This document shows, piece after piece, positions 1-64,000 of a DNA stretch of 64,000 nucleotides. Position 1 is the stretch's first letter. Every line of letters begins with the position of its first letter. This DNA is from an uncultured Eubacteriales bacterium (lineage in GTDB: Bacteria > Bacillota > Clostridia > Oscillospirales > CAG-272): assembly GCA_934401725.1 (NCBI GenBank), contig CAKRSS010000001.1, positions 732 through 64,731 of the forward strand. The letters run 5' to 3'. The notes under the pieces are model-generated. The model did no database searches, was not told the origin of the DNA, and saw nothing but the letters and a program-made list of their open reading frames with translations. The position numbers were made by a program, and so were the translations under genes.

Positions 1-1
1 G

Positions 2-2377
2 CGAACCCGCTCGCGCGCAAGCGAGAACGACATCTCGGACTACTCAGAGTTTCTCGCCGACGACGGGCGCGACCGCCCCGACCTCTGCTTCTCGCGTAGC
101 GAGAACATACGGCGCGTCAGAGAAGCGCTTGGCAACCTGCCGCCGTCACTCGGCGAGACAGCCCGCCTTTTCTACCTCGACGACTGCAGCGTCAGGGAGA
201 TTGCGGAGCGGCTGTCGTTGCCCGAGGGAACGGTAAAGCGTCGACTGTACGACGCAAGACAAAAACTCAGAAAGGAACTGTACGACATGGACGAAAACAT
301 CATCACTACCGACGAGCTCGAGCGGAAAATACGCCGATACGTCAGAGAGCTAGGCTGCTATAAGCGCCTGAACGGCGGCGTTGACGACACCTACTTTGCC
401 AAAATCCGCGAGATGGAGCAGCTAATCGATAAGCTGCCAGACGACGCGAGCAAAAACTACTTCAAGGCGGACGCCATGGCGTTCGTCGCCTCAAGCGTGG
501 AGGATAAGGAGCAGCGCCATAAGCTGTACGACGAGGCGCGCGAGGTCGGACGCGAGAACGGCAACCTCTCGCTCCTGACGGGCGATATGAATGCAAAACT
601 TCTGAAAATGATCAGCGCGAAGTCTCAGCTGAAATACCTCGACGAGACGGCAATCCCCGAGATTGAGAAGTACCGCGACGCGCCCGACTACGAAAACTCG
701 CTCGGCAAGCTGCTCTGCTGGCGTGCGTGGGTAAGGCTTAAGAACGATGACTGCGACATCACCGGCGCACGTGAGGACGCCGAGCGGGCAGTCCGGCTCA
801 TCAGAGATGACCATGCTATGAACGCTGTCGCCCGGGCGGCGGTGCGAGCCATCGACCTGATACGCAAAAACGCGGCCTTCGAGTGCGCAGCCATCAGCGC
901 GGTCGGCGAGAGACTGGTCAGATCGGGCGCCAAGCTGAAGTATGCCGAGCAGCCGGGATTCACCTATCACAAATACTCATACGCCAATAAGCTGAACTTC
1001 TTTTCACTCTTTTTCTACGCCTCGCGCGTCAGTGATACCATGTTTGACTCGGCCATGAAGCCGGGAGACACAACAGAGGGCAGCGACGGAGCGACGATGA
1101 CCTGCGTCGCCTGTGACGAGCATGTCACAGCACCCGCCGGCGAGTGGGACGGCTGTGTTCACTACCGACTCCAAAACGTTCGCCGCCCCACGTACGGCAA
1201 ATGTGAGATAGATACGTGGTATCGTGCGGGCGTCGGGCTTGTGCGCCTGACTGCCGAGCGTGAAAACGGCCGGAGGGAGGAGTATCTGCTGTCCGATTGC
1301 CGCATAAACGGCGGGACGGGACTGCTTCCGATTACTGTCGGAAACCGCTGGTTGTATACGCCGGTCGATTGCCTGCCTGACTGGAGCTATTGCCACATCG
1401 AGCGCAGCGTGACACACGTTGAGGACGAAACCGCAATAGTGGCAGGAGCCACCGTCGTGGGAGTGCGGCGCGAGTGCGTCGAGCACATGGAAACGCTCGA
1501 CTCCGACGCCTGCGTGCTCATCGGCGACATGATGTGCGACCGCTGGCAGATAGACGACGCGCTCGGCGCTATGCGCGCGGCAGTACGCGCCAATACGTCG
1601 GCCAAGGCGGTCGGCGCGGCGCTCGCGGGCATCGAAACGCTCACAAGATTTGCCGATTACCAAAAGCGCGGCTACCGCATCTGCCCGTCGTCTGTCAGCA
1701 CGCAGCGGGTGCTCGTCGACAACGGCAGAATCACAACCGAGTACGGCAACTATTCGTTCGCCCCCTATCAGCTTGGCAAGCGCGGACGCTATGAGGACAG
1801 AATCTTCGGCATAAAGCCGCTGCGCTACCTTCAGATGCTCGCAGGCTGCCTCTGGAACCCTGAGTGGAAGCCGGGGTATACCGAGCGGCGCGAGGTGCCG
1901 GGACGCGACGGCGAGGTCACGATAAAGGTCGAGGAGGGCGGTACGGTAGAGACGCCCTGCGGAACATTCCACGACTGCCTCAAGCTGACGCTCGAGGCGG
2001 AAAAGGAGGGCATGGAGCCGGGCTACTACTTCAAGGATCGTTACTCGTACATGTGGTGCGGGCGTAAGGAGTTCTGGTTCGCGCCGGGTGTGGGACTTGT
2101 GCGGCACGTCTGCACGTGGGGCGACGTTATAAGCTCCGAGGCAGTGCTGACGGCCTTTTGCCAGCCCGCGTCGGACGGACGCGAGTACTATCCCATGCAC
2201 CTCGGTTCGCGCTGGGAGTACGAGGAGGCCCACCTCGCCTCCGAGGGCTACCGCGCCGCGAACATCATCGCGGTTCAGAGCGGCGTCTGCGGACGGTATG
2301 ACATAACGACTGCGCAGGAATTCGTCTACCTCGGCAGCGTCGAGAATTACGAAAAGCTGCCCCGTATGCTGAAATAA
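2..2377 (+). CDS. ECF-type sigma-70 family factor (5' end outside window) fused to a ~690-aa soluble C-terminal domain of unknown function
   Basis: The frame is open from nt 2. Translation upstream of the track ORF reads ...ETARLFYLDDCSVREIAERLSLPEGTVKRRLYDARQKLRKEL, a sigma region 4.2 HTH. The M at 218 is an internal TTG Leu. The following ~700 aa contain no hydrophobic helix. Confidence 0.7.
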   Translation, partial: RTRSRASENDISDYSEFLADDGRDRPDLCFSRSENIRRVREALGNLPPSLGETARLFYLDDCSVREIAERLSLPEGTVKRRLYDARQKLRKELYDMDENIITTDELERKIRRYVRELGCYKRLNGGVDDTYFAKIREMEQLIDKLPDDASKNYFKADAMAFVASSVEDKEQRHKLYDEAREVGRENGNLSLLTGDMNAKLLKMISAKSQLKYLDETAIPEIEKYRDAPDYENSLGKLLCWRAWVRLKNDDCDITGAREDAERAVRLIRDDHAMNAVARAAVRAIDLIRKNAAFECAAISAVGERLVRSGAKLKYAEQPGFTYHKYSYANKLNFFSLFFYASRVSDTMFDSAMKPGDTTEGSDGATMTCVACDEHVTAPAGEWDGCVHYRLQNVRRPTYGKCEIDTWYRAGVGLVRLTAERENGRREEYLLSDCRINGGTGLLPITVGNRWLYTPVDCLPDWSYCHIERSVTHVEDETAIVAGATVVGVRRECVEHMETLDSDACVLIGDMMCDRWQIDDALGAMRAAVRANTSAKAVGAALAGIETLTRFADYQKRGYRICPSSVSTQRVLVDNGRITTEYGNYSFAPYQLGKRGRYEDRIFGIKPLRYLQMLAGCLWNPEWKPGYTERREVPGRDGEVTIKVEEGGTVETPCGTFHDCLKLTLEAEKEGMEPGYYFKDRYSYMWCGRKEFWFAPGVGLVRHVCTWGDVISSEAVLTAFCQPASDGREYYPMHLGSRWEYEEAHLASEGYRAANIIAVQSGVCGRYDITTAQEFVYLGSVENYEKLPRMLK

Positions 2378-2513
2378 TAAAATATCCGCCCCTCCGCGCT
2401 CGGCGCGGAGGGGCAGCGGACAAATTGTCTTTATAATAGGGCTCCGGTGTGCGATGTTTAATTGCATGCTGGGGCCTTATTATGAAGATTTGCTGAATTT
2501 GTCCGCTTTTGTG

Positions 2514-2542
2514 TTGACGGATAATGAAAAATCAGATATAAT
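2514..2542 (+). promoter_or_regulatory. sigma-A-type promoter TTGACG-17-TATAAT
   Basis: The hexamers at 2514-2519 and 2537-2542 have a 17-nt spacer. The promoter lies inside the 5' part of track ORF 2454..3407, which argues for a later start. Confidence 0.5.
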
Positions 2543-2618
2543 TGTCAATAGTGTTACCGCGCAGTGTGCCGATTGCGCGGCGGCGTGTAAAAACGAGGAC
2601 GTGAAGGGAGGTGTCCGT

Positions 2619-3407
2619 GTGGCAGAGCGCAGAAGCGACCCGTGGGCGATAGCAAGACGACTGCTTGCGTCGGTATTGCTTGTGGGCGGGGTCATTCTTG
2701 TCGGTTGGCTGGTGCTGCGGCAGGTCGGGTGGCATTCGCTGTCCCGCGAGCAGCTTCAGGACAAAATCGCCTCATTCGGCGCATGGGCGCCGCTTATATT
2801 TATACTTCTTTCTTTTTTGCAGGTGACATTCATCCCCATTCCGAGCACCGTCACCATACTTGCGGGGAACTACGTCTTCGGCTCGTTGCGCTCGAGCGTA
2901 TACTCCTGGATCGGTATTATGGCGGGCTCGATACTCGCCTTCTGGCTCGGACGGCTGCTCGGGCGGCCGTTTGTCAACTGGGTGTTCGGCAGCCGCGAGA
3001 AGGCGGACGAAATGCTCTCCAAGCTGCACGGGCGCGAGGTCGTGCTGCTGTTTTTCATGTTCCTGCTGCCCATGTTTCCCGACGACGCGCTCTGCGCGGT
3101 TGCAGGGCTTTTGCGCGTGAGATTTCTGACGTTTGTCTTTATGCAGGTGCTCTCGCGCACCGTCGCAATTGCGGGGACGCTGTTCTTTATGTCGGGCGAG
3201 GTGATACCGCTGCATGGGTGGGGGCTGGTCGTTATAGCGCTGGTGGCGGTGCTGTCGCTGGTGGCGTTTGTGCTGGCCTACCGGCACGCCGAGACCTTCA
3301 ACGCCGTGCTTGACCGTATATCGGACAGGTTCGCCGGCGCGGCGCGCCGCGCTGCGCGCAAAACGCGCGACAGGGTCAGACATCGCACGGGTCACGACGA
3401 GAAGTGA
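2619..3407 (+). CDS. TVP38/TMEM64 (VTT/DedA-like) family membrane protein
   Basis: Translation shows multi-TM segments with LQVTFIPIPSTVTILAGNYVFG and FLLPMFPDDALCAVAGL motifs. A GTG at 2619 sits 7 nt after GAAGGGAGG and downstream of the promoter at 2514. Confidence 0.7.
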   Translation: MAERRSDPWAIARRLLASVLLVGGVILVGWLVLRQVGWHSLSREQLQDKIASFGAWAPLIFILLSFLQVTFIPIPSTVTILAGNYVFGSLRSSVYSWIGIMAGSILAFWLGRLLGRPFVNWVFGSREKADEMLSKLHGREVVLLFFMFLLPMFPDDALCAVAGLLRVRFLTFVFMQVLSRTVAIAGTLFFMSGEVIPLHGWGLVVIALVAVLSLVAFVLAYRHAETFNAVLDRISDRFAGAARRAARKTRDRVRHRTGHDEK

Positions 3408-3442
3408 TTCAAACGCCGAAATTACTTATCCGGAGGTCAGTT

Positions 3443-3937
3443 ATGGACATAAAAACAAGAGACATTGTAGGCAAAAACTACTCGGGAACCACGCGGCGTA
3501 CAAGGCACGCTGCTTACGCCGTCGTTGTCGACGGCGGCCGGGTGCTGCTTTCACACGAGGTCAACATCGACCGGTGGACTCTGCCGGGCGGCGGCGCGGA
3601 GGGGCGCGAGACGCCCGAGGAGTGCTGCGTGCGCGAGGTGGAGGAGGAGACGGGGCTTATTGTGAGCCCCAAGCGCCGCTTCATTGTCATCAACGAGTTT
3701 TACCGGGATTGGAAATTCGAGTGCAGCTTTTTCGAGTGTGAGGTCGTGGGCCGCACCGAGAGGAGGCTGACGGAGCGTGAGCTTGCGGTCGGCGCGACGC
3801 CGGAGTGGATAAGCATCGACGAGGCGGCGGACATTTTCTCGCGTCATGAGGACTACGCCGCGACCGACGAGGAGCGCAGGGGAATATATTTGCGGGAATA
3901 TATCGCAATTTCAGAATTCAGGGGTGAGTCAGTATGA
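3443..3937 (+). CDS. NUDIX hydrolase
   Basis: The Nudix box GGGAEGRETPEECCVREVEEETGL is present. The ATG at 3443 is preceded by GGAGG. Confidence 0.8.
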   Translation: MDIKTRDIVGKNYSGTTRRTRHAAYAVVVDGGRVLLSHEVNIDRWTLPGGGAEGRETPEECCVREVEEETGLIVSPKRRFIVINEFYRDWKFECSFFECEVVGRTERRLTERELAVGATPEWISIDEAADIFSRHEDYAATDEERRGIYLREYIAISEFRGESV

Positions 3938-4683
3938 ACTACATAAGGATTACAAAGGAAAACATTGACCGCGAGCACATCTGCTGCGCCATGTCGGGCA
4001 AGCAGAGCGTGGCCAAGAAGGAGTGGATGAAGGACAGGCTTGACGAGGGACTGGTTTTTTACCGCAGCGAGGAGCGCGGCAAGTGCTTCATCGAGTACAT
4101 TCCGGCGGAGAACGCCTGGGTTCCCATCGAGGCCGCGGGCTGGATATACATCAACTGCCTGTGGATTGCGGGCTCGATGAAGGGGCACGGCTATTCCAAC
4201 GACCTGTTGAACGAATGCATCCGCGACGCCGCGTCGCAGGGCAAAAAGGGGCTCTGCATACTTTCCGCCGAGGGGCGGAAAAGGGAATTCCTCGCCGACC
4301 CCAAATACCTCGCCTACAAGGGCTTCACCGTCGCCGACACGACCGACACGGGTATTACGCTGATGTCCCTGCCGCTGACCCCCGACGCCGAGCCGCCGAG
4401 GTTTTGCGAGTGCGCCAAGCACCCACGCGTGCCCGGGAGCGGCTTTGTGCTGTACTACACCGACCAGTGCCCGTTTACATATTACTGGGTTCCGCGGGTG
4501 CAGCAGGTCGCAGAGGAGCACGGCATTCCGCTCAGAGTCATACACATAACGGACAGGAAATCGGCGCAGAGCGTGCCCGCACCCGTCACGACCTACGCGC
4601 TGTTCCGCGACGGAAAGTTTTTGACGCAGGCAATTCAGTCCGACAAGAAGTTTCTCGCCATAGCTGGCGTGAGTGACAAATAA
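3934..4683 (+). CDS. GNAT-type N-acetyltransferase with YoaP-like C-terminal domain
   Basis: The N-terminal region (GWIYINCLWIAGSMKGHGYSNDLL) looks like an acetyltransferase. The C-terminal QCPFTYYW...TTYALFRDGKFLT resembles B. subtilis YoaP. The start overlaps the previous stop (ATGA). Confidence 0.6.
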   Translation: MNYIRITKENIDREHICCAMSGKQSVAKKEWMKDRLDEGLVFYRSEERGKCFIEYIPAENAWVPIEAAGWIYINCLWIAGSMKGHGYSNDLLNECIRDAASQGKKGLCILSAEGRKREFLADPKYLAYKGFTVADTTDTGITLMSLPLTPDAEPPRFCECAKHPRVPGSGFVLYYTDQCPFTYYWVPRVQQVAEEHGIPLRVIHITDRKSAQSVPAPVTTYALFRDGKFLTQAIQSDKKFLAIAGVSDK

Positions 4684-4710
4684 AGACGGCCGCACAGGCG
4701 TGCGGCGAAC

Positions 4711-4738
4711 AAAAAAGCACCGCCCACCAGGCGGTGCT
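4711..4738 (-). terminator. Rho-independent terminator after gap
   Basis: The stem AGCACCGCC/GGCGGTGCT (4716-4724/4730-4738) is preceded on the + strand by AAAAAA, which is a T-run on the - strand. Confidence 0.6.
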
Positions 4739-4763
4739 TAATTTATGCCTACTCGGCAGGTAC

Positions 4764-5795
4764 TCAGTTGAGCTCTGCGAAGTACTTGATGGTGCGAACC
4801 ATCTGGCTGGTGTAGGAGTTCTCGTTGTCGTACCAGGAAACGACCTGAACCTGATAAGTGTCGTCGTCGATCTTAGCGACCATGGTCTGGGTAGCATCGA
4901 ACAGGGAGCCGTAACGCATACCGATAACATCGGAGGAAACGATCTCGTCCTCGTTGTAACCGTAGGACTCATTGGAAGCGGCCTTCATAGCGGCGTTGAT
5001 GCCTTCCTTGGTAACATCCTTGCCCTTGACAACAGCCACGAGAATGGTGGTGGAGCCTGTGGGGGTAGGAACACGCTGAGCGGAACCGATCAGCTTGCCG
5101 TTCAGCTCGGGAATGACAAGGCCGATAGCCTTAGCAGCACCGGTGGAGTTCGGAACGATGTTCTGAGCGCCGGCACGGGATCTTCTCAGGTCGCCCTTTC
5201 TCTGGGGACCGTCAAGAATCATCTGGTCTCCGGTGTAAGCATGAACGGTGGTCATGATACCGGACTGGACGGGAGCATATGCATTCAGAGCCTGAGCCAT
5301 GGGCGCGAGGCAGTTGGTGGTGCAGGAAGCAGCGGAGATGATCTTGTCCTCGGAGGTCAGGGTGTTGTGGTTGACGTTGAAGACTATGGTCTTGAGGTCA
5401 TTTCCGGCAGGAGCGGAGATAACAACCTTCTTAGCGCCGGCGTTGATGTGAGCCATGGACTTCTCCTTAGAGGTGTAGAAGCCGGTGCACTCCAGAACGA
5501 CGTCGACATCCAGCTTACCCCAAGGGCAGTTGTTGGCATCCTTCTCGGCGTAGATCTTGATCTCCTTGCCGTCGACGATGATGGAATCCTCGGTAGCTGA
5601 GACAGTGTGCTTCCCCTCGCCGATTCTGCCGCAGAAAGAACCCTGAGCGGTATCGTACTTGAGCAGGTGAGCAAGCATCTTGGGGCTGGTGAGGTCGTTG
5701 ATAGCGACTACCTCATAACCCTCAGCGTCGAACATCTGACGGAAAGCCAGACGACCGATACGGCCGAAGCCGTTAATAGCAACTTTAACAGACAT
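4764..5795 (-). CDS. gap: glyceraldehyde-3-phosphate dehydrogenase
   Basis: Translation starts [19 protein letters not shown] and includes SCTTNCLAP. The true ATG is at 5795 behind a GGAGG RBS. The track ORF start at 5882 is an upstream extension. Confidence 0.95.
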
Positions 5796-5870
5796 TTTGG
5801 AAATCCTCCATATTAATAATTTTGATTTTTCGAACACTTGTGGGAGGAAATCATTCCCACCCAAATACAT

Positions 5871-5899
5871 ATTATATCGCAAAACTTCCGAATATACAA
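5871..5899 (-). promoter_or_regulatory. candidate gap promoter TTGTAT-17-TATAAT
   Basis: This is a reverse-strand reading, with the -10 at 5871-5876 and the -35 at 5894-5899. Confidence 0.45.
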
Positions 5900-5987
5900 G
5901 GGTTTCGTTGAAATTTTATCAAATACCGTTAGTTTGCAAATGATTTTGGCTTTGAAAACGCAGTTTGTGTGCAAAATCACAACAGTC

Positions 5988-6794
5988 TCAGGGGCGATGG
6001 GGCTGTTTTTGCGCTTTTGCGAGCCTTGTGCGGTGTCTGCACTCCCGCAGCGTCAGGCGGACGAAGGCGGGAAGCGCCGTGGCGCGGCGCAGTCTTGACG
6101 GGTCGGAGGCGATGCGCCACAGCCATTCGAGCCCCATGCGGCGGACGGGCGCGGGCGCTCTTCTGACGCAGCCCGCCCATACATCGACAGAGCCGCCGAG
6201 CGCCATGGCGAGACGGACGGAGGTCAGGCGGTGGCGGTTTTCGATTATCCAGCGCTCCTGTCGCGGCGAGCCGAGGCAGACGATGAGCAGTCCCGCCCCC
6301 GAGGCGTTGACGGACTCGACTATGGCGTCGTTTTCGCTGCCGTCCGGGTCGAAGTAGCCGTGGTGCGCGCCGCTGACGACGAGCCCCGGAAAGCGGGCGC
6401 GCAGCGCCTCGGCCGCCATGTGCGCGACGGGCGGCTGCTCTATTCCGCCGAGCAGGTAGACTCCGACACCATAGCGGGAGGCAAGCGAGAGCGCCGCCTC
6501 GCCGAGCTCGATGCCGGGCAGGCGCTCGGGCAGCGGAGTGCCCAGCCGCCGTGCCGCCCAGACGGTGCCGACGCCGTCCGCGACGTTGAGGTCGCCGGAA
6601 TTCAGCAGGCTGTTGACCTCGGGGTCGGCGACGCTGCGACAGAGCATCTCGGGGTTGGGGGTGAAAACAGCCTCGGGACGGGGAAGTCGGTGTGTCAGCG
6701 CGCGCTCGAGACGCGCGGTGGCCTCCTCGCGGTTGACCTTGTCCAGCCGCACGCCGAGCACCGTTACCTGTCCGGGGTAGTACATTTCGTCCAT
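5988..6794 (-). CDS. tagA: WecG/TagA/CpsF family glycosyltransferase
   Basis: Translation shows VNADGVGTVWAARRLG, GGIEQPPV, CLGSPRQERWI and RMGLEWLWRIASDPSRLRR. An AAGGAGG RBS precedes the start. Confidence 0.8.
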   Translation of the reverse strand: MDEMYYPGQVTVLGVRLDKVNREEATARLERALTHRLPRPEAVFTPNPEMLCRSVADPEVNSLLNSGDLNVADGVGTVWAARRLGTPLPERLPGIELGEAALSLASRYGVGVYLLGGIEQPPVAHMAAEALRARFPGLVVSGAHHGYFDPDGSENDAIVESVNASGAGLLIVCLGSPRQERWIIENRHRLTSVRLAMALGGSVDVWAGCVRRAPAPVRRMGLEWLWRIASDPSRLRRATALPAFVRLTLRECRHRTRLAKAQKQPHRP

Positions 6795-6809
6795 TTTGTT
6801 TTTTCCTCC

Positions 6810-6838
6810 TTGACAATGAGACGGTTATGATATATAAT
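6810..6838 (+). promoter_or_regulatory. perfect-consensus promoter TTGACA-17-TATAAT upstream of proS
   Basis: The hexamers are at 6810-6815 and 6833-6838. Confidence 0.6.
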
Positions 6839-6940
6839 AAACTATTATTAGAATGAGTAAATGTCTTCATATTATGCAGACAGGTTTGCGGCAGCACCGG
6901 TGCGGTGTAATACACTGCCCAGACTACGAAAGGCGAAAAA

Positions 6941-8380
6941 ATGGCACAGGATAAAAAAATGGTAGAGCAGATCACGTCCATGGACGTTGACTTTGCTCAG
7001 TGGTACACCGATGTGGTGAAGAAGGCAGAGCTTGCCGACTATTCGGGCGTAAAGGGGTGTATGGTCATCCGTCCCTACGGATACGCTATCTGGGAGAACA
7101 TTCAGCGCGACCTCGACGCGAGATTCAAGCGTCTGGGGCACGAGAATGTCTACATGCCCATGTTCATCCCCGAGTCGCTGCTCCAGAAGGAGAAGGATCA
7201 CGTTGAGGGCTTTGCGCCCGAGTGCGCGGTCGTGACTATGGGCGGGCAGACGCAGCTTTCCGAGCGTCTGATTGTGCGTCCGACGTCCGAGACGCTGTTC
7301 TGCGAGCACTACAAGAACATAATTCACTCCTACCGCGACCTGCCCAAGCTGTACAACCAGTGGTGCAACGTCGTGCGCTGGGAGAAGACGACGCGTCCCT
7401 TCCTGCGTACCTCCGAGTTTTTGTGGCAGGAGGGTCACACCATGCACGAGACGGAGGAAGAGGCGCGCGAGGAGACGCTGCGCATGCTCAAGTGCTACGA
7501 GGACTTCTACCGCGAGTCGCTGGCGATTCCGGCGGTTGTCGGTCGCAAGACCGAGAAGGAGAAGTTTGCGGGTGCGATGGAGACCTACACCATCGAGCCG
7601 ATGATGCACAACGGTGTTGCGCTTCAGGGCGGAACGTCGCACTATTTCGGCGACGGATTTGCGCGCGCGTTTGACATCACCTACACCGACCGTGAGAACA
7701 AGGTGCGCTATCCGCATCAGACGTCGTGGGGGGTATCGACGCGCATGATAGGCGCCATTATCATGACGCACGGCGACGACAACGGACTTATTCTGCCGCC
7801 TGCCGTAGCACCCATACAGGTTGCTGTCATTCCGATTGCGCAGCACAAGGAGGGCGTGCTTGAGGCAGCCGGCAGTCTGCGCGAGCGGCTTGCGGACAGG
7901 TTCCGTGTCAAGCTGGACGACAGTGAAAATTCGACCGGCTGGAAGTTTTCACAGTACGAGATGAAGGGAGTACCGGTTCGTCTGGAGCTGGGGCCGCGCG
8001 ACATTGAGTCGGGCTCCTGCGTGCTTGTCAGCCGTGTGACGCGCGAGAAGGTAGTTGTTTCGCTTGACAACATCGATGAGGCGGTTGCCGAGGCTCTGGC
8101 ACGCGTTCACGACGAGCTTTACGAGCGCGCGCTTTCCAATCTTCACAACCGCACTCACGACGCGCATTCCTACGAAGAGTTCCTTGACATTGCCGAGAAG
8201 CAGTCCGGCTTTATCCGTGCCATGTGGTGCGGTGACTCCGCATGCGAGGACAAGCTCAAGGATGTGACCGGCGGTGTCAAGTCGCGCTGCATACCCTTCA
8301 GCGAGGATCACATCTCCGACGTCTGCGTCTGCTGCGGCAAGCCCGCCAAGCACATGGTCGTCTGGGGGAGACAGTATTAA
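6941..8380 (+). CDS. proS: proline--tRNA ligase (archaeal/eukaryote-like type)
   Basis: The 479-aa product reads [35 protein letters not shown]...RPTSET...WGVSTRMIG and ends with a C-terminal Zn-like CVCCGKPA. Confidence 0.95.
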
Positions 8381-9006
8381 GGGAAGTTCCGCCGTTTGCG
8401 GGCGGTCAGCGCGGGGGATTCCGTGCTCTGCGGAGCACGGCCAGCGCTACGCGGCGCTGGACCCGCGCCGCCTCCCCAAAGGCGGGCGAAACTTTCACAA
8501 ATTTGGGCGAGTTAAAGTCTGCGAACGGACGTGACGTACGGCTTTGGGCGTTTAAGTGCAGGCGTTGCGGCATCACGCAATAGACCAGCACCGCCCTGCT
8601 TCGCGTCCGGTGCCCATTCGGGACAGGGGAAGGACGTTTGTATAGCATGTCCTGTGCGCTGTCGCGCGAAAAGTTAGTCCGCCTGCGGCGCATGGGGGCC
8701 CGTTGCGCGCTGACCGCCGCAGGCGGGGTATCTTTCCCGCGGTAGCGCACCGGACGCGAAGCAGGGCGGTGCTGAACTATAACGTGATGCCGTATCGCAC
8801 GCACTTAAACGCCCAAAAACGACGTCCCGGTATGCCAAAGATTCTGACCCGCCCATTTTTGAAAGTTTTTGCGGGTTCTTAGGGAGCTTTTTTCAAAAAG
8901 CTCCCTAAGCGGGGTTCGGGGCAGAGCCCCGAGAACAATTGGTTCTCGCTTGCTTCATTCCGTCGTCCCGCCCCCTTGGTGTGGTTCGGGGCAGAGCCCC
9001 GAGAAA
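8381..9006. repeat. composite multi-hairpin intergenic repeat element, copy 1 (contains a foldback insertion)
   Basis: It shares a 33/33-nt block (8487-8519) and a 30/33-nt block (8843-8875) with the reverse complement of 51360-51392 and 51285-51317. It also shares the homologous hairpins 8421-8440, 8441-8460, 8468-8485, 8878-8909, 8917-8931 and 8987-9001. Confidence 0.85.
8543..8817. repeat. long imperfect inverted repeat (71-nt arms, 63/71 complementary) around a 133-nt centre
   Basis: The arms are 8543-8613 and 8747-8817 and align ungapped. The centre holds a perfect 12-bp stem, 8669-8680/8715-8726. Confidence 0.9.
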
Positions 9007-9049
9007 AGCCACTTTGGACGCTGGCGGAATAATTATTTAGGAGGTAGTC

Positions 9050-10180
9050 GTGAGGCGGTTCGGAGATATTGCGCGGGAGACGCTGAGCAACATCCGGCGG
9101 ATGGATTTTGCGCTGCTGGCGGCTACTTCGGCGCTGTCGCTGGCGAGCATTCTGACGCTGGCCGGCGGGTATTCGTCATTTGGAGTGAAGCGGATAGTCA
9201 TGCAGCTCGGCGCGACGTGCGTCGGTCTTGTCTTAATGCTGCTTATCGCGTCGATAGACTATCGCGTGATTGCGCAGAAGCTGGGCGTGGTCATATACGG
9301 CGCGTCTCTGCTTTTGCTCGTCGTGACGCTGATATTCGGCACGAGCGAGGGCGAGAATAAGAGCTGGCTCTACCTGCCGCTCATACCGTTCGGCATACAG
9401 CCGTCCGAGTTTATAAAAGCGTCGCTGCTGCTGACGTTTTCGTACCATTTGTACCGTGTCCGGACGCAGATAAACCGCCCGCTTGTGCTGCTGACGCTGC
9501 TCGCACATATAGGCGGGTACGTCGGGCTGATACTGCTTTCCGGCGACCTTGGCGTGGCGCTGGTCTACCTCGGAATATGCGTCGTCATGCTGTTCTGCGC
9601 GGGACTTTCCATGTGGTACTTCGTCGGCGGGGCAGGGGTGTTTGCGCTCGCCGCGCCGCTCGGCTGGAAGCTGCTGCGCGAGGATCAAAAGGCGCGGATA
9701 CTCGTCGGCTTCAACCCCGATATCGACCCGCTCGGCAAGGGCTATCAGCCGATAAAGAGCCGATCGTCGGTCGCGAACGGCGGTATTTTCGGACGCGGCA
9801 TGTTCGGCGGGAGCGTTTATAAAACATACGCCGCCTCACATACCGACTTCATTTTCGGCACGTTCTGCGAGAAATTCGGCCTCGTCGGCGCGCTGGCGGT
9901 AGTGGGACTGCTCGTGTTCATCGTGCTGCGCGTCGTCAAGCTGGCGCGCTCCTGCCGCGGCGACTGCGGAACCTACATCTGCGCCGGATTTGCCGGAATG
10001 ATAGTGGTGCAGTCGATTGAAAACATCGGAATGTGCCTCGGCATGCTGCCGGTTGTCGGCATCACACTGCCATATATGAGCTACGGCGGCTCGTCCGTGC
10101 TCGCCATATACATCATAACCGGCGTCGTGCAGAGCGTCGCGGTGCATCGCAACCGCTACCATGTGGCAGATAATTATTGA
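9050..10180 (+). CDS. FtsW/RodA/SpoVE (SEDS) family cell-wall polymerase
   Basis: The product is multi-TM and shows GYQPIKSRSSVANGGIFGRG, HTDFIFGTFCEKFG and LPVVGITLPYMSYGGSS. A GTG start follows AGGAGG. Confidence 0.85.
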   Translation: MRRFGDIARETLSNIRRMDFALLAATSALSLASILTLAGGYSSFGVKRIVMQLGATCVGLVLMLLIASIDYRVIAQKLGVVIYGASLLLLVVTLIFGTSEGENKSWLYLPLIPFGIQPSEFIKASLLLTFSYHLYRVRTQINRPLVLLTLLAHIGGYVGLILLSGDLGVALVYLGICVVMLFCAGLSMWYFVGGAGVFALAAPLGWKLLREDQKARILVGFNPDIDPLGKGYQPIKSRSSVANGGIFGRGMFGGSVYKTYAASHTDFIFGTFCEKFGLVGALAVVGLLVFIVLRVVKLARSCRGDCGTYICAGFAGMIVVQSIENIGMCLGMLPVVGITLPYMSYGGSSVLAIYIITGVVQSVAVHRNRYHVADNY

Positions 10181-10257
10181 ATATTGGGTCATAAAAGGCC
10201 TCCCCTGCGAATATATTGCAACAGAAGTCAGCGATATACGCAGGGGAGGTTTTACAT

Positions 10258-10761
10258 ATGTTCATTTATTCGGTGCGTGCCGGAACACTCAAATTTGTGG
10301 GCGTTATATGCGTGGCGCTAGTGGCGCTGATAACGCTTCTCGCCTTCATGCCGACCATCCGCGGCATTGACAATGCCGGAAATACCAGCGCCGGCGCGGC
10401 GGCGTCGGGCAAGCAGAGCATACGCTACGAAAAGGTCAAGAGCGCCGGGGATGTGGCGCAGTTCCTCGCACAGTTCGGCTGGGAGACCAAGGGTCAGCCG
10501 GTCGAGGTGCAGGAGGTGACGATACCGTCCGAATTTGACCGCGTCTTCACCAACTACAACGAGCTCCAGAAGCAGCAGGGACTCGACCTGTCGCGCTACC
10601 GCCGCAAGAAAGCCACGCGCTACACCATGGAGATCACCAACTACGGCGACTACAACGGAACCGTCTGGGCGAACGTCATAGTGTACCACGGCAAAGTCAT
10701 CGGCGGCGACGTCTGCTCGGCCGATATGACCGGGTTTATCCACGGCTTTGAGGTGAAATGA
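10258..10761 (+). CDS. DUF4830-like membrane-anchored protein
   Basis: It has an N-terminal TM segment, then FLAQFGWE...TIPSEFDRVFTNYNELQKQQGLDL...VIGGDV. The ATG at 10258 follows GGGGAGG. Confidence 0.6.
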   Translation: MFIYSVRAGTLKFVGVICVALVALITLLAFMPTIRGIDNAGNTSAGAAASGKQSIRYEKVKSAGDVAQFLAQFGWETKGQPVEVQEVTIPSEFDRVFTNYNELQKQQGLDLSRYRRKKATRYTMEITNYGDYNGTVWANVIVYHGKVIGGDVCSADMTGFIHGFEVK

Positions 10762-10763
10762 CA

Positions 10764-10800
10764 AAAATACCGCGATCAGTTGCGATCGCGGTATTTTTGT
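10764..10800. terminator. bidirectional Rho-independent terminator
   Basis: The 14-bp stem AAAATACCGCGATC/GATCGCGGTATTTT is flanked by A- and T-runs. It lies between convergent genes. Confidence 0.65.
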
Positions 10801-10803
10801 TTG

Positions 10804-12015
10804 TCAGACGGCCTTTTCCATCCTCTCCCTCACCGCCGCGAGGAATTCGATGGTGTTGACGGCGTTGACTTTGTCGCCGGGGGTGACGAGGCCGGTCAGG
10901 TCCTTGGTCATGGTACCGGACTCGATGGTGTCGAGGCAGGCGCGCTCGAGTCTGTCGGCAAAGCAGCAGAGCTCGGTAGTGTCGTCCAGCTCGCCGCGCT
11001 TGCGCAGGGCGCCCGTCCAGGCAAAAATGGTCGCCATGGGATTTGAAGAGGGCTGCTCGCCTGCGAGGTAGCGGTAATAGTGGCGCGTGATAGTGCCGTG
11101 TGCGGCTTCGTATTCGAAGTTGCCGTCGGGCGAGACGAGAACCGAGGTCATCATGGCGAGCGAGCCGAACGCGGTCGAAACCATGTCGCTCATGACGTCG
11201 CCGTCGTAGTTCTTGAGTGCCCAGATGAAGCCGCCGCGCGAGCGGATGACGCGCGCGACAGCGTCGTCGATGAGCGTGTAGAAATACGTGATGCCCAGCC
11301 GCTCAAACTCGGCGCGGTAGTCGCTGTTGTATATCTCCTCGAATATCAGCTTGAAGGTCTGGTCGTACTTTTTTGAGATGGTGTCCTTGGTCGAGAACCA
11401 CAAATCCTGCCGAGTGGCTATGGCGTATTTGAAGCAGGAGTGTGCGAAGGCGCGGATGGAGTCGTCCTTGTTGTACATGCCCTGGAGCACGCCCGCACCG
11501 TCGAAATCGAATATCGGCTGGCGCGTGACCTCGCCGGTTTCCAACGTGAACACAAGCTCGGCACGCCCGCCCTCGGTCAGCCGCATTTCGCTCGCGCGGT
11601 AGACGTCGCCGTAGGCGTGGCGGGCGATGGTGATGGGCTTCTCCCATGTCTTGACGACGGGCTTTATGTTTTTAACGATTATCGGCGCGCGGAAGACGGT
11701 TCCGTCGAGTATGGCGCGGATGGTAGCGTTGGGGCTCTTCCACATCTCGTGCAGCTTGTATTCCTCAACGCGCTGTGCGTTGGGCGTTATGGTCGCGCAC
11801 TTGACGGCGACACCGTATTTTTTTGCCGCGTTCGCCGCGTCGACCGTCACCCTGTCGGCGGTGGCATCGCGGTTGGGGAGCGAAAGGTCGTAATACTCGG
11901 TCTTGAGGTCGACGAAGGGAAGAATGAGCTCGTCCTTTATCTGCTGCCAGATGATGCGGGTCATTTCATCGCCGTCCATCTCGACGAGCGGGATTTTCAT
12001 CTGAATTTTGCTCAT
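10804..12015 (-). CDS. icd: NADP-dependent isocitrate dehydrogenase (IDH1-like, ~400 aa type)
   Basis: Translation reads MSKIQMKIPLVEMDGDEMTRIIWQ...VKCATITPN...GTVFR. The start overlaps the acn stop. Confidence 0.9.
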   Translation of the reverse strand: MSKIQMKIPLVEMDGDEMTRIIWQQIKDELILPFVDLKTEYYDLSLPNRDATADRVTVDAANAAKKYGVAVKCATITPNAQRVEEYKLHEMWKSPNATIRAILDGTVFRAPIIVKNIKPVVKTWEKPITIARHAYGDVYRASEMRLTEGGRAELVFTLETGEVTRQPIFDFDGAGVLQGMYNKDDSIRAFAHSCFKYAIATRQDLWFSTKDTISKKYDQTFKLIFEEIYNSDYRAEFERLGITYFYTLIDDAVARVIRSRGGFIWALKNYDGDVMSDMVSTAFGSLAMMTSVLVSPDGNFEYEAAHGTITRHYYRYLAGEQPSSNPMATIFAWTGALRKRGELDDTTELCCFADRLERACLDTIESGTMTKDLTGLVTPGDKVNAVNTIEFLAAVRERMEKAV

Positions 12016-14261
12016 TTTGTTTCCTCCAGTTTCTTTTTGCAGTGGTTCATCAGGCAGCCGTCGAGGATTATCTGCTTTTCCTCCTCGGTGAGACCCGAGA
12101 TGTGTAGCGTCAGCGCCTCGGACGTGCCGTCGGCGTGCAGAAGTGTTGCCGGATAGTCCTCGTCGCCGCGCGCGAGCTTAGCTCTTACGTCGGGAACAAA
12201 GACAAAGTCGCCCTCATTTCCGTTAAATCCGACGTTCTCATCTATGGTGAAGGGGAGTATGCCCCAGTTGATGCAGTTGGAACGGTAGCGCTTGGTCGCG
12301 TAGGCGTGGCAGATGTTTGCGAGGCCGCCCAGCACCTTCTGACAGGAGGCGGCCTGCTCACGCGCCGAGCCGTCACCGGGGGAGTTGGCGTAGACGCAGG
12401 AGCCGGTCTGCGTGGTGCGCAGCAGCGCCGCGGTGTCGCCGACGCGCCTGAGGATGTCCTCGAGCTTCTGCGGGCTTCCGCCCTCGCGGCGCTCGGTCTC
12501 GAGCGCCTGCGCCGCCTCCGCACGCCCGACGTACTCGGGAACGCGGCGCGACAGCGTCAGTTTGGAGAGGCGGATGGGGTTGGAGCGATAAGAGGACGAC
12601 TCGCCCGAGGGGATGAGCTCGTCCGTCGTGGTGACGGGGTCGTGAATGACGGCGGCCAGCTCGACGAGCAGGTTCTCCCCGAGCCCGTACTGCGCGGGCC
12701 AGTCGGTGATGTTGGGGCCGAGGACAAGCTCGCACTCGGGCTCGGCCTTGCCGAAGCCGTAATAGACGCGGTGCTCGTAGGGCGAGCGGTCGAAATGGTA
12801 TTTGTGTTGCGGCGCGCTGTAATCGATGTCGGTCGCGGGGGTGATGGCGCCGCCCATGAGAGCGGTGGCGGCGATGCTGCGCGCGTCCATGAGCGCGACG
12901 CCGGCCAGCTGTCCCTCGCCGGGCTTTGAGCCCTCGCGGTTGGGGAAGTTGCGCGTGGTGTGGCGGATGGACAGACCGTTGTTGGCGGGAACGTCGCCCG
13001 CGCCGAAGCAGGGCCCGCAGAAGGAGGGCTTGATGACAGCGCCCGCCTCGAGCAGCCTACCGGTGACGCCGATGCGCGTCAGCTCAAGCGAGACGGGGAC
13101 GCTGGTCGGGTAGACGGACAGCGAGAAATTGCCGTTTGATGTTCCACCGCCCGAGAGTATCGCGGCGGCCTCGTCGATGCTGTCAAACATGCCGCCCGCA
13201 CAGCCCGCGATGATGCCCTGATCGGCGTAGACGCGGCCGCCGCGTATCTTTTGACGCAGCTCGAGGTGATGCCCCGGAAACAGCTCGGCGGCGTTCTTTT
13301 CGACGGCGGCGAGGATGTCCTCGGCGTTCTCGGTGAACTCGCGGATGGTGAAGGCGTTGGAGGGGTGGAAGGGAAGTGCGATCATGGGCTCGAGCGCCGA
13401 CAGATCGAGTTCAATCCAGCGGTCGTAGTAGGCGACGTCGGCGGGGCGCAGCTCGCGGTAGTCGCCGGGGCGGCCGTGGATGGCGTAGTATTCCTTTATG
13501 GTGTCGTCTGTCTGCCAGATGGAGGACAGGCACTTGGTCTCGGTCGTCATGACGTCGATGCCGTTGCGGAAGTCGGCGGTCAGGCAGGCAAGGCCGGGGC
13601 CGGTGAACTCAAGCACGCGGTTCTTGACAAAATCCGAGCCGAATACGGCCTTCACGAGCGCGATGGCCGCGTCATGCGGGCCGACGCCGCGGCGGGGCTT
13701 GCCGGTGAGGTAGACCAGCACGACCTCGGGGTAATTTATGTCGTAGGTCGAGCGGAGCAGCTGCTTGACAAGCTCGGGGCCGCCCTCACCGACGCCCATG
13801 GTGCCGAGTGCGCCGTAGCGTGTGTGCGAGTCGGAGCCGAGAATCATTTTGCCGCAGCCCGTCAGCTCCTCGCGCGCGTAGGAGTGAATGACGCTCTGAT
13901 TGGCGGGGACGTATATTCCGCCGTACTTGTGCGCGGCCGAGAGGCCGAAGACGTGGTCGTCCTCATTTATCGTGCCGCCGACGGCGCAGAGCGAGTTGTG
14001 GCAGTTGGTGAGCGCGTAGGGGATGGGGAATTCCCTCATGCCCGAGGCGCGCGCCGTCTGTATGATGCCGACGTAGGTTATGTCGTGCGAAACCATGGCG
14101 TCAAAGCCTATGCGCAGCTTATTTGCGTCGCCCGAGCGGTTGTGCGCCTGGAGCAGGGAATATGCGATGGTTCCCGTCTTGGCCTTCTCGGCGGGAACTG
14201 CGCACTCAGACGTGGGAATGCCCTTTATCAGATATGTTCCGTTTTCGTGCAGTGTTATCAT
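12012..14261 (-). CDS. acn: aconitate hydratase
   Basis: Translation shows DSHT, CGPCFG and other aconitase-type motifs (GSDSHTRYGALG, PSFCGPCFGAGD). The ATG at 14261 (MITLHENG) has an AAAGGA RBS. The track start at 14507 is an extension. Confidence 0.9.
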   Translation of the reverse strand: MITLHENGTYLIKGIPTSECAVPAEKAKTGTIAYSLLQAHNRSGDANKLRIGFDAMVSHDITYVGIIQTARASGMREFPIPYALTNCHNSLCAVGGTINEDDHVFGLSAAHKYGGIYVPANQSVIHSYAREELTGCGKMILGSDSHTRYGALGTMGVGEGGPELVKQLLRSTYDINYPEVVLVYLTGKPRRGVGPHDAAIALVKAVFGSDFVKNRVLEFTGPGLACLTADFRNGIDVMTTETKCLSSIWQTDDTIKEYYAIHGRPGDYRELRPADVAYYDRWIELDLSALEPMIALPFHPSNAFTIREFTENAEDILAAVEKNAAELFPGHHLELRQKIRGGRVYADQGIIAGCAGGMFDSIDEAAAILSGGGTSNGNFSLSVYPTSVPVSLELTRIGVTGRLLEAGAVIKPSFCGPCFGAGDVPANNGLSIRHTTRNFPNREGSKPGEGQLAGVALMDARSIAATALMGGAITPATDIDYSAPQHKYHFDRSPYEHRVYYGFGKAEPECELVLGPNITDWPAQYGLGENLLVELAAVIHDPVTTTDELIPSGESSSYRSNPIRLSKLTLSRRVPEYVGRAEAAQALETERREGGSPQKLEDILRRVGDTAALLRTTQTGSCVYANSPGDGSAREQAASCQKVLGGLANICHAYATKRYRSNCINWGILPFTIDENVGFNGNEGDFVFVPDVRAKLARGDEDYPATLLHADGTSEALTLHISGLTEEEKQIILDGCLMNHCKKKLEETK

Positions 14262-14329
14262 TAATTTGCGTCCTTTCAGGGTATACTTCACATTGAACCC
14301 GGCGGATGAGACCTCCGCCGACTGAAAAA

Positions 14330-14348
14330 TACAATATATAATATTGTA
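14330..14348. promoter_or_regulatory. perfect 8-3-8 palindrome TACAATAT-ATA-ATATTGTA overlapping the acn -10 box
   Basis: I read the dyad directly from the sequence. It overlaps the -10 at 14343-14348. Confidence 0.4.
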
Positions 14349-14371
14349 ACATGCTAACAGGTGAAAGTCAA
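14343..14371 (-). promoter_or_regulatory. candidate acn-icd promoter TTGACT-17-TACAAT
   Basis: This is a reverse-strand reading, with the -10 at 14343-14348 and the -35 at 14366-14371. Confidence 0.5.
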
Positions 14372-14413
14372 TATATTTGGCCGTAATTTGTGGTCTGTGC
14401 GGCTCGCTTTTTG

Positions 14414-14442
14414 TTGACAAAAGCGGCCGGTAATGATATAAT
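14414..14442 (+). promoter_or_regulatory. perfect-consensus promoter TTGACA-17-TATAAT
   Basis: The hexamers are at 14414-14419 and 14437-14442. It is divergent from the acn promoter and leaves a ~165-nt leader before 14616. Confidence 0.55.
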
Positions 14443-14615
14443 TTTAATGCATCACCGCGCAATGCCCGAGTGGCACACTTGCTTACAGCTTTTCCGTCAT
14501 ATTTCACAAAAATCCTTTGCGAATTTTTGTTTCATCTGACGAAAAATCTGACTGCGCAATTGCACCATCGGAATTACGCGGTGAAGCCTTGAATATTTTC
14601 GCCCCGGAGCCTGCC

Positions 14616-15521
14616 ATGAAAAGATATAGCGTTGAATATAAAATGACGTTGCTGCTGCTTGTGCTTGAGCTGTGCGCGGCGCTGGTTTTTACTGCGGCGC
14701 TGTGCATGGCTCCGGGCGGCGGCGACGCGCCAGTGTCCGCGGACACGACCCCGCCCGAGATCATCGGCGCGGGTGATATGAAAATTTACGTTGGCGAGTC
14801 GCCCGCCTACCGCAAGGGAATAACGCTTGCCGACGACAGCGGTGCCGACGGCGTGACGCTTGAGGTCGACAGCTCGGCTGCTGACATCTCAAAGCCGGGG
14901 CGCTACCCCATCACCTACACCGCGACCGACCGTGCGGGTAACTCGTCGAGCGTCACCGTTTACCTCACGGTCGAGACTTACTTCCCGCAGCGTGACGAGC
15001 TCAACGCGGCGCTCGACCGCGTCATTTCATCCATCATCACCGCCGATATGAACACCGAGCAGAAGGTTCGCCGGATATACGACTACGTTCAGAACCACAT
15101 TGCCTTCGTCAACACGTCCGACAAGACCAGCTGGGAGGCCGCGGCCTACCGCGCGCTGTTCGTCACAAACACAGGTGACTGCTTCAGCTTTTTCGCGGCG
15201 TCAAAGGCCTTCTTTGAGCGGTTGGGGATAGAGAACCGCGACATTCAGCGCCCTGCCGAGCTGGCCGAAAAAATGCAGCAGACGCATTATTGGAGCCTTG
15301 TCAACATCAGCTACGACCCCGCGTCGCCGCGCTGGTACCACTACGATTCCTGCCGCCTGCGCGCGGAGTACAACCACAGCGGCTGTCTTCTGACCGAGCG
15401 CCAGACGAATGCCTACAACAAGGTTCGCGAGAACTTTTACGCCTACGACAAGACGGGCTACCCCACTGTCAGCACGACGATAATCACCCCGACCCCCGAG
15501 CTTGAGCCTTACTACGATTGA
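14616..15521 (+). CDS. secreted/membrane-anchored transglutaminase-like cysteine protease-fold protein with Ig-like domain
   Basis: It has an N-terminal hydrophobic segment. An Ig-like stretch follows (PGRYPITYTATDRAGNSSSVTVYLTV). The Cys/His/Asp triad context is TGDCFSF...THYWSLV...WYHYDS. Confidence 0.65.
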   Translation: MKRYSVEYKMTLLLLVLELCAALVFTAALCMAPGGGDAPVSADTTPPEIIGAGDMKIYVGESPAYRKGITLADDSGADGVTLEVDSSAADISKPGRYPITYTATDRAGNSSSVTVYLTVETYFPQRDELNAALDRVISSIITADMNTEQKVRRIYDYVQNHIAFVNTSDKTSWEAAAYRALFVTNTGDCFSFFAASKAFFERLGIENRDIQRPAELAEKMQQTHYWSLVNISYDPASPRWYHYDSCRLRAEYNHSGCLLTERQTNAYNKVRENFYAYDKTGYPTVSTTIITPTPELEPYYD

Positions 15522-15532
15522 GGAGACACTGC

Positions 15533-17035
15533 ATGGTAACAAATATACTCGAATACCTTGAGAAAACCGTCGCCGAGGTGCCCGACAAGGTCGCCTTCTC
15601 GGACGGCACCGACAGCCTGACCTTCGCCGGGCTTTACGCCGCGGCGCGCCGCGGCGGCAGCTATCTGATAGAACAAGGTATCGTGCGTGAGCCCGTCATG
15701 GTCATTATGGACAAGCACCCGCGCGAGCTCGCGGCCTTCTTCGCCGTCATATACGCGGGCGGGTTTTATGTGCCTGTCGACGCCGACATGCCTCCGCTCC
15801 GCATGGCCGCCATCGCCGAGACGACAGGGCCGCGTTTTGTCATCTGCGACAGCCGCAACAGGGCGAACGCCGAGAAAATTCCGGGCACAACCGTGATCAC
15901 ATATGAAGAACTCACTGCCTGCGAGCCTGACGAAATCGCTCTACGTGATGTCAGAGAGCATCAGCTTGACACCGACCCGATTTACATCGTCTTTACCTCC
16001 GGCTCGACCGGCGTGCCTAAGGGCGTGCTCGCCTGCCACCGCTCGGTCATAGATTACACGGAAAATCTGTCCGCAGCTCTGGGGTTCGGGCGCGACAACG
16101 TCTTCGGAAATCAGACCCCACTCTACTTCGACGCGCCGCTCAAGGAGATAATGCCCACGCTGAAATTCGGCGCGACGACGTACCTCATTCCGAAGCAGCT
16201 GTTCATGTTTCCCGTGCGGCTGGTCGAATATCTCAACGAGCACCGCATAAACGCCGTTTGCTGGGTGGTGTCGGCGCTGACTATGATCTCGGCGCTCGGA
16301 ACGCTCGATAAGGTGAAGCCCGAGTACCTCACGACGGTCGCCTTCGGCAGTGAGGTGTTCCCCAAAAAGCAGTATGGAATCTGGCGCGCGGCGCTGCCCG
16401 ACGCCACCTTCTATAACCTCTACGGTCCCACCGAGGCGACGGGCATGTCCTGCTTCTGGCGGGCCGACCGCGAGCTCGGTGAGGACGAGCCCATCCCCGT
16501 CGGCCGCCCCTTCCGCAACACGCGCATATACCTCATCGGCGAGGACGGCGCGCCCGTGCGACGCGGCGAGGTCGGCGAGATATACATCGGCGGAAGTTGC
16601 GTGACCATGGGGTACTACGCCAACCCCGAGAAGACGGAGCAGGCGTTTGTCGTCAACCCGACGGTGTCGGCGTGGCGCGATATTGTGTATAGGACGGGCG
16701 ACATGGGGCGGTATAATGAGTATGGCGAGCTTGTGTTCGTTTCGCGGCGTGACTATCAGATAAAGCACATGGGACACCGCATAGAGCTCGGCGAAATTGA
16801 GGCCGCGGCCGACCGGCTCGACGGCGTCGCGCGCAGCTGCGCGCTTTACGACAGCGAGCGCCGGCGCATACGTTTGTTTTACATGGGGACGGCTGAGGAG
16901 ACTCAGCTGTCGTCCTACCTGCGCGACTATCTGCCGCGCTACATGCTTCCGAACGAGATAAAACGGCTCCCGCGCCTGCCGCTCACATCGAACGGCAAGC
17001 TCGATCGACGCGCGCTCGAGTCAGAGAATAAATAA
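15533..17035 (+). CDS. dltA: DltA-like stand-alone adenylation enzyme (D-alanine--carrier protein ligase family)
   Basis: The ~500-aa product carries AMP-binding motifs IVFTSGSTGVPKG, YGPTE and YRTGD, and ends ...SNGKLDRRAL. A GAGGAG RBS precedes the ATG at 15533. Confidence 0.75.
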   Translation: MVTNILEYLEKTVAEVPDKVAFSDGTDSLTFAGLYAAARRGGSYLIEQGIVREPVMVIMDKHPRELAAFFAVIYAGGFYVPVDADMPPLRMAAIAETTGPRFVICDSRNRANAEKIPGTTVITYEELTACEPDEIALRDVREHQLDTDPIYIVFTSGSTGVPKGVLACHRSVIDYTENLSAALGFGRDNVFGNQTPLYFDAPLKEIMPTLKFGATTYLIPKQLFMFPVRLVEYLNEHRINAVCWVVSALTMISALGTLDKVKPEYLTTVAFGSEVFPKKQYGIWRAALPDATFYNLYGPTEATGMSCFWRADRELGEDEPIPVGRPFRNTRIYLIGEDGAPVRRGEVGEIYIGGSCVTMGYYANPEKTEQAFVVNPTVSAWRDIVYRTGDMGRYNEYGELVFVSRRDYQIKHMGHRIELGEIEAAADRLDGVARSCALYDSERRRIRLFYMGTAEETQLSSYLRDYLPRYMLPNEIKRLPRLPLTSNGKLDRRALESENK

Positions 17036-17050
17036 GAAAGGCCAACCAAA

Positions 17051-17278
17051 ATGGAAAGACTGATAGAAATACTGAACAGCTTGCACGACGATGTCGATTT
17101 CGAGACCGAGACCGGCCTTGTCGACAACGGCGTGCTCGACTCGCTCGACATCGTCACGCTCATAACCGAGATAAACGACGAGTTTGACGTGTCGATACCC
17201 GCCGAGGAGATAATCCCCGAAAACTTCAATTCCGCCAAGGCGATAATGGCGCTCATAAACCGGCTCGACGAGGAATAA
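17051..17278 (+). CDS. dltC: D-alanyl/acyl carrier protein
   Basis: The product is 75 aa. The GVLDSLDIVTL motif contains the phosphopantetheine-attachment serine. Confidence 0.75.
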   Translation: MERLIEILNSLHDDVDFETETGLVDNGVLDSLDIVTLITEINDEFDVSIPAEEIIPENFNSAKAIMALINRLDEE

Positions 17279-17281
17279 GCC

Positions 17282-18871
17282 GTGCTGTTTACCTCGGTTG
17301 AATTTCTGATGTTTGCGGCGGCGCTGCTGGTGCTTTACTACGTCGTGCCGCGCAAATGTCAGTGGCCCCTGTTGCTCGCGGCAAGCTACATATTTTATGG
17401 CCTTGCCGACGTGAAGTATCTCATCTACATCGCCGTCGTGACGCTGACGTCCTACCTCACGGCGCTGCGGATGGGCGAGATGAGCCGCAATGAGAACGCG
17501 TACGTCGAGTCCACGCGGGGGAGCATGTCGAAGGAGGAGCGCAAGGCCTATCGCGCGGCAGAGAAGAAAAAACGCCGTCGCGTTCTCATTCTGGGACTTG
17601 TCGCCGGGTTCGGCATACTGGCGGTGATAAAGTACACCGCCTTCGCGGTCGTCAACATCAACTCGGTGCTGCACCTCTTCGGCTCGTCCGGGCTGACAGT
17701 GCCGCGCCTGCTGCTGCCGATGGGAATATCCTTCTACACCTTTCAGGCGATGGGATACCTCATCGACGTCTACCGCGGAAAGACTGAGGCCGAGCGCAAC
17801 CCCGCGAAATACGCGCTGTTTGTCGCCTACTTTCCGCAGCTGATACAGGGCCCTATTTCCCGCTTCGGCGACCTCGCAGGCCAGCTGACCGCACCTCACG
17901 CACCGGATGCCGAGGGCATCTGCCGCGGCCTTATCCGGGTGCTGTGGGGCTACTTCAAAAAGCTGGTCGTGGCTGACCGTATGCTCGTCGCCGTCAAGGC
18001 GCTGACGGACAAGCCCGAGGAGTACCGCGGCGTCTACGCGTTGCTGCTGATATTATTTTACTCGGTCGAGATATACGCCGACTTCACCGGCGGCATCGAC
18101 ATCACCATCGGCCTCTCCGAGGCGCTCGGCATACGGCTCGCGGAGAACTTCAGACATCCCTTTTTCTCAAAGTCCACAAAGGAATACTGGCGGCGCTGGC
18201 ATATCACCATGGGAACGTGGTTTTCGGATTATATTTTCTATCCGCTCTCGGTTTCGGCTCCCATGCAGAAGCTGTCCAAATGGGGACGCGCGCACCTCGG
18301 CACGGGGCTCGGAAAGCGCCTGCCCGTCTACCTCGCGACGCTTGTCACCTGGTTTCTGACGGGCCTGTGGCACGGCGCGGGCTGGAATTTCATAGTCTGG
18401 GGACTGCTCAACGCCGTTATAATTCTCGTCTCGCAGGAGCTGTCACCACTTTATGAGCGGTTTCACGCGGCCGCGCCGCGGCTGTGCGCGTCGGGCGGGT
18501 ACGGCGTCTTTATGATGGCGCGAACCTTCCTGCTCATGGGAACCGTCCGCGTGCTCGACTGCTATCGCGACGTTCCGTTGACCTTCCGCATGGTGGGCAG
18601 CATATTCACAACGCCCAACTGGTCGGCGCTGTTCGACGGCTCGGTCGCCTCTCTCGGACTCGGCGCGGCGGACTACATTCTCGTGGCGCTGTGCTGCGTT
18701 TTGATGGTTGCCGTCAGCGCGTACGGCGAGAAAAAGGATTTACGACGCGAGCTCGCAGCGCACCCGGCCGCGTTTTGCGCCGTCGCGGCGACGTTGGTGT
18801 TTGTTATCGTGATATTCGGCGCCTGGGGCGTCGGATATGACGCAAACCAGTTTATTTACAACCAATTCTGA
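17282..18871 (+). CDS. MBOAT family O-acyltransferase (DltB/AlgI-like)
   Basis: The product is multi-TM, with RRWHITMGTWFSDYIFYPL, GLWHGAGWNF and a C-terminal QFIYNQF. Confidence 0.8.
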   Translation: MLFTSVEFLMFAAALLVLYYVVPRKCQWPLLLAASYIFYGLADVKYLIYIAVVTLTSYLTALRMGEMSRNENAYVESTRGSMSKEERKAYRAAEKKKRRRVLILGLVAGFGILAVIKYTAFAVVNINSVLHLFGSSGLTVPRLLLPMGISFYTFQAMGYLIDVYRGKTEAERNPAKYALFVAYFPQLIQGPISRFGDLAGQLTAPHAPDAEGICRGLIRVLWGYFKKLVVADRMLVAVKALTDKPEEYRGVYALLLILFYSVEIYADFTGGIDITIGLSEALGIRLAENFRHPFFSKSTKEYWRRWHITMGTWFSDYIFYPLSVSAPMQKLSKWGRAHLGTGLGKRLPVYLATLVTWFLTGLWHGAGWNFIVWGLLNAVIILVSQELSPLYERFHAAAPRLCASGGYGVFMMARTFLLMGTVRVLDCYRDVPLTFRMVGSIFTTPNWSALFDGSVASLGLGAADYILVALCCVLMVAVSAYGEKKDLRRELAAHPAAFCAVAATLVFVIVIFGAWGVGYDANQFIYNQF

Positions 18872-18891
18872 CCTGAAAGGACATCACAAAT

Positions 18892-19509
18892 ATGAAAATT
18901 GTACTTGCTACGCGCAACAAAGGCAAGATTCGTGAGTTCGGGGACCTGCTCTCAAGGTATCTCAAAAAGATAGACGTGCTCTCGCTTGACGACATCGGTT
19001 TCGATGGTGAGATAGAGGAGAACGGCTCGAGCTTCGAGGAAAACGCCATGATAAAGGCGCGCGCGGCCTCCGATTTTTCGGGGCTTATCGCCGTCGCCGA
19101 CGACTCAGGGCTGGTGGTCGAGGCGCTGAACGGCGCGCCGGGTATACATTCGGCGCGATATTCCGGCGTCGAGGGGCCCGACCGCGACCGCGCCAACAAC
19201 GAAAAGCTGCTGCGCGAGCTCGAGGGCGTCAGCGTGCGCGACGCGGCGTTTGTCTGCTGCATCGCCTGCGCGTTTCCTGACAGTATGCCTGCGCGCGATT
19301 TTACCGTCTACGGCGCGACGCCGGGCGAGATACTGTGCGCGCCGCGCGGCGAGAACGGGTTCGGCTACGACCCGCTCTTCTGGTACGACGACCTCGGCAA
19401 GACCTTCGCCGAGATGACGCCCGAGGAGAAAAACAGCTTAAGCCACAGAGCCCGCGCGACTGTCAAGCTCGCGGAGCGCTTTGCAAACATGATAATAGTC
19501 GGAGAGTGA
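18892..19509 (+). CDS. rdgB: XTP/dITP diphosphatase (RdgB/HAM1)
   Basis: Translation reads MKIVLATRNKGKIREF...DDSGLVVEALNGAPGIHSARY...GFGYDPLF. Confidence 0.9.
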   Translation: MKIVLATRNKGKIREFGDLLSRYLKKIDVLSLDDIGFDGEIEENGSSFEENAMIKARAASDFSGLIAVADDSGLVVEALNGAPGIHSARYSGVEGPDRDRANNEKLLRELEGVSVRDAAFVCCIACAFPDSMPARDFTVYGATPGEILCAPRGENGFGYDPLFWYDDLGKTFAEMTPEEKNSLSHRARATVKLAERFANMIIVGE

Positions 19510-19512
19510 AAA

Positions 19513-19809
19513 ATGACATCCAAAATGACATCAAAACAGAGAGCTTACCTCCGCGGGCTTGCCTCGCGCGAGGACACCATTATGCAGATAGGCAAGGGCG
19601 GCATCAGCGAGGCGCTGATTTCCACCGTGTCCGACGCGCTCGAGGCGCGCGAGCTGATAAAGCTGCGGGTTCTTGAGAACAGCGACGAGTCGCCGCGCAG
19701 CGCGGCCGAGGCGCTTGCCGCGGCCACGGGAGCCGAGGTGGTGACGGTCATCGGCACCAAGTTCGTGCTCTACCGCCGCTCCGAAAATCACCCGCGCATC
19801 GAGCTATGA
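19513..19809 (+). CDS. yhbY: YhbY-like CRM-domain RNA-binding protein
   Basis: Translation reads LTSKQRAYLRGLA...IMQIGKGGISEALISTVSDALEARELIKLRV. Confidence 0.85.
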   Translation: MTSKMTSKQRAYLRGLASREDTIMQIGKGGISEALISTVSDALEARELIKLRVLENSDESPRSAAEALAAATGAEVVTVIGTKFVLYRRSENHPRIEL

Positions 19810-20417
19810 TCGACGGAATTGAGCGCGTCGGCGTCTACGGCGGCACGTTCGCGCCGGTGCACAACGGTCACGTCGCGGCGGCGCGCGCGTTTTACGAGCA
19901 GATGAAGCTGGACAGAGTGCTCATCATCCCTGACCGCATCCCGCCGCACAAGTCGATAGACCGCGGCGACGACCCCGAAAAGCGGCTCGAGATGTGCCGG
20001 TTGGCGTTCGATTTTGAGGGGGCGTGCGTGTCCGACATCGAGCTGCGCCGCGAGGGCGTCAGCTACACTGTCGACACGCTGCGCGAGCTGAGCAGACCCG
20101 GTCGCAAGCTGTTTCTCCTCTGCGGAACCGACATGATGCTGACCTTCGACGAGTGGCACGAGTTCCGCGAGATATTCAGACTTTGCTGCCCTGTGTATAT
20201 CAGACGCGAAAACGACACATCACTAAATCAAAAGATTATAGCTAAAAACTCGGAGTATTTTCGGAAATACAACGTCGCGTTCCGCAGAATTCTCTCGGAT
20301 CCCATCGTGATGAACTCGTCGGAAATCCGTGCGGCGGTGCACGAGGGAAGAAGCATTCACGGCATGGTGCCGGATGCGGTCGAGAAGTACATCAAAGAAA
20401 ACGGGCTTTATGTGTAA
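19806..20417 (+). CDS. nadD: nicotinate-nucleotide adenylyltransferase
   Basis: Translation shows GVYGGTFAPVHNGHV...IPDRIPPHK...SSEIR. Confidence 0.9.
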   Translation: MIDGIERVGVYGGTFAPVHNGHVAAARAFYEQMKLDRVLIIPDRIPPHKSIDRGDDPEKRLEMCRLAFDFEGACVSDIELRREGVSYTVDTLRELSRPGRKLFLLCGTDMMLTFDEWHEFREIFRLCCPVYIRRENDTSLNQKIIAKNSEYFRKYNVAFRRILSDPIVMNSSEIRAAVHEGRSIHGMVPDAVEKYIKENGLYV

Positions 20418-21093
20418 ATACGGTATTACTGACGCGCGGCTTGACCGCCTGCGCGGGGACGTCGAAGGACGGCTGTCAGCGGCGCGGTTCGGGCACACGC
20501 TCGGCGTCGAGCGCGCGGCTGTCTGGGCGGGCGAGAGGCTGTGTCCAGACGACGTGCCGATGCTACGCGCCGCAGCGCTGCTCCACGACGTTACGAAAGA
20601 ATATTCTTTTGAAAAACAGTTGAAAATCTGCGGCGATTTTGGTATAATATTAAGAGAGGACGAGAAAAATTCCCCCCAGATACTGCACGCGATAACAGCG
20701 GCGGCGATTATCCCCTCGGAGTACCCGGAGTTTGACATTCCGGAGCTCGTCGGAGCCGTCCGCTGGCACACGACCGGCCGCGCCGGAATGACGCTGCCGG
20801 AGAAAATAATTTTTCTCGCCGACTACATCGAGGACGGCAGAAAATACGATTCCTGCCGCGCTTTGCGCGAGTCGTTTATGCGCGAGCTGTCGGAGGTCTG
20901 CGAGGCAGATGCTTCGGTTGCGGCTGCACCTGAGAATACCGCCTCACCCACCGCACGCCGTCTTGCCTGTCTTGACCGCGCCGTGCTCGCCGAGTTGCGC
21001 GGAACGCTTCGCTCGCTTGCTGAGCGCAGCCTTCCCGTAAACGCGGACACGCTGAGAGCCGAGGCGTTTGTCTCGGCAGAACTCGGAGAGTGA
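20410..21093 (+). CDS. yqeK: HD-domain Ap4A hydrolase YqeK
   Basis: Translation shows RFGHTLGVERAA...LLHDVTKE...WHTTGRAGMT...LADYIE. The ATG at 20410 overlaps the nadD end by 8 nt. Confidence 0.8.
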   Translation: MCKYGITDARLDRLRGDVEGRLSAARFGHTLGVERAAVWAGERLCPDDVPMLRAAALLHDVTKEYSFEKQLKICGDFGIILREDEKNSPQILHAITAAAIIPSEYPEFDIPELVGAVRWHTTGRAGMTLPEKIIFLADYIEDGRKYDSCRALRESFMRELSEVCEADASVAAAPENTASPTARRLACLDRAVLAELRGTLRSLAERSLPVNADTLRAEAFVSAELGE

Positions 21094-21231
21094 CGCCGCA
21101 ATACAAATTGCGACAGCGCATCACATATTCATAAAAATCAGTCAACTGCGCCTTTTGGTTTCGCTTTTGAGACACCACGATGGCTTCGGATTACATATCT
21201 GCGGCATTGCCGCGACAGAGAGGTGTTTATT

Positions 21232-22320
21232 GTGATCCGAAAAGAATCCGACCGGCTGACGGTCCTCCCGCTGATATTTGCGGTGCTCGTTATTGTATTC
21301 GCGTTTTTTGCAACCTACGCTATGGCGCTCTATTTTGCCAAGGACGACGGTCCCACCGTCGAGGTCGGCAACGGCGACGCGGCGTCGGGAACGGCGCTGC
21401 TGACCGCGGGCAAGTCCGATGCGGACGGCAGGTATGTCTTTCTCGCCGCCGGAGAGGATGCCATATCGGGGCTGACCGACGTCATACTGCTGGTGTCCAT
21501 GGACACCGGGGCGGGGACGGTCAGCATAGTCCAGCTGCCGCGCGACACCTACCTGCGCTACACCGAGCGCACCTACAAAAAGCTCAACGGCGCGTCTCAC
21601 GCGCTCGGCGGCCTGCGCGGGCTTGCCGAGGTGCTGGAGTCGTCGCTCGGCGTGCATGTGGATTACACGATTGAATTCACGCTCGAGACCTTCTCGCAAC
21701 TGGTCGACCTCATCGGCGGCGTGCCCATCACCATACCCTGCGACATGGACTACGACGATCCCTCGCAGGAGCTGTATATTCACCTGTCGGCGGGCGAGCA
21801 TGTGCTCGGCGGGGCGGAGGCGGTGCAGTTTGTTCGCTTCCGGTCGGGGTATGTGCAGGGCGACATCGGCAGAGTCAACGCGCAGAAGCTGTTTATCGCG
21901 GCATTGGCACGCCAGGTGACGCAGGGCGTCAGCCCGCTGCGGCTCCCGGCCATCATCGGCGCTGTGATAGGGCAGGTCAGGACGGACATGGGCTTTTCCG
22001 AATGTCTGAGCTTTGCCCGCGCTGCAATGAAGCTCGACACCGCCGACATTGTTATGCTCACGCTCCCCGGCCGCGACGCGAGAACGGGCGGCGACAGCGG
22101 CGCATGGTATTATATTATGAACAGGGAAGCGACGCGCGAGGTCATGGTGCGCCACTTCGGACTGCCGGAGGACGCCGAACTCGACCCCGGACGGCTGTTC
22201 ACAAACGATGAATACCCCCATTTCGATAAGATATACGACGCCGGTGACATCACTCCGCGTGAGTACCGGGCTGACGATATAAACCAAAACGGTATAGGCA
22301 TCGACCTTACCGGAGGATAA
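21232..22320 (+). CDS. LytR-CpsA-Psr (LCP) family protein
   Basis: It has an N-terminal TM segment, then DVILLVSMDTGAGTVSIVQLPRDTYL...LVDLIGGVPITIP. A GTG at 21232 lies 9 nt after AGAGG. The track start at 21223 is too close to the RBS. Confidence 0.8.
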   Translation: MIRKESDRLTVLPLIFAVLVIVFAFFATYAMALYFAKDDGPTVEVGNGDAASGTALLTAGKSDADGRYVFLAAGEDAISGLTDVILLVSMDTGAGTVSIVQLPRDTYLRYTERTYKKLNGASHALGGLRGLAEVLESSLGVHVDYTIEFTLETFSQLVDLIGGVPITIPCDMDYDDPSQELYIHLSAGEHVLGGAEAVQFVRFRSGYVQGDIGRVNAQKLFIAALARQVTQGVSPLRLPAIIGAVIGQVRTDMGFSECLSFARAAMKLDTADIVMLTLPGRDARTGGDSGAWYYIMNREATREVMVRHFGLPEDAELDPGRLFTNDEYPHFDKIYDAGDITPREYRADDINQNGIGIDLTGG

Positions 22321-22337
22321 AGAAAGGAAGTAAAAAA

Positions 22338-22784
22338 ATGCAAGAGATAATGTCCGATGAAGAATATAAAAAGCTGCCTTCGCTCAAGGACGCTGACCCG
22401 CTGACGCTGGCCGAGGCCGTACACGACATACTGTACGACAAGCGCGGCCGCAACATCAAGATACTGAAGGTCGAGAGCCAGACCGTCATCACCGACTACC
22501 TTGTGCTGTGCACCGGTACCTCGGGAACGCAGGTTCGCGGACTCGCAGACGAGGTCGAATACAAGACCTCGCTGCGCCACCTGCACCCGACGGGCGTCGA
22601 GGGACGCGGCAACAGCTCGTGGATTGCGCTGGATTACGGCACGGTCATGGTTCACATATTCAATCGCGACGCAAGAGATTTCTACAATCTCGATAAGCTC
22701 TACGGCACCACCACGGAGATTTCCTCCGACGAGGGCGTCGAGACAAACGAAAATACACAGGAAACGCAGGAAACCGACTCATGA
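22338..22784 (+). CDS. rsfS: ribosome silencing factor RsfS
   Basis: Translation shows DKRGRNIKILKV...TDYLVLCTGTSGTQVRGLADEV...WIALDYGTVMVHIF. Confidence 0.9.
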   Translation: MQEIMSDEEYKKLPSLKDADPLTLAEAVHDILYDKRGRNIKILKVESQTVITDYLVLCTGTSGTQVRGLADEVEYKTSLRHLHPTGVEGRGNSSWIALDYGTVMVHIFNRDARDFYNLDKLYGTTTEISSDEGVETNENTQETQETDS

Positions 22785-25192
22785 AATACGATTATCTCAG
22801 TGTTGAAAAAAAGTGGCAGGACAGATGGGCGGACGCCGGAGTCTTCCACGCGCTTGACGAGAAGGAGGCGGGCGGCAAGCCCAAGTTCTACGCGCTCGTC
22901 GAGTTTCCCTATCCGAGCGGAGCGGGAATGCACGTAGGACATATCAAGGCTTATTCCGGCCTTGAGGTTATCTCGCGTATGCGCCGCATGCAGGGCTATA
23001 ACGTGCTCTTCCCGATGGGCTTTGACGCCTTCGGTCTCCCCACCGAGAACTACGCGATAAAGACCGGCATGCACCCGCGCGCCGTCACCGACAGGAACAT
23101 AGAAAAGTTTACACAGCAGCTCAAGCGCGTCGGTTACAGCTTTGACTGGCGGCGCGTCATCGACACGACCGAGGAGGACTATTACCGCTGGACACAGTGG
23201 ATATTCCTCAAAATGTTCGAGGCCGGCCTCGCTTTCCGCGACACCGCGCTGGTCAACTACTGCCCGAGTTGCAAGGTCGTGCTCTCGAACGAGGACTCGC
23301 AGGGCGGAAAGTGCGATATCTGCCACAGCGACGTCGTGCAGAAGTCCAAGGACGTCTGGTATCTGCGCATAACCAAGTACGCGGACCGCCTGCTCGAGGG
23401 GCTCAAGGACGTCGACTATCTTCCCAACATAAAGCAGCAGCAGATCAACTGGATCGGCAAGTCGGAGGGCGCGTTTGTCAACTTCGGCATATCCGGTAAG
23501 GAGGACAAGCTGCGCATCTATACCACCCGTCCCGACACGCTGTTCGGCGTGACCTTCATGGTCATGGCGCCCGAGCACCCGCTCATCGACAAGTATGCCG
23601 ACAACATCGCCAACATGGCCGAGGTCAAGGCATACCGCGCCGAGTGCGCCAAGAAGACAGAGTTCGAGCGCACGCAGCTGGTCAAGGACAAGACCGGCGT
23701 CCGTCTTGACGGGCTGTCCGCCGTCAACCCGCTGACCGGCAAGGAGATACCCATCTACATCGCCGACTACGTCATGATGGGCTACGGAACCGGCGCAATC
23801 ATGGCCGTTCCCGCGCACGACGAGCGCGACTGGACGTTCGCGCGCAAGTTCGGAATCGACGTCGTCGAGGTCATCAAGGGCGGCGATATTGAGAAGGAGG
23901 CCTACACCGGCGACGGCGAGATGGTAAACTCCGGCTTCCTCAACGGCTACACAAACAAGAAGGATTCCATCCGCCGCGCAGTCGAGGAGCTTGAGCGCCT
24001 CGGTGTCGGAGAGGGCGGAGTCCAGTATAAAATGAAGGACTGGGCCTTCAACCGCCAGCGCTATTGGGGAGAGCCGATACCCATCGTGCACTGCCCGAAG
24101 TGCGGCATGGTGCCCGTCCCATACGAGGAATTGCCGCTGAAGCTGCCCGAGATGAAGGAGTTCGCTCCGGGGCAGAACGGCGAATCGCCGCTGGCGAGAA
24201 TCGACTCGTTCGTGCACTGCAAGTGTCCGAAGTGCGGAGGCGACGCCCGCCGCGAGACCGACACTATGCCGCAGTGGGCGGGCTCGTCCTGGTACTTTTT
24301 GCGCTACGTCGACCCGCACAACAATAAGTGCCTTGCCGACTACGACAAGCTGAAGTACTGGATGCCCGTCGACTGGTACAACGGCGGCATGGAGCACGTC
24401 ACCCGCCACATGATTTACTCGCGCTTCTGGCATAAGTTCCTCTATGACATCGGCGTTGTGCCGACCGAGGAGCCCTATGCCAAGCGTACCGCGCAGGGGC
24501 TGATTCTCGGCCCTGACGGCGAGAAAATGTCAAAGTCCAAGGGCAACGTGGTCGACCCGAACAGCGTCATCGACGCCTACGGAGCCGACGTGCTGAGAAC
24601 CTACGTCCTCTTCATGGGCGACTATTCGGCCGCCGCGCCGTGGTCGGAGAGCAGCGTCAAGGGCTGCAAGCGCTTCCTTGAGCGCGTCGCCGACCTGCCG
24701 TCCATGGTGAGGGGAACCGGCGCGACACAAGCGCTCGACTCGTCCTTCCACAAGACGGTCAAGAAGGTGACGGACGATTACAACAACCTCAAGTTCAACA
24801 CCGCCATCGCGGCGCTCATGGGACTGCTCAACGAGATTATGGCCTGCGGTCAGCTCACTCGCGACGAGCTCGTGACCTTTATCAAGCTGCTCTCGCCCGT
24901 CGCCCCGCACCTCTGCGAGGAAATCAACGAGGGACTTGGCAACAAGACGCTGCTCGCCGTCTCGCCGTGGCCGGAATACGACGACAACAAGACCGTCGAC
25001 GCGACCATCGAGGTGGCAGTTCAGTTCAACGGCAAGCTGCGCGGAACCGTCATGCTTCCCAAGGACTGCCCGCCTGCCGAGGCCATCGCCGCAGCGCACG
25101 CCGACGAGAAGGTCGCCGCCATGCTCGAGGGCAAGACCATCGTCAAGGAAATCGCGGTTCCCAACCGTATAATCAATTTCGTCGTTCGCTGA
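22781..25192 (+). CDS. leuS: leucine--tRNA ligase
   Basis: The 803-aa product shows FPYPSGAGMHVGH and KMSKSKGN. Confidence 0.97.
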   Translation: MKYDYLSVEKKWQDRWADAGVFHALDEKEAGGKPKFYALVEFPYPSGAGMHVGHIKAYSGLEVISRMRRMQGYNVLFPMGFDAFGLPTENYAIKTGMHPRAVTDRNIEKFTQQLKRVGYSFDWRRVIDTTEEDYYRWTQWIFLKMFEAGLAFRDTALVNYCPSCKVVLSNEDSQGGKCDICHSDVVQKSKDVWYLRITKYADRLLEGLKDVDYLPNIKQQQINWIGKSEGAFVNFGISGKEDKLRIYTTRPDTLFGVTFMVMAPEHPLIDKYADNIANMAEVKAYRAECAKKTEFERTQLVKDKTGVRLDGLSAVNPLTGKEIPIYIADYVMMGYGTGAIMAVPAHDERDWTFARKFGIDVVEVIKGGDIEKEAYTGDGEMVNSGFLNGYTNKKDSIRRAVEELERLGVGEGGVQYKMKDWAFNRQRYWGEPIPIVHCPKCGMVPVPYEELPLKLPEMKEFAPGQNGESPLARIDSFVHCKCPKCGGDARRETDTMPQWAGSSWYFLRYVDPHNNKCLADYDKLKYWMPVDWYNGGMEHVTRHMIYSRFWHKFLYDIGVVPTEEPYAKRTAQGLILGPDGEKMSKSKGNVVDPNSVIDAYGADVLRTYVLFMGDYSAAAPWSESSVKGCKRFLERVADLPSMVRGTGATQALDSSFHKTVKKVTDDYNNLKFNTAIAALMGLLNEIMACGQLTRDELVTFIKLLSPVAPHLCEEINEGLGNKTLLAVSPWPEYDDNKTVDATIEVAVQFNGKLRGTVMLPKDCPPAEAIAAAHADEKVAAMLEGKTIVKEIAVPNRIINFVVR

Positions 25193-25294
25193 CATGAGGC
25201 GCCACCGCGCGACACACGAATTGCGCGGTGGTGCCATAAAATGCCCGAGCGAGTTAATTTATTTCCACCGGAACGAATTTTTGAAAAAATTCTA

Positions 25295-25323
25295 TTGACA
25301 AGCGGCGGAGATTGATGTATAAT
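25295..25323 (+). promoter_or_regulatory. perfect-consensus promoter TTGACA-17-TATAAT upstream of rpsU
   Basis: The hexamers are at 25295-25300 and 25318-25323. Confidence 0.6.
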
Positions 25324-25384
25324 ACTAAAGTAAATTTGTCGAGAAGCTCAAAGCTCTGACTGCAACCGGAGGGAGGGAAAAAGA

Positions 25385-25561
25385 ATGGCAGAAGTTAAGC
25401 TGAAGGAAGGCGAAACCCTTGATAGCGCTCTCCGTCGCTTTAAGCGTCAGGTTGCCCGCACGGGTGTCCTTGCCGAGCTCCGTAAGAGAGAGCACTATGA
25501 AAAGCCCAGTGTAAAGCGCAAGAAAAAGTCCGAAGCGGCCAGAAAGCGTAAGTACAAATAA
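25385..25561 (+). CDS. rpsU: 30S ribosomal protein S21
   Basis: My own translation gives [58 protein letters not shown] (58 aa). The gene is below the ORF-track cutoff. A GGAGGGAGG RBS is present. Confidence 0.9.
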
Positions 25562-25597
25562 TCCATTAGTGTGCAAGCCCTATGGGATTGCGGTTGA

Positions 25598-25640
25598 GGC
25601 GGTATCACAGCTCAGGCTGTCGTGCCGCCTTTTCTGTTTT
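25598..25640 (+). terminator. Rho-independent terminator after rpsU
   Basis: The stem GGCGG..CACAGC-TCAG-GCTGTC..CCGCC is followed by TTTTCTGTTTT. Confidence 0.6.
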
Positions 25641-25671
25641 GCCACGTGGGCTGAGACAACGCGGGCGGGTT

Positions 25672-25741
25672 TAAAAAACATGGGCACGGAGTGCCCATGT
25701 AAAAAAGTTGATTTGAAAGCGCGGTGCACCGCGCTTTTTTG
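25672..25741 (-). terminator. two hairpin terminators downstream of ldh
   Basis: AAAGCGCGGTG/CACCGCGCTTT (25716-25737) and CATGGGCAC-GGAG-TGCCCATG (25679-25699) are both flanked by A/T runs. The first is also usable on the + strand. Confidence 0.5.
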
Positions 25742-25747
25742 TCTGCC

Positions 25748-26734
25748 CTACCGCTGCGCCGCGGCGAGCGGCGCGTCCGAGATTTCGACGGACGAGATAA
25801 TATCGCGCATTTTGTCGGCGGAGGCCATAAGCGCCTCACGTTCATTGTCGCTCAGCGGCAGCTCGAGCACGCGCCGGACGCCCTCGCGCCCGACGATGCA
25901 GGGAAGTCCGAGACAGACGTCGCGAAGCCCGTACTCGCCCTGAAGCAGCGACGAGACCGGCAGTATCGAGTCCTCGTCGTGCATGACGGCGTTGACAATG
26001 CGCCGCACCGCCTCGGCAATGGCGTAGTAGGTCGCGCCCTTGGCCTCGATTATCTCGTAGGCCGAGTTTTTGACCTGCTCGTACATGCTGTTCAGACGCT
26101 CCATGCCGCAGTTGAGGCAGTTGTCGCGGCAGAAATCCGTCAGCGGAATGCCGGAAACCGTGGCCGAGCTCCAGACGGCAAGCTCGCTGTCGCCGTGCTC
26201 GCCTATGATAAATGAGTGAATGTTGCGGCTATCCACGCCGAGGTACTCCCCGGCCATGTACTTCAGCCGCGCGGTGTCGAGTACCGTGCCCGAGCCTATG
26301 ACGCGCTGCGCCGGGTAGCCCGACAGCTTCAGCGTCGCGTAGGTGAGGATGTCGACGGGGTTGGTCACGACGAGAAGTATGGCGTCGGTTGTGTAGCGCA
26401 CGATGTTCTGTACAATCGACCCGAATATGCGGACGTTGGCGCGGACAAGGTCTGTCCTCGACTGGCCGGGACGCTGGTTTGCGCCGGCCGTGATGATTAT
26501 CATCGAAGCGCCTGCGACGTCGGGATAGTCGCCCGCGAAAATGTTCATGGGCGCGACGAAGGGCATGCCGTGGTTGAGGTCGGCGGCCTCACCCTCCGCC
26601 TTTTTGCGGTTGACGTCGATGAGGACTATTTCCGAGAAGGTGCGGTCGAGCATGAGCGAGTATGCGGTCGTGGCTCCGACGTTGCCACAGCCGATAATGA
26701 CGCACCTGCGCATGTCGGTTTGGATGTTGTTCAT
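25748..26734 (-). CDS. ldh: L-lactate dehydrogenase
   Basis: Translation shows VIIGCGNVGATTAYSL...VLIDVN..KAEGEAADLNHG...ITAGANQRPGQSR...IGEHGDS. Confidence 0.9.
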   Translation of the reverse strand: MNNIQTDMRRCVIIGCGNVGATTAYSLMLDRTFSEIVLIDVNRKKAEGEAADLNHGMPFVAPMNIFAGDYPDVAGASMIIITAGANQRPGQSRTDLVRANVRIFGSIVQNIVRYTTDAILLVVTNPVDILTYATLKLSGYPAQRVIGSGTVLDTARLKYMAGEYLGVDSRNIHSFIIGEHGDSELAVWSSATVSGIPLTDFCRDNCLNCGMERLNSMYEQVKNSAYEIIEAKGATYYAIAEAVRRIVNAVMHDEDSILPVSSLLQGEYGLRDVCLGLPCIVGREGVRRVLELPLSDNEREALMASADKMRDIISSVEISDAPLAAAQR

Positions 26735-26747
26735 TTTTTGTTTTTTA

Positions 26748-26798
26748 CTCCGGAATAAAAATAAGCAGGGAGGCGGCGTGTGCCGCTTTCCTGCTTAT
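26748..26798 (-). terminator. terminator after the YhhN-family gene
   Basis: The stem ATAAGCAGG/CCTGCTTAT (26761-26769/26790-26798) has an inner GC stem. It is followed on the - strand by a T-rich run. Confidence 0.5.
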
Positions 26799-26821
26799 AT
26801 TTTGTCCGCCGGCGCTGAAAA

Positions 26822-27448
26822 TTACACGCCGAGCAGCAGCAATATCTGTCCTATCGGATAGAACCACCAGATGAGCCCGCGCAGCTTTTCCGACCTTATA
26901 TCGCACACTTTATCCATCACGATAAAGTAGTCCGAGGCGAGAAAGCTGAGCACGCCTACCGCCGAGACGATGGCCATCCCGCGCGCCGAGCAGGCGTACG
27001 AATAGACCGTCGCGCAGTTGCCTGTAATCACAAGGAGATAAATCATGCTCAAAAAGAACATGCTTTTTATCTCCACGTTGCGTGCGAGCACGATTATGAG
27101 CGTTGCCAAAATCATGACAACGTAGCATATGAACGCCGCCAGAACGCCGACGTTGAGGTAGGCGTAGCCCGCGTCATATATGCTGTAGCCAAAAGCGATT
27201 ATGTAGACTATGTGCGCTCCCGTGAACACCAGTGCACCGGGGATGAAGCCGCGGAAGGGCAGCGATTTTGTGATGGGCTTGAAGTCCATGAGTATGATGT
27301 CGCCGAGCGAGGAGAATATCATGGCGACCGCGGCGAGCAGACGCGGCAGGGAGGGCGAGTATATGGCCAGCGCGCAGGCGTAAATGCTCATGAGCGTCGT
27401 GAGCACCAGCCTGCCGGGCAGACCGAACCAACGAAAAAATCTGTTCAT
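26822..27448 (-). CDS. YhhN (lysoplasmalogenase) family membrane protein
   Basis: The product has about 7 TM segments, with FSSLGDIIL and FLASDYFIV motifs. Confidence 0.6.
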   Translation of the reverse strand: MNRFFRWFGLPGRLVLTTLMSIYACALAIYSPSLPRLLAAVAMIFSSLGDIILMDFKPITKSLPFRGFIPGALVFTGAHIVYIIAFGYSIYDAGYAYLNVGVLAAFICYVVMILATLIIVLARNVEIKSMFFLSMIYLLVITGNCATVYSYACSARGMAIVSAVGVLSFLASDYFIVMDKVCDIRSEKLRGLIWWFYPIGQILLLLGV

Positions 27449-27519
27449 AGTACGGGCCTTTCAAAAAGTTTGATTTGCGGGGTGATGTGGTTTGCGCTAT
27501 GGATTTTTGCGGGACGTTC

Positions 27520-29013
27520 TCAGTTCTGCGCCCAGCCGCGCGTGCGGTCGACGGCCTTGTGCCAGCCGGACATGCGCCGCAGGCGCTCGTCCTCAGCCAT
27601 GCCGGGCTCGAAGCGGCGCTCGACCTGCCACTGACGCGCAATCTCCTCCGTCGAGCCGAAGACGCCGACGGCAAGACCCGCGAGGTTGGCCGCGCCGAGC
27701 GCGGTCGTCTCAATGCAGGCGGGACGGATTATGGGCAGGCCGGACACGTCCGCCTGGAAGGAGAGCAGCAGATTGTTGGCGCAGGCGCCGCCGTCGACGC
27801 GCAGGGCGGTCAGGCTGACGCCGGCCTCGCGCTGCATGAGCTCTAGCACGTCGACGGTCTGGTAGGCCATCGACTCGAGCACCGCGCGCACGACGTGCGC
27901 GCGTCCCGTTGCGCGGGTGAGACCGAGCAGCGCGCCGCGGGCGTAGGGGTCCCAATAGGGTGCGCCGAGTCCGACAAAGGCGGGGACGAAGTAGACGCCC
28001 TCCGAGTCGGGGATGGACGCCGCAACGCGCTCGCTCTCGGCCGCACCGGCGATGAGTCCGAGTCCGTCGCGCAGCCACTGGACGGCCGCGCCGCATATGA
28101 AGACCGACCCCTCAAGCGCGTAGCAGGTTTTGCCGCCCATGCTCCAGGCGATGGAGGTCAGCAGACCGTTCTCGGAAAATACGGGCGTGTCGCCGGTGTT
28201 CATAAGCATGAAACCGCCGGTGCCGTATGTATTTTTGACCTCGCCGGGCTCGAAGCAGCACTGCCCGAACAGCGCGGCCTGCTGGTCGCCCGCGACGCCC
28301 GCAATGGCGACGCTGCCGCCGAGCAGCGTCGGGTCAGTATATCCGAAGAGGCCGGACGAGGGCAGCACCTGCGGCATGAGCGACTCCGGAATGCCGAAAA
28401 GCTCAAGAAGCTCGCTGTCCCACCGTCCCGCGCGTATGTTGAACAGCATCGTCCGCGACGCGTTGGACGGGTCGGTCGCGTGGACGCGGCCGCCGGTGAG
28501 GTTGTAGATGAGCCATGTGTCGACCGTTCCGAACATGAGCTCACCGCGCTCGGCGCGCTCGCGCGCGCCGGGGACGTTGTCCAGTATCCATTTTATTTTG
28601 GTGGCCGAGAAATATGAATCGATTATAAGCCCCGTCTTGCTACGGATTTTATTGGTCAGACCCGCGGCCTTGAGGCTGTCGCAGTAGTCGGCGGTGCGGC
28701 GGCACTGCCAGACGATGGCGTTGTAGACCGGCTCGCCCGTGGTGCGGTTCCAGATCATGGTCGTCTCGCGCTGATTTGTGATGCCGATGGCGGCGATGTC
28801 AGCAGCGGCGAGCCCCGCGCGCGCGACGGCCTCGCGCATGACGGAAAGCTGCGAGTCCCATATCTCACGGGGATTGTGCTCGACCCAGCCGGGGGCGGGG
28901 AAGTAGTTCGGAAATTCGCGCTGCGATACGGCGACTATTTGCTCGCGGTCGTTGAAAATAATGCACCGCGAGCTTGTTGTGCCCTGATCGAGGGCCATTA
29001 AATATTTTGACAT
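27520..29013 (-). CDS. glpK: glycerol kinase
   Basis: Translation reads [20 protein letters not shown]...GWVEHNP...[10 protein letters not shown]. Confidence 0.95.
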
Positions 29014-29100
29014 ACTGTGCCTCTTGAGGGGATATATTTTTGCTGCCGCGGAGCCGGGGGTAAATGCGTGCAGCTGTCAGACGGCAGGCCTTACATGTGT

Positions 29101-29129
29101 ATTATAACACATCTTTGCCATTTGAGCAA
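29101..29129 (-). promoter_or_regulatory. candidate glpK promoter TTGCTC-17-(TGt)TATAAT
   Basis: This is a reverse-strand reading with an extended -10. It overlaps the last codons of the upstream hypothetical ORF. Confidence 0.5.
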
Positions 29130-29593
29130 TAGCATTTTAGTATGTTTTTTATCAAAATTTCCAGTGACATTACAAACCCGGACGTTATCCGGCGCGGGAG
29201 CGCCGCGGCGGACCCGGCCATTTCGCTGACCTCCCTCATGTGCGCAGGGAGGATGCTGTCGTAAAAGCTGTCGGCAAGCGTGAGGACGGCGCGACAGGTC
29301 TCGCAGAGGTGGTCGAGCGACGGAATTTCGGGCGAGGTCGGCGGAAGTGAGGCACGCTTTCCGACGATGTCGTCGCAGACGGCGGTGAGCCCGGCCGACG
29401 CGCGCGGATGGGTGGCCTCGTAAAGCCGCACAAGGTAGCGCTGCCGCTCGAGCGGACGCTCCTCAGCGCGGAGCGAGCCCTCGCTGTCGGCGAGTCGGCG
29501 GGTGAGGGCGAGGACGTCCTCAAGCTCCTCGCGCAGCCGCCGTACGGCCTCGGACGCGCGGCGGAGAAGGGGACTTTCCATGTGGTTGTTCAT
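29102..29593 (-). CDS. hypothetical protein (helical, no recognisable motif)
   Basis: The ATG at 29593 follows an AGGAGA RBS. Third codon positions are G/C-rich like the neighbouring genes, except for the AT-rich 3' end. Confidence 0.45.
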   Translation of the reverse strand: MNNHMESPLLRRASEAVRRLREELEDVLALTRRLADSEGSLRAEERPLERQRYLVRLYEATHPRASAGLTAVCDDIVGKRASLPPTSPEIPSLDHLCETCRAVLTLADSFYDSILPAHMREVSEMAGSAAALPRRITSGFVMSLEILIKNILKCYCSNGKDVL

Positions 29594-29649
29594 AGAGCTC
29601 TCCTGTTGACGACTCAAAAAGGCAGCCCGGAAGCTGCCTTTTTGTTGCG

Positions 29650-29889
29650 TCATTTTATTTCGACGTTAACTCTTTTGCCGCAGGTGTTGCCGGCGGCCTT
29701 CATGACGGTGCGGATAGCCTTGGCAATCTTGCCGTGGCGGCCGATAACCATGCCCATGTCGTCAGCGGCTACGCTGAGGGTGAGGTCGACGGTATTCTCG
29801 TCCGGGTCGTCCTGAAGAACTGTGACCTCGTCAGGATTATCGACGATAGCCCTGGCAATGTCATACAAGGTCTGCTTGAGATCCAGCAT
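29650..29889 (-). CDS. KH-domain RNA-binding protein (YlqC/UPF0109)
   Basis: Translation shows VIGRHGKIAKAIRTVMKA. It occupies the position after rpsP, as in Firmicutes. Confidence 0.85.
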   Translation of the reverse strand: MLDLKQTLYDIARAIVDNPDEVTVLQDDPDENTVDLTLSVAADDMGMVIGRHGKIAKAIRTVMKAAGNTCGKRVNVEIK

Positions 29890-29909
29890 CTGAAACCTCC
29901 CCATCAGGG

Positions 29910-30155
29910 TCAGTCAATAATGCCTGACTTCTTGAGCAGAGAACGAACGGTCTCGGTGGGCTGTGCGCCGTTACCCAGCCACTTCTTGGCCTTCTCAGCG
30001 TCGATCTTGACCTCTGCGGGCTCGGTCATGGGGTTGTAGGTGCCGATCTCCTCGATGAATCTGCCGTTACGGGGAGAACGCTCGTCTGCGATAATGACGC
30101 GGTAGAAGGGGTTCTTCTTTGCGCCGATTCTTCTGAGCCTGATTTTGACTGCCAT
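29910..30155 (-). CDS. rpsP: 30S ribosomal protein S16
   Basis: Translation reads [42 protein letters not shown]. Confidence 0.95.
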
Positions 30156-30210
30156 TTTGATTTTCCTCCGAAAATGTTGTATATATTTTATTTATAAAAA
30201 TCCGCAATTA

Positions 30211-31545
30211 TCAGAACGGAATTTTCATCTTGCCTTTGCCGAATTTGCCTATTTTGCCGCCTGCAAACTGCTTCATCAGCTTCTTGATCTGGTCGAACTG
30301 CTTGAGCAGCTTGTTCACTTCCTCAACCGACGTTCCGCTGCCTGCAGCGATACGCTTTTTGCGCGAGCCGCCGATTATCTCGGGGCGCATACGCTCCTCG
30401 GGCGTCATGGAACGGATGATTGCTTCCTGATGCGCCATGGCCTTCTCGTCAATCTTGGCGTCCTTGAGCGCGCCGGGCTTTACGCCGGGCATCATCCCTG
30501 CCAGCTGCTCGAGACTGCCCATATTTTTGAGCTGTGCGAACTGGTCGAGGTAGTCGTCAAGCGTGAAGGTCTGCTGACGTATCTTCTGCTCGAGCTCGGC
30601 CGCCTTTTTCTCGTCGTATGCCGACTCGGCCTTCTCGATAAGCGACAGCACGTCGCCCATGCCGAGAATCCGTGAGGCCATACGGTCGGGGTAGAAGGGC
30701 TCGATGGCGTCCAGCTTTTCGCCGGTACCTATGAACTTTATCGGCTTGCCCGTGACGTAGCGGACGGAAAGTGCCGCGCCGCCGCGCGTGTCGCCGTCGA
30801 GCTTGGTGAGTATAACGCCGGTGATGTCGAGCTGCTCGTTGAAGGTTTCCGCAACGTTGACAGCGTCCTGACCTGTCATTGCGTCGACGGTCAGAAGAAT
30901 TTCGGTCGGATTTGTTTTTTCTTTTATGCTGCGAAGCTCCGCCATCAGCTCCTCGTCGATGTGCAGTCGGCCTGCCGTGTCGATGAAGACCATGTCGTAG
31001 CCCTTTTGCCTGGCGTATTCGACGCCCTCCGTCGCGATTTTGACGGGGGAGACCTTGTCGCCGAGCGTAAAGACGGGAATGTCCAGCTTTTCGCCGACAA
31101 TCTCGAGCTGCTTTATAGCCGCGGGACGGTAAATGTCGCAGGCGACTAGCAGCGGACGCTTGCCCTGCTTTTTGTACATGCCTGCGAGCTTGCCCGCGTG
31201 CGTGGTTTTACCCGCGCCCTGAAGACCCACCATCATGACGACTGTGGGCGGCATTGGGGCGATGGTCAGCTTGCTCTGGGTTTTACCCATGATGTTTGTC
31301 AGCTCTTCGTTGACTATCTTGACCACCTGCTGACCCGGCAGCAGAGATTCAAGTACCTCGGCGCCGACCGCGCGCTCCGAGACGGTCTTGACAAACTCAC
31401 GAACCACCTTGAAGTTTACGTCTGCCTCCAGCAGTGCCAGCTTTATCTCACGCATCCCGGCCTTGATGTCGGCTTCGGTCAGCTTTCCCTTGCTACGGAA
31501 TTTTTTGAAGGCAGCATTCAGCTTATCGCCTAAACTTTCGAACAT
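30211..31545 (-). CDS. ffh: signal recognition particle protein Ffh
   Basis: Translation shows MFESLGDKL...GLQGAGKTT...DTAGRL...TKLDGDTRGGAALS. The M-domain is Met-rich. Confidence 0.97.
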   Translation of the reverse strand: MFESLGDKLNAAFKKFRSKGKLTEADIKAGMREIKLALLEADVNFKVVREFVKTVSERAVGAEVLESLLPGQQVVKIVNEELTNIMGKTQSKLTIAPMPPTVVMMVGLQGAGKTTHAGKLAGMYKKQGKRPLLVACDIYRPAAIKQLEIVGEKLDIPVFTLGDKVSPVKIATEGVEYARQKGYDMVFIDTAGRLHIDEELMAELRSIKEKTNPTEILLTVDAMTGQDAVNVAETFNEQLDITGVILTKLDGDTRGGAALSVRYVTGKPIKFIGTGEKLDAIEPFYPDRMASRILGMGDVLSLIEKAESAYDEKKAAELEQKIRQQTFTLDDYLDQFAQLKNMGSLEQLAGMMPGVKPGALKDAKIDEKAMAHQEAIIRSMTPEERMRPEIIGGSRKKRIAAGSGTSVEEVNKLLKQFDQIKKLMKQFAGGKIGKFGKGKMKIPF

Positions 31546-31560
31546 TGTGTGCCTCCTCTG

Positions 31561-31890
31561 CTAAACTATTGCCGCAAGATGCTCCAGTTCCTTCCGCAGC
31601 TCCTCAGGGAGCTCAAGCGGAGACGCCAGCGAGCCTATACGGTCGACCGAGTCGCGCACCTCGCCGAAGCGGCGGGCAAGCCCCAGCTTCTCCTCATAGA
31701 AGAGCAGCTCCGACTCAGCCTTTTTGATAATGTCCCTGACGCCCTGACGCGAGATGCCTATAATGTCGGAAATCTCCGACAGCGACAGATCCTCATTATA
31801 GTACATGCCGAGGACACCGCGCTTGCGTTCACTCAGAATCTCGCCGTAGAAATCAAGGAGATAGCCTATGCTCATGTTCTTCTCAAACAT
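31561..31890 (-). CDS. ylxM: YlxM/UPF0122 putative DNA-binding protein
   Basis: Translation reads MFEKNMSIGYLLDFYGEILSERKRGVLGMYYNEDLSLSEISDIIGISRQGVRD. It lies upstream of ffh. Confidence 0.85.
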   Translation of the reverse strand: MFEKNMSIGYLLDFYGEILSERKRGVLGMYYNEDLSLSEISDIIGISRQGVRDIIKKAESELLFYEEKLGLARRFGEVRDSVDRIGSLASPLELPEELRKELEHLAAIV

Positions 31891-31903
31891 ATCCGCGTCC
31901 CAT

Positions 31904-31937
31904 AAAAAAACTGTGTAAAGCAAATTGCTTTACACAG
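31904..31937 (-). terminator. Rho-independent terminator after the CNNM/CorC-type gene
   Basis: The perfect 12-bp stem CTGTGTAAAGCA/TGCTTTACACAG (31911-31937) is followed on the - strand by T7. Confidence 0.65.
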
Positions 31938-31964
31938 TATAACACACATGCATGTGTTTGTCAA
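31936..31964 (-). promoter_or_regulatory. candidate ylxM-ffh promoter TTGACA-17-TATACT
   Basis: This is a reverse-strand reading. The -10 at 31936-31941 abuts the terminator stem. Confidence 0.5.
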
Positions 31965-31972
31965 GAGTTTTT

Positions 31973-33262
31973 TTAAATTTCTTCGCTGTCCTCGACGGGG
32001 TTGACCAGCACCGTCAGCTTGGTGACGCGCATGTCGTCCATCTCGGACACCACGACGAACAGGTTCTCGTATGTGAACGTGTCCCCGACGTGAGGGTCAG
32101 CGTTGAGCATTTCGACCGCCCAGCCTCCGACTGTGGAGTATTCGCACTCGATGTCCTTGCGGTGGAACTCGATCTCGGAGAAGAAATCGTCGATGTTCAT
32201 GTCGCCGTTGACCTCGTAGGTGTTGTCGCCGGTCTTGGTTATCATGTTGACTATGACGTCGCTCTCGTCCCAGATGTCGCCGACCAGCTCCTCGAGAATG
32301 TCCTCCATTGTGACGATACCGAGCGTGCCGCCGAACTCGTCGATGACTACGGCGATGTGCGTCTTTTTCTCACGCAGGACGCCCATAGCGGCAGGCAGGC
32401 GCATGGTTTTGTGGATGAAGCAGGCGGGGATAAGCAGGTCGCGCAGCGGCTTTTTGTCCTCGTCGACGGCGTTCTTGTAGTAGTGGTTGAGGTAGAGAAT
32501 GCCGATTATGTTGTCGATGGAGTCCTCGTAGACGGGAATACGCGAGAAATGCGAATCCTCGATTATGGCGGCGATGTCCTCGTCGGTGTCGTCGATGTCG
32601 ATGGAAACCATGTCGATACGGGGAGTCATTATCTCCTCGACGGTGGTGTCGTGGAACTCAAGCGTGGACTGAAGCAGCTCGCTCTTGTCCTCGTCGATGA
32701 CGCCTTCCTCCTCGACTGTCTCGATGATGGAGGAAAGATCCTCCTCGGTGACGGTCGGCTCGTCGTCGGACTTGTCCTTGCCCCAGATTTTGCGAAGCAG
32801 GTTGACAATCAGCATGACGATGAATACGACGGGGTAGAGAATGAAGGTCAGTATTCTGACAGGGTAGGCGACCCAGCGGACCACGCGGTCGGCGTGCTGC
32901 TTTGCGAGTATCTTGGGGACGATCTCACCGAAGATGAGGATTATCGTCGTCATGATGACGGTTGCGATAGCAGAGGCCACCGAGTTTGCGCTCTCGCCGA
33001 CGCCCAGCGCGGTGAGAAGCTGGATGATGATTATCGTCGTGACGGACGACGCCGCGATGTTGGCGAGGTTGTTGCCGATAAGTATGGCGGACAGCGCTGT
33101 TGTGAAGTTTTCGCTTATTTTGTAAGCCATAGCGGCGGTTTTACTGCCGCCCTCTGCGCTCTTTTTGAGACGCATTTTGTTCGAGGCGTTGAAGGAAATC
33201 TCCGAGCCCGAGAAAAATGCGGACAGAATGAGCATCAGAATTATTATCAGATACGGCCACAT
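31973..33262 (-). CDS. CNNM/CorC-HlyC family transporter (DUF21-CBS-CorC)
   Basis: Translation shows an N-terminal LSAFFSGSEISF (DUF21), a CBS pair and a C-terminal CorC_HlyC-like region. Confidence 0.8.
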   Translation of the reverse strand: MWPYLIIILMLILSAFFSGSEISFNASNKMRLKKSAEGGSKTAAMAYKISENFTTALSAILIGNNLANIAASSVTTIIIIQLLTALGVGESANSVASAIATVIMTTIILIFGEIVPKILAKQHADRVVRWVAYPVRILTFILYPVVFIVMLIVNLLRKIWGKDKSDDEPTVTEEDLSSIIETVEEEGVIDEDKSELLQSTLEFHDTTVEEIMTPRIDMVSIDIDDTDEDIAAIIEDSHFSRIPVYEDSIDNIIGILYLNHYYKNAVDEDKKPLRDLLIPACFIHKTMRLPAAMGVLREKKTHIAVVIDEFGGTLGIVTMEDILEELVGDIWDESDVIVNMITKTGDNTYEVNGDMNIDDFFSEIEFHRKDIECEYSTVGGWAVEMLNADPHVGDTFTYENLFVVVSEMDDMRVTKLTVLVNPVEDSEEI

Positions 33263-33263
33263 A

Positions 33264-34577
33264 TCACTTTACCTCCTTCTCCGGCGCGTTGCCGGGCTGA
33301 GGCACGGTGTGGCACACCGAATCGGTATCAAGTTTGATTATCACGTTGTCTATCTTGCCATCCTCAACGTCCTCCACCGTGACCTCAAGATTCTGGTAGC
33401 GGAAGGAGTCCTCTTCCTCGGGAAAGTGCCCGAGTGTGTTGATGACCCAGGATATGACGGGCATCTCGGCAAGCGTTTTGTCGGAGCAGGTGAGTCCCAT
33501 GCGGGAGAACACGTCGCCGACAAGCAGGTGAGTGTTGACAGTAAAGCGGTTTCCGCCCATCTTGACGAAGTCGTTGTCGACGACGTCGTCCTCATCCCAG
33601 ATTTCGCCGACAAGCTCCTCGAGGAAGTCCTCAATGGTCACGATACCGACCGTGTGATCGGCCTCGTCGGTGACGACCGCAAGATATATCTTCTTCTGGC
33701 GCATGACCGAGAGAAGGTCGTCTATCTTGGCGTTGTCGCGGACGAAGAAGGTCTCGGTCAGCATGGAGCGCAGGTTCACATTGTGATCCTTGAGGTATTC
33801 CTTAAGGAAGCTGCGGATCTGGAGCACGCCGATTATCTCGTCCGGGTTGCCGTCGTAAACGGGAAGGCGGGAATGGTTGTAGTTCTGAATTTCTTTGACG
33901 ATTTCATCATTTGACATACTGATGTCAACGGCGCAGATGTCGCTGCGAACCGTCATTACATCGGCGGCGGTGGTGCCGGAGAAGTCAAGCGCGCTCTTGA
34001 ACAGGTCGCTCTGCTCCTCGTCCATGACGCCCTCCTCCTCGATGGTGTCAATGATGTCGTACAGCTCCTCCTCTGTGATGGAGGGAGCCTTTTCGGTCTT
34101 GAACAGCTTGGAGACCGAGTTGCTTATCAGAGAGAAGAATGCCACAAGCGGTGTCGATATCTTCATGAGGACACGCAGCGAGCTTGCGCAGGCCATGGAC
34201 ATTGTGTCGCTGCGGTCGTTTGCAAACGCCTTGGGAATCATCTCACTGAAGAGGAAGACTATCATTGTGGTTATCACAGTGCACAGGATGGAGACCTTTG
34301 AGTCGTTGATATTCCAGATTCCGGCGACGAACGCCGTTGCAACGGACGCTGCCGCGATGTGCGTGATGTTGTTTCCGATAAGCAGTGTGGTGATGGCCCG
34401 CTCGAAGTTATGGTCTATGTAGAGAGCTTTTTTTGCTTTTACGTCGCCGTCCTCTGCGCGGGTCTTGAGTCTGATCTTGTTGAGCGCGGAGTAGGAGCTT
34501 TCGCACCCTGCAAAATACGCGCCGAAGACCACCATGAGAATAAAAACGGTTAATTGTAACCAACTACCGTCGTCCAT
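33264..34577 (-). CDS. CNNM/CorC-HlyC family transporter (paralog)
   Basis: It has the same architecture (FGAYFAGCESSYSAL...). The ATG at 34577 follows AAAGGAG. The track start at 34646 lies upstream of the promoter. Confidence 0.8.
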   Translation of the reverse strand: MDDGSWLQLTVFILMVVFGAYFAGCESSYSALNKIRLKTRAEDGDVKAKKALYIDHNFERAITTLLIGNNITHIAAASVATAFVAGIWNINDSKVSILCTVITTMIVFLFSEMIPKAFANDRSDTMSMACASSLRVLMKISTPLVAFFSLISNSVSKLFKTEKAPSITEEELYDIIDTIEEEGVMDEEQSDLFKSALDFSGTTAADVMTVRSDICAVDISMSNDEIVKEIQNYNHSRLPVYDGNPDEIIGVLQIRSFLKEYLKDHNVNLRSMLTETFFVRDNAKIDDLLSVMRQKKIYLAVVTDEADHTVGIVTIEDFLEELVGEIWDEDDVVDNDFVKMGGNRFTVNTHLLVGDVFSRMGLTCSDKTLAEMPVISWVINTLGHFPEEEDSFRYQNLEVTVEDVEDGKIDNVIIKLDTDSVCHTVPQPGNAPEKEVK

Positions 34578-34617
34578 TAAACGGATCAGCTCCTTTTCGA
34601 AATGTATTGATTTTATT

Positions 34618-34646
34618 ATTATATACGATAGTAGCAAATTTGTCAA
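34618..34646 (-). promoter_or_regulatory. perfect-consensus promoter TTGACA-17-TATAAT for the CNNM pair
   Basis: This is a reverse-strand reading, with the -10 at 34618-34623 and the -35 at 34641-34646. Confidence 0.55.
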
Positions 34647-34695
34647 TAGTCACGGACAATGTTTTTATTCAACCTGACTATTTGCCGCAATCCGA

Positions 34696-34724
34696 TTGAC
34701 TTAACGCATAAAACGTGATATAAT
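34696..34724 (+). promoter_or_regulatory. promoter TTGACT-17-TATAAT upstream of ruvC
   Basis: The hexamers are at 34696-34701 and 34719-34724. The -10 ends 4 nt before the ATG at 34729. Confidence 0.55.
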
Positions 34725-34755
34725 TAGTATGGATAAAAATTGGCAGAGGTGCGCT

Positions 34756-35259
34756 TTGATAATACTTGGAGTTGACCCCGGACTGGCGATCGTCGGCTGG
34801 GGCGTCATAGAATACAGCAATAATCGTTTCAGAACAATAGATTACGGCTCAGTCCAGACCCCTGCGGGTATGCCGACAGAGCGGCGGCTTGTCGAGATAC
34901 ACCGCGGTATGCGTGAGCTCATAGTTCGCTACAAGCCGGAATGTATGGCTGTCGAGGAACTGTTCTTCAATACAAATATCACCACCGGCATATGCGTCAG
35001 TCAGGCGCGCGGCGTCATTCTCCTGAGCGCAGCCGAGGTCGGGGTGGAGATAGCCGAGTACACGCCGCTTCAGGTCAAGCAGGCTGTGGTCGGGTACGGC
35101 CGGGCGGAAAAGCACCAGGTCATCACCATGGTGACTCGCTTGCTCGGGCTGCGCGAGCCGCCGAAGCCAGACGACACGGCAGACGCGCTCGCCATCGCGA
35201 TATGCCACGCCCACTGCGGCGGCTCGAGCATAGCGCAGTACTACAACAAATCACTCTGA
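34756..35259 (+). CDS. ruvC: crossover junction endodeoxyribonuclease RuvC
   Basis: Translation reads (L)IILGVDPGLAIVGWGVIEY...AVEELFF...DDTADALAIAICHA. A TTG at 34756 lies 7 nt after AGAGG. The ATG at 34729 is too close to the promoter unless the mRNA is leaderless. Confidence 0.85.
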   Translation: MIILGVDPGLAIVGWGVIEYSNNRFRTIDYGSVQTPAGMPTERRLVEIHRGMRELIVRYKPECMAVEELFFNTNITTGICVSQARGVILLSAAEVGVEIAEYTPLQVKQAVVGYGRAEKHQVITMVTRLLGLREPPKPDDTADALAIAICHAHCGGSSIAQYYNKSL

Positions 35260-35276
35260 ACGGAAGGTCTTTTAGC

Positions 35277-36137
35277 ATGTGGATAGCAGATAAATGGAAG
35301 GATTACGAGCTGACCGACGCATCTGAGGGCGAGCGGCTCGAGAGATGGGGGAGGTACGTTTTGATACGTCCCGACCCGCAGATAATATGGATAAACGACC
35401 GCAAGGGCTCCGAATGGGGGCACGCCGACGGAGTCTATCGCCGCTCGTCTGGCGGTGGCGGCGCGTGGGTCAGGAACCGCCTGCCCGAGGAGTGGAAGGT
35501 CGGATATGGCAGCCTTACGTTTTTGCTCAAGCCCATGGGCTTCAAGCACACGGGGCTTTTTCCCGAGCAGGCCGTCAACTGGGACTGGTTCTCGGAGCTG
35601 ATAAGAAACGCCGGGCGGCCGATAAAGCTGCTCAACCTGTTCGCCTACACCGGTGGCGCGACCGTCGCGGCGGCAGCTGCCGGGGCGTCCGTTTGCCACG
35701 TTGACGCGGCCAAGGGAATGGTGGCGCAGGCCAGGCAGAACGCCGCGCTGAGCGGCCTCGCCGACGCGCCGATACGCTATATCGTCGACGACTGCGTCAA
35801 GTTCACCGAGCGTGAGATACGCCGCGGCAACAAATACGACGCTGTCATAATGGATCCGCCGTCCTACGGCCGGGGGCCGTCTGGCGAGGTGTGGAAGATA
35901 GAGGACAATATCGACCGCCTCGTCTCGCTGTGCGCCCAGGTGCTGAGCGAGAGGCCGCTGTTTTTCCTGATAAACAGCTACACGACCGGTCTCTCGCCGC
36001 TGACCATGAAGTATATACTGGATATGCGCATAACGTCGCGCTACGGCGGCGACAGCCGCGCCGAGGAGCTGGCGCTTCCCGTGCGCGCAACAGGCGGGGC
36101 GCTGCCCTGCGGTGCGTCGGCACGCTGGCAGGCGTGA
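35277..36137 (+). CDS. class I SAM-dependent methyltransferase (RlmI/YwbD-like)
   Basis: Translation shows LNLFAYTGGATVAAAAAGA...HVDAAK...VIMDPPSYGRG. The ATG at 35277 reads MWIADKW. The track ORF start at 34941 overlaps ruvC in another frame. Confidence 0.65.
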   Translation: MWIADKWKDYELTDASEGERLERWGRYVLIRPDPQIIWINDRKGSEWGHADGVYRRSSGGGGAWVRNRLPEEWKVGYGSLTFLLKPMGFKHTGLFPEQAVNWDWFSELIRNAGRPIKLLNLFAYTGGATVAAAAAGASVCHVDAAKGMVAQARQNAALSGLADAPIRYIVDDCVKFTEREIRRGNKYDAVIMDPPSYGRGPSGEVWKIEDNIDRLVSLCAQVLSERPLFFLINSYTTGLSPLTMKYILDMRITSRYGGDSRAEELALPVRATGGALPCGASARWQA

Positions 36138-36285
36138 GCGAGCCAAAGTTCCGGCAGGCGTTAGTGTGTCAAAGCCCCGGCTGGCGTGAGCGAGTCGGTG
36201 CTGCCCGGTGGAGTCGTTTTCCGCGTTGCGGAAGCGCCGACGCCGCTGTGCGCGGAACCACAATATTGATTAAGGAAACCATCAG

Positions 36286-37176
36286 ATGAGTGAAAGCTTT
36301 ATAAAGGCCACGGGTGTCCGCTGTCTCTACAAGGACGAAAACGGGCATGAGGCCGTGGCGCTGGATAATATTAATCTTGAGATACAGCGCGGCGAGTACA
36401 TTGCCATAATCGGGCGCAACGGCTCGGGCAAGTCGACGCTGGCCAAGCTGTTTAACATGATACTCGACCCCGCAGAGGGTAAAATAGAGGTCGACGGCGT
36501 CGACATAACCTCGCCCGACCTCGACGACGCAACCATTCTCGACGTCCGCCGCAAGATAGGCATGGTGTTCCAGAATCCGGACAACCAGCTTGTCGCGACC
36601 ATTGTCGAGGAGGACGTGGCGTTCGGCCCCGAAAACCTCGGCGTGCCGACAGACGAGCTGCGCCGCCGCGTCGACGACGCGCTTGCCACAGTCGGAATGA
36701 CCGAGTACGCGCACCACGAGCCGCATAGGCTGTCTGGCGGCCAGAAGCAGCGGGTCGCCATCGCGGGCGTGCTCGCCATGAAGCCGGACTGCATCATTCT
36801 CGATGAGTCGACGGCCATGCTCGACCCACGCGGACGCTCCGAGGTCATGGACACCGTCGAGCGGCTCAACCGCGAGGAGGGTATAACTGTCATAATGATA
36901 ACGCATTATATGAACGAGGCAGTCCGCGCCGGGCGCGTGATAATGCTCGACAACGGTCACCTCGTCAAGGACGCGACGCCGCGCGAGATATTCTCCGATC
37001 CTGCGCTGCTGCGCCGTTACGGGCTCGATGTTCCGCAGTCCGTGGCGCTGGTGGAGCAGTTGCGCCGTGCGGGCGTCAGAATCGAGGGCGAACCCGTGAC
37101 GCCGGACGAATGTGCCGCCGCCATAGCTGCGGCGCTGCGCCGTAAAGCCGGCAGAGAGGGGCGGAGCGGAAAATGA
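36286..37176 (+). CDS. ecfA1: ECF transporter ATPase EcfA1
   Basis: Translation shows Walker [23 protein letters not shown] and ILDEST. Confidence 0.9.
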   Translation: MSESFIKATGVRCLYKDENGHEAVALDNINLEIQRGEYIAIIGRNGSGKSTLAKLFNMILDPAEGKIEVDGVDITSPDLDDATILDVRRKIGMVFQNPDNQLVATIVEEDVAFGPENLGVPTDELRRRVDDALATVGMTEYAHHEPHRLSGGQKQRVAIAGVLAMKPDCIILDESTAMLDPRGRSEVMDTVERLNREEGITVIMITHYMNEAVRAGRVIMLDNGHLVKDATPREIFSDPALLRRYGLDVPQSVALVEQLRRAGVRIEGEPVTPDECAAAIAAALRRKAGREGRSGK

Positions 37177-38024
37177 CAAAGCTGAGTCTTGAAAACATTT
37201 CGTATGTGTACAGCGCGGGCACGCCGTATGAGAAGCACGCGCTGGAGAATGTGAATATTGAAATTCCGTCCGGCGCGATAACCGGGGTGATCGGGCACAC
37301 GGGCTCGGGCAAGTCGACGCTTATGCAGCTGCTCAACGGTCTCGAGAAGCCGACGTCCGGCCGGGTACTGCTTGACGGCGTCGATATATGGGAGCAGCCC
37401 AAGAAAATTTCCGAGGTTCGCTTCCGCGTGGGGCTGGTTATGCAGTACCCCGAGTATCAGCTGTTCGAGGAGACGGTCGAGAAGGACATAGCCTTCGGCC
37501 CGCGCAACATGAAGCTGAGTGACGACGAGGTCGCGGGGCGCGTCGCCGAGGCGGCGGGCTTTGTGGGGCTCTCGCCGGAGCTGATGAAAAAGTCGCCGTT
37601 TGACCTGTCGGGCGGCGAGAAACGCCGCGCGGCCATCGCCGGAGTCATGGCGATGACGCCCGAGGTGCTGGTTCTCGACGAACCTGCGGCGGGACTTGAC
37701 CCCGTCGGTCGCTCGACCATATTCGACGCGGTCGAGCGCTACCGCGCGAGCACGGGCGCTACGGTGCTTATCGTCAGCCACAGCATGGAGGACATGGCGC
37801 GCATATGCAGCAATATGATAGTGCTGTCCGAGGGGCATGTCATAATGAGCGGAGATACCGAGTCGGTGTTCGGCCGCGCGGAGGAACTTACAGCCTGCGG
37901 GCTTGACATCCCCGAGATCTCAAAGCTCATGCTGAAGCTCCGTGATTCCGGCATCCCGGTGTCGGATATACCTCATTCCGTTGAGGGCGCATTTGAAATT
38001 CTCAGGAAAGAATTCGCATCATGA
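37173..38024 (+). CDS. ecfA2: ECF transporter ATPase EcfA2
   Basis: Translation shows GHTGSGKST, LSGGEKRRAAIAG and VLDEPAAGLDP. Confidence 0.9.
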   Translation: MTKLSLENISYVYSAGTPYEKHALENVNIEIPSGAITGVIGHTGSGKSTLMQLLNGLEKPTSGRVLLDGVDIWEQPKKISEVRFRVGLVMQYPEYQLFEETVEKDIAFGPRNMKLSDDEVAGRVAEAAGFVGLSPELMKKSPFDLSGGEKRRAAIAGVMAMTPEVLVLDEPAAGLDPVGRSTIFDAVERYRASTGATVLIVSHSMEDMARICSNMIVLSEGHVIMSGDTESVFGRAEELTACGLDIPEISKLMLKLRDSGIPVSDIPHSVEGAFEILRKEFAS

Positions 38025-38842
38025 ATAATATAACTCTGGGGCAGTATTATCCCGCGAAGTCGCTGATACACAGTCTCGACGCGCGGGTGAAGGTGGTGCT
38101 TGCCATCCTTTATATTGTGTGCTCCTTCCTTTGCAAAAACGTTGTAAGCTACGCGGTTCTGCTCGCGTCGGCTATCATACTTATAATAATTTCGCGCATA
38201 CCGCTGCGCATGATATTCCGTTCGCTTCGTCCGGTGCTGTTTATACTGCTGTTCACAGTGGTCATCAACGTGCTGTGGACGCGCGGTGAGCGGCTGCTGC
38301 TCGAGTGGTGGATTATAAAAATCTACTACGAGGGCATCATGAACTCGGTGTTCATCGGCGTGCGCATCGTCGTGCTGATAATCGGCTCGAGCGTCTTCAT
38401 GACCTACACCACCACGCCCATAGAGCTCACTGACGCGCTCGAGAGCCTGCTCTCGCCGCTCAAGGTGTTCCATGCGCCGGTGCACGAGTTCGCCATGATG
38501 GTGACTATCGCGCTACGCTTCATCCCGATACTCTCCGAGGAGACGACCAAAATAATGCAGGCGCAGAAGGCGCGCGGTGCTGATTTCACATCCGGCGGCC
38601 TTATCCAGCGAGCCAAGGCGCTTATCCCGGTGCTGATTCCGCTGTTCGTCTCGGCGTTCCGTCGTGCGGACGAGCTGGCGACGGCCATGGAGTGCCGCTG
38701 CTACCACGGCGGCGACGGACGCACGCGGCTGCACGTCCCGCACTGCCGGGGTCGCGACTTTGTGATGATATTTGTTATAGTCGCGCTCGGAGTCGGACTT
38801 GTTGTGCTCAATCGGCTCGGCATAGGATATACTATATCGTAA
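38021..38842 (+). CDS. ecfT: ECF transporter transmembrane component EcfT
   Basis: The product is multi-TM, with ALRFIPIL and AQKARGA motifs. Confidence 0.85.
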   Translation: MNNITLGQYYPAKSLIHSLDARVKVVLAILYIVCSFLCKNVVSYAVLLASAIILIIISRIPLRMIFRSLRPVLFILLFTVVINVLWTRGERLLLEWWIIKIYYEGIMNSVFIGVRIVVLIIGSSVFMTYTTTPIELTDALESLLSPLKVFHAPVHEFAMMVTIALRFIPILSEETTKIMQAQKARGADFTSGGLIQRAKALIPVLIPLFVSAFRRADELATAMECRCYHGGDGRTRLHVPHCRGRDFVMIFVIVALGVGLVVLNRLGIGYTIS

Positions 38843-38854
38843 GGAAATGCTAAA

Positions 38855-39613
38855 ATGAAGCTGTTTTTGAAGATCAGCTACCTCGGAACCGCATACAGCG
38901 GCTACCAGACGCAGAAAAACGGCCTCGGCATCCAGCAGGTGATAGGCGAGGCAACCGCGCGCCTGTTCGGTGTCCGTTGTGACATCTGCGGGTGCAGCCG
39001 CACGGACCGCGGAGTGCACGCCCGTGAGTTCTGCCTTACCGTGTGCGAGCACGGGCGGGATGAGCTCGTCACCACCGTCCCTGACGACGGCATACTCCGC
39101 GCGCTCAATACCTATCTGCCGCCGGATATTGCAGTCACATATGTCGATTGGCGGCCGCAGAACTTTCACGCACGGTACAGCGTGACAGGAAAACAGTATC
39201 TCTATCGCATATATGACTCGCCCGTCCGCTCGCCCTTCGTGGAGGGCAGGGCGCTGCACTACCCCCGCCGCATAGACGACGAAAAGCTCACCGCTATGCA
39301 GCGCGCGGCAGCTTTTATCGTCGGAAAACACGACTTTGCCAGCTTCATGGCGTCCGGATCCGACGTCACGGATTGCGAAAGAACCGTCACGCGCGCCGAG
39401 CTTGTTCGGGATGGTGACATGCTGAACTTTTACATCGCAGCGGACGGATTTCTTTACAACATGGTTCGCATAATAGTCGGGACGCTACTCGAGGTCGCCG
39501 AGGGCAAGCGCGCGCCGGACAGTATTCCGGAGCTCATCGCCTCCCGCGACCGCCGGAACGCCGGCCGTACCGCCCCCGCCTGCGGACTGTATCTCGACAA
39601 GGTCTTTTATTAA
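38855..39613 (+). CDS. truA: tRNA pseudouridine(38-40) synthase TruA
   Basis: Translation shows YLGTAYSGYQTQ...GCSRTDRGVHA...FLYNMVRIIVG. Confidence 0.9.
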   Translation: MKLFLKISYLGTAYSGYQTQKNGLGIQQVIGEATARLFGVRCDICGCSRTDRGVHAREFCLTVCEHGRDELVTTVPDDGILRALNTYLPPDIAVTYVDWRPQNFHARYSVTGKQYLYRIYDSPVRSPFVEGRALHYPRRIDDEKLTAMQRAAAFIVGKHDFASFMASGSDVTDCERTVTRAELVRDGDMLNFYIAADGFLYNMVRIIVGTLLEVAEGKRAPDSIPELIASRDRRNAGRTAPACGLYLDKVFY

Positions 39614-39682
39614 CCTGAACTAACGTTTTTACCAAACTTCATTCCAACCCGCATACTTCTAAATCCATTATTGCCCCCGCTT

Positions 39683-39752
39683 CAAAAGTTTTGCGGGTTC
39701 TCAGGGGGCTTTTCCAAAAGCCCCCTGAGCGGGGGCCGGGGCAGCGCCCCAG
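39683..39752. repeat. partial copy of the multi-hairpin repeat (right-hand module only)
   Basis: CAAAAGTTTTGCGGGTTCTCAGGGGGCTTTTCCAAAAGCCCCCTGAGCGGGGGCCGGGGCAGCGCCCC matches 8862-8931 and the reverse complement of 51191-51293. Confidence 0.8.
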
Positions 39753-39776
39753 AAACTATCAAGGAGGACAAAACCG

Positions 39777-40979
39777 ATGCTTGTTCGCGATCTTAAGAGC
39801 CGGATTGTGTCCTCGTTTGCGCCTCGCGAGGGCGAGGGCTACTATGGCGGCGTCGAAAGACGGTACCGGGCGGCGGGGATAGTCATAGCCGTCGCGCTGG
39901 TTATATTTGTGCTGGCGTCGCTCATATTCGGCTTCAGAGAATTCACGTATCAGAATATATATTACTTTTTCAAAGACTTTGACACCGTCATCTCGGCCGA
40001 CCGCTATCCCGTCGACGCGATAAACTACGGCTCCGGCGAGGGGCGCAGCTATGCCGCGTTCAAGGGTGGGATCGCCGTCGCCGACAGGTACAGCGTGTCT
40101 GTCTGCTCGTCGGGCGGGCGGAGAACGGCTGAGTTCAACGTCGGCTATTACAGCCCGCAGCTGCGCGCCTCGGAAAAGTACCTGCTTATCTATGAGTCGG
40201 GCGGCGCGTTTTCCGTCTGTAACTCGTTCATCCGGCTCTACTCGGAGACGCTTCCCGGCGGGATATACGCAGCTGAAATCAACGCCGCCGGTGAGGTGCT
40301 CGTGCATACGGGCGACAGCCGCTACCGCGCGGTGCTCTACCTTTACGACAGCGGCTTTTCACGCGCTGCGGCGTACTATATCAGCGACTATGTGACCGCC
40401 ACAGCCCTCAGCGCGGACGGTAAATATATACTCGCGGCGACGGTCGACGCCGCGTCCGGCAACTATGTCTCGGCGCTTCGCGTCTATCGCAGAGGTGAGA
40501 CCGAGCCCCGAACCATCCTCACCACCAACGGCGAGATGATAATGAAGTGCGGCGCGTTTTTCGACGGCTTCTACGCGCTTACCGACCGCGGCGTGTACGT
40601 CGTCGGCGCGAACGGAAATGTCCGCTCGCATACGGCGCTTGCCGACGGCCGCGGGTTCGTCTCGTGCGAGGCGAGCGAGAAGTGCCTCGCGGCACTGTCT
40701 CGCGACGGCGACGGGTATCAGCTGGTCTACGTTCCCTCGCAGGGAGAGGGCATGTCGGTGCGGCTCGATGCGGTGCCGCTGGCGCTCGGCGTCTCGGGGC
40801 GGCAGGCGTATGTCCTTTTCGACGGAGCCGTGGCGAGGTATGATTTCGACAGTGGAAACGTCGATTTTGTCGAGTGCACGCCCGGCGCGCTCGACATGGT
40901 GGTCACAGCGTCACGGCGTGTGCTTGTCTGCTACGCGACGCGTGCGGTTTATTCTGAATTTGCGGAGGTGACAAAATGA
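39777..40979 (+). CDS. uncharacterised N-terminally membrane-anchored protein (possibly beta-propeller-like)
   Basis: It has one TM segment (AAGIVIAVALVIFVLASLIFGF), then a ~330-aa Gly/Tyr/Ala-rich domain of repetitive beta-strand character. The ATG follows AGGAGG. Confidence 0.55.
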   Translation: MLVRDLKSRIVSSFAPREGEGYYGGVERRYRAAGIVIAVALVIFVLASLIFGFREFTYQNIYYFFKDFDTVISADRYPVDAINYGSGEGRSYAAFKGGIAVADRYSVSVCSSGGRRTAEFNVGYYSPQLRASEKYLLIYESGGAFSVCNSFIRLYSETLPGGIYAAEINAAGEVLVHTGDSRYRAVLYLYDSGFSRAAAYYISDYVTATALSADGKYILAATVDAASGNYVSALRVYRRGETEPRTILTTNGEMIMKCGAFFDGFYALTDRGVYVVGANGNVRSHTALADGRGFVSCEASEKCLAALSRDGDGYQLVYVPSQGEGMSVRLDAVPLALGVSGRQAYVLFDGAVARYDFDSGNVDFVECTPGALDMVVTASRRVLVCYATRAVYSEFAEVTK

Positions 40980-41680
40980 ATTTTTTGCTTGACGGACTGC
41001 TGCTTGCGATAGTTATCACCACAATCGTGGTATACTACAACCGCGGCTTTATCAAAGCCGTTCTGGGCTTTGGAAAAACGCTGCTGTCGTTTATCTGCGC
41101 GGCGATTTTCGGCCCCGTGCTCGGCGGGGTGCTGGCGTCCCACTTCTTCGACGGTAAGCTGACCGAAACGGTCTACAATACGCTCTATAACCTCTGCGCC
41201 GAGGGCGGCGCGCTCGACATTTCGCGTCTTGCGGAAGGTCTGCCCGAGTCGCTGCGCATGCTGGCAACACAGTGCGGCGCGGACGTTGATTCCATCATCG
41301 CCTCGGGCGCAGGCTCGGCTGACGTTGAGGCTCGCCTCGCGGAGATAGCGCAGGGAATAGCGCTGCCCATCTCGGCCGTAATATCAAAGCTGGTCGGCTA
41401 TGTGCTGGTGTTCATCGCGGCGTATCTCATACTGCTGCTCGTCTCCTTTATACTCGAGGGCGTGGCGGAGCTGCCGGTCATACGCGTGTTCAATCACCTG
41501 CTCGGGCTGCTGCTCGGCTTTGTGTGCGCAATAATTTTTGCTTTCATATTTATATTTGTAGCCCGCGCGGTGCTGTACTTCGTCATTGCTGCGGGAGACC
41601 CCAACCAGGCGGCGGACATCGTCGAGAGTACGGTGCTGTTCAAGTATTTCTGCCGGGTTGGCGGAATAAAAATGTGGTAA
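40976..41680 (+). CDS. CvpA family membrane protein
   Basis: Translation reads MNFLLDGLLLAIVITTIVVYYNRGFIKAVLGFGKTLLSF... It has multiple TM segments. The start overlaps the previous stop. Confidence 0.65.
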   Translation: MNFLLDGLLLAIVITTIVVYYNRGFIKAVLGFGKTLLSFICAAIFGPVLGGVLASHFFDGKLTETVYNTLYNLCAEGGALDISRLAEGLPESLRMLATQCGADVDSIIASGAGSADVEARLAEIAQGIALPISAVISKLVGYVLVFIAAYLILLLVSFILEGVAELPVIRVFNHLLGLLLGFVCAIIFAFIFIFVARAVLYFVIAAGDPNQAADIVESTVLFKYFCRVGGIKMW

Positions 41681-41735
41681 GTCGGACGCCGACGTGCCGC
41701 AGATATTTTTCAGAAGGATAACGGTAAATTAAAAT

Positions 41736-44042
41736 ATGGTAATGTGTTCAAGATGTAAAAAACGGGTCGCGGCTGTGTTCGTGACCAAAATGGAGAACGG
41801 GGAGAAGGTCTCGGAGGGCCTTTGCCTGCGCTGCGCCAAGGAGCTGGGACTGCCTGTCGACAACATGCTCGGCGACATAATGGGTAAGCTGGGCGTCACC
41901 CCGGATCAGCTCGAGAATATGGAGGACGACGTTATGGACCTGCTCAAGGGCGGCGACGTCCTGCCCTCTGACATCGACGACAGTGAAGACGGCGGCGCGC
42001 CCGCGATAGATTTTCCCAAGCTGTTCCGCGAGAGCGGGCTCATCCCCGACAAGGAGAAGAGCGGCGAGGAGACCCGTGGCAATCAAAAGGATTCCGCACC
42101 CAAAAAGAAAAAACGTAAGTTCCTCGACACCTACTGCCGCAACCTCACCGCGCTTGCCGCGGAGGGCAAGCTCGATAAAATTGTCGGGCGCGAGCGGGAG
42201 CTGGAGCGCGTGATACAGATACTCTGCCGCCGCCAGAAGAACAATCCCTGCCTCATCGGCGAGCCGGGCGTCGGCAAAACCGCGATTGCGGAGGCGCTGT
42301 CGACCCGCATAGCCAACCGCGACGTGCCCTATAAGCTGCGCGGTAAGGAGGTCTATCTCGTCGACCTGACGGCGCTGGTCGCAGGCACGCAGTTCCGCGG
42401 GCAGTTCGAGTCGCGCGTGCTGGGACTGCTCGGCGAGGTTCGCGACGCGGGGAACATTATACTGTTCATAGACGAGGTTCATAACATAGTTGGCGCAGGC
42501 GACGCCGAGGGCAGCATGAACGCCGCCAACATGCTCAAGCCCGCGCTCTCGCGCGGCGAGGTGCAGGTCATAGGCGCAACCACGCTGACCGAGTACCGCA
42601 AGTATATCGAAAAGGATACCGCTCTCGAGCGCCGCTTCCAACCGGTGACGGTCAACGAGCCGTCGGTCGCCGACACGGTGAACATGCTGAAGGGCATAAA
42701 GCACTACTATGAGGACTTCCACATGGTGCACATTCCGGACGATATGCTCGAGCGCACCGTGCGCATGTCAGAACGCTATATCACCGACCGCTACCTGCCC
42801 GATAAGGCCATCGACCTGCTCGACGAGGCAGCGTCGGCACTCTCACTCGGCAGCGCGGCACTCAACGAGTCCTACGTCCTGCGCGACAGGATGCTCGAGC
42901 TCAAGACGCAGCGCGAGTCGCTTGAGAATCAGCAGTCCGAGGCGGGCGAGGCCGACGAGCGCAGATTCGAGCAGATAGCCAAAATAAAAGAGGAAGAAAT
43001 CAAGCTTGCCGACTCAATGAAGCAGAACGAGGCGCTGTGCCAGGCGGTTACGCTCGGCGAGGATGACCTCGCCCGCGTCATCGAGGTCTGGACGGGCATC
43101 CCCGCCGCTTCGATAACAGAGAATGAGTACGAGCGCATAGATAAGCTGGCCGCGCGTCTGAAAACGCACATAATCGGCCAGGACGAGGCCGTCGACACGG
43201 TAGCACGCGCGATAAAACGTAACCGTGCGGGCGTGTCGTATAAGCGCAAGCCGGAGTCGTTTATATTCGCGGGCCCGACGGGCGTCGGTAAGACGGAGCT
43301 TGTCAAAACGCTCGCTGCAGACCTTTTCGACTCGCCCGAGACGCTCATCAGGCTCGACATGTCGGAGTTTATGGAAAAACACTCGGTCTCGCGCATTATC
43401 GGGTCGCCTCCCGGCTACGTCGGCTACGACGAGGCGGGTCAGCTGACCGAAAAGATACGCCGCCGTCCCTACTCGGTCATACTGTTTGACGAGATAGAGA
43501 AGGCGCATCCCGACGTGCTCAACATTCTGCTTCAGATACTCGACGACGGGCGCATCACCGACGCGCACGGCAAGACCGTCAACTTCGAGAACACCGTCCT
43601 CGTTATGACGACGAACGCGGGCTCCGACAGCGGCTCGGCGGCCGTCGGCTTCTCCGACGACGCCGCGGCGGCGGGCAAGTCCAAGACGGAGAAGGCGCTC
43701 TCCACCTTCCTGCGCCCCGAGTTCATCAACCGCGTCGACGAGATAATCACCTTCAGTCAGCTAACGGAGGCCGATTTCGAAAAGATCGCCGTCATTATGC
43801 TCGATCAGCTTGCCGAGGCGCTTCGCGAGAAGGGAATAACGCTCACCTACAAGCCCGAGGCGGTGTCAGTCATCGCGCACGAGTCCTACTCGGCAAAATA
43901 CGGCGCGCGCAACATGCGCCGCTATATCCAGACGCACGTTGAGGATAAGCTCGCCGAGCTTATAATCGCGGATTACAGCCACAGCTGCACGCAGGCGCTC
44001 GTCTCGGCAAAGGACGGGCAGATCAGCGTCGCATGTATGTGA
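41736..44042 (+). CDS. clpE: ClpE-like AAA+ Clp ATPase (N-terminal zinc ribbon, two AAA modules)
   Basis: The motif C-X2-C-X22-C-X2-C (CSRCKK...CLRCAKE) is at the N-terminus. Two Walker A sites are present ([16 protein letters not shown]), plus a ClpP-loop-like AVGFSDD. Confidence 0.8.
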
Positions 44043-44096
44043 CGCGCCGCGAGCAGACGTCAATTGTAAATTTTTTGTGAACAATTTATTTTGCTG

Positions 44097-44125
44097 TTGC
44101 GCGGGAGCGCAGACAGTGGTATAAT
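44097..44125 (+). promoter_or_regulatory. candidate rpsB promoter TTGCGC-17-(TGg)TATAAT
   Basis: It has an extended -10 at 44117-44125. Confidence 0.45.
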
Positions 44126-44269
44126 TGACGACGTGTGGTGTTAACTTCATTGATGATGTTAGCGCACACGTAAATACACACACATGGGTCTTAGCGTTGT
44201 CGGTGCCGTGCAAGCGGTCAAGCCGCCCTATCCTATGTGGTGGAAAAAACCGAAGGAGGACATTTCAAA

Positions 44270-45013
44270 ATGTCAGTTATCTCTATCAAGCAGCTGCTTG
44301 AAGCCGGTGTTCATTTCGGACACCACACCAGAAGATGGAACCCCAAGATGGCAGAGTACATCTTCACCGAAAGAAACGGTATCTACATCATCGACCTGCA
44401 GAAGACCGTTAAGAAGTTTGAGGAAGCCTACATGTTCGTCAGAGAACTCTCTGCAAACGGCGGCACTCTGCTGTTCGTCGGTACCAAGAAGCAGGCTGCT
44501 GACGCCATCAAGGAAGAGGCTACCCGCTGCGGTATGTACTACGTCAACGTAAGATGGCCGGGCGGAATGCTCACCAACTTCAAGACCATCCGCCGCTCCA
44601 TCAGCCGTCTCGACAACCTCATTGCAATGCAGTCTGACGGTACTTTCGATCAGCTTCCCAAGAAGGAAGTCACCGCAAAGCAGAAGCAGATCTTCAACCT
44701 TGAGAAGAACTACAGCGGTATCAAGAACATGGAGAAGCTGCCTGATGCCGTGTTTATCGTTGACCCCAAGAAGGAGAGAAACGCCGTTCTTGAGGCTAAG
44801 AAGCTGGGTATCCCGGTTATCGCTATCGTTGATACCAACTGCGATCCTGACGATGCCGATTACATCATCCCCGGTAACGATGACGCTATCCGCGCTATCC
44901 GCCTGATCTCCGCTACTCTTGCTGACGCCGTCATCGAGGGCAAGCAGGGCGAGCAGGTCGCTCCCGAGGCTCCTGCCGCTGAGGCCGAGGCTCCCGCCGC
45001 AGACGCTGAGTAA
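44270..45013 (+). CDS. rpsB: 30S ribosomal protein S2
   Basis: Translation reads [27 protein letters not shown]. The ATG at 44270 follows AAGGAGGA. Confidence 0.97.
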
Positions 45014-45044
45014 TTGACAAATATATCGAAAGGAATTTAATACA

Positions 45045-45977
45045 ATGGCTAATATAACCGCAAAGGACGTTTCCGAGCTCCGCGCCAAGACCGGTCTTGG
45101 CATGATGGACTGCAAGAAGGCTCTTGTTGAGGCCGAGGGCGACGTCGAGAAGGCTGTCAAGATTCTTCGCGAGAAGGGCCTTGCTACCGCCGCTAAGAAG
45201 GAAAGCAGAATTGCCGCCGAGGGTGTCGTCGACATCATGACCGAGGGCAATGTTACCGCTATGATCGAGGTCAACTCCGAGACCGACTTCGTCGCTAAGA
45301 ACGCAAACTTCAAGGAGTTCGTCCGCGGACTTCTTTCCACCATCATCGCCGGCAAGCCCGCCGATATGGACGCTTTCATGAAGATGCCATACAACGGCAC
45401 CGGCATGACCGTCGAGGCTGCTCTTGTCGACAAGATCGCCGTTATCGGTGAGAAGATTTCCATCCGCCGCTTTGTTATCGTTGAGGGCGTGGTTTCCACC
45501 TATATCCACGGCATGGGTACCACCGGTGTTATCGTCAAGTTCGACGTTGACGACGCTGTCGCAGCTAACCCCGAGTTTGCTGCTGCTGCTAAGAACATCG
45601 CACTTCAGATCGCCGCAGGCTCTCCTCCCGCTTACGTGACCAAGGAGGACGTTCCCGCTTCCGTTATCGAGGAAGAGAAGGCTATCATCAAGACTCAGAT
45701 GGCCAACGACCCCAAGATGGCAGGCAAGCCCGAGAAGGTTCTCGACGGCATCGTCATGGGCAAGCTGGGCAACTTCTACAAGTCCAACTGCCTCGTTGAG
45801 CAACCCTACGTCAAGGACGACAAGCTGACCGTCGGCCAGTACCTCAAGGCTTCCGCTAAGGAGCTGGGCGGCAAGTTCGACGTTGTCGACTTCAAGATCT
45901 TTGAGAAGGGCGAGGGCATCCAGAAGCGCGAGGACAACTTTGCTGAAGAGATTGCAAAGCTCACCGGCAAGCAGTAA
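45045..45977 (+). CDS. tsf: elongation factor Ts
   Basis: Translation reads ITAKDVSELRAKTGLGMMDCKKALVEAEGDVEKAVKILREKG. Confidence 0.97.
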   Translation: MANITAKDVSELRAKTGLGMMDCKKALVEAEGDVEKAVKILREKGLATAAKKESRIAAEGVVDIMTEGNVTAMIEVNSETDFVAKNANFKEFVRGLLSTIIAGKPADMDAFMKMPYNGTGMTVEAALVDKIAVIGEKISIRRFVIVEGVVSTYIHGMGTTGVIVKFDVDDAVAANPEFAAAAKNIALQIAAGSPPAYVTKEDVPASVIEEEKAIIKTQMANDPKMAGKPEKVLDGIVMGKLGNFYKSNCLVEQPYVKDDKLTVGQYLKASAKELGGKFDVVDFKIFEKGEGIQKREDNFAEEIAKLTGKQ

Positions 45978-46001
45978 TCGGATTTTATTGTCTGAATATA
46001 A

Positions 46002-46033
46002 CCCCGGCAGGACATGCGTCCGGCCGGGGTTTT
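46002..46033 (+). terminator. Rho-independent terminator after tsf
   Basis: The stem CCCCGGCAGGAC-ATGC-GTCCGGCCGGGG is followed by TTTT. Confidence 0.65.
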
Positions 46034-46040
46034 GAAATAC

Positions 46041-46090
46041 ACTGAAAAACGCTGAAAAGCATCGGAAAATACCGAAAAACACCGAAAAAC
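46041..46090. repeat. five tandem 10-bp A-tract units
   Basis: The units are ACTGAAAAAC GCTGAAAAGC ATCGGAAAAT ACCGAAAAAC ACCGAAAAAC. GAAAA starts at 46044, 46054, 46065, 46074 and 46084. Confidence 0.9.
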
Positions 46091-46099
46091 GGAGGAAAT

Positions 46100-46807
46100 A
46101 TGAGGATAGATAAGCTGTTGTCCGCCTGCGGCGCTGCCAGCCGGAGCGAGGCGGGACGTGCCGCGAGAGCCGGACGAATTACCGTGAACGGCGTCGCGGT
46201 GCGCGACGCTTCGACGAACGTCGACCCCATGCGCGACACAGTCTGCCTTGACGGCGTGCGGATGGAGTATTGCGAGTTTGTCTACGTCATGCTCAACAAG
46301 CCCGAGGGCTACGTCAGCGCGACGGAGGACGGCCGCGACCCGACCGTGCTCGAGCTTTTGCCCGAGCTCAGCCACCGCACGGGGCTGTTCCCCTGCGGCA
46401 GGCTTGACAAGAACACCGTCGGGCTGATGCTCATTACCGACGACGGCGCGCTCGGTCATCGCCTGCTCTCGCCGCGTCGGCACGTTGAGAAGACCTACCG
46501 CTTCGCCTGCCGCGCCGAGGTCAGCGACGAGGATCGGGCGGCGCTCGAGAACGGCCTGCGCCTGGCCGACGGCTACGTCACAAAGCCGGCCACGCTCACG
46601 CTCGATCCCGGTCGCATGAGCGGCACAATTACGCTGCACGAGGGCAAATATCACCAGATAAAGCGCATGTTCGGAGCGGTCAATGACAACCGCATCGTCG
46701 CGCTCGAGCGCGTTAGCTTTGGCCCGCTCACGCTTGACCCCGCGCTCGGCCGCGGCGATTGGCGCTATCTGACCGAGGACGAAATCTCGCGGCTGCGAAG
46801 CTCGTGA
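46100..46807 (+). CDS. S4-domain pseudouridine synthase (RsuA/RluB family)
   Basis: Translation shows MRIDKLLSACGAASRSEA...ITVNG...YVMLNKPEGYV...GRLDKNTVGLMLITDDG...KTYR. Confidence 0.85.
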   Translation: MRIDKLLSACGAASRSEAGRAARAGRITVNGVAVRDASTNVDPMRDTVCLDGVRMEYCEFVYVMLNKPEGYVSATEDGRDPTVLELLPELSHRTGLFPCGRLDKNTVGLMLITDDGALGHRLLSPRRHVEKTYRFACRAEVSDEDRAALENGLRLADGYVTKPATLTLDPGRMSGTITLHEGKYHQIKRMFGAVNDNRIVALERVSFGPLTLDPALGRGDWRYLTEDEISRLRSS

Positions 46808-46878
46808 GTCACCAAATTTCGAGACGAGGCAGGGAACATCGTCCGGGAGTGCCCGCGCCCTGCTCTCCGCACCCCGCG

Positions 46879-46905
46879 CCCCGCGTCGCAGCGGGGCAAT
46901 TTTTG
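46879..46905 (+). terminator. candidate terminator after the pseudouridine synthase gene
   Basis: CCCCGC-GTCGCA-GCGGGG is followed by CAATTTTTG. Confidence 0.45.
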
Positions 46906-46950
46906 TCGCCCGAATGCGGTCGGAATGCGCGTAAGAGAGCAAACTTGTCC

Positions 46951-46979
46951 TTTACATGACAAAAGAAATGTGGTATAAT
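46951..46979 (+). promoter_or_regulatory. candidate uvrB promoter TTTACA-17-(TGg)TATAAT
   Basis: The hexamers are at 46951-46956 and 46974-46979. A second TATAAT lies at 46993-46998. Confidence 0.5.
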
Positions 46980-47024
46980 TACATGGTACAATTATAATGT
47001 AATGTTTTTCGCAGGAGGCTGCAT

Positions 47025-49013
47025 TTGTTACCGGGTAAATTTGTTCTGAAAAGTGAATATTCGCCCACCGGCGATCAGCCGGAGGCCATCGAAAAGCTGA
47101 TTGAGGGCGTTCGCATGGGCGACCATATGCAGACGCTGCTCGGCGTCACCGGCTCGGGCAAGACGTTCACTATGGCCAACGTCATTGCCGCCGTCAACCG
47201 CCCGACACTGGTGCTGGCGCACAACAAGACGCTGGCGGCGCAGCTTTGCTCGGAGTTCCGCGAGTTCTTTCCGGACAACGCCGTCGAGTATTTTGTCTCG
47301 TATTACGACTACTATCAGCCCGAGGCCTACATCCCCGGCAAGGACATGTACATCGAAAAGGACGCGCTGATAAACGACGAAATCGACCGTCTGCGCCACA
47401 GCGCCACCTCAGCGCTGTTCGAGCGGCGGGACGTCATAATCGTCGCGAGCGTGTCCTGCATATATTCGCTCGGTGACCCGAATGAGTATAAAAGCCTGGT
47501 GCTGGCGCTGCGTCCCGGCATGAAGATGAGCCGCGAGTGGCTAATCTCGAAGCTCGTATCCATCAGCTACGACCGCAACGACGTCAATTTCGTCCGTGAC
47601 AAGTTCCGCGTGCGGGGCGACACAGTCGAGATATTCCCGGCGTCGAACGGCGATAAGGCGCTGCGCGTCGAGTTCTTCGGTGACGAGATCGAGCGCGTGT
47701 CCGAGATCAACGTCGTGACGGGCGAGATGGTGCGCCAGCTGAGCTACGCCGCCGTCTACCCCGCGACGCACTACGCCGTGTCGGACGAAAAGCGCGAGGC
47801 CGCGCTGTCCGAAATTGAGGCGGAAATGCGCGAACGGGTGGCTTATTTCCAGTCGGAAAACAAGCTGCTCGAGGCTCAGCGGATAGAGGAGCGCGTCAAA
47901 TACGACCTCGAAATGCTGCGCGAGATTGGCTTCTGCTCGGGCGTTGAGAACTATTCGCGCGTGCTGTCCGGTCGCGAGCCGGGCTCGACGCCCTACACGC
48001 TGCTCGATTACTTCCCGGACGATTTTCTTATGTTCGTCGACGAGTCGCACGTGACGCTGCCGCAGGTTCGCGGCATGAGCGGCGGCGACACGGCGCGCAA
48101 AAAGAATCTGATAGACTTCGGCTTCCGTCTGCCGTCGGCCTACGACAACCGCCCGCTTTACTTCGACGAGTTCGAGTCCAAGATAAATCAGGCGATATTC
48201 GTCAGCGCGACACCGGGCGATTACGAAAAACAGCACTCCGAGCAGGTCGTCGAGCAGATTATCCGCCCGACAGGACTGCTTGATCCCGAGGTTGAGGTCC
48301 GTCCCGTCGAGGGGCAGGTCGACGACCTCATGGGCGAGATACGAAAGCGCACCGCGCTCGGCGAGCGCGTGCTCGTCACGACGCTGACCAAGAAAATGGC
48401 AGAGGATCTGACGGATTATTTCGAGTCCAACGGCATCCGCGTGCGGTATATCCACTTCAACGTCGACACCATCGAGCGCATGGAGATAATCCGAGACTTG
48501 CGGCTGGGCGTGTTTGACGTGCTGGTCGGCATCAACCTTCTGCGCGAGGGACTTGACATTCCCGAGGTGTCGCTCGTCGCCATACTCGACGCCGACAAGG
48601 AGGGCTTTCTGCGCGCTGAGACGTCGCTTATCCAGACGATAGGCCGCGCGGCGCGAAACGCGCACGGCAAGGTCATAATGTACGCCGACCATATGACGGG
48701 CTCCATGGAGCGCGCCATATTTGAGACCCGCCGCCGCCGCGGCATACAGTCAAAGTACAACGAGGAGCACGGCATAGTGCCGCAGACCATAATCAAGGGC
48801 GTGCGCGATATAATCGACATCGGCGCGTCGCCCGACGGCGGAAAGAAGCACGACGGACACTCAAAGAAGCAGGACAAGCAGATGAGCGCACGCGACCGCG
48901 AGGCGCTTATCGAGCGGCTGACCCGCGAGATGAAGGAGGCCTCACGGCGTCTTGAATTCGAGCAGGCGGCCTATATCCGCGACAGAATCAAGGAACTGAA
49001 ACAAAATAAATAA
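47025..49013 (+). CDS. uvrB: excinuclease ABC subunit B
   Basis: Translation shows [16 protein letters not shown]...[10 protein letters not shown]... and a C-terminal UVR motif [19 protein letters not shown] start follows AGGAGG. Confidence 0.95.
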
Positions 49014-49026
49014 CGAGGGATACAAC

Positions 49027-51183
49027 ATGGACATTATTGCTGCATTGGCACAGGAATTCAAGCTCGACCGCGGGCAGGTCGAGCGCACGGTCGGGCTCAT
49101 TGACGAGGGCAACACCATTCCGTTTATTGCCCGTTACCGCAAGGAGGTCACAGGCTCGCTTGACGACACCGTTCTGCGCGACCTTGACGACCGCCTGACC
49201 TACCTGCGCAACATCGAGAAGCGCAAGGAGGAGGTCAAGGGGCTTATCGACGCGCAGGGCAAGCTGACCGACGAGCTTATCGCCGCCATCGACGCGGCCA
49301 AGACCATAACCGAGGTGGACGACATTTACCGTCCCTACCGTCCCAAGCGTAAGACGCGCGCTTCCGTCGCGCGCGAGCGCGGACTGGAGCCGCTGGCCGA
49401 GCTCATCATGGCGCAGCAGCCGTCCTACGACCCGCCGCTGACGACTGTCGCGGAGGGCTACGTCGACGAGGAGAAGGGAGTCGCAAGTGCCGACGCGGCG
49501 CTCGCCGGCGCTATGGACATCATAGCCGAGGACGTCTCGGACAACGCCGACTTCCGCAAGACCATCCGTTCGCTCACGTGGGACGACGGCGTGCTCTGCT
49601 CGACAGGCAGCGGCGACTCGGTCTACACGCAGTATTACGAGTACGCCGAGAAGCTCAAGAAGATTCCCGGCCACCGCATCCTCGCTATCAACCGCGGCGA
49701 GAAGGAGGAGTTCCTCAAGGTGACGCTGACCGCGCCGCGCGAGCTGATACTCAAATATCTCGGTCACAAGCTGGTGAGCGAGCCGTCCTCGCCCGCCGTG
49801 ACCTACATCCGCGCCGCCATTGAGGACGGCTACGACCGCCTCATTGCGCCGAGTGTCGAGCGCGAGATACGCAACGACATGTTCGACAGCGCGAGCGAGG
49901 GTGCTATCAAGCTGTTCTCGGTCAATCTTCACAACCTGCTCATGCAGTCGCCGCTCAAGGGCAAGACGGTGCTCGGCTTCGACCCCGGCTACCGTACCGG
50001 CTGCAAGCTGGCCGTTGTCGACAAGACGGGCAAGGTGCTTGACACGGCTGTCATTTACCCCACCAAACCACAAGAGCGCATCGAGGAGAGCGGCCGCGTT
50101 GTGACGCGCCTCATCCGCAAGTACGGCGTGAATGTCATTGCCATCGGCAACGGCACGGCCTCCAAGGAGAGCGAGATTTTCATCGCGAACCTGCTCAAGT
50201 CCATCCCCGAGGACGTCAAATACGTCATGGTCAGCGAGGCGGGGGCGTCGGTCTACTCGGCGTCCAAGCTCGGTGCGGACGAGTTCCCGGATTTCGACGT
50301 GACTCAGCGCTCGGCTGTTTCCATCGCGCGCCGCCTTCAGGACCCGCTCGCGGAGCTGGTCAAGATCGACCCCAAGTCGATAGGCGTGGGGCAGTATCAG
50401 CACGACATGAAGCCGGCGCGGCTTGACGACGCGCTGACCGGCGTAGTTGAGGACTGCGTCAACGCGGTCGGAATCGACCTGAACACTGCGTCGCACTCGC
50501 TGCTGGCCTACATTTCCGGTATAAACGCGACCTGCGCCAAGAACATAGTCAAGTATCGCGAGGAGAACGGCGAGTTCACCAGTCGCGCGCAGATACTCAA
50601 GGTGCCCAAGATCGGCGCGAAGGCGTTCGAGCAGTGCGCGGGCTTTCTCCGCGTGCCCGGCAGCTCCGAAATACTCGACAACACCGGCGTTCACCCCGAG
50701 TCCTACGCGGCGGCGCGCGGACTGCTCGAGATGTTCGGTTACAGCGAGCAGGATGTCAAAGACGGCAAGCTGACGCTGCTTTCCGAGAAGGTGAAAATCA
50801 AGGGTACGGCCAAGGTTGCGGAGAAGCTCGGCGTCGGCGAGCCGACGCTTGTGGACATTATCGGCGAGCTCGAGAAGCCCGGCCGCGACGTGCGTGACAG
50901 TCTGCCGCCTCCCGAGTTGCGCGACGACATTCTCGACATGAGCGACCTCAAGGAGGGCATGATTCTCAAGGGAACCGTCCGCAACGTTATCGATTTCGGT
51001 GCGTTCGTCGACATCGGCGTGCATCAGGACGGACTCGTACACGTCTCGCAGCTGTCCGAGCGCTTCGTGAAGCACCCCTCCGAGGTCGTTTCGGTCGGCG
51101 ACGTAGTGAACGTCAAAGTCCTCGGAGTCGACATGCATAAAAAGAAAATCTCCCTGTCAATGAAGGGCGTAAAGCAGAACTGA
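49027..51183 (+). CDS. tex: Tex-like transcription accessory protein (YqgF and S1 domains)
   Basis: Translation shows VGLIDEGNTIPFIARYRKE...VLGFDPGYRTGCKLAVVD... and a C-terminal S1 domain GTVRNVIDFGAFVDIG. Confidence 0.9.
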   Translation: MDIIAALAQEFKLDRGQVERTVGLIDEGNTIPFIARYRKEVTGSLDDTVLRDLDDRLTYLRNIEKRKEEVKGLIDAQGKLTDELIAAIDAAKTITEVDDIYRPYRPKRKTRASVARERGLEPLAELIMAQQPSYDPPLTTVAEGYVDEEKGVASADAALAGAMDIIAEDVSDNADFRKTIRSLTWDDGVLCSTGSGDSVYTQYYEYAEKLKKIPGHRILAINRGEKEEFLKVTLTAPRELILKYLGHKLVSEPSSPAVTYIRAAIEDGYDRLIAPSVEREIRNDMFDSASEGAIKLFSVNLHNLLMQSPLKGKTVLGFDPGYRTGCKLAVVDKTGKVLDTAVIYPTKPQERIEESGRVVTRLIRKYGVNVIAIGNGTASKESEIFIANLLKSIPEDVKYVMVSEAGASVYSASKLGADEFPDFDVTQRSAVSIARRLQDPLAELVKIDPKSIGVGQYQHDMKPARLDDALTGVVEDCVNAVGIDLNTASHSLLAYISGINATCAKNIVKYREENGEFTSRAQILKVPKIGAKAFEQCAGFLRVPGSSEILDNTGVHPESYAAARGLLEMFGYSEQDVKDGKLTLLSEKVKIKGTAKVAEKLGVGEPTLVDIIGELEKPGRDVRDSLPPPELRDDILDMSDLKEGMILKGTVRNVIDFGAFVDIGVHQDGLVHVSQLSERFVKHPSEVVSVGDVVNVKVLGVDMHKKKISLSMKGVKQN

Positions 51184-51185
51184 GG

Positions 51186-51465
51186 TTTTTCGGGGCGCTG
51201 CCCCGAACCTCGCTCAGGGGACGCGTCTCGGGGCGCTGCCCCGAACCCCACCAAGGGGGCTTTTTGAAAAAAGCCCCCTTGGATCCCGCAAAAACTTTTA
51301 AAAAAGGGCGTGTCAGAGTCTGAGGGACGCCGGGATGGGTGGTTTTCGGGCGTCCCAATGACTTTAACTCGCCCAAATTTGTGAAAGTTTCGTCCGCCTT
51401 TGGGGCGGCGGCACGGATCCAACGCCGTGTGGCGTTGGCCGCCGCCCGCAGGCGGCGGAATCCCC
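51186..51465. repeat. multi-hairpin intergenic repeat element, copy in inverted orientation and without the foldback insertion
   Basis: The reverse complement aligns module-by-module with 8411-8542 plus 8818-9006. Hairpins are at 51191-51205, 51229-51243, 51251-51282, 51324-51356, 51394-51408, 51419-51438 and 51439-51458. Confidence 0.85.
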
Positions 51466-51537
51466 TTTACTGTCTTAATATATTAAGAAAAGCGCGACTG
51501 CAAAGTGTTCGTCATGACCGCAAAATACGTGCTGTTG

Positions 51538-51552
51538 TGTGCAAGTTGCACA
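51538..51552. promoter_or_regulatory. 7-1-7 palindrome TGTGCAA-G-TTGCACA upstream of the msmX-like gene
   Basis: I read the perfect dyad directly. It lies ~35 nt upstream of the candidate -35. Confidence 0.35.
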
Positions 51553-51585
51553 AATATAAAGCGTAAAGTTTGGGCGATTGACATC

Positions 51586-51614
51586 TTTCAATTTCACTCA
51601 TTTTTTGGTACAAT
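51586..51614 (+). promoter_or_regulatory. candidate extended -10 promoter TTTCAA-17-(TGg)TACAAT
   Basis: The hexamers are at 51586-51591 and 51609-51614. Confidence 0.35.
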
Positions 51615-51690
51615 ATATGTTGTTAAAAAACATGTGTCCCGGGAGTGCCGCGCGGCGGTTCCGGTTCAAATTCAAGGAGGAATATTTTTA

Positions 51691-52803
51691 ATGGCAAGTT
51701 TGTCTTTCAAGCACATCTATAAGAAGTATCCCGGCGGCGTTACTGCCGTCTCTGACTTCAACCTCGAGGTCAAGGATAAGGAGTTCCTGGTTCTGGTCGG
51801 TCCTTCCGGTTGCGGTAAGACCACCACACTGCGTATGATCGCAGGTCTGGAGGAGATCACCGAGGGTGAGCTGTTCATCGGCGACCAGCTGGTCAACGAC
51901 GTCGCTCCTAAGGACAGAAAGATCGCGATGGTGTTCCAGAACTACGCTCTGTACCCCCACATGTCCGTTTTCGAGAACATGTCCTTCGGCCTTAAGCTGA
52001 ACAAGACTCCTAAGGAAGAGATCAAGCGCCGCGTTGAGGAAGCTGCCCGTATACTTGATATTACCCACCTGCTCGACAGAAAGCCGAAGGCTCTGTCCGG
52101 TGGTCAGAAGCAGCGTGTTGCGCTGGGTCGTGCTATCGTCCGTAACCCTAAGGTCTTCCTTTTGGACGAGCCTCTTTCCAACCTTGACGCTAAGCTCCGT
52201 GCCGCAATGAGAACCGAGCTTACCAAGCTGCACCAGAGAGTCGGTACCACCTTCGTATACGTTACTCACGACCAGGTCGAGGCTATGACCATGGCTACGC
52301 GTATCGTCGTTATGAAGGACGGTCTGATTCAGCAGGTCGACACTCCTCAGAACCTCTACGACTATCCCTGCAACATTTTCGTCGCAGGCTTCATAGGCAC
52401 TCCTCAGATGAACTTCATCACCGGTACGCTGGAGAAGAAGGGCGAGGATGTTTACTTCAACTTCGAGAACAACTCCATCAAGCTGCCCGCAGAGAAGGCC
52501 AACAACCCCGCGCTGAAGGATTACATCGGCCAGGAAGTTGTTATGGGTATCCGTCCTGAGTGCATTCACGACGAGCCCGTGCACGTTGCAACCCTCACCG
52601 ACAGCGTTGTCGAGACCTACGTTGACGTTACCGAGCTTATGGGTGCTGAGATTTACCTCTACATCACCATCGGCGAGACTAACCTCATCGCCCGCGTCTC
52701 CTCTCGCTCCACCTCCCGTGCAGGCGATACCATCAAGGTCGCGTTCGACACCTCGAGACTCCACATTTTCGATAAGGATACCGAGCGCTGCATCGTTCAC
52801 TAA
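51691..52803 (+). CDS. msmX: sugar ABC transporter ATP-binding protein (MsmX/UgpC/MalK type), no cognate permease adjacent
   Basis: Translation reads [16 protein letters not shown]...[21 protein letters not shown]...[14 protein letters not shown]...[14 protein letters not shown]. The ATG at 51691 follows AAGGAGG. Confidence 0.85.
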
Positions 52804-52813
52804 TCGAATAGCA

Positions 52814-52851
52814 AAAAGCCGGAGGACGCCAAGCGGCGTCCTCCGGCTTTT
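52814..52851 (+). terminator. Rho-independent terminator
   Basis: A perfect 17-bp stem AAAAGCCGGAGGACGCC/GGCGTCCTCCGGCTTTT has an AAGC loop. Confidence 0.75.
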
Positions 52852-52863
52852 GACGTGCCGCTA

Positions 52864-52892
52864 TTGACAAAAAGCGAAAATAGTCTTATAAT
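52864..52892 (+). promoter_or_regulatory. perfect-consensus promoter TTGACA-17-TATAAT
   Basis: The hexamers are at 52864-52869 and 52887-52892. Confidence 0.55.
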
Positions 52893-52926
52893 ATAGTGGA
52901 GTACATGAAAGGTACGGTTTTTGTTG

Positions 52927-53940
52927 ATGCCCGAAATTAATGAAAAGGAGTACAGAGGCACGCTTATCCGCATAGGCGGAAGTATGCTCATGCTTGTGGC
53001 GCTGCTCAACGCGCTGACGCTGCTTTGGCGGCTTGTCGGCGGCGTACTCGAGCAGGCGCTGGACTACGAAAGCTACTATATCGTCAATCAGCTGCTCTAT
53101 GCGCTGGTGTATGCGGCGTCGTTCCTGATTCCGGCGGCGTTTTTCTATCAGATAAGCCGCCGAAAAAACACTCAGCCGGTGCTGACGCAGGTCAGACTGG
53201 ACCGCCAGTTCCCGCTGATGGCCGTCGCGGCCATCGCACTGATACTCGGTTCGGCGATTCTCAATTCGTATCTTATGAATCTGGTGCACTTCTCCGAATT
53301 CATGGACGCCTATGTGGTCGACGACCCGATGGACACCAATTATAAGCTGGTGCTCTCGATACTGACGACCGCTATCATTCCCGGCTTTGTCGAGGAGATG
53401 CTGTTCCGCGGCGTGATTCTGACCAACCTTTTGCCCTACGGCAAGGCTCCGGCTGTCCTCATCAGTGCCGTGCTGTTCGGCCTTATGCACCAGAACCCGG
53501 CGCAGATGTTCTACGCGACAATGGCCGGCGTTGTGCTTGGGCTGGTTTACGTCCGCACACGCTCGATTTGGGGCGGGGTGCTGATACATTTCATGAATAA
53601 CCTGTTCAGCGTTTTTGAGAGTCTGATGTTTGACCGGCTTGATGCCGCCGTGGCGTCGCGGATATGTACCTACGTCGAGGGCGTGCTGTTTGCCGCAGGA
53701 GTGGTATGTGCCGTGATACTTGTCTGCACCAAAAAAAAGCGCGTCCGCGACTTTTCGGCGAGCGGCTTTGGCACGGTTATGGAGCCTGACGAAAATTACG
53801 TCGAGCGTCCGCTCTCCCGTGGGCGCGCGGTGCGTCAGTTCTTCAATCCGACGGTGACGATTTTTATGATAATTTCCTGTCTCGAGATGGCGTACTATAT
53901 AATTATTGCGCTCAGAATGTGGGCGTCGCAGCAGCTATGA
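52927..53940 (+). CDS. CPBP family intramembrane glutamic endopeptidase (CAAX/Abi-like)
   Basis: The product is multi-TM and shows GFVEEMLFRGVIL, SAVLFGLMHQN and HFMNNL motifs. Confidence 0.75.
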   Translation: MPEINEKEYRGTLIRIGGSMLMLVALLNALTLLWRLVGGVLEQALDYESYYIVNQLLYALVYAASFLIPAAFFYQISRRKNTQPVLTQVRLDRQFPLMAVAAIALILGSAILNSYLMNLVHFSEFMDAYVVDDPMDTNYKLVLSILTTAIIPGFVEEMLFRGVILTNLLPYGKAPAVLISAVLFGLMHQNPAQMFYATMAGVVLGLVYVRTRSIWGGVLIHFMNNLFSVFESLMFDRLDAAVASRICTYVEGVLFAAGVVCAVILVCTKKKRVRDFSASGFGTVMEPDENYVERPLSRGRAVRQFFNPTVTIFMIISCLEMAYYIIIALRMWASQQL

Positions 53941-54410
53941 CGCGGGACGAGAAGTTCATGTCGGCGGCGCTTGAGCAGGCGCGGCTGGCGGCGGAGTGCG
54001 GCGAGGTCCCGGTCGGGGCGGTGGTCGTTTACCGCGACGAGATAATCGCCGCCGCACACAACACGCGCGAGACCGACAGGTGCGCGACCTCGCACGCCGA
54101 GCTTCGCGCGATGGAGCAGGCCTGCCGCGTCCGCGGCGGCTGGCGGCTGTTTGACTGCGAGCTGTTTGTGACGCTCGAGCCGTGCGCCATGTGCGCCGGG
54201 GCGGCCGTCAACGCGAGAGTCGACCGCGTGGTCTACGGCGCGTCGGATCTGCGCTTCGGCGCGCTCGGTAGCGCCTTTGACCTCATGACGGTGGGGCTTA
54301 ACCACAAATACGAGGTCGTCCCCGGCGTGCTCGGGGATGAGTGCCGGGCGCTGCTTCAGGAGTTTTTCAGAGCGCGGCGCGGCGCGGGCGCAAAAACAGA
54401 ACCGAAATAA
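53937..54410 (+). CDS. tadA: tRNA adenosine(34) deaminase
   Basis: Translation shows FMSAALEQARLAAECGEVPVGAVVV...HAELRAM...TLEPCAMCAGA. An ATGA overlap links it to the previous gene. Confidence 0.9.
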   Translation: MTRDEKFMSAALEQARLAAECGEVPVGAVVVYRDEIIAAAHNTRETDRCATSHAELRAMEQACRVRGGWRLFDCELFVTLEPCAMCAGAAVNARVDRVVYGASDLRFGALGSAFDLMTVGLNHKYEVVPGVLGDECRALLQEFFRARRGAGAKTEPK

Positions 54411-54411
54411 C

Positions 54412-54451
54412 AACGGGTGTATTGCTTTCGACGGCAGTGACACCCGTTTTT
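54412..54451 (+). terminator. candidate terminator after tadA
   Basis: The stem AACGGGTGT/ACACCCGTT is followed by TTT. The loop is long (19 nt). Confidence 0.45.
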
Positions 54452-54503
54452 AGGCTCCACCGCGCGATTTCGATGGTGCCTTTATTAATTTGACGCAAAT
54501 GTA

Positions 54504-54532
54504 TTGAAAATTAAGCGATTTTATTGTAAAAT
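54504..54532 (+). promoter_or_regulatory. candidate promoter TTGAAA-17-TAAAAT
   Basis: The hexamers are at 54504-54509 and 54527-54532. Confidence 0.4.
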
Positions 54533-54565
54533 GATAAGAGCGACAAGGAGGTGTTACAACCTTTC

Positions 54566-55897
54566 ATGCAGATAACCGAACTGAGAATCGACGACCGCAG
54601 CAAGCTGTGCGCCGTCAGAACAAATAAATTCAAGCGCAACAGCCTGTTTTTGACCCGCGTGCTTGACATCGCCCCCGAAACAACGCCGTGCGACGTTATA
54701 CTTTGCCGGGTTTTGGGGCGTAAGACGGCGGACTACCCCTCGAGCGCAGCACTCAGCCGCCGCTGCGAGGAGCTTTACGGCGCGGTGCCCGACTGCTTTG
54801 TCAACTTTCTCGGGGACAAGCTGATTATGGTGCTCTACGCCGATTTCGTGTCCGACTCCGTGATGGGCGGCGGAGACGGAATCATCCGCGGGACCATGAG
54901 CCTGCTAGCCTCCATCTGGCGCGCCCCCGTGCTCGACAAAACCGGCCTCTTCCCGGCCGACGAGGTGGCGCGCGCCAGGCAAGGCGTGTGCAACGACATC
55001 CGCTCGTCCGAGAACGACCCCGGCGCGTATGCGTCGCGCAAGTGTCGCGAGCTCACCTGCGCGGGATATCCGCAGGGCTATTCGGTCAAGGTCGACGACG
55101 TCGGGCGCGTCACGCCCGAGCGGCTGACCGCGCGATACCGCGAGCTGCTTCCCGGCAGCTTCGGGGCGTTCTACGTCGGCGACAGCCCCGAGCTTGTGGC
55201 AGGACTGCTCCCGGTATACTTCGGCGAGGGCTGTGTCGGCGGCTTCACGCCGCTGAATCCGCACCCCGTGCTGCCACGCGACGGCGTTCAGCGCGTCGAT
55301 GAGGCACGGCGAGTGGGGCAGGGCAAGCTGTGCATGGCATTCCACGGCGCCGCCCTCATGCAGAACAAGGACGATTATTACGCCACTCTGATGTCTGTCG
55401 AGGTGTTCGGCGGCTCGCCGGTCGCAAAGCTGTTCATGAACGTCCGCGAGCGACTGGGGCTGTGCTATCATTGCAGCGCCGTGTACAACAAGCTCGGCGG
55501 CATAATATACGTTTCCTCCGGCGTCGCGCCCGAGAACCGCGAGCGTGCTGAACGCGAGATACTTGCCCAGCTCGACGAGCTACAGAAGGGAAACATCACC
55601 GACGCCGAGCTGCGTGCGGCACGACTGTCGCTGATAAACTCGGCACGGCAGATAGAGGACAACCCATATTCTGTCTGGAGCTTTTCGGAGCACCGGCTGC
55701 GGCTGGGGCTCGACTGCTCGCTTGAGAGGCATATCGAGCGGATAGGCCGCGTCACGGTCGCGGAGATACAGCGCGCGACGGCGTCATGGACGCTCGGGGT
55801 GGAGTTCTTTCTGCACCCTGACGGCGAGTGCGCGGACGTGAGCGACGGCGGGGACGACGAGACCTGCGGGAATGAGGAGGGCGAATATGAAGACTGA
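54566..55897 (+). CDS. M16 (pitrilysin) family protein lacking the HxxEH motif (likely non-catalytic partner)
   Basis: Its length and C-terminal half are typical of insulinase-like proteins. No HxxEH is present. Start placement is uncertain (ATG at 54566 versus the track GTG at 54551). Confidence 0.6.
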   Translation: MQITELRIDDRSKLCAVRTNKFKRNSLFLTRVLDIAPETTPCDVILCRVLGRKTADYPSSAALSRRCEELYGAVPDCFVNFLGDKLIMVLYADFVSDSVMGGGDGIIRGTMSLLASIWRAPVLDKTGLFPADEVARARQGVCNDIRSSENDPGAYASRKCRELTCAGYPQGYSVKVDDVGRVTPERLTARYRELLPGSFGAFYVGDSPELVAGLLPVYFGEGCVGGFTPLNPHPVLPRDGVQRVDEARRVGQGKLCMAFHGAALMQNKDDYYATLMSVEVFGGSPVAKLFMNVRERLGLCYHCSAVYNKLGGIIYVSSGVAPENRERAEREILAQLDELQKGNITDAELRAARLSLINSARQIEDNPYSVWSFSEHRLRLGLDCSLERHIERIGRVTVAEIQRATASWTLGVEFFLHPDGECADVSDGGDDETCGNEEGEYED

Positions 55898-57233
55898 ATG
55901 GTTTGAATCCGCCCGTCTCGGCGAGCGCTATTGTCGTGTGCGCATAGACGGCCGTCCGGACGTGTACGTTTTTTCCAAGAATATGACCAGCACCTACGCG
56001 CTGTGTGCGGTGCGATACGGCTCGATTGACCGGAGCTACCGCCTGTCCGGCGGCGAGACGGTGACGCTTCCGGACGGAATCGCCCACTTTCTTGAGCACA
56101 AAATGTTCGCACAGCCTGACGGTACGGACGCGTTTGACCGCTTTTCCGCTCTCGGGGCGGACGCAAACGCCTATACTACCTACGACCGCACCGTCTACCT
56201 GTTCAACTGCACCTCGAACTTCGACGGCGCCTTCAGCGCGTTGCTCGACATGGTGACGCACCCCTATTTCACCGAGGAAAGCGTCGCGCGTGAGCGGGGA
56301 ATAATAGGGCAGGAGATTGGCATGTACGACGACGACCCGGATTCCGCCTGCTATATGAGCATGCTGCGCGCGCTTTACGGCGACCATCCGCTGAGCACCA
56401 ATGTGTGCGGAACTGTGGCGTCGATCGGAAAGATCACGCCGGAATTGCTATACGATTGTCATCGGGTGTTTTACAACCCGGCTAACATGGTGATAATAGT
56501 CTGCGGAGCTGTCGACGTGGCGCAGGTCGCCGGGATTGTCGAGCACAGCTATTCGCCGATAAAAACGCTCGGCGTCGAGCGCTGCGTGCCGTCCGGCCTC
56601 GGAGCGCCGGTGCAGAAAAAGATAAGTCGGCGGATGCAGGTGGCAATGCCGCTGTTCATGATGGGCTTCAAGGAGCGCTTCGCCGATCCTGACCCCGGCG
56701 TGCGTCAGCGTCACGATATTTTAGCGTCGATACTCGAACGCATGCTGTTCTCGACATCGGGAGAGCTCTATAACAGCCTCTACGACTCGGGCATGATAAC
56801 AAGCCCGCTGTCCTGCGGACGGCTGGCCGAGGAGAGCTACGCTTACACCGAGCTCGGCGGCACAGCGCAGAACGCCGAGGCAGTCTGCGACTACATTATG
56901 TCACATATCAAAAATGTCAGAAGGCAAGGGCTCTCAAAAGATGACTTTGTGAGGTGCAAACGCAAGCGCATCGGCGACGCCGTGTCGCGTTTTGACTCGA
57001 CCGAGGAGATTGCAAACTCGCTCATAGGCTACGCCTTCGACGGGCTCGATTTGCTTGACGACATAAATGTCATCGAGAGCGTCAGCTTTGACGAGCTGTG
57101 CGCGCTTTTTGAGAATATGTACCTTGAAGAAAACACTGCGGTATCGTACGTGCTTCCGCAGGATATATACCGTCATCACCGCGCAATACACGAGCACGGT
57201 GAATCCCAAAGCAAGAAAGGAACAGAAAAATGA
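55887..57233 (+). CDS. M16 family zinc peptidase
   Basis: The inverted zinc motif is HFLEHKMF, with a downstream E in GIIGQEIGMYDD. It overlaps the previous gene by 11 nt. Confidence 0.75.
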   Translation: MKTEWFESARLGERYCRVRIDGRPDVYVFSKNMTSTYALCAVRYGSIDRSYRLSGGETVTLPDGIAHFLEHKMFAQPDGTDAFDRFSALGADANAYTTYDRTVYLFNCTSNFDGAFSALLDMVTHPYFTEESVARERGIIGQEIGMYDDDPDSACYMSMLRALYGDHPLSTNVCGTVASIGKITPELLYDCHRVFYNPANMVIIVCGAVDVAQVAGIVEHSYSPIKTLGVERCVPSGLGAPVQKKISRRMQVAMPLFMMGFKERFADPDPGVRQRHDILASILERMLFSTSGELYNSLYDSGMITSPLSCGRLAEESYAYTELGGTAQNAEAVCDYIMSHIKNVRRQGLSKDDFVRCKRKRIGDAVSRFDSTEEIANSLIGYAFDGLDLLDDINVIESVSFDELCALFENMYLEENTAVSYVLPQDIYRHHRAIHEHGESQSKKGTEK

Positions 57234-58588
57234 CTACCGTTTCGTTTCCCGGACTCGGAATCGGCGAGTTTACCATGGACAAGGTCGCGCTGGCGTTCAC
57301 CATCTTCGGCAAACCCGTGGAGATCCGCTGGTACGGAATTATTATTACGCTGGGCATAATTTTAGCCATTCTTTACGCGCTCATGCGCTCAAAGCAGGAG
57401 GGCATCTCGACCGACGACCTGCTTGACATAGGCATTTTCGCTATCATTTTCGCCATCGTCGGCGCGCGCATTTACTACGTGCTGACTTACGGCATCTCAA
57501 ACTTCATCGTGCATGACGCCGAGGGCAAGGTTCGCGCGTGGGACAGCTTTGTAAACATCATCGCCGTCTGGAACGGCGGAATCGCCATTTACGGCGCCAT
57601 AATCGCAGGCGGCATAACTGTTTATCTTGTTTGCCGTCACAAAAAGATAAAATGCACCCGCGCGTTTGATGCAATTGCGCCCGCTGTGATGATAGGTCAG
57701 ATACTCGGGCGCTGGGGAAACTTCGTCAACGGCGAGGCGCATGGCGGCATTGTCAACTCGTCGAGCCCGCTGTACTTCCTCCGCATGGGTCTGCTTCCCA
57801 ACGAGGACAGCCTCACGAGAATGTACTACTACCACCCGACCTTCCTTTATGAGTCGGTCTGGAATCTCATCGGCTTCTTAATCATCAACGCGCTCTACAA
57901 AAAGAAAAAGTTCGACGGCCAGGTGTTCCTTGAGTACATCACGTGGTACGGCTTCGGGCGCATGTTCATCGAGGGACTGCGCACGGACAGCCTGTACATC
58001 GGCGTTTTCCGCGTGTCGCAGCTGGTGGGGTTTGCCTGCTTTGTCGTCGGCGGGGCGCTGCTCGTCCGCGGTCTCATACTCGCCAAGCGCGCCGAATGCC
58101 TGACGCAGGACTACGAGCCCGTCTACAAGCGCTTTATCAAGCAGAAGCCGGTCGTGAAGACGGCAGTCGCCGGAACTGCGCAGGCGGAGTCGCCCGTGCA
58201 GCCAGAGACGACAGATAAAGCCGACAGCTCAGAGCAGTCCGAGGCCGACGCGACCGAGCCGGAGACCGCGAAAAAAACGGAGACCATCGCAGAAAAGCCG
58301 GAAACCACGGAGTCAACTGAGACCATCGCAGAAAAGCCGGAAACCACGGAGTCAACTGAGACCATCGCAGAAAAGCCGGAAACCACGGAGTCAATGGAGA
58401 CCGTTGCAGAAAAGCCTGAGACCGCAGAGTCTGCGAAGACCTCCGAGCCCTCAGATCCCCGGAAGCCGGAGCCAACCTCCGATAGCCACGCCTACACAGC
58501 CCCCGCGTCAGATAACGCTCCCGCCGACACCGCCTCCGCTGACGCCGCGGCGGCAGATTCCACCGAGAACGACAAAAATGAGGACTGA
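57230..58588 (+). CDS. lgt: prolipoprotein diacylglyceryl transferase with ~165-aa acidic repeat-containing C-terminal tail
   Basis: The Lgt core shows [22 protein letters not shown] and [13 protein letters not shown]. The tail is rich in E/T/P/A/S/D. Confidence 0.85.
58280..58435 (+). repeat. 39-bp in-frame tandem repeat (3 identical units plus 1 degenerate) inside the lgt tail
   Basis: Units start at 58280, 58319, 58358 and 58397. They encode [13 protein letters not shown] x3 and then [13 protein letters not shown]. Confidence 0.95.
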
Positions 58589-58590
58589 AA

Positions 58591-59433
58591 ATGGCAAAAA
58601 TCATTGATGGAAAAGCAATATCCGCCGAAATCCGCGAAGAAATAAAGCAGAGGACGGCCCGTCTCGTCGAGAAGGGCGTCACGCCGGGGCTTGCGGTGGT
58701 GCTGGTCGGCGACGACCCCGCATCGGCAGTCTACGTCCGCAATAAGCAGCGGGCGTGCGAGCAGGTTGGCTTTTATTCGGAGCAGGTCATCCTGTCCGCC
58801 GACACCGAAATGCCGGAGCTGCGCGCGGTCATCGAGCGTCTGAACGCCGACCCGCGCGTGCACGGCATACTTGTTCAGCTCCCGCTCCCGCCTCAGCTCG
58901 ACGAGCGCGAGGTCATCATGCTGATAGATCCCGAAAAGGACGTCGACGCGTTTCACCCCGTCAACGTCGGGCGGATTGTGAGCGGCGGTTACCGCTTCGC
59001 CCCCTGCACGCCAGCCGGAATAATGCAGCTTCTGCGCCGCAGCGGGATTGAGGTCGCCGGGCGCGAGTGCGTGGTCGTCGGACGCTCGAATATCGTCGGC
59101 AAGCCTATGGCGCTGCTGCTTCTCGAGGCGAACGGCACTGTGACCGTCTGCCACAGCCGCACCGTGGCGCTTCCTGACGTCTGCCGCCGCGCGGACATAC
59201 TCGTCTGCGCCGTCGGACGCCCCGGATTCATCACGGCCGACATGGTAAAGCCGGGCGCTACCGTTATCGATGTCGGAATAAATCGCCTGCCCGACGGGCA
59301 TCTTGCGGGCGACGTCGACTTTGCAGGCGTCGAAAGGATTGCCGGTGCAATCACGCCGGTGCCGGGCGGGGTGGGCCCCATGACGATAACAATGCTGCTC
59401 GAGAACACCCTCCGCGCGGCAGAGAACAGCTGA
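58591..59433 (+). CDS. folD: bifunctional methylenetetrahydrofolate dehydrogenase/cyclohydrolase
   Basis: Translation shows [17 protein letters not shown]...[21 protein letters not shown]...[11 protein letters not shown]...[10 protein letters not shown]. Confidence 0.95.
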
Positions 59434-59434
59434 T

Positions 59435-61621
59435 ATGAACAAAACGACGGCGGATGTGTGGCGCGGCGCGCGCTGGATATGGCGTCAGGGCGGCGCGGGG
59501 GATGACGAATACGTCGATTTTCTCTGCCGCTTTGACGGATCTGTGGATGGCGACTGGCGGCTGATAATCTCGGCCGACTCCGACTATAACGTCTATATAA
59601 ACGGCGTCCTTGCCGCCTTCGGGCAGTACGCCGACTACCCCGCGCGCAAGGTGTACGACAGCGTCCCGGTGATGCGGTACATCCGCGCCGGGGCAAACCG
59701 CATGGTGGTGCGCGTGTGGCACTACGGCGTCGACAGTCAGACGTATGTACGCGGCGAGGCGGGGCTGATTTTCTCATTTGAACGTGACGGCGAGTCAGTT
59801 TGCACCTCTTCCGCGGCGACGCTGTCGCGGCTGTCGCATGACTATGTCAGCGGGAGATGCCATAGCATAACGCCGCAGCTCGGGCTCACATTTTGCTATG
59901 ATTCCACCCGAGACGACGGGTATTTGCTTGATTGTGATTCTGATTTCACATTAAGCGCCGAACAGACGGAGCGCGCTCTTCCCGAGATGCTGCGCCCGAT
60001 TGAGAAGTTGCGTCTTGACAACCGACTGCCTTACCGTATTGTGGGCTTCGGTGCCTACTGTTTGTGCGATAAGGACGCACATGCTTCTCTTGCTACGCAT
60101 GATTCTGATGGTGCAGTCGTCTCCGAGACCCCGAGCGACCGCCGCACGGCCGCCGAGCGTATGCGCGACGCAAGGCTTTTGCCCGGATGCGTTGAAATTT
60201 CGGGTGGCCGGATGCTGCGTCCGGATGGCGCGGACGGCATTTACGTTGTGGTCGACGTCGGCGTCGAGACGGCGGGCTTTCTCACGCTCGAGCTCACCGT
60301 GCCGACCGCCGCACGCATTGATATAGGCTACGGCGAGCATCTGCGCGGCGGCGTCTGCCCCGCTGTCATCGGCAGGCGGAACTTCTGCGCCGAATACATC
60401 GCCTCGCCCGGTCGCAACAGCTATATGAACGCCTATCGGCGCTTCGGCGGGCGGTATTTTCAGATTTTTGTCCCCGCCGCGTGGCTGACGCTTGAATATC
60501 TCGGAATTTCACCGACGATATATCCGGTTCGCGACAGAGGCGCGCGTCCTGCCGACCCGCGCAGACGGCGCATTTACGACGTTTGCGTCAATACGCTGCG
60601 TCAGTGTATGCACGAGCACTACGAGGACTGCCCCTGGCGCGAGCAGGCGCTCTACACAATGGATTCGCGCAACCAGATGCTTTGCGGCTACTACGCTTTC
60701 GGCGAGTACGTCTTCCCACGCGCGTCGCTCGAGCTTATCTCGCAGGGCGTGCGCCCGGACGGACTGCTAAGCCTGTGCTATCCCGCCGGACTTGACTACC
60801 CGATACCGGCGTTTTCGCTCGTTTATTTCATCCAGATGCGCGAGTACACCGAATATTCCGGCGACCTGACGCTCGCGCGGCAACTTTACCCCATGCTCTC
60901 GCGCCTGATGCGCACTTTTACAGACCGCGTCACTGAGGTGGGACTCGTCCCGAATTTCGGCGGGCTGTGGAACTTTTACGAGTGGTCGCGCGGTATGAGC
61001 GGCGCACGCGAGACGGAAAATCGCACCGAAGCTCCGCTCAACGCGCTGCTTGTGCTGGCGCTCGAGTCGCTCGCGACGATATGCGAGCGACTGTCGGATG
61101 GGGCGGACGCCCGTCTCTGGCGCGAAATTGCCGCCGGAGTGCGGCGTGCAGTAAAAACGCATTTTTACGACGAGATCGCGGGACTGTTTCGCACGTCGCG
61201 CGAGAGCGGGGAGTTCAGCGTGCTTACAAATGCGCTGTGCCTGCTGTGCGGCACGGCGGATGAGGTTGATAAGAGTCACATTCTGAAGGTTATCGTCGAT
61301 AACGGCGGAGAAGTTTTGCAAAATGTGATGTGTGACGACCGAAAGACCGCAAAAGTCACTCCCGCAACGCTCAGCATGAATTGCTTCCGCTTTGACGCGC
61401 TACTGTGCGAGGATCGTTGTCGGTACGGCGTGCGCATTCTCGCCGAGCTCGACCGCGTCTACGGATACATGCTTGACATGGGAGCCACATCGTTTTGGGA
61501 GACAATAAACGGCGCTGATGACTTCGGAGGGGCGGGGAGCCTGTGTCACGGCTGGTCCGCGCTTCCCATATATTATTACAGCGTTCTCGACAGCTCGATG
61601 ACGCTTGGAGGTAAGCTATGA
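59435..61621 (+). CDS. GH78 (alpha-L-rhamnosidase)-like six-hairpin glycosidase family protein, no signal peptide
   Basis: Translation shows an N-terminal ARWIW, then EDCPWREQALYTMDSRNQ and GATSFWE...SLCHGWSALP. Confidence 0.55.
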   Translation: MNKTTADVWRGARWIWRQGGAGDDEYVDFLCRFDGSVDGDWRLIISADSDYNVYINGVLAAFGQYADYPARKVYDSVPVMRYIRAGANRMVVRVWHYGVDSQTYVRGEAGLIFSFERDGESVCTSSAATLSRLSHDYVSGRCHSITPQLGLTFCYDSTRDDGYLLDCDSDFTLSAEQTERALPEMLRPIEKLRLDNRLPYRIVGFGAYCLCDKDAHASLATHDSDGAVVSETPSDRRTAAERMRDARLLPGCVEISGGRMLRPDGADGIYVVVDVGVETAGFLTLELTVPTAARIDIGYGEHLRGGVCPAVIGRRNFCAEYIASPGRNSYMNAYRRFGGRYFQIFVPAAWLTLEYLGISPTIYPVRDRGARPADPRRRRIYDVCVNTLRQCMHEHYEDCPWREQALYTMDSRNQMLCGYYAFGEYVFPRASLELISQGVRPDGLLSLCYPAGLDYPIPAFSLVYFIQMREYTEYSGDLTLARQLYPMLSRLMRTFTDRVTEVGLVPNFGGLWNFYEWSRGMSGARETENRTEAPLNALLVLALESLATICERLSDGADARLWREIAAGVRRAVKTHFYDEIAGLFRTSRESGEFSVLTNALCLLCGTADEVDKSHILKVIVDNGGEVLQNVMCDDRKTAKVTPATLSMNCFRFDALLCEDRCRYGVRILAELDRVYGYMLDMGATSFWETINGADDFGGAGSLCHGWSALPIYYYSVLDSSMTLGGKL

Positions 61622-62427
61622 AACTGAGTATATCCACGCTCGGGTGCCCCGGGCGTTCGCTTGAAGAGACAGCCGCTCTGCTCGGCTCGTGCGGCGTCGG
61701 GGGGATAGAAATACGCGGTATCGGCGGAGAGCTTGAGGCGACCAGAATGCCCTGCCTCGCGCCTGAGAATCTTGCGCACACGCACGAGGTGCTTGCCGAG
61801 TACCGTCTGACGCCGCTATGTCTCGGCAGCTCGGTCGCGATGCACCGCAAGGGCGACAACATCGCGCTGGCATTGGCGGACACCGAGGTCTGCGCGAGGG
61901 CTGGCATCCCGGCCATTCGCATTTTTGGCAACAATCTCCCCGCAGACGCCGAGGCGCGCGCCGCAAAGCTGACCTCGATTGCAAACGACATCGCGCGCCT
62001 GTGCCGCATGGCGTCGCCGCTTGGCGTCAACATCTGGCTAGAGACGCACGGCGACGTCAACACCGTCGAGACGTTGGGCGAGGTCATACGCGCATGCGAA
62101 GGGCTTTCGAACTTCGGAGTCATCTGGGACGTCGCGCACACGTTCACATCACAATGCCGTGATTTTGAGCCTGTTATTGATGCGATTTATCCTTATGTGA
62201 GACATGTGCACATTAAAGATCGCATGACGATGCCCGACGGACGCGAGCAGCTCTGTCTGCCCGGTCGCGGCGAGCTTCCGTTGCGCGATATAGTGCGCGC
62301 GCTTGACGCCCGCGGGTACGACGGCTACTATTCGCTCGAGTGGGAGAAGCTGTGGCACCCTGAGCTTGAGGAGCCGGAGGTCGCATTTCCGTATTTTGTT
62401 GAGTTTATGAGGGGGATATATGCCTAA
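61618..62427 (+). CDS. sugar phosphate isomerase/epimerase (xylose isomerase-like TIM barrel)
   Basis: Translation shows MKLSISTLGC...GIEIRG...IWLETHGD...VHIKD...YSLEWE. An ATGA overlap links it to the previous gene. Confidence 0.7.
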   Translation: MKLSISTLGCPGRSLEETAALLGSCGVGGIEIRGIGGELEATRMPCLAPENLAHTHEVLAEYRLTPLCLGSSVAMHRKGDNIALALADTEVCARAGIPAIRIFGNNLPADAEARAAKLTSIANDIARLCRMASPLGVNIWLETHGDVNTVETLGEVIRACEGLSNFGVIWDVAHTFTSQCRDFEPVIDAIYPYVRHVHIKDRMTMPDGREQLCLPGRGELPLRDIVRALDARGYDGYYSLEWEKLWHPELEEPEVAFPYFVEFMRGIYA

Positions 62428-63091
62428 ATTCGCAAGTAGCAAAAGCCTGCCGAAGGACGCGAGACAGCTGATATTTTTCGGCGCTTCGGCGCTTCTGACG
62501 CTGATTCTGGCGGTGGCCGGGTTTGTGGCCGCCGCGAAGCGGGACTCCGCGGCGCTCAGCGCGCTGTTCGTTATCTGCTCGGTGCTGCTGTTGATTCTCA
62601 CGGCGCTGTTTGTCACATTGGCGCTGTTATCGCTCGGCGGTGGGTCGAATTTCTTCCTTTATGACTATGGAGTGAAGCGAAATATCCGCCCCGAAGAGCT
62701 GACCGCGCAGGCTGTCAACGCCCGGCTTGACGACTATATCACTGAATATTTCGGCTCGCCGCAGCGCCTGCTTTCCGGCGACGGCCTTTCGAGCGCGAGC
62801 TTCGGCCTTGAGTCGGTATTGCGCCCGGCGGTCGCTTACCGCCTGCTCGCCGTCGCCGCGGAACAACCGGAGGTCATGACGGCATTCGAGAGTTGCAGCG
62901 GGGCTACGCTGTCGGTTCTGTGCGCGGCACTGCGCGAGGCGGGTGAGGCGGACATGCCGGCAGTGCTTGAGCGCCACCGCGCCCAGGGCGGCGACCCGGA
63001 AAAGCTGGCCCGCTTCCTCGGCGGCAACCGCAAATATATTCAGGCGAGACTCATGAATTATATCAAACGCAACATGGAGCGGTTTTACTGA
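62420..63091 (+). CDS. hypothetical 2-TM membrane protein
   Basis: Two hydrophobic helices (residues ~17-38 and ~45-70) precede a soluble helical domain. An 8-nt overlap links it to the previous gene. Confidence 0.5.
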   Translation: MPKFASSKSLPKDARQLIFFGASALLTLILAVAGFVAAAKRDSAALSALFVICSVLLLILTALFVTLALLSLGGGSNFFLYDYGVKRNIRPEELTAQAVNARLDDYITEYFGSPQRLLSGDGLSSASFGLESVLRPAVAYRLLAVAAEQPEVMTAFESCSGATLSVLCAALREAGEADMPAVLERHRAQGGDPEKLARFLGGNRKYIQARLMNYIKRNMERFY

Positions 63092-63810
63092 TGTTTACTA
63101 TCAAAATTGCCGGGCTGAGCATTTCGATTGACAATAAGTACCCCGGCGTTGAGCGGCTGTGCCGCGATTATATTGTCGACGTGCCGCAGAGCGAGTGCGA
63201 TATGAGCGTCGCCGTGTCGGAGGACGATGTCTCCCGCGAGGTCACGACGGCGTCAGAGCCGGTCTCGCGCAGCTATGCCGAGAGCCTCTGCATCTACCGC
63301 GCGATATGCTCGCGTCTGCCGGAATTTGAGGCGTTTCTGCTTCATGCGGCGGTCGTCGAGGTCGACGGCGTCGCCTACGCGTTCACGGCCAAAAGCGGCA
63401 CGGGCAAGACAACTCATATCACATTGTGGAAAAAACTCCTCGGCGACAGAGTAAAAATAATAAATGGTGACAAGCCGATAATCCGTTTTCACGACGGTAC
63501 TCCGTACGCCTACGGTACTCCGTGGTGCGGCAAGGAGGGGTACAACGTCAACACGCGCGCGCCGCTTTCGGCGCTCTGCTTCGTTGAGCGTGCGGAGGAG
63601 AACCGCATCGCGCCGTTCGGCGGGCAGCAGATGCTCGGCAGACTGATGGGGCAGATACTCATCCCGCGCAGCGCGGATGAGATAATCCGGCTCACCTCGC
63701 TGCTTGACCGGCTGGTGCGCACCGTCCCGTGCTATCTGCTCGGGTGCAACATGGACATAGAGGCCGCCCGCGTCGCTTACGACGGAATGCGGCAGGGAGG
63801 TGCACAATGA
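63091..63810 (+). CDS. HprK-C-terminal-like P-loop protein (putative kinase), function unknown
   Basis: LHAAVVEVDGVAYAFTAKSGTGKTTHITLWKKLLGDRVKIINGDKPII parallels the HPr kinase pattern h-G-x-G-h-h-h-x-G-x-SG-x-GKS...L...G..LVADD. The start shares 1 nt with the previous stop. Confidence 0.5.
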   Translation: MFTIKIAGLSISIDNKYPGVERLCRDYIVDVPQSECDMSVAVSEDDVSREVTTASEPVSRSYAESLCIYRAICSRLPEFEAFLLHAAVVEVDGVAYAFTAKSGTGKTTHITLWKKLLGDRVKIINGDKPIIRFHDGTPYAYGTPWCGKEGYNVNTRAPLSALCFVERAEENRIAPFGGQQMLGRLMGQILIPRSADEIIRLTSLLDRLVRTVPCYLLGCNMDIEAARVAYDGMRQGGAQ

Positions 63811-64000
63811 GCGAGTCCCGAATCCCGGCGCACGCACACGGTGAGAAAACGGCAGCGGCTGGAACCGAGGCCGGTGCCCCGCCTGCCGAGCTTGCCTCAA
63901 CCACCGAGGCCGGTGCCCCGCCTGCCGAGCTTGCTGCAACTACCGAGGCCGGTGCCCCGCTCGCCGAGCTTGCCTCAACTACCGAGGCCGCTCAGCCCGC
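63807..64000 (+). CDS. hypothetical protein with N-terminal 13-aa tandem repeats (3' end outside window)
   Basis: An ATG at 63807 follows GGGAGG and overlaps the previous stop (ATGA). My translation gives MSESRIPAHAHGEKTAAAGTEAGAPPAELASTTEAGAPPAELAATTEAGAPLAELASTTEAAQP... Confidence 0.5.
   Translation, partial: MSESRIPAHAHGEKTAAAGTEAGAPPAELASTTEAGAPPAELAATTEAGAPLAELASTTEAAQP
63864..64000 (+). repeat. 39-bp in-frame tandem repeat (at least 3.5 units, runs off the window)
   Basis: Units start at 63864, 63903, 63942 and 63981. The unit is ACCGAGGCCGGTGCCCCGCCTGCCGAGCTTGCCTCAACC with a few substitutions. Confidence 0.9.

Follow-up and report, generated by a model that had tools for sequence, protein, structure and literature searches.

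What fills the 669-nt gap (positions 8381-9049) between the stop codon of proS and the GTG start codon of an FtsW/RodA/SpoVE-family (SEDS) gene in an uncultured gut Clostridia species? The original prediction for this gap, which lies within a 64-kb stretch of DNA (hereafter the window), described an array of hairpins whose stems covary with those of a second, inverted copy, and left three options open: (i) a structured non-coding RNA (ncRNA), (ii) a REP/MITE-like element, or (iii) a hairpin array recognised by a protein. The evidence favours the second option and disfavours the first. The element in this gap, copy A, is probably one of many non-coding, non-autonomous, lineage-specific repeats of the general REP/BIME/REPIN/MITE kind. 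On this reading it is a selfish, hairpin-rich repeat inserted between genes of a single species, and not a conserved RNA gene.

Modular architecture and distribution of the repeat

Copy A is built as an "onion" of nested inverted repeats, the modules of which are listed in Table 1. An independent contig from a Hadza gut sample (L132) carries it at the same site with 99.7% identity. All sequence statements of the original prediction were borne out, apart from the extent of the second copy: the inverted recurrence proposed at 51186-51465 is real, but this copy (copy B) extends to about 51180, so that the TGA stop codon of tex (51181-51183) falls inside its terminal hairpin. The L block of copy A is identical to the reverse complement of its counterpart in copy B at 33 of 33 positions, where no chance match is expected, and the R blocks agree at 30 of 33. 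Across the larger arms, complementarity is 85% between 8414-8519 and 51360-51465 and 84% between 8825-8934 and 51226-51335. The L and R blocks are, as had been proposed, imperfect inverted repeats of each other; the suggestion that they are unpaired did not hold, as they pair with each other in the predicted fold.

Table 1. Modules of the three family copies in the window, with their coordinates
Feature	Position	Strand	Remarks
Copy A, long form of the mosaic palindromic element	8381-9006	+	Between the proS stop (8378-8380) and the SEDS RBS/GTG (9040-9052)
Left-arm tandem unit, partial first copy	8381-8412	+	GGGAAGTTCCG, hairpin CCGCCGtttgCGGGCGG, TCAGCGC; from comparison of tabulated units
Left-arm unit	8414-8446	+	GGGGATTCCG-N5-TGCG-N5'-CGGCCAGCG; contains H1 (8421-8440)
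Hairpin H2	8441-8460	+	CCAGCGC tacgcg GCGCTGG
Hairpin H3	8466-8488	+	CGCCGCC tccccaaa GGCGGGCG; one G bulged
L block	8487-8519	+	Conserved sequence; imperfect pairing with R block
Left inner arm, long form	8543-8613	+	71 nt; 89% complementary to 8747-8817
Variable centre	8614-8746		Further small palindromes; length and content differ in each copy
Right inner arm, long form	8747-8817	+	Partner of 8543-8613
Segment absent from the 215-nt form (conspecific MAG)	8460-8845		Direct repeat GACCCGC at 8460 and 8846
R block	8843-8875	+	3' end AAAGTTTTTGCGGG; tail common to wider family
Pal, perfect 32-nt palindrome	8878-8909		No U tail behind
REP-like hairpin	8913-8935	+	GGTTCGGGGCAGAGCCCCGAGAA
Right-end partial tandem duplicate	8969-9006	+	Pal right half and second REP-like hairpin
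Copy B, short form, internally deleted	51180-51465	-	42-nt hairpin in place of inner arms and centre
Copy B, left part	51465-51391	-	GGGGATT 51465-51459; H1 51458-51439; H2 51438-51419; H3 51413-51391
Copy B, middle	51392-51285	-	L block 51392-51360; spacer hairpin 51359-51318; R block 51317-51285
Copy B, right part	51282-51180	-	Pal 51282-51251; REP 51247-51228; terminal hairpin 51219-51180, including REP 51209-51190
Copy C, solo right-end module	39681-39755	+	R-block tail, Pal (39700-39729), REP-like hairpin; 85.5 bits

The parent is the long form (0.67 to about 1.2 kb), from which both copy B and a 215-nt allele found in a conspecific strain derive by internal deletion at short repeats or microhomology. 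The inner arms were seen in all long copies. A DUF5711 gene has its start codon 22 nt downstream of copy C, and the window holds no family copy beyond these three sites. In copies A and B the REP-like hairpin is confined to the right end; the window copies are therefore not REP doublets.

Dispersed extragenic copies, adjoining unrelated genes, were found at the three sites in the 64 kb and on conspecific contigs (L001-L003, L132, L134, L137, and L138). Six conspecific contigs end inside an element. Copy A runs in the same direction as its neighbours, copies B and D run in the opposite direction, and the copy in L003 lies between convergent genes. Individual copies have or lack H2, H3, the L block, the inner arms, the centre, the R block, and Pal, and they carry from one to three left-arm units (about 35 nt each, in tandem) and from one to three REP hairpins, some of them degenerate. 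Thus a few recurring modules vary in number and order, which is the hallmark of BIME/BOX-type mosaics.

An exact search of 185,579 species genomes with a 20-mer of the L block gave three matches, each from the same conspecific MAG, and the JGI metagenomes and viral contigs gave none; a blastn search of plasmids and phages with copy A returned nothing. Searches of the literature by sequence string and keyword yielded no account of the family, and we regard it as a previously undescribed, lineage-specific addition to the REP/BIME/REPIN/MITE mosaic palindromic repeats. The right-end module (Pal and the GGTTCGGGGCAGnGCCCCGA hairpin) is common to a wider family found at other metagenome loci, mostly from gut samples. 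Members of this wider family are symmetric, REPIN-like elements of roughly 170-250 nt (a few are longer), in which two right-end modules face each other. Fifteen inverted pairs of REP-like hairpins were identified; in most, the two hairpins are separated by 141-249 nt and each side has an internal Pal hairpin, and four pairs are more widely spaced, by up to 1167 nt. Such inverted pairs flanking a spacer are a feature of the wider family that is absent from copies A and B.

Pairing, covariation and the search for RNA signals

Predicted folding of the element is far above chance (z = -13.5 for copy A and -9.2 for copy B), and the covariation of stems between copies, first proposed from those in the window, persists with eight to nine copies from the source species. 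In these, 97.9% of the cells in the left-arm helices and 97.5% of those in the right arm are paired, with six pairs changed on both sides in the left arm and five in the right. None of 500 shuffles reached the observed covariation score, and slid registers were only 28-65% paired. The swapped H1 stems (CCGTGCTCtgcgGAGCACGG in copy A and CCGCCGCCtgcgGGCGGCGG in copy B), the two versions of the next hairpin (CCAGCGC/GCGCTGG and CCAACGCC/GGCGTTGG), and the three versions of the large palindrome (Pal in Table 1) were all verified. In H1, five of the eight pairs are changed on both sides across copies while the TGCG loop and its closing C-G pair are invariant; the 12 left-arm units comprise six stem variants, five of them fully Watson-Crick and one with a single G·T. 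One H2 pair has changed from G-C to A-T in three copies. Variation in H3 is on one side only, with no compensatory change. In Pal, four of 13 pairs show compensatory change in this species, and in the wider family all 14 do. The local hairpins therefore stay near-perfectly Watson-Crick as their sequence drifts, and the L and R blocks keep their sequence.

The stability of the predicted fold and the compensatory changes in several helices are what a structured ncRNA, whether an independent gene or a cis-acting domain, with hairpins selected as RNA, would be expected to show; the element at site A must also be co-transcribed with proS and the SEDS gene. Several observations nevertheless make this explanation highly unlikely. 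Folding is just as strong on the reverse strand, with -166.0 and -165.9 kcal/mol for the two strands of copy B, and folding as single-stranded DNA gives z = -8.0. Across the Pal helix in 131 family members, Watson-Crick cells number 1085, compared with 28 G·U, 16 A·C, and 26 of other kinds, so that G·U accounts for 2.4% of cells, a frequency near that of A·C and of the other mismatches. Strand-symmetric folding together with this scarcity of G·U points to palindromes at the level of DNA. To these objections are added the empty orthologous sites in sister species and the variation in length and content among conspecific strains, both described below, and the occurrence of copies in both orientations relative to flanking transcription.

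The left arm has some features of its own. Its hairpins carry an invariant C(UGCG)G loop, a UNCG-type tetraloop, and on the left-to-right strand they contain 13 G·U cells against two A·C, features that could be counted in favour of an RNA; these G·U cells come mostly from two columns and from related sequences. Together, the tetraloop and the G·U excess hint at an RNA read from left to right.

Searches for signals of transcription gave little to support an ncRNA. The Rfam scan proposed with the original prediction returned no family match: with Rfam 15, the window had no match at gathering thresholds, positions 8300-9100 at E <= 10 gave only microRNA-type noise, and seven related loci likewise yielded nothing. 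No sigma-70-like promoter was found inside the elements, and copies A and D have no promoter of their own. A promoter-like site on the minus strand (51504-51477) does point into copy B, as an ncRNA might require; however, it sits in flanking DNA that is also found where the element is absent. The terminator scan detected one weak internal site in copy A, below shuffle expectation, and none in copy B, and no T run follows the Pal or REP-like hairpins; canonical U-tailed terminators are present elsewhere in the window, after rpsU at about 25.58-25.75 kb. On these scans a terminator or promoter cassette was also rejected. The 132-aa ORF on the minus strand at 8406-8804 was rejected as a protein-coding gene, its product being Arg-rich and its frame interrupted by stop codons in other copies.

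Whether preserved pairing means that the structure is under selection, as the original prediction argued, is a separate matter. Selection is plausible but not proven, because intrastrand templated repair or exchange between copies can also keep the arms of a DNA palindrome complementary. A stronger form of this argument holds that the element is immobile and its structure unselected, the palindromes having arisen through replication and repair (snap-back synthesis, template switching, quasipalindrome correction, or gene conversion) and built up at gene boundaries. The stems that are nearly all Watson-Crick on both strands, the partial tandem duplicates at both ends, the deletions at short direct repeats, and the divergence of orthologous copies, which is as great as that of paralogous ones, are all consistent with such an origin. 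It leaves unexplained why the same 33-nt L block, inner arms, and R block occur at unrelated loci. Shared blocks at unrelated loci, including junctions that are empty in sister species, require some dispersal, and we consider an immobile origin very unlikely.

Insertion, strain variation and the question of mobility

Copy A is an insertion, since the element is missing from the same gene junctions in sister species. In sister species with 89-90% identical ProS (near-identical homologues standing in for the window's own protein), about 9 nt separate the proS stop codon from the SEDS GTG (60 nt as annotated), compared with 669 nt here. At site B, a species with a 96% identical ATPase retains the UvrB-Tex-ABC synteny with a tex-ABC gap of 216 nt, compared with 506 nt in the window; the site is empty in L140, and its flank TTTACTnTCTTAATATATTAAGA is also found in L139, a locus without the element.

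Conspecific strains differ at occupied sites. The 215-nt allele at site A equals the window copy minus 8460-8845, a deletion between the GACCCGC repeats. At site B, other strains carry the left half of a long form, with the right half missing or the contig ending. Copies D and D', of about 800 and about 1170 nt, occupy one site in strains with 99-100% identical ProS but are only 78% identical across the left 266 nt that align. Orthologous copies are thus as divergent as paralogous ones, which suggests exchange between copies. The centre occurs in either orientation among copies, which brought an invertible switch to mind; the copies differ, however, by nested partial duplications and not by a clean flip, and no recombinase was found near the element. 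No insertion event was detected between otherwise identical strains among those compared. The sequences compared are mostly short-read metagenome contigs in which repeats may be collapsed or chimeric, which calls for caution over the break in synteny in L137 and over the partial copy that ends L134.

The ends of the element bear on how it moved. No target-site duplication, a feature that the original prediction had proposed to look for, was evident at site A or site B relative to the empty sites, a comparison made between species, in which short duplications may be blurred. Terminal inverted repeats are also lacking: copies begin with GGGGATTCCG... on the left and end with ...GCCCCGAAAAACCTCAG on the right, and right ends of the form ...GCCCCGAGAAAA or ...CCTCAG contain no inverse of the left end. 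The inverted symmetry is internal, residing in the L and R blocks and the inner arms. These observations weigh against a classical MITE, in the sense of a DDE-type insertion sequence shortened by deletion, which moves by cut-and-paste or copy-paste via its terminal inverted repeats and leaves target duplications. Such an origin would account for the overall form of the element as a long imperfect inverted repeat, for L and R blocks that keep their sequence as transposase-binding sites do, and for the internally deleted derivatives that are typical of MITEs; in the wider family, moreover, inverted symmetry runs 10-30 nt past the REP hairpins (e.g., GGGGTAAAAGGTC...GACCTTTTACCCC). However, copies A and B do not terminate in inverted repeats, none of the copies in the collected loci has a transposase ORF between its ends, and plasmids and phages gave no match. 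The arms, furthermore, preserve local hairpins and not arm-to-arm complementarity: in L053, for example, the left and right Pal sequences are not complementary to each other. On balance, we judge a classical MITE improbable.

We searched for a mobilising partner. A crude scan for HUH and Y motifs, using an insensitive regular expression on 874 kb (the window plus 140 loci), gave no candidate Y1/HUH-like (RAYT) ORF, and no TnpA or TnpB partner was found. The collected loci, plasmids, and phages held no related autonomous insertion sequence with the same ends, and the collected loci contained neither a longer copy with an internal ORF nor L-type and R-type core pairs more than 253 nt apart. Two segments of 1.05-1.17 kb between inverted REP-like hairpins were considered as autonomous partners and rejected, as they carry ordinary genes (a serine-hydrolase-like and a sugar-kinase-like ORF, their translations judged by eye).

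The position of the elements relative to genes suggests another explanation, that the host has recruited them at gene boundaries for mRNA decay, RNase III processing, ribosome release, gene coupling, or the binding of nucleoid or topology proteins, like some E. coli REP/BIME sequences. In many family members an RBS and start codon follow the outer REP-like hairpin at a distance of 10-50 nt, and in many others this hairpin is 0-25 nt from the stop codon of a convergent gene; by a cruder test (<=90 nt), 18 of 43 strong matches were upstream of a start and 17 near a convergent stop. Copy A begins immediately after the proS stop codon and uncouples genes that are adjacent in sister species, the SEDS gene having a strong RBS of its own, and copy B includes the stop codon of tex. 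However, alleles with and without most of the element coexist within one species, and in these compact genomes any intergenic insertion will abut genes. Host recruitment as the basis of the family therefore appears decidedly improbable.

Interpretation and relationship to known repeat systems

Our preferred reading remains that of a non-autonomous repeat of the REP/BIME/REPIN/MITE kind, and we postulate that an enzyme acting in trans, and recognising ends that form hairpins, spreads or once spread the family. Given the lack of inverted repeats at the extreme ends and of any visible target duplication, this enzyme would most likely act on single-stranded DNA, as do the IS200/IS605 and RAYT enzymes. 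Its requirement for hairpins may be what keeps the stems complementary, possibly assisted by palindrome-templated repair and exchange between copies. Tolerance of the elements presumably reflects their lack of both a promoter and a U-tailed terminator. The site-A copy would have to be transcribed through in the proS-SEDS transcript, and the read-through RNA is predicted to form long hairpins with possible effects on its processing or stability; we would expect such effects to be a side effect of the element and not the reason for its presence.

A more far-reaching proposal is that gut Clostridia carry an undescribed REPIN-like system, defined by a two-hairpin end module (a palindrome of free sequence and the conserved GGTTCGGGGCAGnGCCCCGA hairpin) and copied by a single-strand- or hairpin-specific enzyme, that lands at stop codons and RBSs. 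In the source species it would have expanded into kilobase-long nested fold-backs and acquired a new left end, a tandem series of C(UGCG)G hairpins. If the host also uses these hairpins to form mRNA ends or to uncouple genes, they would constitute a general layer of operon architecture in an abundant uncultured gut lineage. We offer this only tentatively and think it unlikely in its entirety.

The family has practical consequences. It breaks short-read assemblies of the source species, as the truncated conspecific contigs attest, it creates strain-level differences in length at the junctions of housekeeping genes, and it may mark rearrangement breakpoints. It also recommends caution in ncRNA discovery, as palindromic selfish DNA can produce both strong folding scores and real compensatory changes; comparison with empty sites, strand symmetry, and the frequency of wobble pairs serve to separate the two. 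The natural long, short, and empty alleles provide material for testing the effects of hairpins on neighbouring genes.

REP, REPIN, and RAYT systems have been studied mainly in Proteobacteria (REPINs, e.g., in Pseudomonas and enterobacteria), and the present family is a well-delimited example of the REP/REPIN type from uncultured gut Clostridia (Firmicutes/Bacillota). As in those systems, the copies are extragenic, multi-copy, and non-coding, have a short GC-rich REP hairpin at their ends, leave no target duplications, and form complex arrangements and clusters; the wider family likewise consists of two inverted REP-like hairpins around a variable, hairpin-folding spacer. The spacers of REPINs differ in sequence from copy to copy but always form a hairpin (PMC3337134). 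Unlike those of REPINs, the spacers here are much longer (about 140-250 nt across the wider family, 0.28-1.2 kb within the source species), the window copies combine a REP-like hairpin on one side only with an array of different hairpins on the opposite side, and no RAYT gene was recovered by the crude motif scan of 874 kb.

Similar comparisons can be drawn with other mosaic and palindromic repeats. The BIMEs of E. coli and the BOX elements of Streptococcus pneumoniae combine structure-conserved hairpins with sequence-conserved linker blocks, and are intergenic and often co-transcribed. The present family shares with them a small number of module types, variable module number, and partial tandem copies; it has no sequence relationship to either, its modules are nested concentrically instead of standing in a row, and it reaches 1.2 kb. 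Like the Correia elements of Neisseria and the ERIC/IRU elements of enterobacteria, it is non-autonomous and imperfectly palindromic overall, lies beside genes, falls into internally deleted size classes, and is expected to form a long hairpin in co-transcribed RNA, but the 26-bp terminal inverted repeats, TA duplication, and promoter elements of Correia were not found here. With the IS200/IS605-derived PATEs it has in common subterminal hairpins at both ends and the lack of terminal inverted repeats and of target duplication, a combination that fits single-strand, hairpin-guided transposition. It differs from PATEs in that no conserved tetra- or pentanucleotide target lies to the left of the insertions, where the flanks end in TAA, AAA, CAA, TGA, or GTA, and in that its left-end and right-end hairpins are unrelated to each other.

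Anatomy of the element

The element is a lineage-specific, multi-copy, non-coding insertion. Its longest form in the window, copy A, lies in the 669-nt gap (8381-9049) that separates the stop of the class II prolyl-tRNA synthetase gene, proS, from the GTG start of a SEDS gene (FtsW/RodA/SpoVE family), and has the architecture of an onion, with inverted repeats nested within one another. All sequence statements of the original prediction proved correct on re-examination. The block at 8487-8519 (L block) agrees at 33/33 positions with the reverse complement of 51360-51392 (chance expectation, 0 matches), and the block at 8843-8875 (R block) is identical at 30/33 positions to that of 51285-51317; the quoted hairpins and the third palindrome (39700-39729) are likewise where they were reported. 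Each half of the element has an inverted counterpart within 51226-51465, to which it is 84-85% complementary. The conserved blocks had been supposed to be unpaired, but the predicted fold pairs them with each other. Relative to shuffled sequence, both copies are predicted to fold far more stably (z = -13.5 for copy A and -9.2 for copy B).

Features of the element in the window and recurring units in comparison loci
Feature	Location	Strand	Description
Left-arm units	copy A, left end	+	one partial, then one complete; ~35 nt, GGGnnTTCCG-N5-TGCG-N5'-CGGCCAGCG (hairpin H1)
H2 and H3	copy A	+	hairpins to the right of the left-arm units
L block	8487-8519	+	after H2/H3; then a short spacer arm
Left inner arm	copy A	+	71 nt; 89% complementary to its partner arm
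Centre	copy A		133 nt; further small palindromes
Right side	copy A	+	mirror series; its end comprises the four parts listed next
R block	8843-8875	+	
Pal	8878-8909		after the R block; 32-nt perfect palindrome
REP-like hairpin	copy A	+	GGTTCGGGGCAGAGCCCCGA, to the right of Pal
Right-most part	copy A	+	partial tandem duplicate of Pal and REP-like hairpin
Copy B	51180-51465	-	ends as in copy A; a 42-nt hairpin instead of inner arms and centre
Copy C	39681-39755		right-end module alone
Recurring centre units	L132 1880-2080		
Recurring centre units	L134 1700-2130		
Recurring centre units	L003 1060-1130		
Recurring centre units	L001 3480-3530		
Recurring centre units	L137 2860-3050		

At its junctions, copy B agrees in sequence with the outer portions of the long forms, which identifies it as an internally deleted derivative. 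No copies beyond A, B and C were found elsewhere in the 64-kb window. An independent Hadza-gut contig carries a 669-nt allele at site A that is 99.7% identical, which validates the window assembly.

Small palindromic units, among them CTCCCTCCGGGAGGGAG, CCGTAGGGACCGGCGTCCTCGACGG with its complement, and GGCGACCACCGGTCGCC, recur in differing combinations in the variable centres, as if distinct mini-repeat families were nested within the element. The window also contains two arrays of 39-nt tandem repeats, 77-94% identical, at 58257-58412 (four copies) and 63864-63990 (three copies), which are probably 13-residue repeats in coding sequence.

Insertion, drift and internal deletion

An exact 20-mer of the L block was present in one of 185,579 species genomes, and had no exact match in JGI metagenomes or viral contigs. 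The genome is a MAG labelled 'Bulleidia sp.' (GCA_963640785.1; loci L001-L003, L128 and L138), which belongs to the same species as the window because its ProS is 98% identical to the window's; its ABC ATPase is 99% identical. The nearest named relatives by ProS (~90% identity) are Clostridia MAGs and Candidatus Apopatosoma, and the genus label is, on these protein comparisons, probably wrong.

Additional copies were obtained from contigs encoding near-identical ProS or ABC-ATPase proteins (L001-L003, L128, L132-L135, L137 and L138). Among 12 left-arm units, a type seen only in the window species, six stem variants were found (TGCTC/GAGCA, CCGCC/GGCGG, CCGTC/GACGG, CGCTC/GAGCG, CGCGC/GCGCG and CCGTC/GGCGG), five fully Watson-Crick and one with a single G·T, while the TGCG loop was unchanged throughout. 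In alignments, 97.9% of left-arm and 97.5% of right-arm cells are paired, and six and five pairs, respectively, are altered on both sides; the covariation score was reached by none of 500 shuffles, and shifted registers were only 28-65% paired. Since these counts exceed those of shuffles and shifted registers, the proposed covariation of stems between copies is confirmed.

Empty sites were found in relatives. Sister species, whose ProS is 89-90% identical, have only ~9 nt from the stop of proS to the SEDS start (TAAtagagcacaGTG; the annotated gap is 60 nt), and no separate strong SEDS RBS is visible (L129 4940-4953, L131 4080-4093 and L136); the SEDS gene of the window species has a strong RBS to itself, TAGGAGG, downstream of the insertion. 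At site B, a species with a 96% identical ATPase retains UvrB–Tex–ABC synteny with a tex–ABC gap of 216 nt, as against 506 nt in the window, and the flank TTTACTnTCTTAATATATTAAGA that adjoins the left end of copy B is also present at a locus without the element. Comparison of filled and empty sites revealed no target duplication at site A or site B. Copy B provides the tex stop codon, within its terminal hairpin.

Two features adjoining left ends were also observed. Directly beside that of copy B is an AT-rich palindrome, CTTAATATATTAAG (window 51466-51490), which relatives without the element keep upstream of the ABC-ATPase gene (L139; L140 has a variant). It could serve as an operator or an insertion target, or belong to the promoter region. 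At another site, in a conspecific strain, a near-consensus promoter (TTGACA-17-TATGAT; L132 2446-2523; L134 2430-2480) drives a divergent 78-aa gene, and its -35 box adjoins the left end of copy D.

Conspecific strains differ in the element itself, whose turnover is rapid: sequence drifts but the hairpins persist, and internal deletions bring about its decay. In one MAG (L128 3597-3811), site A holds a 215-nt allele that equals the window copy minus 8460-8845, and the endpoints of this deletion coincide with a 7-nt direct repeat, GACCCGC (window 8460 and 8846). A third strain carries a variant at site A that is 87% identical and has three left units. Elsewhere, a single site is occupied in two strains (ProS 99-100% identical) by copies of ~800 and ~1170 nt that share only 78% identity over the aligned left 266 nt. 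At site B, other strains have the left half of the long form, with the right half absent or the contig stopping. Six conspecific contigs terminate within an element, which is the behaviour expected of multi-copy repeats. The comparison sequences are mostly short-read metagenome contigs, in which repeats may be collapsed or chimeric; this applies to a partial copy at the end of L134 and to a synteny break in L137 (2754-3500), from another conspecific MAG, where the ABC-ATPase gene is preceded by a long-form left half and then a response-regulator gene, not tex, an arrangement that reflects either a rearrangement with its breakpoint in the repeat or chimerism of the contig.

RNA gene or DNA repeat

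That the element is a novel structured RNA is unlikely. Rfam gave no match for the window, for the element searched at E ≤ 10 or for related loci, and neither a sigma-70-like promoter nor a U-tailed terminator was found within the elements. Orientation relative to neighboring genes is not fixed: copy A shares their direction, copies B and D oppose it, and convergent genes flank the copy in L003. The two strands of copy B fold equally well (forward, -166.0; reverse, -165.9 kcal/mol), and the fold as single-stranded DNA is equally exceptional (z = -8.0). Only the left arm hints at an RNA with a single reading direction: its invariant C(UGCG)G loop is a UNCG-type tetraloop and the left-to-right strand has 13 G·U versus two A·C cells, a count drawn from few, related sequences and two columns. 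A 132-aa ORF within copy A was discarded as a gene, being interrupted by stop codons in other copies.

Elsewhere in the window, at 25290-25745, rpsU (ribosomal protein S21) has a consensus TTGACA-17-TATAAT promoter, and beyond the gene stand two or three U-tailed hairpins of the canonical terminator type (25.58-25.75 kb), in contrast to the tail-less hairpins of the element.

The site A element must be read through for SEDS expression, and a predicted side effect at the RNA level is therefore likely there.

The wider family and a proposed mode of spread

With one loop base left free, the REP-like hairpin matched more than 120 metagenome loci, many of which have the hairpin alone and, the DNA being GC-rich, may match by chance. 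Dozens of loci carry AAAGTTyTTGsGG and a Pal-like hairpin ahead of it; judged by contig names and sample prefixes, most of these appear to come from metagenomes of the human gut and of other gut-type samples. A covariance model of this two-hairpin module gave 161 matches from 100 sources, and in the alignment fitted to it 97.8% of cells are paired, with double changes in 21 of 21 pairs. Across 131 distinct members, the Pal helix comprises 1085 Watson-Crick, 28 G·U, 16 A·C and 26 other cells; Pal helices are near-perfect DNA palindromes and lack the abundance of wobble pairs that marks functional RNA helices.

The wider-family element is symmetric and usually ~170-250 nt long (a few are longer), running from inverted REP' and Pal' through a ...CAAGAACTTTCAC... 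block, a variable centre and a ...GTGAAAGTTCTTG... block to Pal and REP. Each arm keeps its local hairpin, and the arms do not complement each other. The outer hairpin is often placed 10-50 nt ahead of an RBS with its start codon, or else 0-25 nt from a convergent gene's stop; by a cruder test (≤90 nt) on strong hits, 18/43 precede an RBS/start and 17/43 are near a convergent stop. In two members (L067 292-404 and L110 4964-5065), one or two extra hairpins are inserted within the Pal stem, so nested hairpin growth occurs in other organisms too.

The element is a new family in a known class, the mosaic palindromic intergenic repeats (REP/BIME/REPIN/MITE). Because its extreme ends are not inverted repeats, no duplication was observed and hairpins stand at both ends, the closest model is single-strand, hairpin-guided mobilization by an enzyme acting in trans, as modeled on IS200/IS605 and on REPINs with RAYT, and we infer that it may spread in this mode. 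Complementarity of the arms is probably aided, too, by repair templated within palindromes and by exchange among copies; these processes would account for orthologous copies being as divergent as paralogous ones. Membership among the REPINs is not established, as the collected loci (874 kb) yielded no HUH/Y-motif ORF for a mobilizing enzyme and no long copy with an internal ORF. REPIN spacers differ in sequence in every copy and always form hairpins (PMC3337134), the same phenomenon as the divergent yet paired stems of the original prediction.
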